From NCBI GenBank assembly GCA_030141605.1, contig JAQGDQ010001170.1, forward strand, positions 1-57,632: a stretch of DNA of 57,632 nt, given 5' to 3'. Both the position numbers and the translations under genes were made by a program. The notes beneath the pieces were generated by a model that was not told the origin of the DNA, ran no database searches, and saw only the letters and a list, made by a program, of their open reading frames with translations. Positions 1 through 57,632 of the stretch are shown in pieces; the first letter of the stretch is position 1, and every line of letters begins with the position of its first letter. The DNA comes from Tubiluchus corallicola. Taxonomy: Eukaryota; Animalia; Priapulida.

Positions 1-173
1 ATGACACGGCGCTAGGTTTAGCCGTGCGTTCAGACTACTTTCTGACTCGAGTTTTCTTACTGACGGCAGTGCATCTTACACAGTCTTTCGGTTGATATTT
101 GTCTGGTCTGCTAATTTTCATTTGGTGGTCCTTCGTCTTTCCAGGTGAATCTTTGAATGGTGATCCTTTGTCT

Positions 174-505
174 GTTATTGGTCCCTTATACTGTACTACA
201 CTACTAACTACTGACTACCCTACTAACTACACTAAAAATTCTACCTGCCACAGAACTGGTACAAATACTACCAGAATTGAACACATGAATTACTAGCGTT
301 TGCATAAGATTGGGTATATTTTCCTTGTAAATAATTACTATTAGCTCTTCCATGGCATGTATTGGTCCCTTATAGCTAAAAACCCTACCTGCCAAGGAAC
401 TGGTACAAATGCAGTCTGAATTGAATACATGAATTACTAGCTTGTACATACGACTGAGTACCTTTTCTATGTAAATGATTACTATTAGCTCCATTGAATG
501 TATTC
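174..505. repeat. Diverged tandem duplication (2 copies, ~145-185 bp)
   Basis: The block TATTGGTCCCTTATA...CTACCTGCCA..GAACTGGTACAAAT...CATGAATTACTAGC...TTACTATTAGCTC occurs twice (~174-350 and ~360-495). This explains the internally repeated ORF 204..494. Confidence 0.75.
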
Positions 506-1006
506 ATTTTTAGCACAATTGCCAGCTCCTGCTGTATAATAAACCCTTGAAAAAATGTAATGACCACCAATGCATGAGCATATAAACAAATGAATTTAAA
601 GTGTGCCTAAAAAGCTGTATCAAAACTTCATGTTTATAATCAAGTAGGTAGCAAAGATTATGCCAAGCACGTGCCATGCATGCCAATGCCATGCATCGTG
701 CCATGCACTCCTATTTACCATCGGATAACAATACTCGTACATATGGCTTATTATTTACCTGGTTTATTTGTTTGTCAGCACTTTGTAAAGGTTAGGGTAC
801 AGGGGTCAGTCTCAAGATCAGGAACATGCACAAAGTACTCACTAAACTCACTGCGGTGTACGTACAAGTTCAGTCGCTTGAAAATGAAGTAAACTGTAAG
901 ATGATGCTGCTTCAATACTATTTTTGATCAAAGCTACGCTCAAAAAGCAAATCAGGTACTCTGGCTCACTAACAGACTGCAGTGCAACGTGTTTTTGATT
1001 GCTGGT

Positions 1007-3454
1007 ATGGAAAAGATCAAGGAACTGATTTGCAGTTTGCCTGACTCAAGTGGAAAATCAGAACTCATGTCGTTATTAACTGGTTACCTAACTGCTAATT
1101 TTGATGCGAATAGAACGCAATTGCTGAACAAGATGATGCATGCTGCAACGCGCTTTAACATGCCCGAGCTTGTTGAGCAATTACTCAACAAGGGGGCAGA
1201 AATAGAAAGTTTATCACAAATTACTAAAAAAGAATCAGATCCAGATTTCAGAACTCGTGAATATGAAGGAGGAACGCCGCTAGAAACTGCATGTTGTTTG
1301 GGACACGCTTCTGTTGTTCAGATACTCATCGAACGTGGTGCTGAAGTAAGCTGCCTTACAAGAAGCAATGGATGGTCGGCTTTAGGATTAGCTGCTAAAA
1401 TGGGCAAAGCAGATATTTGTGAAATGCTATTAGTTCACGGTGCAGAAGTTGATGGTATCCCAGAAATGTATAAAGTACGACCTATAATGCATGCAGCATG
1501 GGAGGGCCACATTGAAGTAGTGAAGTTGTTAATGAAATATGGTGCCAAAATTGATGAATGTCGTCACGTTGCAGTCAGTGGACATCCGCCCCTACATGCT
1601 GCGGCAAGCCAAGGACATTTTGGAATAATCGTTTTTCTGCTTCGCAAAGGTGCAAATGTTTTTTACATAGACGACTTACTTGGTAATACTGCTCTGCATT
1701 GGGCAGTGTGGGAAGGACATCTTCACCCAGCAGCCCTTTTACTTTTTGCAGGCTCTGACATTCTGGCAGAAAATGATAATGGTGATACACCACTTTCTAT
1801 GGCATGTATTAAAGGTAGACAGGATGTTCTTGAACTATTATATGAAAACATGCTAGAAAGATATTCAGACAAAGTAGTGCTGCAGGTACTAAATAAAGTT
1901 TATGCTGGAGGAAACAGTTTAATTCATCTGGCTTGTCAAAATGCTCACATGTCAGCTGAAAGTGCAGAGATTGTTAAATTCCTTATTGACGTAGGTGTTC
2001 AAACAGAATTAAGAAATGACTCCCATGAAACGGCTTATGATATGTGCATCCATCGAGCTTACAGAAAAGCATTGAACCGAAATTACAAACAAAATGCAGG
2101 TCTTTTCCTTACATATCGGTACTTTAAAATGTGGCAAGACCAACCTTCAAAGTTTTGTGTCACAGAAGATGACGAGACTACGGCAAAAAACATTCATGAT
2201 GGATTGACGCTGAAGGAGTTGGTTGGTATACCAGGGTTAGGAGCAGTTTCAAATATGACTGAATTTAACGGAATTAGAAGCAAAATAACTGAACTGTTAA
2301 ATGCCGTCAGCAGATTTCTTGAGAAATATTATCACATAAGATGTAAGCCTATTCTTGTTGGGAGTTCAGCATGTGGAGTGAAAATTGGTTACCCAGATGA
2401 GTTTGATTTTTTCATAGTGGTACAACAACACAAGGATTTTGCGGTAGATTATTTCGTCAAAAACCATTCATTGCCTGTTGTCACAAAATTAAAGGAGACG
2501 TTTTTCCATTATTTGTGTGAAGCCATGGCAATAGTTTTGCAAGAAAAGAAATTCAAAGAAATAATTGTGCCAAACTTCTTTCCGCATGTTGTGGAATGGA
2601 ATAAAGTCTGCATGTGCTTTAAATTATGTATTTTGCTGCCAAGCAAAAATTTAACACAAATTTCCATAGATGTGACGCCATGTTTTGAAAAACTGGGAAA
2701 ACCAATGAATGCCAGCGATAAATGGCCAAAATATGTCAACAGTTATCACTACGTGCTCAAACCGTACAAGAGAAAACTTGAACCCACATTTGCTGTTCTT
2801 GAATGCACCTTTATAGAGAACTTCGACGACAGTCGCAAGATGGTGATGATACTCGCAAAGTTGCTAGTAAAATCTGTCGTTTACAGTTGCAACAAAGAAC
2901 TGCATTTGTATCCTAATCACGTGTCTTCGACAGTCCACAACAAGCTGGTCAGTGCAGATGTCGACTTGCCAGAACTTTACAGAGCAATAAAGTATCAACC
3001 GGATAAAATGATAGACTCGTACATGATAAAAGTGGCCTTCTTGCACGAAGTGATAACCAATAAAGATGACTGGGGCACAGAAAACTTAAAAGCTCGAGCT
3101 GTATCGATATTCCAGTACATTGGACACTGTTGCAGAATACGCGAAATGTTTCACCCGCTGCTAAATGATGTCAATATCTTAGAAGATCTAAAATCTAAAG
3201 AAATGAGTGGCGTTTCATTGTTAGCATTGGCCGAAGATTCAGCACGGGCTATAGCCTGCAAGTTAGCTGATGATGCCATACCATCGAAGAAAGGTCTAAT
3301 GGAGCCAGATTTTGATAAATACCATGATGAGTTAAAGAAGCATGTACTAGATCGGACGGAAGGAACGTGGAGTAAAGCAGAAATTTCTAGAGTTAGTTTT
3401 TATTTAAGAAACGTTTGGGATTGGGCAAAACAAAGTGACATACAGCTGTATTAG
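1007..3454 (+). CDS. Ankyrin-repeat cGAS-like receptor (ANK + Mab-21/cGAS-family nucleotidyltransferase), single coding exon
   Basis: ATG at 1007 is in good context (ggtATGG) with in-frame stops upstream at 890 and 902. About 8 ankyrin repeats (GGTPLETACCLGH, GWSALGLAAKMGK, GHPPLHAAASQGH, GNTALHWAVWEGH, GDTPLSMACIKGR, GNSLIHLAC). The C-terminal half has ILVGSSACGVKIGYPDEFDF (nt 2351-2410), ISIDVTP (D at 2669), SYMIKVAFLH and DDW...HPLLNDVNILE. These match the order of the cGAS motifs GS..E.VKI..PNEFD, ISVDIT, SYHVKTAF and W...YFIPEFNLF. Confidence 0.92.
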   Translation: MEKIKELICSLPDSSGKSELMSLLTGYLTANFDANRTQLLNKMMHAATRFNMPELVEQLLNKGAEIESLSQITKKESDPDFRTREYEGGTPLETACCLGHASVVQILIERGAEVSCLTRSNGWSALGLAAKMGKADICEMLLVHGAEVDGIPEMYKVRPIMHAAWEGHIEVVKLLMKYGAKIDECRHVAVSGHPPLHAAASQGHFGIIVFLLRKGANVFYIDDLLGNTALHWAVWEGHLHPAALLLFAGSDILAENDNGDTPLSMACIKGRQDVLELLYENMLERYSDKVVLQVLNKVYAGGNSLIHLACQNAHMSAESAEIVKFLIDVGVQTELRNDSHETAYDMCIHRAYRKALNRNYKQNAGLFLTYRYFKMWQDQPSKFCVTEDDETTAKNIHDGLTLKELVGIPGLGAVSNMTEFNGIRSKITELLNAVSRFLEKYYHIRCKPILVGSSACGVKIGYPDEFDFFIVVQQHKDFAVDYFVKNHSLPVVTKLKETFFHYLCEAMAIVLQEKKFKEIIVPNFFPHVVEWNKVCMCFKLCILLPSKNLTQISIDVTPCFEKLGKPMNASDKWPKYVNSYHYVLKPYKRKLEPTFAVLECTFIENFDDSRKMVMILAKLLVKSVVYSCNKELHLYPNHVSSTVHNKLVSADVDLPELYRAIKYQPDKMIDSYMIKVAFLHEVITNKDDWGTENLKARAVSIFQYIGHCCRIREMFHPLLNDVNILEDLKSKEMSGVSLLALAEDSARAIACKLADDAIPSKKGLMEPDFDKYHDELKKHVLDRTEGTWSKAEISRVSFYLRNVWDWAKQSDIQLY

Positions 3455-3782
3455 TAGAAAGTGCAAAATCAGTTTGTCTGTTTAAAATCTATCAATTTTA
3501 GAACGAACATAAGAACATTCGTTCTAAACACACAATGTAATATGTAAAAATATCACATTTTATCTGTGTGAAATACGAAATTAAATTGTCTATAGTAGTA
3601 GTTGTACATTTTGATTGTCATTAAGATCAACAAGATTACATGTACATTTACAACAAGTCAAAATTTAAGATCCATAATAAGGTTCATATAGCAGTAAAAA
3701 AATCAAGATCAATCTTACAATAATATTACAATCAAGATCAATAATACAAGATTAATCTTGTTCGCAAGTGAAACAACTTTAA

Positions 3783-4472
3783 TGGTGAGTTACTGCTGGT
3801 GAGAGGAATTGCATGCTCTCCGACAGTTGCTGCGAATTGATTTACTGTCTAGTGCGAGTGCATCAGCGAGTTACTCTCGACACTTCTGGCAGTGAATAGA
3901 GAAGTGAGTGTCAGCTTGCACTTACCGTTGGAGAGTAACTCGCAGTAAGTTTTGTTCTCTAGTCTGAACGTGCTTGTGGCAGGTTTACTTGGTGAGAAAA
4001 TTCGCTAGTCTGAACACGCCACCATAATTATTTTAATTTTGTTTCCAGGTAAACTTGCCAAGTAACTCACAAGCATGTTCACACTAGAGAACAAAACTTG
4101 CTGCGAGTTACTTTCCGAGAGTAAGCAAGAGCTGACACTCACTTCTCTATTCACTGCGAAAAGTGTCGAGAGTAACTCGCCGAGGCGTTCACACTGGACA
4201 GTAACTAGTAAGCGTGTTCAGACTAGAGAACAAAACTTGCTGCGAGTTACTTTCCGAGAGTAAGCAAGTGCTGACACTCACTTCTCTATTCACTGCGAGA
4301 AGTGTCGAGAGTAACTCGCCGAGGCATTCACGCTAGACAGTAAATCAACTCGTAGCAACTGTCGGAGAGTTTGGTATTCCTTTCCGACATTAACTCGTAA
4401 AGGAGCTCACACTCGCGAGTTTGCCTTCAGAGAGAAAACTCGCGACACAAAACTCGCTAGTCTGAACGCGTG
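3783..4472. mobile_element. Two fragments of a Harbinger-like non-autonomous element in opposite orientation
   Basis: 3819-3975 is the reverse complement of ~4070-4200 and ~4210-4366; the right arm carries a ~140-bp tandem duplication. The ends resemble CTAGTCTGAACRCGC. The same family is seen at ~44140-44345. Confidence 0.65.
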
Positions 4473-5422
4473 TTAGTACTAGGCAAATCAACGTCCGTCA
4501 ACACGGTGACTCCTACTCCATCAACTCAGTTAAACGGGCATTAATAATTGTCGAAATATGATATAAATTATTCATCGAAACTAACTCGTACGCAACTTGT
4601 GCAAACAGTAACAAAAATGCGGGTTCTTCTAGCACCAAACCGTCTCAGTGACAATGCAGATCTGACCCCTCCGTCCAGGTGTCCAATGCAGATCTGACCC
4701 CTGCGTCCAGGTGCGCACGCCGCATGTCCACTCAAATCTCTCTTTCGTACTTCATAACTTCAACACAGTACATGCGTTATTGTAGCAATTTAGTTGCCGT
4801 AACTGTTATCAGCTACACCCCTTGCTTAGGTCAGCCCCTTACGGATCATTGTGAAGCCAAGAAAGTAAAACGCTTTTGTTTGCCAAGTACTCATGGTCTC
4901 GTTGAGGTTGATTACTGTGATGTTTATTCTAACCTGTTTGTTATTTTTAAGCCGGACTGAACGTTTCCCTTCTAGCTGCTTATATAACAAGCATTTTAAG
5001 TTAAAATCCTAGAAGACCCTTCTCTTTGGAATTTTTACGCCCGGGCATAAATAACAAACGTCTTTGTGCCGCTTGCCAGACCGTTTTTCTGCATAACTGT
5101 AAGACAGATAGACTTGTTTTCTTCGCGGCCAGGCATCTTAAAACGGTTTTTGTGTTTGCGAACGCGCAGTTTTTCTGCGTGTTGTTGAGAGATTTAAACT
5201 GGAAGGCACGTGGAGGTAGTTGCAATATGAAGAGAGTGAAGGAATTTTCCTGTAAATCATCCCTGTTTGTAAAACAGGAGATTATACGCGTCAGATAAGA
5301 ACAAGTAAGACAATATGAATGATGAGGTGCGTGGAGTGGCGCATTTCGAGTGGAGGTGGTATTTTTGTTATATTAGTGAGATTATTTATTTATTTGTTTA
5401 TTTATTTGTTTACTTTATTTAA

Positions 5423-5942
5423 AGGATGATTGTGCGAACATTAATTTAGAATAAAGAATGCTCTAAAATGTTGAAAACTACAATAGCTTATTTTAAATCA
5501 AAGCTTATACTAAATACTAATTACCTCGGATATTCAAATTTCGTTAAACTTTCAAAGTTACGCTCGGCTCAGTGAATCTGCTAAGATTGGCAGCGGCGCC
5601 TTTTTGTCACGTTCGCGTGGTAACCGTGATAAGCATGATCATTTACTGCTGTGTTAGTTTCTGACGTCATATGATGTAGAGCCCATTTTTCGTGACATCA
5701 TGCGTTCAAACAGTAGCACTTACGCAAATGTGCCTGACATACAAGGGAAGATACCTGCCATTGCACAAACTGTGGCTAGTTTCTGACGTAAGCAATAGCT
5801 GTGTTCGGTTGCCGTTAATTAACTTTCTAAGCTAATTATTCAAATACAAGGAACAATTGTTTAACTTTTATAGGCAAGAAAATGTATATTTTGGACAATA
5901 AATTAAAATGAGATAGAGTCTAAACAATCGTCCGGTCTTCCT
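5423..5942 (-). mobile_element. TTAA-flanked Kolobok/T2-like MITE, family A copy 1
   Basis: TTAA|AGGATGATTGT ... ACAATCGTCCGGTCTTCCT|TTAA. It is the reverse-complement homolog of 6686-7212 and 38725-39264. Confidence 0.75.
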
Positions 5943-6685
5943 TTAAAGTTTATTTAAGCACCCAAGAAATGTCATATTTACACTGCATGTCATGTACTAT
6001 TAAAAGAGGTACCAAATTTTTTTAAAAGTATAAAAATATGTACAGAATTTAAAAATGCAAAGCATCAGTTAACGGACAAGCGGTTACTGCATCGTGTCAT
6101 CTTCTACATATTCTACTATAAAATCGTACGTCAGTTTGGTGGCGTATATGATTTACGATATAATTTGCAGAGCCAATTATTGTTGTTCTTAAAGGAAGAC
6201 AGAGCGATTTTTCATATACTAGCGATTCAGTGTGTTGTAATAAAATTCGGCAAGTTCAAAATAAAGATTCAAATTTCAAATTTACCGCTGTACTCGCGCG
6301 TGAGCTGTCGAATGTGTGCAGTTCGTCACAAACTAACACGTGTCTGAGACGTACAGCAACTGTTTTTTGTGCGGCACCTGTTTTTTGACCTACAGTTTAA
6401 CATTGGTTCCAGTGTTGCTTTTAAAAGAACTATAGGCAGAGTGACGCAACAGAAAAATGCTGTATATTGTTTTCTCCACATGTTGTTTTGCAGGCTCTAA
6501 TTACTGAGCTATATTTTTGTTTTTATTTTCTCTTCAACTTGAAAAAATGCGTAAGATTTTAACGCATGCGCTGTACACTGTACAGTATTTAATGTGACAT
6601 ACAAACTATTCAAAGTATTCAAAGTGTGCATGGTAGAAAAACCATCTACCTAAAGAGAATGTGTTGAACATAGGGGGCTAATTAA

Positions 6686-7212
6686 AGGAAGGCCGGATGA
6701 TTGTTTAGACTCAATCTCATTTTATTTCACTGTTCAAAATATACATTTTCTTGCCTATCAAAGTAACTAAGAATAATTAGCTTAGAAAGTTAATTAACGG
6801 CAACCGAGCACAGCTATTGCTTACGTCAGAAACTAACCACAGTTTATGTAATGGTAGGAATCGTATCTTGCGCGTCAAGCACGTTTGCGTAAGTGTTACT
6901 GTTGAAACGCGTGATGTCACGAAAATGCGCTCTACGTCATTTGACGTCAGAAACTAACACTGCAGTTTATGATCATGGTTATCACGGTACCGCCTTCTAT
7001 TTAACGGCCACGCGAACATGACAAAACGGCGCCGCTGCCAGTCTTAGTAGATTCACCGAGCCGCGCGTAGCTTTGAAAGCTTAACGAAATTTGAGTACCC
7101 GAGGTAATTATTATTTAATCTAAGCTTTGATTTAAAAAAGCTATTGTAGTTTGCAATATTTTAGAGCATTCTTTATTCTAGACTAATGTTTACACAATCA
7201 TCCGGTTTTCCT
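6686..7212 (+). mobile_element. TTAA-flanked Kolobok/T2-like MITE, family A copy 2
   Basis: TTAA|AGGAAGGCCGGATGATTGT ... ACAATCATCCGGTTTTCCT|TTAC, with ~19-bp TIRs and AGG...CCT termini. Confidence 0.8.
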
Positions 7213-7805
7213 TTACGTAGCAAGAAGTAATATTAAAATATTGTCGCTGAAACTTTCTTTTTATATTTGTTACACAAGATATAAAAGTGAATTTCTCCAA
7301 CGCGACTTGGAAAATAATGATATCCGATGCTTTAACAGAAACAGAGATACTAATGGAATTAAAATGCATATAGATATCGTAAAAGAACGTACCCAAAATG
7401 ATCTTATAGTAAATTGATTATACTAGCATGCTGTTTATATACGAATAATATCTACATAAGATTTTTTAAGTAAGATACAATATGTACTACTTGTACATAG
7501 AGTATAACATGTATGAGCATTAAACACAAATGTAGGTTATGTATTTAGAATTGGTAGTACCGTAATGCAGAATTGTTAGTTTGACTAGTAAGAAATTCGT
7601 AACTTCCAAGATGAACTTTGAATAAATCTATTTAATGTACATAATTTAAATATTTATTTAACTTTTTTGTACTTATGTGCCCTGTAAATAGAGGGCTAAT
7701 TGTATCATTTTGAAAAAAAGATTTTTAATAATAATAATAATAATTTCTGAGGTCTTTGAAGGCTGGCAGAGACTCGGTGCTGTGCTTTGCCAAACTTGCA
7801 CAGGA

Positions 7806-8019
7806 CGATGGCGATGATGATATGATGATGGTGATGATTGTGGTGATGATTGATGATGATGATCATTAATGATGACGACGACGATGATGATGGCGAAGAT
7901 GGTGATGATGGTTGATGATAATGATGATGAAGATGACGATGGTGATGGTAATGGTGATGACGATGATGATTGATGGCGATGATGATGATGATGATGGCGA
8001 TGATGATGATGATGATGAT
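7806..8019. repeat. Imperfect (GAT)n microsatellite
   Basis: Runs of GAT/GGT/GAC. They produce the spurious poly-His/Ser ORF 7673..8095. Confidence 0.9.
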
Positions 8020-8639
8020 GCACGGGAAGCATTTTAATCAATGCGCAACAAATGAGGCAGGGATATAAGGTTTCTAATGTCCAAAAGTGTGTCATGACTC
8101 ATTCACTATTTTACCTACGCATGCGCCAAGTGCATGGAAACTGCGAAGATGGGGATTTCATGTGGTACTTCTACTAAGAACTCTCCCAGTCTTTCTGGTT
8201 CGAATTATCTCGCTTTTATTTGCTTTCGCCTGTTGAGCAGGCGTGTTGTTTGTGACTGGTAGCCCACTGGTTGAATTTTGTAAATCAGATTGTTGTGGAC
8301 ATGAAATTGGAGCACACGTGGCGTCGTAAATTTTACCTAAATTCATTTTTTATAAGCACTTGAACCAGTTTTAACATCCATCCTTCATCTGTGATTGAAA
8401 GTCGACTTTCAAGTTCTGCTAATGTAGTGATGCTTGTAACCTAGATTACCAGGGTACTAACTAGTTCGAGCGTTTTCTCTTGTGTTTTTCATGCTGTTAC
8501 AGCTGTTAGCTATCACCCCTATCAGCTACTCTGCCAGCTACACACTTTCGGCAAGGAGTTTTCTTTATAGTTCAAGACACATCGGTGGGGGGGGGGGGGA
8601 GGGCTGGTGGGGTTGTGCCGAAATCGCTGCAGAGGCTGT

Positions 8640-8875
8640 TTATTTGAAGTTTAAACACTTACGCAAACGTGCTTGTTGCGCAAGGGAAGACGTCTGCTAT
8701 TGCTCAAATTGTGGTCAGTTTCTGACGTAAGCAATAGCTGCGCTCGGTTGGCGTTAATTAACTTTCTAAGCTAATTATTCAAATATGAGGAACAATTGTT
8801 AAGTTTTATAAGCAAGAAAATGTATATTTTGGACAGTAAATCAAAATGAGATTGACTCTAAACAATCGTCCGGTC
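8640..8875 (-). mobile_element. Partial family A MITE (one end)
   Basis: Matches ~5715-5937 (CACTTACGCAAA...TTCTGACGTAAGCAATAGCTG...AAACAATCGTCCGGTC). Confidence 0.75.
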
Positions 8876-9074
8876 ATGTAGCCAATGGCTCATACTTAGC
8901 ATTTTGCTTTATTTTTCCTCTGTTTAAAACGTAGCAGTTAGTTGTATTTATTCGCATCACCATTATCATGTAATCGTTCTTTTCCATATAATCATATACG
9001 CATGTTTTAAATTTATCGTTCTTGTTTTCTATACACGGCATTACTACTCCGAATTTCAATATTGCTTAATATAA

Positions 9075-9547
9075 TATTACGGCACACGTTATAGGCTGAA
9101 CTATCACTACATACAGTGCAACACTAATATTAGAAAATTTTCTATTAAATACAATGGCCCTTACATATGGAATTCAATTGCTCCAGCTATTAAAAATACC
9201 AACTCGCTGTCCATATTTGAAAAAAAATTATAAATTAAACTTACTTGAAACATCTAACTGATGACTCAAATCATGATTTGTTGTTTTTCATTTTCAAAAA
9301 CTTGTATAGTATAATAATATTTTTATTACTTCCCACCCGTATTTATATTGTATATATTGTAATATTGTATCTGTATATATTGTAATTTTTTTCGTAACTA
9401 ATGCTAGTGGCCTACCATAAGCTAGTTTCTTAGGTCTCTAGCGCAGAATTCATGAATTGTATCATATGTCTGTATTAACAAAAACTGATTATCGTGCACA
9501 TGTAATGTAATGTATATGTATATGTATATGTTTATTGCGAAATAAAT
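9075..9547 (+). mobile_element. 3' remnant of a CR1/L2-group LINE
   Basis: Translates YGTR...KFSIKYNGPYIWNSIAPAIKNTNSLSIFEKK, a typical ORF2 C-terminus (G..WN.LP..IK...S...FK). It is followed by an AT-rich 3' UTR ending near AATAAA. Confidence 0.6.
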
Positions 9548-11370
9548 ATATTAAAATCTAATATTAACGAACTTCAATCTAATCATATATTGGCACCTCG
9601 CGAAATATGGACTTGAACTTTAAAACACCAGGGTTTTTAGTCGCCCAATAATTGCTTTCCCCCTTTTTGTAAAGAGCTGAAAGGTTAAAAGTTTTGAAGT
9701 ATTTACAAAAACAAAAATCCAATCCGCGTTCGCGACAAAAAGTGTTTACAGATTATTATTATTATTAATCCATTTTATTATATATATTAACATAAATACA
9801 TACATAATAATACATAAATTCCCTCTATTTGCAGGGACCAGTATGAGCATTATGATAATAAGTTAGAGAATAATTGCAATTATCCCTTTTAATATCACTG
9901 GTGACTATGATAACAGTAAAACATATCAACAACTACAACCAACATAGCTAGATTTACATTTAAATTTATATTTACCTAATTTTATAAATAACTCTTACTT
10001 TTATATTTTCATTGACGGGTAGCAATCTAATTATTATAAAATAACAGTAACTGGACTTCACATTTTTAAACATAAACTCCACGTTTTTTCGGCTATATTT
10101 TCCTCTTCTATCAGACCGATTCTATTGCTAAACTCATTACAACCTCTCCCTAATAATAAGTTGAAAGCAATGGTTTCAATAACCCGTTCATTTCTTGTTA
10201 TTTGCAGATCTAAAGGTTTTGCGCAAACTTTAACTTCTTCAAAAGGTTTCCAGCTAACTGGTTGCAATGCAACAGTTTTCTTTTCCATAGTGTTTACAGA
10301 GTTAAATTATAATTTTGTTTAAAATCAGTAGAAAAATGACGTGTACATGTATTCATATGTGCTGCAGTTATAGCCTTTCACAGTAGGAGTTCATTAACTT
10401 TAGTATAGTTCAGTGCTTTTTTTCAAATTTTATTACTTTATTTTTGCGTCTGTGTATATTTTCATACTAAAGCAAAATAAGCAATAGCGATAGTTGCAGG
10501 AATCAATCCTCTCTGTCACTGCGCATGCGTTATCACTAGCACTTAGCCGTGTGTATAAATACCTCAACCTTTTCATTGTGTTATAAACTTAATGCTAAAT
10601 CCATTCCTATTGGGACCGGGGATAATATAACGCAGTTTTAAAGTAGCATTATTTTTGTGTCTCGCTTTGCGTCCCCACAGACCTGTAATGGATGATAGAT
10701 GTTTCCCTTTTGGGCATATTATTGTGTTACCCATTAATCCTCAAGCAACGAAATAATGCTTACTACGTTCCCAATGTCCATTTTTACTTGGGATTGTGGG
10801 TAAAGCAGGTATAAAAAATAGCAGATCTATTACTAGATTTAAAAAAATGCTAAAAAATCAAATTTTAACTAAGTATCAGTGAGTAATTAAAATTTCTATC
10901 AGTATCCAACCTCACAGTAGTTGCAAAACAGTGGTGTTAGCTTAATCAAGTTATTTTAATTTTACATACTATTAAAAAATAATAGTCTTTCTATCTTTTA
11001 TATCATTCCATATATGAGTTTCATTCATTACATCATTCCTTTTTAAGTACTAACGTTTTTTTTATCACGATTCACTTTAAATTTTCAGATTATCTCCATT
11101 ACTTTTTTTCTCTATCACTGTGTGGGACAATCTAACAAGACCTGCTTTTTGATTGCCCGCAACACATTTACCTTCGTGTATAAGTGAATAGTGCTTGAGG
11201 CTTTTCCTGTGCAGTATTTTTTATTTGTATTATATCCATTGTAGGCCCTTTCACTAGATATTGTATATGTAACCTGTAAATGTGTAACGTGAAATAAATG
11301 ACTTATGACTTGTACCCGGATGGTCAGCGTTGTTAGCCATTTGATTCCGCTCTAAATAAAAAAAAGAATA

Positions 11371-11824
11371 CCGTATTTTCCCGTGTATAAGAGACCCTTG
11401 TGTATAAGAGACCCCTTCAATTTTTAGGCAAAAATTCTGGAAAAAAGTTTTTTCAGACGGACATTTTTAGAGGGTAGAGTACAACTTTTTTCAACTCAGT
11501 GCGGTACTGAAAACAAAATAAAACCAGTTAATGTGTTGTAGAAAAAGAGTACTGGTATATATTAAAGTGCGTACCTGCAAACCTGTAACAGGAAAAGAGA
11601 AAACGAGTAGATAATGCCTGTGTCACGATGCTTGTATTGCTTACAACCGCTTCATAGTCGAACGCGACACGCAAAACAGTTGTAGAGCACTTATTTCTTT
11701 AAAATCATTAGTGTCACAATTTATGCATCTTATTGAAAAGACTTACTCCCATGTATAAGAGACCCCCTATTTTTAAAGTGAAAATTCTGAGCAAAAAAGG
11801 GTCTCTTATACACGGGAAAATACG
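11371..11824 (+). mobile_element. Tc1/mariner (Tc2/pogo-like) MITE, copy 1
   Basis: TA|CCGTATTTTCCCGTGTATAAGAGACCC ... GGGTCTCTTATACACGGGAAAATACG|TA. Nearly identical to 50301-50738. Confidence 0.85.
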
Positions 11825-12594
11825 TAAGTCACGTAGTATGTTGGGTTTATTTTATTGTTATCTCTTAAACTTAGAAAATTTGAACCAAGAAATTTGCAAA
11901 AAACTGTCTATAAAGCATCAGTTTAAAATATACTACCTAAACTTAGGAAATTTGAACAAAGAAATTTGCAAAAAACTGTCTATAAAGCATCAATTTAAAA
12001 TATACTACCTCTGAATAGAGATTTTCAGGCGTAGTGGTTGATACCTTTCACTTGAAAATTGTGACGTAACTGGGAGACTTCGTGACTTTTCGTTAGCCTA
12101 TCGTGGCTTTCCGTAAACACGCGCTGCTTAACTAATTCAAACTTCTGCACCTTACCTTCTGTTCGCGCAAAGCTATTACAAAATCAGCTATCTATTTTTT
12201 TGTAAATACCTATTATACTTTCGAAGAAGATTGACAGTGTGCTACTTTTCTTCAGAACGAATGAAATGAATTTGATCATTTTTCATTTGTTTTAATGTCC
12301 TTCATGTAAAAAAGCATTCGCTTTACCTTAATTGGTGTTTTCGTTTGCATGATTATGACGGTAGAGGTTTGGTATAGTACGTACTTCTTTAATGTAACAC
12401 TTTTGGTCTAATATCTCAAATCGCTCAAGGTTGAGAGAAGGCCACCACTAGTGTCCTTGAGAACATGAGAAAGCCAGTGAGAAAAAACTTATTCCGAAAA
12501 TGTAAGGTTCACCCCGCCGGCTGCCAGACTAATAACTAATAAGCGAAGTGACGCAACAGTACTTTAAAATGTTTGATGTTATTTTGTGCACATA

Positions 12595-13076
12595 CAGTGG
12601 ACTCTCGTTACAAGAATCACACGTATAAGAATCAGCTCGATATAAGAATCACCCTTCTTTCGATAGTAGAATCAATTTTGGCGCCAACTCCATTGTCTCT
12701 CACGCCCTGCTTACATGGTTCTGCGCAGTGGGCGTGGCGGACACCACAGAGATTTCAAATTTGTTTGTTTGCGTGTCAGTCAGTTGAAATGCACATGCAC
12801 ATGAAAATTAAAAAATTTTAAGACAATTCTGGCATCATGAAAAATTTACCCAACCATGAAATAAAAACATTAGTCTAGAAATTTTTAGGTCCTTTTTAGG
12901 CCAGAAAAACATTATGCTGTTTCATGTCGTTTCTAGCGTAATTTCGGGAAATAAATAATTTTTATGTGCATAAAAAAAATTTAAAGCAATTCTGGGTCAT
13001 GCTCGTTATAAGAATCGCTCGTTATAAGAATCACTTTGCCTTCTCCCGAGGTGATTCTTATAACGAGAGTCCACTG
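12595..13076. mobile_element. Tigger/pogo-like MITE
   Basis: TA|CAGTGGACTCTCGTTACAAGAATCAC ... GTGATTCTTATAACGAGAGTCCACTG|TA, with subterminal TAAGAATC repeats. Confidence 0.88.
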
Positions 13077-13279
13077 TACTGTAGAAGATGGCGTATCGTA
13101 AGCATAACATGGAAAAAGCTTGTTATATTTTGTATAATGAGTGTAACTCAGTATATGAGTGATAAAAAGTAGGGCTGCTTTTTTAGTTTGATTTAAGTTT
13201 AGTTTAGTGTAGTTAAATGATTAGTTTTCTATCTTGTCACAACGTGAAAAACGTAGATTTGAGTGTGTGACGTCACTAA

Positions 13280-14085
13280 TGGCGCGTTCAGACGTAGAGA
13301 CTTCTCTCGTAACCTGTTGTACATCTTCTCTCTGTGAGCAAAGTGACTCGTGTCAACTTCTCTCGCTACTCATTGCGCAAGTTGACTCTCGGCAACTCTC
13401 CCCGAGTTGTTGCGATTGTTGCGAGAGAAGTTGCTAAATAAGTTGCGAGAGAAGTTGCCAAGCCGTTCACACGTGTGGCTTTACTCTCAGAGAGAAGTTG
13501 CCAAGCCGTTCACACGTGTGGCTTTACTCTCAGAGAGAAGTTGCCAAGCCGTTCACACGTGTGGCTTTACTCTCAGAGAGAAGTTGCCAAGCCGTTCACA
13601 CGTGTGGCTTTACTCTCAGAGAGAAGTTGGGTTGTGGGTTTTGGGGGCCGCCGTTCACACGTGTGGCTTTACTTCAGAGAGAAGTTGCCTGCCGTTCACA
13701 CGTGTGGCTTTACTCTAGAGAGAAGTTGCCAAGCCGTTCACACGTGTGGCTTTACTCTCAGGAGAAGTTGCCAAGCCGTTCACACGTGTGGCTTTACTTC
13801 AGAGGTTACGAGTGTTGCGAGAGAAGTTGCCAGCCGTTCACACGTGTGGCTTTACTCTCAGAGAGAAGTTGCCAAGCCGTTCACACGTGTGGCTTTACTC
13901 TCAGAGAGAAGTTGCCAAGCCGTTCACACGTGTGGCTTTACTCTCAGAGAGAAGTTGCCAAGCCGTTCACACGTGTGGCTTTACTCTCAGAGAGAAGTTG
14001 CCAAGCCGTTCACACGTGTGGCTTTACTCTCAGAGAGAAGTTACGCAGTAAGTTGCGAGAGAAGTCTCAACGTCTGAACGCGCAA
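13280..14085. mobile_element. PIF/Harbinger-like MITE carrying an internal tandem array
   Basis: TAA|TGGCGCGTTCAGACGTAGAGACTTCTCTCGTAAC ... GTTGCGAGAGAAGTCTCAACGTCTGAACGCGCAA|TAA, i.e. a ~34-bp TIR and a TAA target duplication. Confidence 0.75.
13447..14042. repeat. 43-bp minisatellite, 13 copies
   Basis: Unit GAGAGAAGTTGCCAAGCCGTTCACACGTGTGGCTTTACTCTCA; CACACGTGTG was counted 13 times. A few central units are irregular. Confidence 0.95.
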
Positions 14086-14790
14086 TAACATGCTGTACAT
14101 GCTTGAGTATTGTACAGTGCTTGTACAGCGCATTGAAGATACGTGCTGTACTTTAGTTTAGCGATTAGGCCATCGCCTGTACACTGTACACCAATCATAC
14201 GTAACGTCGTCATCGTCCATACGTCCCTCCGTGGGTGTAAAGGTCGCCTCGCTTCTTCATCTCTTAGCTTTTGTGTACAATTGTAGTTAAAAGTGGTACG
14301 TGTGTCAATGCAGTTTATATCCGTGGTTGGTGTTTACTACGTTTAGTAGCGTCTAAGTTTTACGTGAGGCCTACATTAATGGAAACTTGACATGCGCAAA
14401 GACAAAAGAATGGCCATTATGAGTACGTAGCTTTTCTATTTTTCATATAATAAGTAGTTCTGATTTAATTAAATTATACAGTTTAAAGGGAAACAAAACA
14501 GAATTTTATGATATGTACTAAAAAAAACTTTCCATAAAAGTCTTATTACTGTTAGCATTACGCATTCCTGTTTGAAAGGCATAGAAAATGTCCGCACCAA
14601 TTGGTAATCATCACTGCATTGGTATCCCACTGTGCACTGCTGATTCACCAAATATTTTGATCTTTTTTGACATTATAAAGTAATTATACTTTTGCTTAGT
14701 TAGTGAAGAGTGCGCTACGAATGCTCTGATTATTTTTTCAAACTTTATGCAATGTTATCTAAACTTGTTTCAAACGCCTAACAGTCGTTG

Positions 14791-14836
14791 CGGCAATCAC
14801 TCATCCAAGTGCTAACCAGGCTGTTCGTTGCTTAAC
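14791..14836 (-). pseudogene. 5S rRNA / 5S-SINE fragment (internal promoter region)
   Basis: The reverse complement GTTAAGCAACGAACAGCCTGGTTAGCACTTGGATGAGTGATTGCC matches the 5S box A-IE-box C region. Confidence 0.7.
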
Positions 14837-15374
14837 AAGGCACAAATCCCCATTCTGTATGTCTTAGCAAGTTTAAAGGAAAGACCAAGCCTTCTGGAAA
14901 GTTAAACTTATTCTAATATTTCGTGAAAAATGTTAGAAGGATTTAATATAATTTTGTGATAAGTACTTTACTAAAATGAATTAACGAATTAGTATTTAAA
15001 ATCACTTTAATGTCCGAGCATTTCTAAATAACTATGGAAGTTTTTGCTGAATCAAAGTGGTTTATTTATGATATTGCAGCAATGATCAGGCTGAAATCAC
15101 AACAACAAAATAATTACATATAATACTGCCATACCGCATAGAGCGTAAGTGCAAATATAAATGTTTCGAATTATACTCATTTAAGAATTGTTCCTTTAAT
15201 CACAAAAGTAAAACTGCATATAATATACCGTTCCAAATATTAAACATCTGCTTGACACAGCATTAAGTTCTTATTTTTAAATGTGTTAAAAATTGCCTCC
15301 TGCAAACAGCAATATGGGTACTCTTCATAAACTTTTGTTTATATGTTAATAAAATTCATTTAGTTTTACATAAT

Positions 15375-15980
15375 TCAGACTTAACACAATATGCCGATGA
15401 TACAACTATCTATACAGCACACGCAGACTTTCTAACATCAAAAAATAATCTAGAAAAAGACATAACAAATATAAATGCAGCATTTAACTATTTTGGTTTA
15501 AAAATGAATGATGATAAGACAGAATTTATGGTAATATCACCCAAATCCAATGACATTACTTCTAATGCAACACTAAAAGTAGGTGACTGTTCCATAGAAC
15601 AAGCAAAAACAGTAAAATTTTTAGGCATTACTGTCGATAGTAAACTCACTTGGGATGAACGGTTTCATCAAATACACAACAAGATGGCATTAAGCACGAA
15701 ATTCTTACACCAAACCAGAGGCCATCTGACCAAGAAAACAAAAATTCTCATCTACAAAAGTCTAATATTACCACATTATCTGTATGGTTGCACTTTACTT
15801 CAAAACGTTAAATATGAAAACTTTAGAAAACTAAATACAATGCAAAACTAAGCACTTAGATTAATTCATGGCTATTCTAACAAAACTGCTAAACAACATG
15901 CTGCATCTGCCGACAAGCTTAAGAACGTCCACAAAAATACCAATATTAGAAGCCTATCGAGATTACAAAGCACTGATATT
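15375..15980 (+). mobile_element. LINE reverse-transcriptase fragment (CR1/L2/Jockey group), disrupted
   Basis: In frame with ORF 15504: LTQYADDTTIY...LKMNDDKTEFMVI...VKFLGITVDSKLTW...LIYKSLILPHYLYG...MQN*ALRLI. It has the YADD motif and a premature stop. Confidence 0.85.
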
Positions 15981-15988
15981 TCTTTATA

Positions 15989-16024
<36 letters not shown>

Positions 16025-16164
16025 TGCTGAAATCTTCGAGATCCTCTAATTTTACGCTTTTGAATGACCGTTCTTCTAGTATAAGCGTCGTTCGTCTGCT
16101 GTAGAAAACCATCGCACTGTAAACTTACTTTAAAAGTATTATAAGTTTTTACAAAAAATTCAGA

Positions 16165-16633
16165 TAGCTAATTTTGTGATATTTTACATGAACAATAGCT
16201 AATTTTGTGATTTTTTTACATGAACACTAGCTAATTTTGTGATTTTTTACATGAACACTAGCTAATTTTGTGATATTTTACATGAACACTAGCTAATTTT
16301 GTGATATTTTACATGAACACTAGCTAATTTTGTGATATTTTACATGAACACTAGCTAATTTTGTGATTTTTTTACATGAACACTAGCTAATTTTGTGATT
16401 TTTTACATGAACACTAGCTAATTTTGTGATATTTTACATGAACACTAGCTAATTTTGTGATATTTTACATGAACACTAGCTAATTTTGTGATATTTTACA
16501 TGAACACTAGCTAATTTTGTGATATTTTACATGAACACTAGCTAATTTTGTGATATTTTACATGAACACTAGCTAATTTTGTGATATTTTACATGAACAC
16601 TAGCTAATTTTGTGATATTTTACATGAACACTA
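16165..16633. repeat. 31-bp minisatellite, ~15 copies, inside a TTAA-flanked MITE
   Basis: Unit TAGCTAATTTTGTGATATTTTACATGAACAC. The host element ends ...GACCTTTCCT|TTAA at ~16884. Confidence 0.95.
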
Positions 16634-19071
16634 AGCAAGCTGCAGAAACGTAAATTAGTTTAAGCATCGTGCATTTACGGAAAGCCACGATGCGCTCACG
16701 AAGAGTCAAAAGTTACGTCATAAATTTCAACTGAATGGCGACTATTACCGCGCCTGTAAGTTTTTATACTGCGGTAGTATAAATGCCTTGTAGACATTTT
16801 TTGCAAATTTCTTTGTTACATTTTATGAAGTTCGAGTGATAACAGTAAGATTAAACCAGCTTGTTAAGTGACTTGACCTTTCCTTTAAATCTCTTCCTTG
16901 AACCTGTAGAGAAAATACCACGCGCTGATTATTTTCCTGTAATTACAGACGAATTCTGGCGACATCTTATCCTTGGCGTAAAGGTTATAGCAACCTCAGG
17001 TTATGTTCGTTCCATTTCCCGTGGAGCAACAATAAATATTATGTTATTGGATGCTAGTATTACGAGCTTCAATCATTCCGTTAATAGGACAGTGTTTGGC
17101 CTGTGTCCCTAGCCAATGCCTTAACGTTAATCACACAACGAGGCTTAAGAATCTTATGATGAATGGTACTGATGTTGGACATTTCTGCTTTTCCCGGAAT
17201 GGTCGTAATTAATAACCGAACAGACTGCCCGGCACAGTAAATGTCGTGGCGAAGCTGACAGCTGATTCGGTAAAAATTACGTTTTTGTTTGAGTAGAGAA
17301 GCTCCATTAGGTGTTCGCGTTGAAGGACGGGTGCTTGTCTGTGTGTGTTCTAAAAACTGTTTCCACGTGAATCGATTAGTAGTTCGTTTGTAAGTGTTTA
17401 TGAAGAATGCTTGTCTGTGTGTCTTTTGCCATGTAGGTTTTTGGGCAAATCTTTTATTCGCCTTACAATGTTTGAAGTGCTTGCACGGGAATTCATAGAG
17501 TTTAAGGCATCTGCAAAGTGCAGAGTCTTGAAAGAAAACAGGACGATTTTTTTGCATCCTACTCCATTTTGAAACACTGTAAAAAGTATATATTTCAAGA
17601 CCTTTTAATATTGCCAAAGTACTTCCGATAATTAAATACTAGCTTAAAAACTTATTCAACGGTAGACCAGCTTACGGTAGTAATCATCGGTATTAATGAC
17701 GTCATAATTGAAGACCCTTCAAGAGCACAAACATTCCACGAGCGTCTTGTACATGTTTGTGAATTAGAAAATTGAACAACAATGCTACTGTACAACATTC
17801 AGTAGTGATGTACAAAACTTGCCAAATTCAGATTTCCAGTTTACTGCTGTACTTATGCATGATCTCTCAAACGTGTGCACCACGTCACAACTGAACCCAT
17901 CTAAAGTGAGAGATACGGCACCTGTTTTATACGTATACGTAAAAACTTGTTATACTTTTGACGTAAGATTGACAGTGCTCTACTTTTCTTCATGACGAAT
18001 GACGTCATTAGAAGACCAATGGCCTTTGAAAATGCGAGCGCCCAAGCATAAAGTGATTTTACCAGTTACACGAGGCGTTTATTGCAGTTTTACTACTATA
18101 TCCTTCTAACATTGAAATGAGTCTAACCTCCTAGAAGGCTTGGCTTTTTTCCTTTAATATTAACCGTTAGAGCTGGGGCGTTTCGAGTTAATGCAAGAAA
18201 AATTTAATCAGGTTTTAAGATGACAAGTTTACAAGCGATCTCACGTGTGGTAATTTTACACTTGTCCTTCAACGTTGAAAAGATAAGAAACATTATCCAC
18301 TTTCAGAACGGGCAGTGACACCGTGCGACAGATGGGGTAATTACTGAAATAATAAAAGCAGCTATTTTAAAGTCAAAAGCCGAAATCAAGTGGCACTTTA
18401 ATTGGAACACGTTCCCCGCCGATCCTGTTAACTCTTTCCATCTGTTATGCTGCTAATTTTTTGCCCCAATTAAATAAATCTTAAACCGGATTTATATTAT
18501 AGACGTGTATAAACTTACACTCTTGATACTTCCAGGCCCTTTTGCGGATTGCTTTGCCTTTTAGTAAAAGATATTATCGTAGCGCGGCGTTGTTTCGCAA
18601 CGAAAAAACGGCACTTTAATTTTTATTTATCAGACACCGTCACCGTCACCATCATTTTTAACTGTTACAAACTGGGGTTTGTTTATAAAAAATGTCAGGT
18701 TTTCGTCAAGGGTTTGTCTAGGCACCTTCGTTATATTTCGCCGCCAAAAGTTACTTTGTAGCAATGCGCGGGTTCGTTGACCTAAATACGTGTGCTGATA
18801 TCAAATCCCGGTGCTTAAAATGTTTAGATAAATATAATCAGCAAATCTGGACGTCTGCGAACTGTTCAGGGAAGCCTGACTGCTGACGTAACGCGCGAAG
18901 CCAAGGACGCGTAGTTCCGGCGGCGTCGACTTGCTGGGATCCTCAGAAGGTAACTCTTATCAGTCTTACGGGATGGCAAAATGGCTTCTTTTGGAAGCGT
19001 TTGACAACTCCTCACACAATTTAAATACCTTAATCCTAGCCCTAACCCGGATTAGGCTTAGGGCTCCGCAT

Positions 19072-19191
19072 CGTGATCCGCATAAAATCCCGGATCCGTA
19101 TATAATACCGGATCCGCATATAATACCGGATCCGCATATAATACCGGATCCGCATATAATACCGGATCCGCATATAAACCCGGATCCGCAT
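19072..19191. repeat. 18-bp minisatellite, ~6 copies
   Basis: Unit ATAATACCGGATCCGCAT with a palindromic CGGATCCG core, flanked by CCTAAC/CCTAAT motifs. Confidence 0.9.
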
Positions 19192-19803
19192 CCTAATCCT
19201 CTTCACGAACCAATTTCTTGTGTGTGGGGAGTTGCAAACTTTAGCCCTTCTTTTATCCAGCTAATGAATTGTAATACCTTTGTATTCTATCAGCTGAGGT
19301 TCTCACTTTTTTCGTACCCAAAACTCCCGACACTCTTAGTGTCTTTGTTACATGAGGAAAACCGGCACCTACACGTGGAGAAATAAACTAACTTTAAATT
19401 TAACTATAACTTTAACCTTATGTCAGCGAAACTAGTCCATTATGTGAAGGAAAATTTTGAAATCAGTTGCAATATGCAAAAAATTATAAAAAAAACTCAA
19501 TAATTTTTTGCTTGTGCCTTCGCGCATGGCTGTTGCCGAGTTTGCGAAATTCGCAATTGATCCGCCTTGCGAAAAAATCGCGGATTTTAGCTCCGTTCAC
19601 CTTTGATGATGATTACCAGACCCGCCATCTTTCCTCAGACATACTGGCAAGTAAACAGATCGCCTACCCTTGCTTGCCAACACTTGGGCTTATCATTAAG
19701 CCAGCTCTTACGACTACACGTTTTTTCATCACATTTAAATTGGCAAAAAATGTCTGCCGCGTGTTTGTGGGACTCATTTCTAGCGTCTGTATTAAGCGAG
19801 TCG

Positions 19804-20056
19804 TACACGTGTTACGTTACCATGCCTACACGTGTTACGTTACCATGCCTACACGTGTTACGTTACCATGCCTACACGTGTTACGTTACCATGCCTACAC
19901 GTGTTACGTTACCATGCCTACACGTGTTACGTTACCATGCCTACACGTGTTACGTTACCATGCCTACACGTGTTACGTTACCATGCCTACACGTGTTACG
20001 TTACCATGCCTACACGTGTTACGTTACCATGCCTACACGTGTTACGTTACCATGCC
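19804..20056. repeat. 23-bp minisatellite, 11 perfect copies
   Basis: Unit TACACGTGTTACGTTACCATGCC. Confidence 0.95.
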
Positions 20057-20414
20057 GCCAGGGGTGACAGACACTGGCAGTATGCCAAGAATGTTGCATT
20101 TTAGTTGGTTAGTTGGTGACTAAAAAGTCAAAATAACGTTTTATGTTCACGCGGATTCGAACTCGCAGCTTGCATGCCTGTAAAACATTAATGCCTTAGT
20201 TCAAGTATCTCTCCCAATTTTGAGAAATTTGCGCTTTGTGTATATTTTGGTGATTTTTTTATTTTATCGTATTTTAATGTAAGTAAATGTGAATTTTATC
20301 TAATGTAAGCTGTTGTATTTCAATTTTGCCACCTCCCAATATAAGCTGGCCTAAGGGCTAACATAGCCTGCCACTCTCATCTTATAAGATAATGTACATT
20401 TTATAAATGTTCTT

Positions 20415-20541
20415 AATAACGATAACGATAACGATAACGATAACGATAACGATAACGATAACAATAACAATAACAATAACAATAACAATAACAACAACAA
20501 CAATAACAATGATGACGATGACGACGACGATATTAATAATA

Positions 20542-20575
<34 letters not shown>

Positions 20576-20630
20576 ATATGGTGGTGGTGGTGGTGATGAT
20601 GCTGCTGCTGATGCTAATGATGATGATTAT
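20415..20630. repeat. Compound microsatellite (ATAACG)n(ATAACA)n(GAT/GGT)n
   Basis: Directly visible simple repeats. Confidence 0.9.
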
Positions 20631-21646
20631 AATTTGTCTGAAATACGTCTCGTGAAACCTGCGAGAAATTTGAAATATTTATTAAATATGATAGAATGAT
20701 CGTTGTTAAAGTATTTGCACTGCAGCAGTATAGTTATGTCAGTGATATCAAAGGCCACTGTGATTCGTGTCAGTACGCTCACTTGAAACACAAGAAAACG
20801 CTCTTCATAAATGAGGCTTAAAATTTCCTCTTGAAAATTTGCACCACTTACATCCTGTCTTATTGGGTACAGAGCTTGCATAGCAGTAACGCTGTATAGA
20901 ACTTATAAATTTGAATTCCCGGGATGGCCGTTGGGCGCGGCCATTTTAACGGTAAATCATTTGAAACAAGTTTAGATAAACCTTGAAGGGATTATCAATA
21001 ATCAAAAAATCAGGATTCATAACACATTCTTCGTTGGCTAAGCAAAGGTTTAAATTACTTCATATAGTGAATAAGGTAAATAGCGTGTAGCTATGGTGAA
21101 TCAGCGGTGCACACTGGGATTGCGATGCATTGCCATTTTATCAGGTGGTGGTGGGGCCAACACTTTAAATTAATAATAATTTTATTTTGCAATTACATAA
21201 GCCTTTCTAGCAGGTAAGCGTAATGCTAAGTAATATAACTATATCCAAAGTGCTTTAAGATATATTTTAAAACTTCCCTTTCTTCTCCTTCTCCCTTCTT
21301 CCCTTCTCCCTTAGAAATCCTCATATAATATAACCTCATTGTGTCTTAACGGGGTGATACGATTATGACGGCGGCAGCGACCGTAGCGTAAATGACGTGA
21401 GGACGTAGCATAAATTATGAAGACGCGAACGTCCCCAGAGAAAAGAAATCGACTCAGCTAAACTGTCGCATTTTCACTAATCAATGAAGTGTACAGGTGC
21501 CACGGTTTCCAACTTTTCGGGGTCACGTGACCACTTATTTTCATTCGGCTTCGTTTCAGGCAGACAGTTTAGATCACGACCTTTTATCACAACATCATGA
21601 CTGGGGAATTTTGCTATCTATAACTATAACTATGCGAATAAAATGC

Positions 21647-21719
21647 ATAATAATAATAATAATGATAATAATAATGGTAATGGTGATGGTGATGGTGATG
21701 GTGATGGTGATGGTGATGG

Positions 21720-21786
<67 letters not shown>

Positions 21787-21812
21787 AATAATAATAATAA
21801 AAATAATAATAT
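21647..21812. repeat. Compound microsatellite (ATA)n(GATGGT)n(GAT)n(AAT)n
   Basis: Directly visible simple repeats. Confidence 0.92.
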
Positions 21813-22242
21813 AACAGTCTTTAGCCAACCTATCTAAAATGATTTAACTAATAATAAATCTTGGTCGCACTAGTACACATGTGGGAAGGTGATATTCATC
21901 TAAGTAATTGAAGCAATGTGACGACGACGACGGTGGTGATGATGATGTTTATTTCATGCGCGTTAAAGTAGTCATATTGAACTGTACGACCTTTAAGTAT
22001 GCTTACCAGCTATTTTTAACAAATTTGTCAGTAATTATCTTTCGGGAGACAAACAGACAAAGGTGATGTATGTGATAAGTAAGTGCCAAAGGTTCTCATT
22101 AGAACTGTATCTTATTCGTTTTGTCATTTAGCAAAGTTGCAAGTCCACCATCTATAGTAACTGCATATATAATGTAAACTGTGTTTGTAATGTATGGTAG
22201 CTTGTTAGGGACATGGTAAAAACAAAAACGTAAATTTATTAA

Positions 22243-22835
22243 CTCGAAATTTCGACTTACTAATTCAAAATTTCGAGTTACTAAGTCGATATTGCGAGGT
22301 ACTAAGTCGATATTGCGAGTTTCTAAATCGATATTGCGAGGTACTAAGTCGATATTGCGAGGTACTAAGTCGATATTGTGAGGTACTAAGTCGATATTGC
22401 GAGTTTCTAAGTCGATATTGCGAGTTACTAAGTCGATATTGCGAGATACTGAATCGATATTGCGAGATACTGAATCGATATTGCGAGGTACTGAATCGAT
22501 ATTGCGAGGTACTAAGTCGATATTGCGAGTTTCTAAGTCGATATTGCGAGTTTCTAAGTCGATATTGCGAGTTTCTAAGTCGATATTGCGAGTTTCTAAG
22601 TCGATATTGCGAGTTACTAAGTCGATATTGCGAGATACTGAATCGATATTGCGAGATACTGAATCGATATTGCGAGGTACTGAATCGATATTGCGAGGTA
22701 CTGAATCGATATTGCGAGGTCCTAAGTCGATATTGCGAGTTTCTAAGTCGATATTGCGAGTTTCTAAGTCGATATTGCGAGTTACTAAGTCGATATTGCG
22801 AGATGCTGAATCGATATTGCGAGGTACTAAGTCGA
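22243..22835. repeat. 21-bp minisatellite, ~28 copies with higher-order variant pattern
   Basis: Unit CTAAGTCGATATTGCGAGGTA with variants (CTGAATCG; GTTT/GTTA/GATA/GGTA). Confidence 0.93.
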
Positions 22836-22866
22836 AATTTATTTTTTATCTATTTTCGTATCATTC

Positions 22867-22967
22867 ATTTTTCCCATACATGCCACTGTACATTTTTCCC
22901 ATACATGCCACTGTACATTTTTCCCATACATGCCACTGTACATTTTTCCCATACATGCCACTGTACA
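22867..22967. repeat. 25-bp tandem repeat, 4 copies
   Basis: Unit CATTTTTCCCATACATGCCACTGTA. Confidence 0.92.
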
Positions 22968-23285
22968 AAAGTACCTATTTTATAAAAAAAGTTGGCATAA
23001 AAAAATAAAACTATACATTACTCCAGATGAACATATAAATTGCATTTCAAAAATTTTGTGCATGATTAGAGAAATGGTCACTCGTGTATGATTTGCATGA
23101 GTTGCTGTGACTTTCTTGGTTCCATACTCGTTCAAGTTGATTTCGTTAGCCCTACCGTTTCTGGCTGTTTACCTAGTAAAATGACAATGTATTCACACGT
23201 TTAGTGGTTCAGCAGGAGTAGCTTTCAATCAGGCTCCGATTATGTCAAAGACACGGGCATCTTTTGACATCAGGGATATAGGATT

Positions 23286-24236
23286 TTGTAGTGAGTAGGT
23301 TGGAGAAAATTCTTTGTGGTGAGTAGGCTGGAGAAAGTACTTTGTAGTGAATAGGTTGGAGAAAGTTCTTTGTAGTGAGTAGGTTGAAAGTTCTTTCTGG
23401 TGAGTAGGTTGGAGAAAGTTCTTTGTAGTGAGTAGGTTGGAGAAAGTTCTTTGTAGTGAGTAGGTTGGAGAAAGTTCTTTGTAGTGAGTAGGTTGGAGAA
23501 GATTCTTTGTAGTGAGCAGGTTGGAGAAAGTTCTTTGTAGTGAGTAGGCTGGAGAAAGTTCTTTGTAGTGAGTAGGTTGGAGAAAGTTCTTTGTGGTGAG
23601 TAGGCTGGAGAAAGTTCTTTGTAGTGAGCAGGTTAGAGAAAGTGCTTTGTAGTGAGTAGGTTGGAGAAGATTCTTTGTAGTAAGTAGTTGGAGACAGTTC
23701 TTTGTAGTGAGTAGGTTGGAGAAAGTTCTTTGCGGTGAGTAGGCTGGAGAAAATTCTTTGTAGTGAGCAGGTTGGAGAAAGTTTTTTGTAGTGAGCAGGT
23801 TGGAGAAAGTTCTTTGTGGTGAGTAGGCTGGAGAAAATTCTTTGTAGTGAGCAGGTTGGAGAAGATTCTTTGTAGTGAGCAGGTTGGAGAAAGTTTTTTG
23901 TAGTGAGCTGGTTGGAGAAGATTCTTTGTAGTGAGCAGGTTGGAGAAGATTCTTTGTAGTGAGCAGGTTGGAGAAAGTTTTTTGTAGTGAGCAGGTTGGA
24001 GAAAGTTCTTTGTGGTGAGTAGGCTGGAGAAAATTCTTTGTATTGAGTAGGCTGGAGAAAGTTCTTTGTAGTGAGTAGGCTGGAGAAAGTTCTTTGTGGT
24101 GAGTAGGCTGGAGAAAGTTCTTTGTAATGAGTAGGTTGGAGAAAGTTCTTTGTGGTGAGTAGGCTGGAGAAAGTTCTTTGTGGTGAGTAGGCTGGAGAAA
24201 GTTCTTTGTAATGAGTAGGTTGGAGAAAGTTCTTTT
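23286..24236. repeat. 28-bp minisatellite, ~34 copies
   Basis: Unit GTGAGTAGGTTGGAGAAAGTTCTTTGTA. It gives the 28-aa periodic ORFs on the - strand. Confidence 0.95.
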
Positions 24237-25477
24237 GGGCAACGTGTCTCTCTAGTCGCCGATAATGAGTTTGCCAAACAGTACGACATTGATGGAATTA
24301 GACAGCTCATAGATGCGCCGCACGCGTTTATCGCGCCCCCAGGCGGCTGTTCTTGTTAAATTGATTATATGTTCACAGGTCTGTATGGTCTTATGCAGTA
24401 TGTGACAGGATTAAGTTATCATATTCTGAGCACTGTTTCAGTATTGGACTTTTGAGTGGTATGAAATACCATCAGTAGACTTCGTGGTAATTTTAGGTGT
24501 TGTTTTCAGGAACTAATTAGTATTATGTTAAAGGGAAAGAAAAGGGGGCTTTAAAGTATATACCAAAGAACTTGCCATGGAAAATTGCATTACTTAGCAT
24601 TAGCATTACGCTCACCTGCGTGAAAGACTTTCCTAAGAAGAAAAGGGAATTATTAACATAATATATTTGCACCTGGCAAAACGGTGCTGCATTGCCATAC
24701 CAGTCTGCACCACTGATTCACCAAAAACACATTATTTATCTTACTGACAATATGAAGCAACTTATGCTTTTACTTAGTTGGTGAAGTGTGCACTATTTGT
24801 GCTCTAATTGTTTTTTTCAAACATTACTTAACCTAACATTACTTTTTCACCTAACATTACTTAAACTACTTCAGCAGATTTACCGTCAAAATGGTTGCGC
24901 CTAACGGTGTTCATGGGAGTCTAAATTTACAGGTTTTATACAGCGTTACTGCTGACTGAAGCTCTGTGTGCAATAAGACAGCATGTGTGATATGAAATAT
25001 CAAGAACTTCTTGAATCTTATTTATGAAAAGTTAATTACTTTCACAGCGTCTGAAAATTTCTAAAACAGCGGTAATATAAATGAATTTTATGCTATAAAG
25101 ATTTCTTTGCAAATTTCTTTGTTATATTTTTCTGCGTTTAAGTGGTTATAACTGTAAAACAAGCCCAACATGCTAAGTGTGTTGTCTTTTCCTTTAATTG
25201 TGAGATTGTTTTTCATTAACAAGCCAAACCTTTTTCAAACTAATTGCTCGTTCTGGCGTTTATTTGCCTGATTGAATCAAAATTATTTTAGACTAAAATT
25301 AAGTGACTCAGACCATCTGAGTGTTCTTCTGGAGTAGGGCGAGACAATATTTTGTTAGGCGTTTGCGTCAGTGTAGGTCTGAAGCATAGTTTTTATAATC
25401 TTCCCGAAATAGCGCGTATTGCTGTCTTAATATCTTTTTAATAATCTTCATATTGCGGCAACAAGCTTACAAAGATT

Positions 25478-25770
25478 GCAGACTGGCCGGAGGTTGAGAG
25501 GGCAACCCCCTAGTCTGAGGGCAACCCCATAGGTTGCAGTCTGGCCGTGACTTTCTTGCTGGTAGAGGCTGACCTCGCACCCTCTCAGACTGATAGCAAA
25601 GCCGTACTCCTACCCCACCCCCACCCCGGGGGGTGCGAACCGGCCATATTCCAGCGACAAATGGCTAAAAAGAGACGCACATGCCTCATGGCGACCTAAC
25701 TTGGCGCTCGGTTGGCTAGGGGAGAAAAACAGCCAAGCCGCTGGGTCCCGGCTTTGGACCCCTCCACTTT
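25478..25770. other. GC-rich structured island, possibly the 5' UTR remnant of a non-LTR retroelement
   Basis: Abruptly GC-rich against the AT background, with duplicated GAGGGCAACCCC and several hairpins (TTGGCT/AGCCAA, GGGTCC/GGACCC, GCCAT/ATGGC). It has no ORF. Confidence 0.35.
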
Positions 25771-26255
25771 AGGCTGACTATCTTTAGTGGCAGAAACAGT
25801 TATCAGTTGGCAAAAATGATAAAGATAATGCCGGAAGGTTACTATCTTACTTCATAGCGTAGCAGCGCTTCATACTATCTTACTTCCAACAGCTTACTAT
25901 CTTACTTCATAGCTTAGGAAGAAGTGGACATTTTTGAAATCTCAAATAGGTGTACATACGAACCATTACCGAAAAATGGTGACTGATCACAAATTTGTCG
26001 TCAAGTTTTCAGTTACTTTTGAAGTTACTATGAAGCACTTCTTTCTTGCGCACTTATAAATGTTGATTTAATCTTTTTCGTTTATTTGTTGCTAGCGCAT
26101 TACATGTTTGTATGTAATGGTATGTGTCGATAAACAAACATATATATTATATACTTTGTCTTCCAATAAATGGATTATATAGTATAATCAGAATCCTCCG
26201 TGTTAAGAATATATTTTGTATTAGAGCGAGCAAAGGCAAATACGTCAATAGCTAC

Positions 26256-26852
26256 ATAGGTACAAAAACCAATACTTCAATACACACATTCACTTATATA
26301 GGTACAAAACCAATACTTCAATACACACATTCACTTATATACGTACAAAAGCGGTACTTCAATACTCATATGCACATGTATAGGTACAAAAGCAATACTT
26401 CAATACACACATTCACTTATATAGGTACAAAAGCTATACTTCAATACTCATATTCACATGTACAGGTACAAAACAAATACTTCAGTACACACATTCACAT
26501 GTATAAGCACAAAACCAATACTTCGATCCACAGTTTCACATGTATAGGTACAAAACCAGTATTTGAATACACGCATTTACACATACAGGTACCATACAGG
26601 TACAAAACCAATACTTCAATACACACATTCACTTATATAGGTACAAAACCAATACTTCAGTACACACATTCACTTATATAGGTACAAAAGCTATACTTTA
26701 ATACTCATATGCACATGTCTAGGTACAAAACCAATACTTCAATACTTAGATCTCATATATACGTACAAAACCAATACTTCAATACTTACATTCTCATATA
26801 TAGATACAAAACCAATACATCAATACACACATTGACGTATATAGCTACAAAA
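26256..26852. repeat. ~40-41-bp diverged minisatellite, ~14 copies
   Basis: Unit approximately TAGGTACAAAACCAATACTTCAATACACACATTCACTTATA. Confidence 0.9.
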
Positions 26853-27388
26853 GGTACACAATGCAATACATAGGCTCAATACAAAAAGTAAAATGCGTAA
26901 TATACGTCAGACAAAAATTACATTAAATTATCTTGATATACATACTACATTACTGGTTTATAATTTAGAAATTATGAGTTGGAATTTTGTAACTAATGAT
27001 ACTTGGCTTTCCTATAATATAGAGATTCTTATTCAGTTATATACGTGACTATGCAAAATTTCACTTAAAGCATTTAACGTCATTTGCATGAGTTGCTTTT
27101 TGAAATCTATTTAGTTGGTATTGTTTCAGTTTCAGTTTTAGTATTGTTTCAGTTTTAGAATTGTTTCAGTTTTTTTTTGAAAATAGTTAATGATTCTTAT
27201 TGTTTGATAACAGACGAGAGGGAGTTTCATTGATAAACTGCTTGTTTGTCTATTGAATTATTACCAAATTTATTGCTTGTTTGAATTTGTTTTAGGTTAT
27301 TAGTTCTGAATTCTGGTTATTAGATGAGAGGAAAGGAGGTTTGAGAGCGGGAAAGTTGTGCTCTGTATTCGCGAAATTCGCAAATTAA

Positions 27389-28059
27389 AGCACAAGAAAA
27401 CCCTCCACTTTCATAAAGCTTAAAAAATTCGTTTCGAAATTTCATACCACTTACATACGACCTTTTCGTATGCATGGCTTGCATCGGCCGTAACGCTGTA
27501 TAAAACGTGTAAATTTGAACTCCCGCGATGACCGTTAGGTGCAGCCATTTTAATGGTAGGTCATTTGAAACAAGTTTTGATAACATTAAGTAAAGTTTGA
27601 AAAAGTAATCAGAGCATTCGTAGCATACATGTTGCTAACTAAGTAAAATTTTAAATTACTGTATCTTGTCAATAAGATTAAAAATACGTTTTTGGGTAGT
27701 GAGTGGCGCACCCTGGAGGGTGAGTCAGTGACATTTTACCAATTGGCACAAACATGCTAAATTATTTGTCTAGTTACATAAGTCTTTCCAGCAGGTAAGT
27801 GAAAAGCTAAGTAATATAGATTTGCACGGAAAGTTTTTTGGGACATAATTTAACATTGCCTTTTCTTCCACTGATTTACGTGACGTTGTGACGTCGTGTA
27901 ATGGCGCTGTCATAACAGTATCGCGGGGATTTAAAATGAAAACAAACGAAAATTCCTTTCAACGCGAATGCGATATGTGCATAAAACTGCTGTAAAGTAG
28001 TATAATTTTTTAAGGCGATTATCCTGAAATCTACTTCAGGTACCCCTTTTCTTTTTCCT
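27389..28059 (-). mobile_element. TTAA-flanked non-autonomous element, family C
   Basis: TTAA|AGCACAAGAAAACCCTCCAC ... CCCCTTTTCTTTTTCCT|TTAA. It is the reverse-complement homolog of 47417-48084, with more diverged relatives at ~14487, ~20800-21280, ~24530 and ~41215. Confidence 0.8.
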
Positions 28060-28607
28060 TTAAGACATCACGCGAAAATATGGCAGGGAGAGTGTGTGTG
28101 TATCACTTACAGATCGTTCCAGAAACTCAAGTGCTTTTAGAGAAACTGTGCTGTACAGTTAGTGGCAGAATAGTGATTAGAGAACGAACTTCTTGGAGCT
28201 TTCATCTCTTCTGGTCGGGGGTTTCACTTTCAGTGAGAGCGGAGAGGTGTCGTTGCTTCAGAATTCTGAAGGTGGTCAAACTCGGTAGAGTTTGCGAGCT
28301 TTAGTTCAAGGCCATTACGTCACTGGTTTTTTTTCATTTACGTACACACGTGTTTATGTAAGTTTGAAGCAACTCATGTAAATGACGTTAACTTCTTTAA
28401 TTCAAATTTTGTTTATCCACGTATTTATAACTGAATGAGAATCTCTATATTACCAATTTCATTAATTATAAAATTGCAACTCATAATTTGCAAATTATAA
28501 ACCAGTAATGTAGTATATAGTACAAGATACTTTAAAATTTAATGTAATTTTTGTCTGGCGTACTATTTTAGTTTTGCACTGTAACGAGTATATACATACA
28601 TACTTAC

Positions 28608-28616
<9 letters not shown>

Positions 28617-28695
<79 letters not shown>

Positions 28696-28700
28696 ATGCA
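28617..28700. repeat. (TG)n(TGCG)n microsatellite
   Basis: Directly visible. Confidence 0.95.
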
Positions 28701-30053
28701 TGCATGCATGTATATGTATTTTCGTTTGTTTTCATTTTAAATCTCCCGCAATACTGTATGTATATATATATATATATACATATATATGTATATGTATTTG
28801 TAGATTTTTATTTGACATCAAAATGGTTCACATGTTACAATAAAATTGAACAAGCCTCACCAAATGCGTCCAGTGCAACTAAAAAAGTTTTAGTACAAGA
28901 CTGAAGTGCTCAAACAGTATACGCATATTTACAAACACAACATCTTACATTAAATTTCACATGACGTTTGCGCTATTTATACATTCGTGACATTACATAA
29001 TTACATGACATTTGACGTTTGATATTTTAGACATTAGATTTGATAGTATATTATATACAGGATTTTAGATAGCTGTGGGATGAATGTGAGTTCAGATTTA
29101 TAAGGGACTGCAAATATTTATTTAAATGTTATCTTGGTTGCACTAGGTCTTGTGTTGCATTTATTGATTAGAGTAGTGCGCTAAGAATTACAATCATAAG
29201 ACGTAAGTTACCGTTTGCTTTGCTGAGTGGCAAGTTGGACAGTGAGGCCCTTGACAAGAATCTAACATGATGGAGAGGTCATTGTTGGAATTTACAGTTG
29301 ACTTCAGGGTAGTAGACATAGACATTTACTCTCCTCATTTGCATCAGAATACAAATAGACTGTAATTGTTATAATTATTAATTAATCAGGATACGTTATG
29401 CATAAAGGAAAGTGTTAGGCAGGTGCAGGAGAAAGGGTAGCGAAAGGCCAATTGGTCATCAAGCCAGCTACTCTTCTAGGGTTAGTGTAAATTGTAAAAA
29501 AAATTGTACCGCTGCTAATTATATCGTGTAACTGATATAATTATGAAGCAGGTTAAGAAAATCAACTGTTAATGTATCTATAGGTGAAGAAATTAAACTT
29601 TAAATGGATTATGCGACAAGGAAGCATTATGATAAAATAAAAAATATGCAGTGACGATCAACCAGATATGTCAAGCTTGTAACTAATTGATTAGAGCATG
29701 GACGAAGTGTAAAATCAAGTCAAAGCAAAAGAAGAAAATAAAGCATAAATAAAAAAATCAGTAAATGAAACAAAATATTCGTGGTAAAATGAAAGTAAAT
29801 ATAATGAAACAAAAATATGCAATAGTATTCAATCAAATTATGTCTACTTAACAGTACACTAAAGGTTATAGGTAATACAGCACATTGATAACACTACAGT
29901 CACACAAATGAAGTGCTAATGATATGATGATTAATTTAATAATTTATAAATTCTAATGATTTATAATCTTAATTTGAACTTTACTTACTTGGAATAAACC
30001 CATATTATTGAATTTTTGAAATAAAACTGTCGAAAAGAACGTATGAAAAAGTT

Positions 30054-30129
30054 GGAGCCTCGGCCCGGATTTGAACAAGCAACCTGTCGGTTCCAACCCG
30101 ACTGCCATGACCACTAGACTACTGCCTCC
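30054..30129 (-). pseudogene. tRNA-derived Pol III unit (tRNA pseudogene or SINE head)
   Basis: On the - strand: A box TAGTCTAGTGG, anticodon-like arm GTCGG-GTTGGAA-CCGAC (TGG), B box GTTCAAATCC, then TTTTT. There is no good acceptor stem. Confidence 0.55.
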
Positions 30130-30206
30130 AGTGACTTTGGCAGACTATAAGTTTCATTGTCGGCTGGCTTGTATAATAATTTTGTTAACTTTGCATTTAA
30201 AGATGA

Positions 30207-30756
30207 GACTACGGCCAAATCACGTTGAAAACACCGGTTCTCGTCTAAGTTAAGCAACGTAGAACCTGGTTAGTACTTGAATGGGTGACCGCCTAGGAAT
30301 ACCTGCTGTGTAGGCTTGCGGGGGATGCCTACACTGTATCTCGACACTAGGCGGAGGAGCTGCACAAAGTAGCCAACGGCTAGAGGGCAGAGGAGGTCAA
30401 GTGACCCAACGGCCATGTGTAGAGGAGTAAACCTTCCAAATCAGGAGTGGAGCCCAGAAGGCGGACCAGTGCAGCATGCTCACTGCCTCCGGCAACTCCT
30501 GCAGCCAACCTGGTGCCAAACGTATCGCACCGCTTTCCTTTGCACTACACCAGCGAAGAAGAGAGGGGGTTCCTGTTGTCTGGGCAACTCAGGATCTCCA
30601 TACACCTTGCCCGGGGGTGCGCCCTGGAGAGGCCACTCCAGTGGTTCAAGGATCGCATTGCTCAGCCACAGTCAACGCTGCAGCTCCATCAATGTAATCA
30701 ATAACTGACTCTCTTGGCGCACACTCCATTGTCTTCCGAGAGAGAAGGATGCCAAC
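30207..30756 (+). mobile_element. 5S rRNA-derived SINE (SINE3-type) with RTE-LINE-derived body and tail
   Basis: 30207-30317 is a 5S rRNA-like head with a ~9-nt deletion and no oligo-T terminator. The GC-rich body's tail encodes SRIALLSHSQRC (like the RTE ORF C-terminus) and ends CCATTGTCTTCCGAGAGAGAAGGATGCCAAC. It is flanked by a 13-bp TSD, CATTTAAAGATGA (30194-30206) / CATTTAAATATGA (30757-30769). Confidence 0.8.
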
Positions 30757-31026
30757 CATTTAAATATGACGTATTTCACTCGCTCAGACTAGACTTGGTT
30801 TCTGGAAGTTTTGGTTTCGAGTTCACGTGCGTGTTGTGTTGTTCGCCCAAGGCAAAAAGTAACGGGATTCTTCCCTGTTGCAGTTAATGGGCTAATAGTT
30901 CCAGCATATTAACAGGGATTACTGGCCGTTCTTGCTTCAAGTTTTTGAAACCTCATTATAGAAAGCAAAAATGCTGCATGCGGGCGAAATTCTATACACA
31001 GGAAAGTCAGGCGCGGTTATGCGTTT

Positions 31027-31299
31027 CTATATAAAGCCCCTAGTTTGTATGCAGGGCCTTTAGCATGTAAAAAAATCTGTGTCCGGTTGTATGGTTTTAC
31101 TTCCTCTCTTTTGTAGGAGCACGTGCTTCTTGTTACGTTGTTGTTTGTCGAATTTTTGTTTAATGAATTGAGGAATTTTGCCTAGTTGTCTGTTTGAGGC
31201 GAAGGAATTTTCATTTCTGGGTTAAATTGGACACGTAGTGCGTTCACACTGAAAGCGGTGCCGGAACGGTTTATGTAGCTGGATTTTGAGCGCGTAAGT
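31027..31299 (+). promoter_or_regulatory. Possible promoter and non-coding first exon of the Kir gene
   Basis: TATATAAAG at ~31028 lies in non-repetitive CpG-containing sequence, with a strong donor GTAAGT at 31294. The Kir coding exon starts at an acceptor and so needs an upstream exon. Confidence 0.25.
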
Positions 31300-31434
31300 A
31301 AAGTATGAGTGTTCGAAGTAGGGATAGTGGTAGCCTGGTCCAGAATTACTTTATTTTTGGAAGCAAAATCCGTGTGTACTTTGTTTGAGATCGTCGTTTT
31401 GAAAATGCATATATGTTAGCGACATTTCATTTGC

Positions 31435-31870
31435 CATTGGCGGACCCAGGGGGAAAGCCCAAGGGGCCTGGGCCCTCCCTTTCATAGTAACAGTTACAAC
31501 ACACCAAATTAATATGCTAATTTCCTCTGAATTATAAGCATTAGAACGATTTGCTAGATCCTAAAGGTGCCTTGAATCTGTAAAAATCATATATCGCAAG
31601 AAAACTGATGAATGTTATATATATCATGTTTGCTGTATAGTGCATATTGGTATGTAATTTTGAGTCAAAGGTTAGGTAACGCCTGTTCTAAACTAGTGGG
31701 CTTCCTTGAGGAAATGGCTTTCATAAGGCAGAAAAGTGGTCTGAAATGCAGTAAAATGTATTGCTGTCCGGGCGGATCTCCGTTGGGACCTTATACCGCT
31801 CCACCAGATCCCCTAATTTCTTTTCTGTTTGGCTTACCGTTGTACTAAAGAAAGCCTGTATCCGCCCTTG
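31435..31870. mobile_element. hAT-like MITE (degenerate)
   Basis: Imperfect TIRs CATTGGCGGACCCAGG ... CCTGTATCCGCCCTTG. No clear TSD. Confidence 0.45.
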
Positions 31871-32689
31871 CTTACTATATATATGGTATCCAATATTCAT
31901 CTGCTGATATCCTTACTATCCGGTGTTTTCTGTGTGCTATCCTTGCAAGCAGGGCGACATCCTATAGGCTGAAATTTAAATTTGAGTACATATATGTATA
32001 TCATTGTATATACAAGTAAGTAATATGGTGCATTGACAGATAATCACATAATTCATATTCGTAACTATTTAAAAAAGGTTCACTCAAAGTTGTAATTACA
32101 TATTATGTTTTCCTTTCTCAACTTTCAGGTTTATTGCTGTTATACCATTGCTATTATTACATCATTTACTTCATCCTTATTTACATTAAGTTGTCTACAG
32201 AAACATGCATAACTATAATCATTTTTTTCAGTAAGGTGAGTGTGTTAATGATCGTACGGTCGTACACTCACCTCGCACTACTCAAATTATTTTATTTAAA
32301 GTTTATTAATGTGTTTGATATTGTATTTTTTGATGTGTGAAATAAAATTCATAGTTCATAGTTCGTAGCTAGTGTAGGCTGCACAATAAGGTCTCTCAAG
32401 CGCTTGGGGCCCACAAGCTTTGGTGACGTTTGGTGAAAAACCTGTTTCACTACAATTGTGTTGAAATGTGCATTAGTAATGGTATGTAACATTTATCGGC
32501 AAACAAAAGGTAGTCATCGTGTTAAAGAATTTGCAATAAGTTTACTTCAAGCTATGTGAATATAGCCAGAATATATCAAGAGTAAAAAATATTCAAAACG
32601 GGTGCGGGCAATTTAGAGGGTGGCTCCGTTTGAGGGGTTCCATAATTTCATTAGTCTAGTACTGGCCCCAAAAGATCATAATCCGGTGT

Positions 32690-33300
32690 TATTATTTTTT
32701 TATTATTAATTCTTTATTTGTCATTAAAATGGTTCACTCATTATAATAAAATTGAGTAAGCCTCAGCGTAATGTTAAGATAACAGCGCTGTTCAAGGCAA
32801 ATGCGTCCAGTGCAGACTAAAAAAAAACTAAAGTGCAAAACTAAGGCCTAATTATATACAATAAATGAACATATTTACAAACACCATATTAAAATATTTT
32901 TACAAAACAATATTACAAAAGTACATTAAATTTTGCATGACATATTTTACACTATATATATACATTTGACATGACACAATTAACAGAAACGTGCTTTACA
33001 TTACATAAATTTCACTCATTACATTTACACTATTTATACATTTGACATTAAAAAACTAACATAACACGTATTACATTACATAATTTTTTAAAAAAATTTC
33101 ATTCTTAATCGTTTTATGGAGTCAGGGACGGGGGTAGATGAAAGTTGAGTCTGTGTAATTAGTATCAGATGCACAATCTGGAAGTTGAAACCTGTTATAT
33201 TGATAATCTTTTAATTTCTTTTTAAAGTGGTGGAGAGATTCTATTTGTTTTATTTCACTGGGTAGTAAGTTTCATAAATGTATGGCTTGTTTTGCTTACT
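32690..33300 (-). mobile_element. 3' remnant of a CR1/L2-group LINE
   Basis: The - strand translates QAIHL*NLLPSEIKQIESLHHFKKKLKDY, followed by a 3' UTR. A related UTR piece lies at ~28800-29030. Confidence 0.6.
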
Positions 33301-33487
33301 GACATTCTTTATAACCTGGAACGCTGCTTGTGTGAACTATAAAGTCACCCTGCATCCAAAAAAACTCATTTTTCTCAAATTTGGTGTCTCCGCATACTGT
33401 CGCCCTGAAATCCCCATGTCTTCGGCTCTATGAAAATACCTATTCATGCTGTTACTTGGTCAGTAACTCTGTTCACCTATATTGGAG

Positions 33488-33789
33488 TGTATGTTCGAAT
33501 GTATGTGTATGTTTGAATGTATGTGTATGTTCGAATGTATGTGTATGTTCGAATGTATGTGTATGTTTGAATGTATGTGTATGTTTGAATGCATGTGTAT
33601 GTTCGAATGTATGTGTATGTTTGAATGCATGTGTATGTTCGAATGTATGTGTATGTTTGAATGTATGTGTATGTTTGAATGTATGTGTATGTTCGAATGT
33701 ATGTGTATGTTCGAATGTATGTGTATGTTCGAATGTATGTGTATGTTCGAATGTATGTGTATGTTTGAATGTATGTGTATGTTCGAATG
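33488..33789. repeat. 18-bp minisatellite, ~17 copies
   Basis: Unit TGTATGTTYGAATGTATG. Confidence 0.95.
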
Positions 33790-35363
33790 CCACATTTTGC
33801 TGTTTTCTGCTTGCTTAAAGGAAAAGTCAAGCTTTCTGGGAAATTAGGATCGTCTCAATGTTCGCGAAAAGTGTTCGAAAGATTTAATAATAAAAGCGCC
33901 TCATGTAATAAGTAAAATAACTTTGTAGTTTACGTCTTTCTTAGTATTTAACAGGCACATGTAAGAATGGTACTTCTCTTTGTGTCTCCCTCGCACCCTC
34001 CCTTATCATTGTATTTTTTAGTTGTTGTTTATATTATTGATTTAGTCTTATCCATGTTGAGCATAGCTCATAAGTTAATTTCTTCTGCTGCGCTCATAGC
34101 ACTGTAATGCACTGTTAATTAGTAATTTTATAACTTTTATTCTTGTATGTCCTAAATGGACGAATAAATAAATCTAACTAAATAAAATCCGAATGTTGCT
34201 TTTTATGCGTGTACATATTTCAATGTGCATTGCACGTTTTTATGTGCGGTATATGGTTTTATGTGTATATGTATGTATATTTTAATGTACATGTATATTG
34301 ATTACTTTTTATTTGGTGTATAATAAACTAAACTAAACTAAACTAAAGGGCGCCCCCATTTTGAATGTTCATTCTTCCACCAATGACGTCGTTGATCAAC
34401 TGAGGTAAAGCAGTGCACTGGTAGCTTTTATCAAAGTTTAATAAGCTTTTACAAAAAATGAGATTTTTTAATGTTTTTAAAACGAACACTAGATAAGCTG
34501 TGAACATTCACAGAAGTTTCATTTCGCTTGAACAGCGCACCCTTGCTGAAAGCCACAATGCGCTTACGGAAAATCACGACGAAGTCCACCAGTTACGTCA
34601 TCATTTTCAAGCGAATGGCGGCTACCACCGTGTTTGGAAATCATACCCCATTTTGAAGTACGGTAAAAAATTTGCATTTTATTACACCTATAATAATGCC
34701 ATAGCATTAAGGTTAACTAAATAATAGGATAAAACCTTGAATAACAGCGGACAAACGCAACTAGTGATGATATCACAAACGAACAAAATTTCCAGCAGCT
34801 CAAACATTCCACGAGCATGTTGCACATGTTTACGAAAGCGAAAATTGAAGTACAGTGCTACTGTAGAACATTCAGCGTGATATATAAAAACTTGGCACTG
34901 CTGAATTCATGCATTAGCTGTTAAACGTGTACACTGCATCACAACTGAACATCTGAGCATCACTGTTCATCACAACTGAACATGCATTGAGAGGTACAAC
35001 CCTGTTTCTTCTGCAAAGTGTTTGTGACATGCAGAAACTAGAGCCTGGTCTAATGAGCAAATGGCAAAATACATGGAACAGCGAATAACCACCTTGCAAA
35101 CGCAAAATTAGGTTTCTGTGGTAATAAATCCTTCACATAAGTCATTTCCTTTCAATATCTTATAGATTAGATTGTTTTGAGCTACAGCTTAATATTGTGT
35201 ACGGTTTTCCTTTAACCGATAAGAGTAAAAGAAACCCAACATGCTAAGTGGGTTGTGCTTTCCTTTAATACCCCGTGTGATGTCTATTTTCTTCGATTAT
35301 TAGAACCCAAGTGTTGATTCTTGTTTTCATTTATTGCAGAGCTGACATGTGCAAGTGAAAGAA

Positions 35364-36839
35364 ATGCTGAAGCCGTACTCACTAGAGGACGGCACGCCTA
35401 ATCGATTTAGGAATGCTTCATACTATAAGATGGGTGAGGGTGGTGACATGATGTCCAAACATGCGCAAGACAATGGCTTCCTTTCAATTCCGGAGGTGGT
35501 GGTGACCGGTTCCGGTCCGCCGTCTCCGTGTGTGACGGAATCCACCGCCGAGACGGAGATCAGCGAGAAGACGCCGCCACCGTCACAGAAACGCAACCGT
35601 TACGTCTACGGCAAACGCGAGAAGTTGCATCGACGACGAATCGTTCAGAAAAGCGGGACGTTAAACGTGGCCGTGGCTAATGTCGACAACCACACTAGGC
35701 AATACATCGCCGACTTCTTCACGACTTTGGTCGATCTAAAATGGCGATGGACGATCGGAATATTTGCCATGGGATTTTTGATAAGCTGGTTGTCTTTTGC
35801 GGTCATCTGGTGGCTTATATGCTATGCACACGGCGACTTTGACCACTTCGGCGATAACGACTGGACGCCTTGTGTCCGAGAACAGATGTCTTTTGCGTCA
35901 TCATTTCTGTTCTCCTTAGAAACGCAGCACACTATAGGTTACGGTTCTAGGCACATTACGGAGGAGTGTCCAGAAGCAATACTGACTTTGATAATGCAAA
36001 GCATTACCGGGGTGCTGATCCAGTGTTTTGTGGTGGGTATGGTGTTTAGCAAAGTCTCTCGACCAAAGAAACGAGCTCAGACGTTAATGTTCAGCCGCAA
36101 CGCTGTAATATGTAAGCGTGATAATAAACTGTGTCTTTTATTCCGTGTCGGAGATATGAGAAGATCTCAAATACTAGAGGCTCACGTTCGCGTCATTGTC
36201 ATCAAAAAGAAGGTGACGGAGGAAGGTGAAGTTATTCCGCTGCACAGGTACGACTTGAACGTGGGATTCGACACTGGTTTGGATCGGATCTTTATGATCT
36301 GGCCTGTGACCGTGACGCACGTGATTGATGAAGACAGTCCGTTTTACGAAATGACGGCCGACGACTTTGAAAACCAAAAGTTCGAGATAGTCGTGATTTT
36401 AGAGGGCATCATCGAGTCGACTGGCATGACCACGCAAGCCAGGTCGTCGTACCTCAACGGCGAAGTTCTGTGGGGGTACAGGTTTCAACGTCTGGTCACA
36501 TTCCAACGGGAGGATGGCTTGTACAGAATTGACTACTCACGCTTTCACAATACGATACCAGTTGAAACTCCCAATCTTAGCGCACAGCAGTTGGACGAAC
36601 TGAAAGCCCGAGGTCGTCGATCGGGTCTGTCACCTCTAGCTCCGGTTAACCTGTCCGGTTCGCGGGTGTTGCTTTTCGATCCGGACGACACGGAGCTGAT
36701 CACGCCAGGCAGTGATCGACGCAGGTCAGAAGATGATGAAGAAGACGAACTAGAGGAAATGAACGTTCGGAACAATAACGACTTTAATGCCGCCGGTGAT
36801 GCATTACGGCATTTTAACGTTTTGACTGATATGCGATGA
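35364..36839 (+). CDS. Inward-rectifier potassium channel (Kir / Irk family), single coding exon, 491 aa
   Basis: DFFTTLVDLKWRW slide helix, TM1, selectivity filter FLFSLETQHTIGYG (TIGYG at 35931), TEECP, TM2, KVSRPKKRAQTLMFS PIP2 motif, FEIVVILEG and SSYLNGEVLWGYRF. Acceptor TTTATTGCAG ends at 35339, and an in-frame TGA at 35343 precedes ATG 35364. Confidence 0.96.
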   Translation: MLKPYSLEDGTPNRFRNASYYKMGEGGDMMSKHAQDNGFLSIPEVVVTGSGPPSPCVTESTAETEISEKTPPPSQKRNRYVYGKREKLHRRRIVQKSGTLNVAVANVDNHTRQYIADFFTTLVDLKWRWTIGIFAMGFLISWLSFAVIWWLICYAHGDFDHFGDNDWTPCVREQMSFASSFLFSLETQHTIGYGSRHITEECPEAILTLIMQSITGVLIQCFVVGMVFSKVSRPKKRAQTLMFSRNAVICKRDNKLCLLFRVGDMRRSQILEAHVRVIVIKKKVTEEGEVIPLHRYDLNVGFDTGLDRIFMIWPVTVTHVIDEDSPFYEMTADDFENQKFEIVVILEGIIESTGMTTQARSSYLNGEVLWGYRFQRLVTFQREDGLYRIDYSRFHNTIPVETPNLSAQQLDELKARGRRSGLSPLAPVNLSGSRVLLFDPDDTELITPGSDRRRSEDDEEDELEEMNVRNNNDFNAAGDALRHFNVLTDMR

Positions 36840-37990
36840 GGCAAAGGTCGTTGTTGTGATTCTTCATCTTTAAATTCTTGTAAATAATTCCGCATCAAAT
36901 TGGCATTTTGCATGGTTTGATCTTTTGAAACGATTTTGTCCAAATGTGTATAAGTGGTACAATATTTTCTGTGAAATTTTCCACTTATAAAATGTGAAGT
37001 GTAGTATTTGGTGAAAGGTTATAAGCCTTTACTATATCACGGTCAGATCAGCTGTGAGGAGTTGAGAAAATTCTTGAATTATATAAAGTAGTTACCCCGC
37101 GTGCACTTGTGGAACATTGAACATAATCACGACAACCCTATGTCGTTGGTATTTTGACTAGCAACGTATTTTGAACATTTTCTGAAGCAGACGTGTAACG
37201 CCACATGTCGTTCCAGTCGATTTCACAAAATATTGATTTTTGAATGGCAAAAACAAGGTATTAAACATAGACAATCAGATTAGCTCAGGATCAACTGATT
37301 ACATTGAGCCTGGAAGCTGGTGGCACAGTCAAGAGTAAAAAGAATTTGGAGCAAGCAAAAGGACAAAAACTCATCTAGTTGGACATTGTCAATTCTGAAA
37401 TAAGATTAGTATACGTTAGCACTTCTTTTGAACAGAAAAAATGGAATGAGTGGACAAAAACCTCCAAAACAGCGTTTAGTTTTTGAATAATCACCTGCCT
37501 CTGCAGTTTTTTTTTACAAAAGATTCTGTTAGCTTCGACTGCAGCGGTGATTTATTATACCCTCTTTTACGCTTAAATTTTTTCCCCAAAATTACTTAAA
37601 CCCCGAGAACGCTCGCACATTACACTTTCAACATTGTCACAAATGCAAATGCAAACGCTTAAGCGTAACTAAGGAGTTCCTGGCGCCATCCAACGAGTAA
37701 AACGTGCGAGAACAAGTTCCAGACTTTCTTTGGAAAGTGACAAATTCACCATGCGTTTCCTTTTTCACAAACCACCAAGAAAAAGTTAAAAGTATCAGAA
37801 AATCTTAGAGCATTTTCTTACTGTTTTTTGTGCAAACCCGAAACTTATAAAGCATGCTGTATTTGACCATTAAGCTGTGCAAACCAATAGCTTTGTTGAT
37901 CTCAAACTCATCACAAAGTGGTGCGAATGCCGTGCTTCCATTCTACATTTTATATTTTAATTAATATGTCACTGGTGGTAATTGATACTA

Positions 37991-38387
37991 CAGTAAACTC
38001 TGCGTAACTCAAAACATATAACTCAAATTTTTTCGCCTAACTCAAATTAAAAATTATGCTCATTTTAATCAAAATACGTCGCCTAACTCAAAAATGCAAT
38101 TAGTACTCTAGAAAAAAAAAACGTTTTCGTACAACTCAAAAACTGCATCGTTTAACAGTGTTGTGCACATGTTATTTTGTAACATAAGAAAATCGTATTT
38201 CACTGCATAATTTATTATTCTCTGTCATCAAATCTTGTCGTTTATGTATAGAAGGGTTGATTTCTGCCTTCGAATTTCGCTCGCCATCTGGAGGAGGGGT
38301 TTAGAGTTTCTATGCTGGACAGTGGTCAGCATCGCCTAATTCGTTTTTTCCCGCTCCGCTTGGATTGGAGTTATGCGGAGTTTACTG
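37991..38387. mobile_element. Tigger/pogo-like MITE
   Basis: TA|CAGTAAACTCTGCGTAACTC ... GAGTTATGCGGAGTTTACTG|TA. Confidence 0.82.
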
Positions 38388-38724
38388 TACTGATTTGCCA
38401 AAATAAAATGTGTTAATAAACAGTGCCTACAAGCAGTGCAGTACAAAATGATGTGCCTCACCTTGTAAATAAACATCCGAAAGTTTATGCAAGTTATGTA
38501 AATTTGCTTCGACACGGTTATCACAGCTGTTTTTACCGTGTATGTAATTTTTGATACGATTATTTTTCTACGAGTCGTTGTGATATGTATATACGAGAAT
38601 CGACAATAGGCGTAGTTGATGAATTTTTCTTTGCATGTCTGTAAACGGGCCCGAACGGCCCCGAGGTGCATTAGTTGTAATTGTTAATTTGAATTTGAAT
38701 GGTTTCCATTTTCTACGAACATAA

Positions 38725-39264
38725 AGGAAGACCGGACGATTGCTTAGACTCAAAATCATTTTTATTTACTGTCCGAAATATACATTTTCTTGCCTATAAA
38801 AGTTACCAATTGTTCCTCATATTTGAATAATTAGCTTAGAAAGTTAATTAACGGCAACCAAACGCAGCTATTGCTTACATCAGAAACTAACCACAGTTTG
38901 TGCAATGGCGAGTGTCTTCCCTTGCGCGTCAAACGCATTTGGGTAAGTGTTAGTGCTTAAATGCGTGATGTCATGAAAATGGGCTCCACGTCATATGACG
39001 TCAGAAACTAACATTGCAGTTCATGATCATGCTTATCACGGTACCGTCTTCTATTTGTTGGTCAAGCGAATGTGACAAAAAGGGACCGTTGCCAAACTTA
39101 GTAGGTTCACTGAGCCGGGCGTAGCTTTGAAAGTTTAACGAAATTTGAGTATCCGAGGTAATTATTATTTAACCCTAGCTTTGATTTTAAAAAAGCTATT
39201 GTAGTTTTCAATATTTTAGAGAAATCTTTATTCTGAACTAATGTCTACACAATCGTCCGTTTCT
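38725..39264 (+). mobile_element. TTAA-type Kolobok/T2-like MITE, family A copy 3
   Basis: Collinear with 6686-7212 (AGGAAGACCGGACGATTG ... ACAATCGTCCG). Confidence 0.8.
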
Positions 39265-39589
39265 TTAATAGAGTGTATATGTGAATTTTTGTTAAGCATA
39301 CCGAATGCACGAACAACCTAGCATTTTGATATTAGATCATGCACACGAAGCTTGTTTTGTTTTACATCCCATCTTACTACTTTATATTTTCTTGTTAAAT
39401 TAGGTTTTGTATTCGTTTTCTCGTTATCAGCAACTAACTTTAAGCATCCGGAGTCAATGGTGGAATCATAAATCATAAGATTGTCACTATATTTCTGAAA
39501 TAGTGTAAATTTGAAATGAGGAACGTGCTCTCCTTAATTTTCAGAACGTCAGTTTAGTTAATAAGCCTTTTCACAGTTTCGTTGTGCGC

Positions 39590-39840
39590 ATGCGCAGTTG
39601 CTGTAGATGAAAGGTACCACGGCAACGCATCTACGATCGTCACTTGACATGTGGGTAATGCAAAACATCAGTTCAGTAACTTCAGTTGTAATGTGTGGAG
39701 TTTACTTTAATTGTGCATTAGTGTGATTTACTAGAAGGATCTTGCTTGGAAACGAGAAAAAATGAACCAGGTAAGATCTTAGCTAGCTGTTAAAACTGTT
39801 ACTATCACAGTAGCATGGGCTGCAAGGCATTGTCAAGTAT
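39590..39840 (+). repeat. Dispersed repeat, homolog at ~49120-49355
   Basis: Shared GACATGTGGGTAA...ACATCAGTTCAGTA...GGATCTTG...AGGTAAG...AAAACTGTTACTAT..ACAGTAGCATGGGCTGC. Confidence 0.7.
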
Positions 39841-40191
39841 ACACAAATGCGTTGTCTGGTACACTTAACCCTTTGACCTTTTCACGATCATCATCAATCT
39901 TAGGAACTGTGAAAACGCTTATTGTCATCGTGTGATAATTATGGCTGGCCATAATTAGTTGGCAGTATTTTAAACGGTAATTTTTGGATTGTTTACTATG
40001 TGGTACAACATTCGTTTTCAATTTCATTCTTATCGTATTTCTGACATGACCTTTTTATTTAACATGCTGTAATACTTACAATGATGTAAAATTTTGATAC
40101 AGTTCGTGTTCCGACTAATACAATTTCCGATTTAATACTTGGGCAGTGGTATAATTATCATGTAAAACGCTGCAGGCTCCTGCATTTTTAA

Positions 40192-40809
40192 AGGAAGAGA
40201 AGATGATTTTTCATATACTATCCCATTTTCAAGACCGATAAAAAGTATACATTTTAACACGATTAATACTGCAGAAGCGTTTCTGATAATTAAATAAGAG
40301 ATTAAAAACTTAATTAATGGCAGGCAAGCCCAACTATTGATGACATCACAAACTAACAACTTTCAACAGGAAAAATATTCGACGAGTGTGTTGCACGCGT
40401 TTGCGAAAGCAAAAATTGTGCTACTGTTCAATGCGTTGTACTAAAACTTTCAGTTTTGAACTGAAACTAAAAGTTTCAAGATAAACATTCAAATTTCAAA
40501 TTTATCGCTGTGCTCACGCATGAGCTGTCGAACATGTGTAGTTCATCACAAACTAACACATCTGAACTGAGAAGTATAGCACCTGTTTTTTGTGCAATGT
40601 GTTTCCGAAATGCAGGTGCTAGTGCCTGTCTAACTAACGAATGGTGAAATGCATGTAACAGAGAAGAACTAGTGGTGCGAATGTGAAATTGTTACTGTGG
40701 TAATAATTCTTTCACGCAAGTCATTTTTGAAAAAATAGTACGTTTCCTTTCAATATTTTAAAGAGTAGATTGTTTTGACCTACAGCTTAAGATTGTATCC
40801 AGTTTTGCT
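40192..40809 (+). mobile_element. TTAA-flanked non-autonomous element, family B
   Basis: TTAA|AGGAAGAGAAGATGATTTTTCATATAC ... CCAGTTTTGCT|TTAA. It is the reverse-complement homolog of 55208-55811, with a deleted derivative at ~6193-6420. Confidence 0.8.
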
Positions 40810-41991
40810 TTAAATTGACTTGCTAAAGTAAAACGTTAGTTAATAGCCAGTTTACACGTGTGCCCATCGTGGTAGCAGCGCCCATCTGACACCCGAATTT
40901 TAAACCTTAACTGAAAATAACTTTTTTGTGATAAAATTTCTTGCATGTTTCTAGATTGTATTGTATTATATTATAAAGTTTTTGGATTTGAACTTTCTAC
41001 TTTTTTGATTGTGTAATAAATTGTTGAATCATAAAAAATCTCCGCTGAACTGGTTTATTGGTATTCGTCGTTGTTGAACATCTAAACAACAGTGTGAACA
41101 GACCAAGTTCTGAGGATTCGGAATGTCTACCGTTTTCCCAATTATCTGTGAATGTAACAAAGTGGAAGAAAAAACAATTGTAAAGTCTGTCCCAATAAAT
41201 TGTCCAGACAAAGTCATAGCATTAGCATTGCCTTTACAAAGACTTATGTAACTAGAAAAGAGAATTCTTGGTAATTTAAAATGCTCGAGCCAAATGGAAA
41301 AATGTCACTCGTGTACCTTCCCAGTGTGCACCAGTCACTCGCCAAAAAAACATATTTAATCTTATTGACAGGACAAAGTATTGCACTGATTATGTTTTCA
41401 AACTTTACGTAACGTTACGTTATCTAAACTTGTTTCAAACGACTTACAAAATGTTTCAAAATGTAACAGCCATCGTGGGAGTTCAAAATTTACAAGTTTT
41501 ATAAAGCATTACTGCCAATACAAGTTCTGTGCGAAACAAGGCAGTATGTAAGTTTTAAGGCAAAGTTTTTTAACTTTATTTAAGTACATGTAAAGGGTTT
41601 TCTTGTGCGTTAGCAATTAAATTTACTTAGTAGGTGAACGAGTCGAGTTAATCAGTCAATCACAACAGACCACATGCACATAATGATCAAATTTAAAGTT
41701 TATATATTACATATAAACATATTTGCATATACACATTATCAAATTCAGATCTGTTACATCAATTTAGGATATAATTTTCATAGTTATACTGAACACACGT
41801 AGAAGCAAATGTTACGAAATATGTTATTATTGTATGAGTAAAGTGTTGGTCGTCACGGAAGACAACACATGTTGCAAATGGCGGACTTGCCGAAAATTTT
41901 TATAAGTATGCTCATTTTGATTTTCAATGGCTTTAAATTTTATAGAAATTATTTAATTCATAATCGAGATTCGATGTGTGCGTGCTTTTAT

Positions 41992-42531
41992 CAGTGGCGG
42001 TTCATGTATACAGTGGAACTACAGCACCCCAATTTTCACGCAATATTATCAGTAACATTTAATATAATAATCCTTTTTTCTTTAGTTGTTTCTTCATACT
42101 TGTACAGAACCAGAGCACGTGAGGGGACTACTGTTTGCTTCACAGCCTAGCACAGTGATGCGTTTAGCTGTTGTGCATATACGGCTACTCACACATCTCT
42201 GAGATAATATGCTGTATGCTGCACTGCTAACGTCTGCTGCTAGGTAGAGAAAGTACTGTCGCTCACACAGTTTTGTCACCTGCCACGTGCTTAAAAACCG
42301 TGTACCGGCATATTCTTGAACTGCGGAAATTTAAGCTATTCGTAAGCAAACAAATTTTTGTTTAGGATTTTATCTAGTTTATGTATAAATTTTCACACGT
42401 TTGTTTTGTTTAAAATTACAATTACGACATTAAAATTACATACGTTCGTTTTGTTTTACACAGTATTAAAACAATGGGCAAAAATTTTCTGAAGAAGCAC
42501 CCCCACTAATTTTAACTACAAACTGCCACTG
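41992..42531. mobile_element. hAT-like MITE
   Basis: CAGTGGCGGTT ... AACTGCCACTG termini with partly matching 8-bp flanks (GCTTTTAT / AATTTTAC). Confidence 0.55.
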
Positions 42532-42711
42532 AATTTTACCGTCACTATGCATTATTTTGAACAGGGTGATGAAAACTAGCCAATGGGTTTTAACAATGCA
42601 GTTAGTTTAGCAAATTGCCATTGGGTAGTTACTTCATCATTGTCACGTGCCGATGCTTTTTTTATAAATGTTTGTAATGAAAACTTATTTTCAAAACTAG
42701 TGACAACAGTA

Positions 42712-43200
42712 CAGTCAACCTCGGGTATAAGGTACTCGCTTATAAGGGACACTCGCTTGTAAGGGACCACCAACACTAGTCCCGATTTTTCGTAACGTTT
42801 TTCCTATGCAAAAATCTGCATATATAAGGTCCTCGGATAGAAGGGACTTTCGGTTATAAGGAACGATATATTCAGATCCCGTGTAATAGAAAGCCAGGTA
42901 AATTACCTCGCATATAAGGGATCCCATGATCAAAGCGAAATTGATAGATTTTTAACCTCTATTTTTTGCAAACTCGGCCTTCGAACAGCTGGGTTTCGGC
43001 GGTCACATATATCTTGGAGCTTCCTACATACCGTTTGCACTGAATGTGTAGCAATAATCCATAAAAATGTGGGTAAACGTACAGAAAAGTACAGGTCTAG
43101 ATGCACCCTCGGTCTGACTCAACTCTGGCTATAAGGGACATCGGGCATAAGGGACGGTTCTTTCCGGTCCGGAGGTGTCCCTTATATCCGAGGTTGACTG
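42712..43200. mobile_element. Tigger/pogo-like MITE
   Basis: TA|CAGTCAACCTCGGGTATAAGG ... CCTTATATCCGAGGTTGACTG|TA, with internal TAAGGGAC repeats. Confidence 0.88.
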
Positions 43201-43826
43201 TAATAACGATTAATTATTGTGCACAAAAACATAAGCTAATATTTTGATATCGTTACAGGTAGAAAGATATTAAACATGATAAATTTACTAAGCTACACTG
43301 AAATAGATAATGTCAGTCCTTTAGTAGCAGGAACTTAAGCAAGAACTAATGTCAGTCCTTTAGCAAGAACAATGATTATAGCAATTATCATTGCCATACT
43401 GTATATTATAGACAGCGAATTATTTCTTGAGTAAGCGAAAATTAATGGAAAAGCTATTGTTACCAAAAAATAGAAGTGTTTGGAGGAAGAGATGACCATT
43501 GGCCAGCAAAAATTGGTCTTACACTGGCTGTTAGTAACAGCTTTAGCACCGCAGGACACTTACAATTACGATTAGTAAGCGAAGAAAACCGTACCTCAAT
43601 GTACAATTAGTTATAGCAAAATTAATTCTTTTCTTATTTTTTAGCAGAAATCACAGCAACAAGGCATGATGCTGGCAAGTCGTCTCTCCTCGACCTGGTG
43701 CTGCCATCTAGCCACCATTTCACAAAGCGTTCCTGCTGTCCAAAGCAAGCAGATGCAATACCACCGATTAGCATGGATGGTTTGTATTTACAAACGGCAC
43801 TGTCAGCTGCAATAAGTAAGCAATCG

Positions 43827-43917
43827 TCATCGCCGGGGCTGTCGAATCTCGTGCCATTTGTTCAATAACACTTGTCTCTTTTTCCATATCATTTTGTTAC
43901 CGTATGACGAATACCAG
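43827..43917 (-). CDS. PARL: PARL mitochondrial rhomboid protease, last coding exon
   Basis: Acceptor TTTCAG, then (I)WYSSYGNKMIWKKRQVLLNKWHEIRQPRR* with TGA at 43829-43827. Confidence 0.92.
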
Positions 43918-44515
43918 CTGAAAGAAAAAAATTTGCATAAAAAAATTCAGAAGTCCAGCCATTAAAACGAGACACAATGCTTTTAATACAGCTCTCGGTG
44001 CTATCCTGTGGGGAAAGAATACGGATATAAAACTAATGGCACATTCATACTAGTATGACAGCAAACTCGCAAGTGTGAACTGCTTTGCGAGTTAGATTTG
44101 GCATTTCTAGCAGAGGACAGAGAAGGGAATGGCAGGTTATGTTTACTGTAGGAGAGCAACTCGCAGCAAGTTTTGTTTCTAGTCTGAACACGCTTGTGAG
44201 TTACTCTCGACAGTTCTCACAGCGAATAGAGAACTGAGTGTTAACTCATGCTTACTGTAGGAGAGTAACTCGCAGCAAGATTTGCTTTCTAGTCTGAACA
44301 CGCTTGTGAATTACTTGGTGACAAAACTCACAAGTCTGAACACACCGCGCTACCAGACAACAGGGGGTACCTGTTAACTTTCAATATGGATTGGGAGAGG
44401 CTGTAGTTAACAGGGAAGAACTTTTCCCATAAGTTTTGCATTTAGGAAAGAAAGGCAGTTGCAGTTACACACAGTCAAACAAATAAAAATTATACATCAG
44501 TACGAAGTCTTGGTA

Positions 44516-45234
44516 CAGTAAGTCCTCGCTTTAACGATGTTTCATATTAATGACGCTGAACATTTGTCACCTTTTTCTCACTTAACAATGCACCGTTTTA
44601 TTTTAACGACGATTTTTTTACTTTGCTCACAGCCAATTTTTATTTTATCGGCAATTTTTTACCTGATTTGAAGCATTAAGATGGTACATATTGCATAATT
44701 CTGTTCTAAAAATGCATTAGTAACCTAAATAAGTGCAATTATTATAATGTTTTTGCTTCCTAATTGACTACGTATTAAATTCTAGCTATTTGTAACAAGC
44801 GACACCCGAGTTTAAACTTTATGCCAAGGAATTTTGTCTATAACCTGTTGCTATAATAAACAAGTTAGTACTACATGACATTGTCTCAAGGTAGCTCCAT
44901 GGAGAACTTGGCTTTCATTGCGTAGTGTTGAACACACGCTGTTTAAATAGGAGGAAAAATTGCTAGCAAGTTTAGCTAGATACTGGCAAAAAAGATAGGT
45001 GGTTTTAACCAAACAAAAAGATTATTATTCACTAGAAATGCGAATAAAACTCATAAATATAAAAACTTATAGCTTATAGATTTAAGCAGCATTGATACAT
45101 TGATTTTTGGGTCTGGAACGCATCTCAATTTATTTACATTACTTCCTATGGAAGTTTTCGTTTCGTTTAATGACGTTTCACTTAACGCTAAGTTTTGCTG
45201 GAACGCATTGGCGTCGTTAAGCGAGGACTTACTG
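44516..45234. mobile_element. Tigger/pogo-like MITE in a PARL intron
   Basis: TA|CAGTAAGTCCTCGCTTTAACG ... CGTTAAGCGAGGACTTACTG|TA. Confidence 0.88.
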
Positions 45235-45312
45235 TACTTATCAAATTTGAAAGAGTCATGTAAATTGTGACTGTACATAAATAAATACAAAAAAGTACTT
45301 ATTCCGACTTAC

Positions 45313-45410
45313 ATTCCAAACAGTGCACCACCTAGATGAGCCGCGTGATCGAATAACCGCCAACCGAGAACTACTCCAGCCGAATCCAGAAAGACAATTG
45401 CTTTTATAGC
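45313..45410 (-). CDS. PARL: PARL exon (98 nt) with catalytic His
   Basis: CAG|[32 protein letters not shown]|GTAAGT. Confidence 0.95.
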
Positions 45411-46223
45411 CTGGAGATAGAAATGATAATGAACAATACGGAACAATTTATTACGTTAAAATATTGCTGAAACAATACAGACTTTATCATGCATTCGAAA
45501 TCTGATGTGAAAGCCTCCTACGTCTCGCAAAACTTGCAATCTTGAGGGTACGAAGTAGTTTGTTTGACTGCTTTTATTTGCTGTGATGCATAATTACTGA
45601 TAAAAAACACAAGGATGTTTTATAGTACATAGAACTTCAATTTTGATGGAGTGGTTTATATTAGAATGTTACAATGTTTTTGGATTCATTAAAATAAAGG
45701 AATTTTATTTTAAAGATATTATGTTGCCTGTATTTCGCAAATTATGAAATTAAAAATGATTTTGCTCATATAAATTCAAACGTGGTTTGATACTTCTGTT
45801 GCCTGGGCCAGGAGACCCTAAAACTTCACAGTGGTCAGCACTGAAGAAACGCCGCAATTCCGACAAAAGCACGTCACAAACTATTATGTAAATGAAATTT
45901 TCGCTTTACGCGGTCTATTCTAACCAAGATCTTTCCGCGGTTTTTGACATCCATGAGAAAAGAAAAGTAGGAAAAACAACATTGGACAAATACTAGTAAA
46001 ACCTGTAAAAAATGTCACCGAAAATTATCCAAAATTTCGGCTACGAACTTAACAAATTTTGCCGAAACCGAAACTTAACCGAAAGCGCAATTATCGGCAA
46101 ACCAAACCGAAGCCTTTTGTTTCAGTGACATCCGATGCCTGATGATTTTAATCATCATACGTCAAGCAATACTAAATGCAGTTGATACAATGTTAACAAA
46201 GAAATACCAAAAAATATACTTAC

Positions 46224-46325
46224 ATTACCCGCAGTAAAGGTGAACCAGGGTATTAACAAAATAGAGAGGGTAGCATTAGGCATTTGCGTACACACGACAC
46301 CTATGACGGACATAATTGCACCACT
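46224..46325 (-). CDS. PARL: PARL exon (102 nt) with catalytic Ser
   Basis: TAG|SGAIMSVIGVVCTQMPNATLSILLIPWFTFTAGN|GTAAGT. It completes the GASG motif. Confidence 0.95.
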
Positions 46326-46851
46326 CTAAAAAAAATAAACCAACTTATGTACAGAATTGAAAGTACAAGACAACACTATTCTATCCCACTTCTGACACCA
46401 TAAAGTAAACTAGATGATAGAGACAATAGTGTTACATGTTTATTTTTGTCCATCATGACTTGTTGAACACACTAACAATATGCAACTTAATATAGTCCAC
46501 TATAGATCTTACATACACAAATGGCTAGCACTTAGCAGTTAGACGAAAAGCAAGAATGCAATAGCGCATTTTTAGCACAGAGTAACACAACACTTACTGT
46601 TTTAATGCTTCAAATTAGGTAAATACGTAGTCCACAAAATAAAAAATGGCTTTGAGCAAAGTAAAAAAATCGTCGTTGAAGTGAAACGTCGCTAAAGGAG
46701 AATTCGCTAAGGATTAACTGTACTTTCCAGAGCTGCGCGAAAATCAAAGCAGCAAAACTGAAGCAGAAAAAGCTTTTAGTCCTCCTACTCTGTTTTTTAA
46801 GCACAAATTTTATATTTTATCTACGATAATCAATAATCTTACTGTACTTAC

Positions 46852-46922
46852 CGCCCCTAGCGATAAACCAACTCGTGCAATGGCACTTTTATGCATATAG
46901 CTTGTGAAACTGGATATCACAC
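46852..46922 (-). CDS. PARL: PARL exon (71 nt)
   Basis: CAG|(S)VISSFTSYMHKSAIARVGLSLGA|GTAAGT; phases are consistent with neighbouring exons. Confidence 0.93.
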
Positions 46923-47416
46923 CTGTATAAACAAGATGGTATCTACATGAAATGCATGTTTAGTAGAACTTTTTTACACGGGCAAAGTGCATAGGATGTG
47001 GAAAAACTTTTGCGCAAGTAAATCGCATTTCAAGAATGGCAACCTGTGAAGAACGTACATGTGACTAAACAGAAATTGGAAGAATAACTTGAAACTACCA
47101 CAAATTAGAGAACAGAACGACAATTTTATCAACAAAATTTACTACTGCATTTTTAATTAATCTGACCGCGATTAACATAACAACGCCTTGATATGGTCAG
47201 CTAATATTTACTACTGCATTTTTATTTAATCTGACCGCGGTTCACATAACAATGCCTTGATATGGTCAGTTAATATTTCTTTCTTAAATATTTCATTTGA
47301 ATATTTTCAATCTTTTCACACGAATCTCCTAATGGTGTGATTCAGTAATGGGTGACAGTACGAAGATGAAGCAAACTTAACCCAAACAATCATACAAAAC
47401 TTAACTGGATTGTTAA

Positions 47417-48084
47417 AGGACAAGGAAAGGGGCACCTGAAGTAGGTTTCAGAAAAATCGCCTTAAAAAATTATACTACTTTACAGCAATTTTATGCACAT
47501 ATCGTACTCGCGTTGAAAGGAATTTTCGTTTGTTTTCATTTTAAATCTCCCGCAATACTGTTCCGACTGCGCCATTACATGACGTCACTACGTCACGTAA
47601 ATCAGGGGAAGAAAAGGCAATGTTAAATTATGACCCAAAAAACTTTCTGTGCAAATCTATATTAGCTAGCATTTTGCTTACCTGCTGGAAAGACTTATGT
47701 TAACTAGAAATAATAATTTAAAGTGTTCATGCCAATTGGTAAATTTCGCTGATTCACCTTCCAGGGTGCGCCACTCACTAGCCAAAAACGTATTTTTCAT
47801 GTTATTGACAAGATACAGTAATTTAAAATTTTACTTAATGAGCAACATGTATGCCACGAATGCTCTGATTATTTTTTCAAACTTTACTTAATGTCAAAAC
47901 TTGTTGCAAACGACCTACCATTAAAATGACTGCGTCTAACGGTCATCACTGGAGTTTAAATTTACACGTTTTATACAGCGTTAAGGCTGATGCAAGCCAC
48001 GCATACGAAAAGGTAGTACGTAAGTGGAATAAAATTTTGAGACAAATATTTAAGCTTTATGTAAGTGGAGGGTTTTCTTGTGCT
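47417..48084 (+). mobile_element. TTAA-flanked non-autonomous element, family C, in a PARL intron
   Basis: TTAA|AGGACAAGGAAAGGGG ... GGGTTTTCTTGTGCT|TTAA; homolog of 27389-28059. Confidence 0.8.
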
Positions 48085-48292
48085 TTAACAAACTTAACCC
48101 ACACAATCACACAAAACTTAACAGGATTTTTAACAAACTTAACCCAAATAATTTTACAAAATTTAACGGGATTGTTAATAAGCACCCATACAACCATATA
48201 AAACTGAAGAAGACAGTCCAGAAAAATCAACAATCCTCTAAAAAAATTCATGAGAGAATGAGAAAATGATTAGCCCTGCCCTAGGCCTACAC

Positions 48293-48816
48293 CAGTGGTC
48301 TTCAATCTTTTTTAATGTCGTCCAACCCTAGTGGTGATTAAGTAGAAGCTGTCCACCCCCCACCCCGAAAACGTCTCATTAAAAATCTCACGTTTTTAAT
48401 ATTTAAAATCTACGTTTCATATCTCATTTCTACGACTATGTAAACAGAAAAAGCAGTTATTTTTTATTCAATTTTTACATATGCATCCATATATTTACAC
48501 ACCTCATCTCAAACTAAGAGGCTCAACATACACAAGATAACATTAAGCATGCCATTCCCTTGCGTGGTTGTACTATCAGGTTCTTGCGAGTAGGCGAGGT
48601 GGCAACCGCGATGTTACAATAGGTAAATATTTGTAGTATGTATTTTAAGAAATATAGGAGAGAGAGAGAGAGAGAAAGAGAGTCTCTTGTATATTATACA
48701 GAGACGTGCAGGTGAGGATGTCGTCCACCCAGTAGTCCACCCCTAGACAGCTGTCCACCCCTCACTTAATCTCGTCCACTATAAGGTGGACTGTCCACCC
48801 AGGTTGAATAGCACTG
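48293..48816. mobile_element. hAT (Charlie-like) MITE
   Basis: CAGTGGTCTTCAA ... TTGAATAGCACTG termini, 8-bp flanks GCCTACAC / GACTAGAC, and subterminal GTCCACCC repeats. Confidence 0.7.
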
Positions 48817-48870
48817 GACTAGACCATTCACACTTTGGGAAAAACTGCTAAAAGCTTATCCCATACTTAC

Positions 48871-49020
48871 TTGCGCTTAAGTACATCGCTAGGAACTGCT
48901 CTCTTCCGAGAATGGCGACGGCGCTACTGGAAAATGTCCACAGCACGTACATGTTAGCAGCCAGATGCCAGAACGAGTAATGACTGAAAGAGGAGAAGAT
49001 CATCGGCAGACATATTTGTT
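48871..49020 (-). CDS. PARL: PARL exon (150 nt)
   Basis: TAG|(K)QICLPMIFSSFSHYSFWHLAANMYVLWTFSSSAVAILGREQFLAMYLSA|GTAAGT; contains the rhomboid H-x-x-x-N motif. Confidence 0.95.
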
Positions 49021-49474
49021 CTAAAAGGAAAAGAAAAAATGTTGTAAATGACTGAACGAAAGTAATAAATATATATAATGAATATTATAGTTGTGCGCAT
49101 GAACAAAGGTTAAGTGTACTACAGCAACGCGACTTAACTACAACCATCGTGTGACATGTGGGTAAGGCAAAGCTGTCTGCCACATCAGTTCAGTAGCTCC
49201 AGTTCTTTTACGTAATTACGCATTAGTTCTGTGTGTGGAGTGATTTACCAGCAGGATCTTGTTTGGGAACAAGAAAAAATGAATTAGGTAAGGTTCTAGC
49301 TACTTAAAACTGTTACTATTACAGTAGCATGGGCTGCGAGACGTTGTCAAATGCTCAAACTGTGAAAAGTCTTATTCATGTTGATAATATTATACGTCAT
49401 TATATATTACACTATCAATTTTTGAATGTAGTTTACAGTTCATCGATGTGTAATTTTAACAGCAATAAAGAAAT

Positions 49475-49516
<42 letters not shown>

Positions 49517-49794
49517 TCGTTAAATTTGTTGTGGTGTTTTATCGGTTTTTTCTCCTCAGCAAGATCATATAAGCAACAAAGACAGATGCAATAAAAACGG
49601 AAAGATACTTTTGTCTATAACGCAAGTTTGCAGTAACTAAATTTCGGACATCTAGTAAACATGGCTTAAGAAGTCAGAGCAGAACTGAGACAAAATTCAC
49701 AAACTAACAATCAAACAGTCGTTGACTTGCGACCGCAATCGATTCTGGGCCGATTGGTCAGAAGGCGAAACAAGTCAGAGCCACATATTCAAAT

Positions 49795-49968
49795 GGTGTG
49801 CACCTGCGCATAGAACGCGGTGTGCACCTGTGCATAGAACACGGTGTGCACCTGCGCATAGAACGCGGTGTGCACCTGTGCATAGAACGCGGTGTGCACC
49901 TGTGCATAGAACGCGGTGTGCACCTGCGTATAGAACACTGTGTGCATACACAGGCATAAGTGCACCTA
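49795..49968. repeat. 24-bp minisatellite, ~6-7 copies
   Basis: Unit GGTGTGCACCTGYGCATAGAACRC. Confidence 0.9.
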
Positions 49969-50300
49969 CGATGAACTGATGTAAGGGTCACAGGTCGTAA
50001 GTTGATGACTACCTGCACTTCAAATGACGTTTGACACAATTGTAACTTTCTACTGCCCTTGCACCGCACATTTTCTACCCAATCGGACAAAACAAACACT
50101 CTCGGGGTTTCCACGGAATTTTAAAATAAATTTCTCCGACTGACAAAATACTGACTTTCCATGACCAAGATAAGCAGAAATTGCATTACCAGTATACATA
50201 GTCAAACATTGCGTTGTATGGACATTCATACATATACTGAATATATATAATGTGTCGACACAGTTGCACTAGTGCTAACGAAATTACACTAATGATATTA

Positions 50301-50738
50301 CCGTATTTTCCCGTGTATAAGAGACCCCTTCAATTTTTAGGCAAAAATTCTGGAAAAAAGTTTTTTCAGACGGACATTTTTAGAGGGTAAAGTACAACTT
50401 TTTTCAACTCAGTGCGGTACTGAAAACAAAATAAAACCAGTTAATGTGTTGTAGAAAAAGAGTACTGGTATATATTAAAGTGCGTACCTGCAAACCTGTA
50501 ACAGGAAAAGAGAAAACGAGGAGATAATGCCTGTGTCACGATGCTTGTATTGCTTACAACCGCTTCATAGTCGAACGCGACACGCAAAACAGTTGTAGAG
50601 CACTTATTTCTTTAAAATCATTAGTGTCACAATTTATGCATCTTATTGAAAAGACTTACTCCCATGTATAAGAGACCCCCTATTTTTAAAGTGAAAATTC
50701 TGAGCAAAAAAGGGTCTCTTATACACGGGAAAATACGG
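50301..50738 (+). mobile_element. Tc1/mariner (Tc2/pogo-like) MITE, copy 2
   Basis: TA|CCGTATTTTCCCGTGTATAAGAGACCC ... GGGTCTCTTATACACGGGAAAATACGG|TA, a perfect 27-bp TIR. It appears nested in an older hAT-like element (~50103-50994). Confidence 0.9.
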
Positions 50739-51076
50739 TAAATAAACTTCCTTAACCCAATCATTATTTTTGAAACAGAAATCGAAACTGGGAGCCTGCC
50801 ATAGCTAAATTTTATTTGAACACGAAGCGCTGAAAAATAAGTTTCAAAAAACATCGGTTCCCGGCGATTATTTTTGTAAACCCTTTCCAATTTCCCTGAC
50901 TTTTTTCGCCTCATTTTCAACATTTTCCCTGATTTTTCCATAAGTTTCCAGGATGGCCTATTTTCAACGATTTTCCCAGACCATGGAAGCACTGACATTA
51001 GTTTATCTAGCTATGCCAAATACGAAAATTTAACGTTAAAAATCAAAGCTTCGGTACCCCATGCAATACACCTTAC

Positions 51077-51221
51077 TAGATGCGGGATTAGAACAGAACC
51101 ATTTCACCATGGCTGGCTGCAGTCCGGGCACGCGCCACGCCCAAAACACGAGAGCATTCAATCCAATAATCCCTGTAACCACCTTCTGCCCTTCCGAGAG
51201 ACTTCGCCAGTATTGATTGAC
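51077..51221 (-). CDS. PARL: PARL exon (145 nt)
   Basis: CAG|VNQYWRSLSEGQKVVTGIIGLNALVFWAWRVPGLQPAMVKWFCSNPAS|GTAAGG. Confidence 0.95.
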
Positions 51222-51739
51222 CTGTGCATTCAATTCAATACAATTTATTTATTAACTCCGCAAGAATGATCAAAATACAGTATTAGGAATACATGCAATA
51301 TGTTTGAAGCAAAGGAGAAGGGCAGCAAAGAACCCGTAGATTATCTGGTCAGCCATCGTTAAATAGCTAGGATTAAATAAAATTAATTTTGGCACCGTTC
51401 TCGATTTAAATTTGAATTCTGTCGACGTGCGTAATTGGCAATTAAATGATGGGAAACGCAATACTGTAGAACGTTATAATTTAAATAACCAAAAATTAAC
51501 AATTCTAAAATACTGTGAATATGCAAAGCAAACAAAATAAAAATAACTTAAGATTTTTAACATAACAGAAAATGCATAATGTGAGCATTAACTAAAAAAT
51601 CCGACAAAAAACAAAAAAAAAACAGTAGAATGATCAACCAAGGATGTTCATAAAAAGAATATAATAAATTAAACCAAGGAAAAATAAGGTAAATATAAAT
51701 CACACAAAACAAGACAAAAAAACAGAAGCAAATAATTTA

Positions 51740-52016
51740 CCAGATGGCTTAGTCTAGTGGTAATGTGAATGCTTTCCGACTGGGAGGTCGTGAGTTCGAA
51801 CCAGCGACCGGGTCATACCAAAGACTTTAAAAATGGTACCTGCTGTTGCCCTGCCTGACGCGTGGTATTTAGGGTAAAAGTGGGGTAATAATAGTCTCTT
51901 AGTCTCTGTTATGTAGGTGTAGGTTGTTATTTACAGTCGGCGATAATAGCTCTTTGAGCTAATGTTAATTGTTGACCCAAAAGCCGATTTTAAATAAAGA
52001 TTATTATTATTATTAC

Positions 52017-52070
<54 letters not shown>
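51740..52070 (+). mobile_element. tRNA-headed SINE with Meta/MESC-like central domain and (ATT)n tail
   Basis: A box TAGTCTAGTGG and B box GTTCGAACC, then GGGTCATACCAAAGACTTTAAAAATGGTACCTGCTG, ending AATAAAG(ATT)n. Confidence 0.7.
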
Positions 52071-52071
<1 letters not shown>

Positions 52072-52365
52072 GAAAAAACCGCATTAAGATTAGATAATGT
52101 AACACAGTAATATAATGTATCAAAGCATTGAAGTTTATCAACTAATGGGCTTAGCTTTAGGTTAGGTAGAGTTACATTAAAGACTATTAGAGTTGACCTT
52201 TGATAGGAAACGTGGTACTCTACAAGCTTAGCAAGGTCGAGTTTATTAAAAGAAAGGTCAAGCCTTCTAGGAGGTTAGGCTTATTTCAATGTTAGCTAAA
52301 ATGTTAGAAGGATTTAGAAATAAAACTGCAATAAGCGCCTCGTGTAACGAGTAAAATCACTTTAA

Positions 52366-52823
52366 CCATTTCATACCCGTTGTATCCCGTCGGATACGAG
52401 AATATTTTCTGCTTTAAATTTAATAAAATTATAAAACTGACAGTTATTTGATCTGTTATTAGTTATTTTGATTTAAGCCAATAACAATAGACTAAAATGG
52501 TGATAAAATTGCAAATTAGAAAATCTACATAGCATAAAAAACTGCTCAAGGTACAGTACTTTAGAGATGACTTTGTACAGATCAGCATAGCATGCATACT
52601 AAATGTCATAAATACTTTAAAAAATTATCAGCAGTTGCAAAATGAAGCACATTTTATGCTTCCATTGAATCCCGATTAATCCCGTGAGATACAGGCTATA
52701 TTTAGCACGCGGACACAGGTAGAAAAAAATAATTATTATGTGTAAACAAGATGCACATACTGAACAAAAGTACCAAGCCAAAAAATTTTTTCTTATTAAA
52801 AAAATAATTTGTGACTGAAAGGG
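52366..52823. mobile_element. piggyBac-like MITE nested in a TTAA-type element
   Basis: TTAA|CCATTTCA ... TGAAAGGG|TTAA. It interrupts an element starting at ~52250 that is contiguous in its homolog at ~17990-18153. Confidence 0.7.
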
Positions 52824-53326
52824 TTAAAATCGCGACCACTTTAAAATGCTTAGGTGCTCCCATTTTCAATACTCATTGTTCTTTCAATGACGTCATTCGT
52901 TTTGAAGAAAAGTAGCGCACTGCTAACTAATCTTCATCAAAAGTATAACAAATTTTTACAAAAGAATTAGATAGCCAATTTTGCAATACTTTTGCGTGAA
53001 CTTTAGGCAAATTGCAGAAATTAGAATTAATTTAAGCAGCGTGCGCTCACGGAAAACCACGATGCGCTTTCGAAATGTCAAAAAGTCCCCCAGTTATGTT
53101 ATAATTATCAAACGAATGGCGGCAGCCGCCACGCCTGAAGATTTCTATTCAGTGGTAGTTGTTTTTATAGTTTTTTGCACATATCTTTGTTATATTCTTC
53201 TAAGTTCAAGCGATAAAGTAACATACTGAATAACTTGTTCTGATCTTTAATGTAATGTTTCATTGTTGTCGTATCTTCTTTCACATGTACTGCTATATTT
53301 TAATGTATAACTTGTAATGACACGTA

Positions 53327-53909
53327 TAGTGTTCCATTCCAGGCCCACCCGCGATAGGTGAATTTCCGCAAAGTAGGGACGCTATACTTATTTTAGTAGT
53401 TATAAATTATTTTAAGTCTTTATAAACCCTCCCCACACTCTTATACATAACCCATACTGTACATGCACCTTTTAAAAAACTTTACTTAAATGTTCATTGC
53501 ACAGTACCTGAGCCAATCAGCGACTGGGATACCAATCGTGTGTTGTGTACAATCTCACGTCGGCAAGTAGCAGCTCAAGCGGGCGCAAGTACTACATTTC
53601 GTTTTTGGTGTGTATTCATTCGCCGCATAAATACACTATTTACTGTAAATGGTAATTTTTTATGATTTATAATATTCTTTTAATGTTAGAATTAATACTT
53701 TTAATATTTTTATACATTTTGAGATTTTTTTATGCAAAATTCATCAAATCTATACATTACTGTACAATACGTACTACGCATGTGCAAAAATACTTTAGAC
53801 AGAGTACCGCACAAACCCACGAAACAGCGAAAATACCGCGATAAATATTTTACATTAATATTTTTGAAAACCCGCGATAAACAAACCGCGAAGTAGCGAG
53901 GGAACACTG
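53327..53909. mobile_element. Tigger/pogo-like MITE (left TIR decayed)
   Basis: TA|TAGTGTTCC ... GCGAGGGAACACTG|TA, with subterminal CCGCGA repeats. Confidence 0.65.
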
Positions 53910-54615
53910 TACATGCGTAGCGTAGCTAGTATGTCTGGAGCGGCCCGTACTAGACGTTGAAACAATTAGGCATTCGTTTCTACATTACCACAACTCTAAT
54001 AGATGGTGCCTACTGTATTTGTGGAAATTGTAATCGTATATTTTTTAGGTGCTGCCATCTATGAACTAATCCTTTTACATTTTACTAGCTAAACTCACCC
54101 CCAGTATAATTGTACGGTCCAGTGAATATGCATTCAGTAATTTTACAGTAATGGTTTTTGTGAAGCCAAGTTTGCATAATCACCTATACCTATATATACT
54201 GACTGGATTTACTTTCTAGTCACTGTCTAACTCTCAGTGTTCAGTGCAGGACACTCTTGTTCTCAGTGCAGCAGTCATTCTACATGTGTGTATGTAGTCT
54301 AATAAATACTTTTCAGTTTTGTGCAAATATGTAGTATAGTTGTTTATTCTTGTTCTACAAAGTGAGTTATCTACAACTTCAAACATGACTTTCACAGTAT
54401 TAGCTTAGTATCGGGAAATATAGACAAATTCGGACCGACGTCTCTCCGCTTTTGCCGCGAATCGAGATGTGAGTATAGGTGTAAACAATGCCTATTATTG
54501 GTTTAGGTAGTTAAGTTACAATTGATGATCAGAGTTCTGATCCAGACTACTTTTGATTGGTTCACTTTAACAAAATAAGTTGATTTAGGCCAGTCGTCGC
54601 GCTGACGGGAAGTAC

Positions 54616-54756
54616 CTTCTGTCGAAACGATCCATACTTGCGACTCGGACTGAGATCGGTGTAAATATCCTGGGCAGATTGGATGAATTGGAACGCTTTT
54701 GAACGCATCGTCTCATACTGCCAGATGGCACAGCAACTAAAACTGCAGATGGAAAC
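54616..54756 (-). CDS. PARL: PARL exon (141 nt)
   Basis: TTTAG|VSICSFSCCAIWQYETMRSKAFQFIQSAQDIYTDLSPSRKYGSFRQK|GTACTT; contains the AIWQYE motif. Confidence 0.92.
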
Positions 54757-54942
54757 CTAAAGTCAATAAAATGAGCTCTATTCATTCGGTATGCAGTTAA
54801 ATAAGTTAAATTTTGTTTTATTCTAGATATTTTTAACTAGACTATACGAAATGAAAAAGCTAGTAGCATTATTCAAAATAACAGGACAGCTGGAAAGGTT
54901 CAGAAAATTAACAGAGAAGCTATAGCTGAGTGCTTTCCTTAA

Positions 54943-56128
54943 AGGAAAACGGGACGATTTTTCATGTCTTACCCCATTTTGAAATGCAATAAAAGGAATA
55001 TATACGTTAATAATGCCAAAGTGTTACTGAAAATTAATTAAGGTTAATAATTTAACGGCCAGTAAACACAGATGGTAACAAAGTCATAATTTTCCACAGC
55101 ACAAATATTCCACACGCATCTTGCGCACGTTTGCTACAGCAAACATTGAAACGCAGCGCTACTGTACAACATTCAGGTTAAACGAACAAAAACTCTGCAA
55201 ATTTTAAAGCAAAACTGGACCCAATATTAGACTGCAGGTCAAAACAATCTACTCTTTAAAACATTGAAAGGAAATATACTTTTTTCCAAAAATGACTTAC
55301 GTGAAAGAATTATTACCACTCAAACACAATTTCGCGTTCGTGCCAGTAGTTCTTCACCGTTACATGCATTTCGCCGTTCGCTAGTTAGATGGGCACTAGT
55401 GCCTGCATTTCCGAAATGTATTGCGCGAAAAACAGGTGCTGTACCTCTCAGTTCAGATGTGTTTCTGACGAACTGCACTCGTTTCACAGCTCATAACGAT
55501 AAATATGAAATTTGAATTTTTATCTTAAAGCTTGCCTATTTTTAGTACAAAACACTGAATATCTTACAGTAGTGCTGTACTTCAATATTCGCTATCGCAA
55601 ACGGGTGCAACATGCTCGTGAAATATTTTTGTTGTTGAAAATTATGTTAGTTTGTGATGTCATCAATAGTTGGGCTTGCCTGCCATTAATTAAGTTTTTA
55701 ATCTCTTATTTAATTATCAGAAACGCTTCTGCAGCATTAATTGTATTAAAATGTATACTTTTCATTGTACTTGAAAATGGGGTAGTATATGAAAAATCAT
55801 CCTGTCTTCCTTTAAGTTTAAAATTCAAATTTCAAGCTAACCATCTGTGCTCACATATGAGCTCTCAAACGTATGCACTAGGTCACAACTGAACACCTCT
55901 GAACTGAGAGGTACAGCACCTGTTTAGACAACACATTTCCTAGGTGCATGCGCTAGTGTCCGTTTAACTAGTGAATGGTGAACTGCACGTAATAGTGAAG
56001 AATCGGCCGCGCGAACGCAAAATTACGTTTCAGTGGTAACAATTCAGTTCTTGTTGGAAAAATACTGTTTCTTTTCAAAATTTTCAAATAATTTTGAGCC
56101 ACAATGTAAGACTGGGTTTGGTTATCCT
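54943..56128 (+). mobile_element. TTAA-flanked family-B-related element with nested insertion
   Basis: TTAA|AGGAAAACGGGACGATTTTTC ... GGTTTGGTTATCCT|TTAA, split by 55208-55811. Confidence 0.7.
55208..55811 (-). mobile_element. Family B element nested in the opposite orientation
   Basis: TTAA|AGCAAAACTGG ... AAAATCATCCTGTCTTCCT|TTAA; reverse complement of 40192-40809. Confidence 0.82.
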
Positions 56129-56148
56129 TTAAAGAAATACATACTTAC

Positions 56149-56243
56149 TCCTAACGTAAAAAAGAAAGGTCTAACCAGTTTACGAAACGACATCTCTCCT
56201 TCGACGGCCTCGAAGCCAGGTGCCAGTTCAATTCTTCCTCTTC
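56149..56243 (-). CDS. PARL: PARL exon (95 nt), most 5' exon found in the window
   Basis: TTTATTTAG|xRGRIELAPGFEAVEGEMSFRKLVRPFFFTLG|GTAAGT. The end resembles PARL LIKPLFFTVG and joins the next exon in phase 0. Confidence 0.85.
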
Positions 56244-57632
56244 CTAAATAAAATTAGCAAAGAAATGCAACCAGCAAATAGCAGAAATACCTTACCTAGT
56301 AAACAACATAAAAACTAACTGTTCAAACTTACTCATGCAGTTTATTCTTAAACATTTTTAAAGGCGTTGGAGCTCAAACATGCCAAAAACATAAATTGGG
56401 CAACCTCGAGTAAATCATGGAAACTACCATAAAAAGCTCACACTTTCATATTGCCTCATACGGCTGGTACCGTTCAGTCGAGCAAGCACTTTATTGTTTA
56501 TTTATTTCACTTCAACACAAATACACAATTAATACATTAAAAGAAACAAAAAGTTATCAATAATTCAATGAATAACAAACAGTAAGATACATAATAGGAA
56601 GCAAATTTTGGAAAAAATGATTTAAACTGTCTTTAGACGTAGGTCAACCTATGGTAAACAAAGATAGTGATATCGCTACTTCCTTTAATACTGGTGTCTA
56701 AACAACGTTATGTACAGCATCATTAGAAATATACTAACTTGACTCTCAAAACACTGTGGGGTTGAAAGATAAACAAGAGAATTATCGCTATTATATGTTA
56801 CTTAGTAAATTCGTATACAGTTTACTTTGAGCACATAACTAGTTTAGATATACCATAATTTAGGTTTGCTATATATACAAATGTAAATGTGTTGCGGGCA
56901 ATCAAAAAGCAGGGCTTGTTAGATTGTCCCACATTGTGAAAAAAAAAGTAATGAAAATAATTAACAGTTTGTGAAATTCTATGTAGCATGTAAAAATAGT
57001 AGTAACTCGACAATTAACTTTATAGCCAAACATACGTTGTATGACGTAAACTCAGTAATGGGTTTCAACTTGTATAAAATTGTTATAGAAAATAATGTTA
57101 CTGTAGAAGATGCATTTAGATATTTTCATGTATTGTCTTGTAAAAGGATGCGAGTTAAGTTCCAATCAGCTAGCGTAAAGGTACTTAGCAGAAGATTGTA
57201 TAAATTGTATCGAAAACAGGAATTTTAATTTTTTATCAAGGTATCGATTGAGAGAAATGTTAGAATATGTAGGTCTTTTTCAATTAATTGCTTTGTCTTC
57301 TTGTATGTAAATAATATCTGTGCTTGTTTTGTTGTTGTTGTTGTTGTTGTTGTCAGTGTTTAACATTTATTTATTTATTATTTATTTTTTATTTATTTAT
57401 TTATTAAATATATCCACAACGATCATTACAGCATTGTACATAAAAGTATTTAATAATATATTTTTTTATTATGTGCACAAGATGCCAAGCCGCAAATGAC
57501 CCGTGGGGTACTCAAGAAGTAATTACTTATTCAGAGCACCCCAAATGAATGTGGATTGAGTGTAGTAGAAAAGAGCAGTAAAGGAGTAGAAGGAAAGGTT
57601 AATAGAGAATAGAAAGAAGGAGAAAGATGTGG

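Follow-up and report, generated by a model that had tools for sequence, protein, structure and literature searches.

The locus at hand poses a question in a compact form: does a single open reading frame that places ankyrin repeats ahead of a cGAS-like domain encode a working cGAS-like receptor (cGLR), and, if so, what would the ankyrins do for the enzyme? Such receptors carry out two-metal nucleotidyl transfer with a triad of acidic residues and signal to STING. The frame lies in a 57,632-nt stretch of DNA from the priapulid Tubiluchus corallicola, all of which was analysed (hereafter the window). Our answer to the first half is that the protein is an additional ANK-cGLR, i.e. a member of a class that is already catalogued, and that it is probably active. 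The second half can be answered in graded terms.

The gene, its domains and its surroundings

The gene is intronless and runs without a frame break from ATG to TAG. The features of the protein and of the window are collected in Table 1.

Table 1. Features of the ANK-cGLR gene and of the surrounding window (residues counted from the ATG).
Feature	Position	Strand	Basis or remark
ORF, ANK-cGLR, 815 aa	1007..3454	+	ATG in GGTATGG context; P0002 begins homologously
N-terminal helices ahead of repeat 1, residues 1-39	1007..1123	+	common to P0002 only
Ankyrin array, residues ~40-335, 7 scored repeats and a degenerate eighth, acidic (pI 5.5)	1124..2011	+	Pfam, own repeat HMM, model
Two-helix cap, residues 340-378, array-to-core joint; G365 invariant in 11/11	2024..2140	+	subfamily conservation, model
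cGAS/cGLR core, residues 401-761; spine helix ~417-442	2207..3289	+	profile, Foldseek, VIA-align
Activation-loop motif G452-S453 (LVGS)	2360..2365	+	sequence, subfamily alignment
E465-F-D467, catalytic acids 1 and 2	2399..2407	+	sequence, subfamily and wider alignment
WNKVC loop, residues 531-535, subfamily-invariant; GGTAV in Sp-cGLR1 at the same place	2597..2611	+	alignments
D555, catalytic acid 3	2669..2671	+	sequence, subfamily and wider alignment
SYMIK helix (SYxxK); Mab-21_C match begins here	3017..3031	+	Pfam, sequence
C-terminal extension, two helices, outside cGAS-aligned core	3290..3451	+	model, VIA-align
ATTAAA, candidate poly(A) signal	3580..3585	+	consensus match only
Palindromic repeat just 3' of the gene	3801..4470		175-nt inverted arms, 139-nt tandem pair
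Dispersed repeat family	5421..5945, 6682..7207, 8654..8875, 38722..39262		~540 bp, ~84% identity
425-bp pair	11400..11824, 50313..50737		99.5% identical; recent dispersed repeat or duplication
Minisatellite arrays	13447..14042, 16165..16633, 19804..20056, 22236..22839, 23285..24235, 33487..33789		periods 18-43
Reverse transcriptase fragment	15267..15851	+	RVT_1 E 6.5e-9
Inward-rectifier potassium channel ORF, uninterrupted	35346..36839	+	IRK E 3.7e-55, IRK_C 9e-73

The ATG start is supported by the relative P0002, which has a homologous N-terminus at its own start. A GTG at position 989 opens a track of 821 aa, so that earlier residue numbers are higher by 6. The catalytic residues of the original prediction are therefore all present, under shifted numbers: G458-S459, E471, D473 and D561 become G452-S453, E465, D467 and D555. 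The SYxxK helix, also noticed at the time, is SYMIK at residues 671-675.

Two of the three Pfam families expected in the protein scored above their cut-offs, namely Ank_2 (E 9.9e-53; Ank matches seven stretches) and Mab-21_C (31.1 bits, cut-off 24.1), whereas the Mab-21 NTase model remained under its cut-off when applied to this protein alone (12.2 bits). A purpose-built repeat HMM scores seven ankyrin repeats between residues 44 and 281 and had no match among 151 shuffled proteins; repeats were counted with its iterated version, as the first one undercounted (33/151). With the degenerate eighth helix pair that the structure model places at residues 305-328, this agrees with the roughly eight repeats first reported. 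The linker of about 90 residues described between array and enzyme is more than a loose spacer: it contains two confidently predicted helices (residues 343-378) that the subfamily conserves.

The core model (residues 340-815, built on 47 sequences) has a pLDDT of 89.7 and a pTM of 0.91; a first full-length fold from 3 sequences had a poor core (pTM 0.48) and was used for the ankyrin helices only. Beyond the part that aligns with cGAS, the model predicts a two-helix extension at residues 762-815 (helices ~769-814), and the high pTM suggests that these helices, like those at 343-378, pack on the enzyme core. The best Foldseek match of the core model is Cv-cGLR1 (8gjw, E 1.1e-9), with cGAS structures next, and VIA-align superposes the model on mouse cGAS (7v0w) over 288 residues (Z 23.6, rmsd 2.9; residues 401-761 covered). 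The match to the cGAS and cGLR1 fold anticipated from the sequence was thus recovered by both programs. Searching solved structures with the single sequence was marginal (Sp-cGLR1, E 0.055); with the profile of alignment A4, Sp-cGLR1 was matched at an E of 6.8e-50 across positions 41-385, a span that takes in both the NTase core and the bundle of C-terminal helices. The three acids of the triad fall on model strands 126-136 and 210-224, the strand placement seen in cGAS.

Li et al. 2023 (PMC9980059), in the sections available, recognize a cGLR by a G[S/G] activation loop and an [E/D]h[E/D]-X50-90-[E/D] triad. The window protein has G452-S453, E465-F-D467 and D555, D467 and D555 being separated by 87 residues, and ankyrin repeats and cGLR domain share one chain as in the ANK-fused architecture. 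The main text of the same source gives a stricter form, h[QT]GS. Here the protein reads LVGS, not [QT]GS, but so do the Priapulus caudatus proteins that Li et al. list, hence the [QT] letter is not exclusive in practice. Assignment to the MAB21L1/L2 developmental branch was ruled out, since the triad is intact and the profile search places MAB21L1 (5eog) after cGAS and cGLR1.

The window itself is repeat-rich animal DNA. The palindromic element next to the gene looks like a MITE-type repeat; it reaches a very high summed depth in sequencing run X1, and the window has a related copy around 44072-44346. The reverse transcriptase fragment is likely a non-LTR retroelement remnant. The minisatellite arrays account for most of the long stop-free frames in the window, and the long ORFs at 13438, 19461, 22209 and 23245 were ruled out as genes because they overlap tandem repeats. 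The potassium channel ORF has its highest identity, among 7 matches, to a GIRK3-like protein of P. caudatus (71% over 77%).

The window contains no further copy of ANK or cGLR type. In the DNA run X1, searched at 80% likeness to the ORF, we found 145 contigs, 117 of them less than 95% alike, and up to 10 distinct contigs share the same alternative letter at one position. Two long divergent contigs have depths of 185 and 196, against 200 for the self-matching ones, depth not being copy number, and some of the variants recur in run X2 from a second study. Among the sequencing runs listed as carrying the sequence there was no RNA run, an outcome that has no bearing on expression. The many relatives of 80-95% identity in run X1 likely represent a recent multi-copy family, i.e. 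a gene expansion. Such near-copies, together with the missing introns and the repeat-rich setting, would fit a decaying or unexpressed copy (a retrocopy or a pseudogene) or of an assembly chimera. We regard this as very improbable. The frame is open over 2448 bases, the same domain order is found in 10 relatives, and run X1 contigs cover nearly all of the ORF with 0-1 differences, two of them overlapping across 1919-1945. Moreover, silent changes are enriched among the near-copy differences: in the best-supported rows, which are a biased subset, 48 codons differ, 25 silently and 23 with a changed residue, and there are no stops. In the same subset the differences at the G452, A455 and K459 codons are all silent.

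A subfamily with an invariant WNKVC loop

A word search returned two relatives (53% and 29% identity), each bearing ankyrins, and a search for longer proteins added nothing. A profile confined to the enzyme domain reached 247 proteins at E values up to 0.001. Pfam finds Ank_2 in all 20 top matches that were scanned (two fragments were skipped) and Mab-21 or Mab-21_C in 18 of these. Among the best 150 of the 247 matches, 73 carry at least two ankyrin repeats ahead of the enzyme domain, as against none of the shuffled controls. The fusion is old and has been retained, because a search confined to the enzyme domain returned mostly ankyrin-bearing relatives. An Atlas search started from the homologue P0014 yielded nothing beyond leads at 0.80, among them a cluster of 62 members with ANK and Mab-21-like domains. 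Two of the proteins are unusually long: P0022, named from Ruditapes philippinarum, and P0027 (2255 and 2287 aa) combine ankyrins, a MYND finger and one or more cGLR domains.

In a FastTree phylogeny of 134 out of 151 rows (17 were too short or lacked the GS region) the window protein lies within a group of 11 rows, all with ankyrins, with a support of 99. IQ-TREE recovered the same group from 28 chosen rows (96/93, in an unrooted tree with unsettled bootstrap). Four of the 11 members are named P. caudatus proteins, and one of these, XP_014668761.1, is a catalogued ANK-cGLR that keeps the WNKVC loop.

It is conspicuous that G452-S453, E465, D467 and D555 are invariant in all 11 members at only 26-51% identity. 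K459, WNKVC, K585, K618 and DSYxxK are invariant as well, and in the wider alignment 44-45 of the remaining 46 rows carry the triad. The number of ankyrin repeats varies from 3 to 15 per protein. In other words, the present analysis adds a tree-supported subfamily in which the WNKVC loop is invariant and the repeat number is not. Within the first 400 characters per cell of Table S1 of Li et al. (PMC9980059), WNKVC occurs in the two Priapulus rows only. A single origin of all ANK-cGLRs finds no support in the domain tree, where the ANK rows are scattered, with 29 label changes that are in part caused by fragments. The class probably does not form a single clade, the window gene belonging to its WNKVC branch.

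The original prediction had supposed that such fusions might already appear in surveys, and they do. Li et al. 2023 (bioRxiv 10.1101/2023.02.22.529553, PMC9980059) name ANK-cGLRs as an architecture and catalogue many of them (legends of Fig. 1C, 4C and S2A; Table S2), the listed members including XP_014668761.1 of the same subfamily, and they propose protein-protein or protein-ligand roles for the class. The available Priapulus rows of their Table S1 hold two ANK-cGLRs and one Mab21L protein, and Table S5 gives 2 cGLRs and 5 STINGs for P. caudatus. Three further P. caudatus ANK-cGLRs with intact triads (P0016, P0017 and P0018; accessions XP_014670921.1, XP_014675828.1 and XP_014661479.1) are absent from those Table S1 rows. 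P. caudatus thus has at least five ANK-cGLRs, three more than catalogued. In the screen of the same study, Table S3 as available has no row under Priapulus, and six ankyrin motifs had no match in the first 400 characters of its cells, a search that would miss any construct reduced to the core. Four active enzymes checked in Table S2 have a Mab-21 domain only. A literature search, for which most subscription papers were out of reach, returned no report of an assayed ANK-cGLR.

Catalysis and the possible role of the ankyrin array

The combined reading of the original prediction, ankyrins joined to a cGAS-like receptor with an intact triad, is backed by profile, tree and fold. From triad and fold the protein is likely a nucleotidyltransferase of the cGAS type, and we consider it fairly probable that the enzyme is active; in the published screen, however, many cGLRs showed no activity despite bearing the triad (PMC9980059). 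The pocket is less orthodox. The strand carrying R376 and S378 of human cGAS, which are named as cGAMP-binding in the accessible part of PMC10855445, is replaced by EPTFA (mapped by eye). In both the window protein and P0002, about 20 residues following D467 are missing, as is the W-x-x-S/C pocket strand found in relatives, and both have C456 at a place occupied by E or D in 36 out of 46 relatives. The gap, the missing strand and C456 could impair catalysis; the WNKVC loop, the gap and EPTFA point to a different product or a weaker activity. Because the R376/S378 strand reads EPTFA, the divergent nucleotide pocket may yield a product other than 2'3'-cGAMP.

Our preferred reading, which we hold tentatively and at a little under even chances, is that the protein makes a cyclic dinucleotide for STING-type signalling and is switched on when the array binds a protein or another non-nucleic-acid ligand. 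In this scheme the structured cap would couple array to core, the array would gate the enzyme, and the core, through its triad, would produce the messenger for an immune response; varied repeat numbers and gene duplication might then reflect varied ligands. Within it, synthesis of the dinucleotide is likely and ligand switching via the ankyrins is held with less certainty. We count in favour the invariant triad, the cGAS fold, the retained fusion, the variable repeats, the prediction of cap and core as one body, the silent near-copy changes, a junction of helix 1 and spine that is poor in basic residues, and the occurrence of 5 STING genes in P. caudatus, both of whose catalogued cGLRs are of this type. 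The borderline-basic core pI, the D467 gap, the pocket strand and C456 count against it. Between P0001 and P0002 the ankyrin region (130/249 identical) is no more divergent than the core (195/356), so that there is no sign of sensor-type diversification in this comparison.

The charge data bear on another reading, namely that of an ordinary nucleic-acid-sensing cGLR which binds dsRNA or dsDNA on its spine face and uses the ankyrins only for localising the enzyme or recruiting partners. Ankyrins are general adaptors, which fits it. In the accessible portion of Li et al. (PMC9980059), 9 of 15 active cGLRs respond to dsDNA or dsRNA, and a pI above 8.5 is given as the range of nucleic-acid sensors. 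The core of the window protein sits at the edge of that range (pI 8.57) and its spine helix has a net charge of +2, which also agrees with such sensing. On the other hand, subfamily cores span pI 5.46-8.72 and 6 of 11 are under 8. Spine net charge, negative in 10 of the 11, was discarded as a criterion because the matching porcine cGAS segment is itself about neutral by eye. The helix-1/spine junction has 3 K/R in 30 residues against 8, by eye, in Sp-cGLR1, a weak argument as P0012 also has 8. We judge nucleic-acid sensing to be unlikely, if quite conceivable.

The deviating pocket strand and activation loop would also suit a mainly non-catalytic or non-cyclic-dinucleotide scaffold, which binds a kinase or an adaptor, or moves nucleotides to some other acceptor. 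There is a precedent in three shrimp Mab21 proteins that activate IKK-epsilon by binding, with no detectable cGAMP (PMC12928593); in the text available these are not described as ankyrin-bearing, and the strict conservation of the triad across the subfamily argues for metal-dependent chemistry. We find a scaffold doubtful.

The preferred reading, i.e. ligand-gated synthesis, can be extended. The WNKVC ANK-cGLRs may form a growing, NLR-like repertoire of cyclic-nucleotide synthases that sense proteins, in which variable arrays would read pathogen or damage proteins and signal via the cap to a remodelled pocket, the messenger not being 2'3'-cGAMP. They might even be the main STING input in priapulids, since all five P. 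caudatus members seen carry ankyrins. We offer this as speculation, and consider it improbable as a whole.

Li et al. 2023 (PMC9980059, available text) name as an open question how cGLRs unresponsive to nucleic acids are activated, and ANK-cGLRs are obvious candidates for receptors with non-nucleic-acid triggers. The sequence finding alone contributes one member, the definition of a subfamily and a likely gene expansion. If true, a protein-triggered animal cGLR would extend the logic of cGAS-STING past nucleic-acid sensing. The window gene is a convenient test case: it has one ORF, an intact triad and a confident model, and domain swaps could draw on its many close relatives.

Comparison with characterised systems

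A possible parallel for the array is RNase L, whose ankyrins bind a nucleotide messenger. Sp-cGLR1 (8gjy), Cv-cGLR1 (8gjw), Tc-cGLR (7lt2) and mouse and human cGAS share with the window protein the fold (Z 22-24, rmsd ~3), the triad and K459/K618/SYxxK. Nevertheless, their identity to it is only 13-18%, their structures are without ankyrin array, cap and C-terminal extension, and the R376/S378 positions of cGAS are not kept in our protein. The original statement that characterised members are triggered by nucleic acids was too strong, as Li et al. 2023 argue, in the part available, for non-nucleic-acid ligands of some cGLRs (PMC9980059). Shrimp LvMab21-1/2/3 are likewise invertebrate members of the Mab21 family for which a protein-based role in immunity has been proposed, but they are reported without cGAMP production and, in the available text, which has no match to 'ANK', not as ankyrin fusions (PMC12928593).

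The closest likeness is to the ANK-cGLR class of Li et al. 2023, which in the available material likewise has N-terminal ankyrins and a cGLR domain with the G[S/G] and [E/D]h[E/D]-X50-90-[E/D] site. Its P. caudatus members XP_014668761.1 (P0014) and XP_014666123.1 (Tables S1, S2 and S4, PMC9980059) also show the ANK array, the conserved cap and the LVGS, PDEFDF, EWNKVC, D(V/I)TP and SY motifs. P0014 is 28.8% identical to the window protein over the core and falls into the same 11-row group. The window protein differs in lying outside the Priapulus-containing subgroup (100/100), in being about 20 residues shorter after D467 than most WNKVC members, and in its changed pocket strand.
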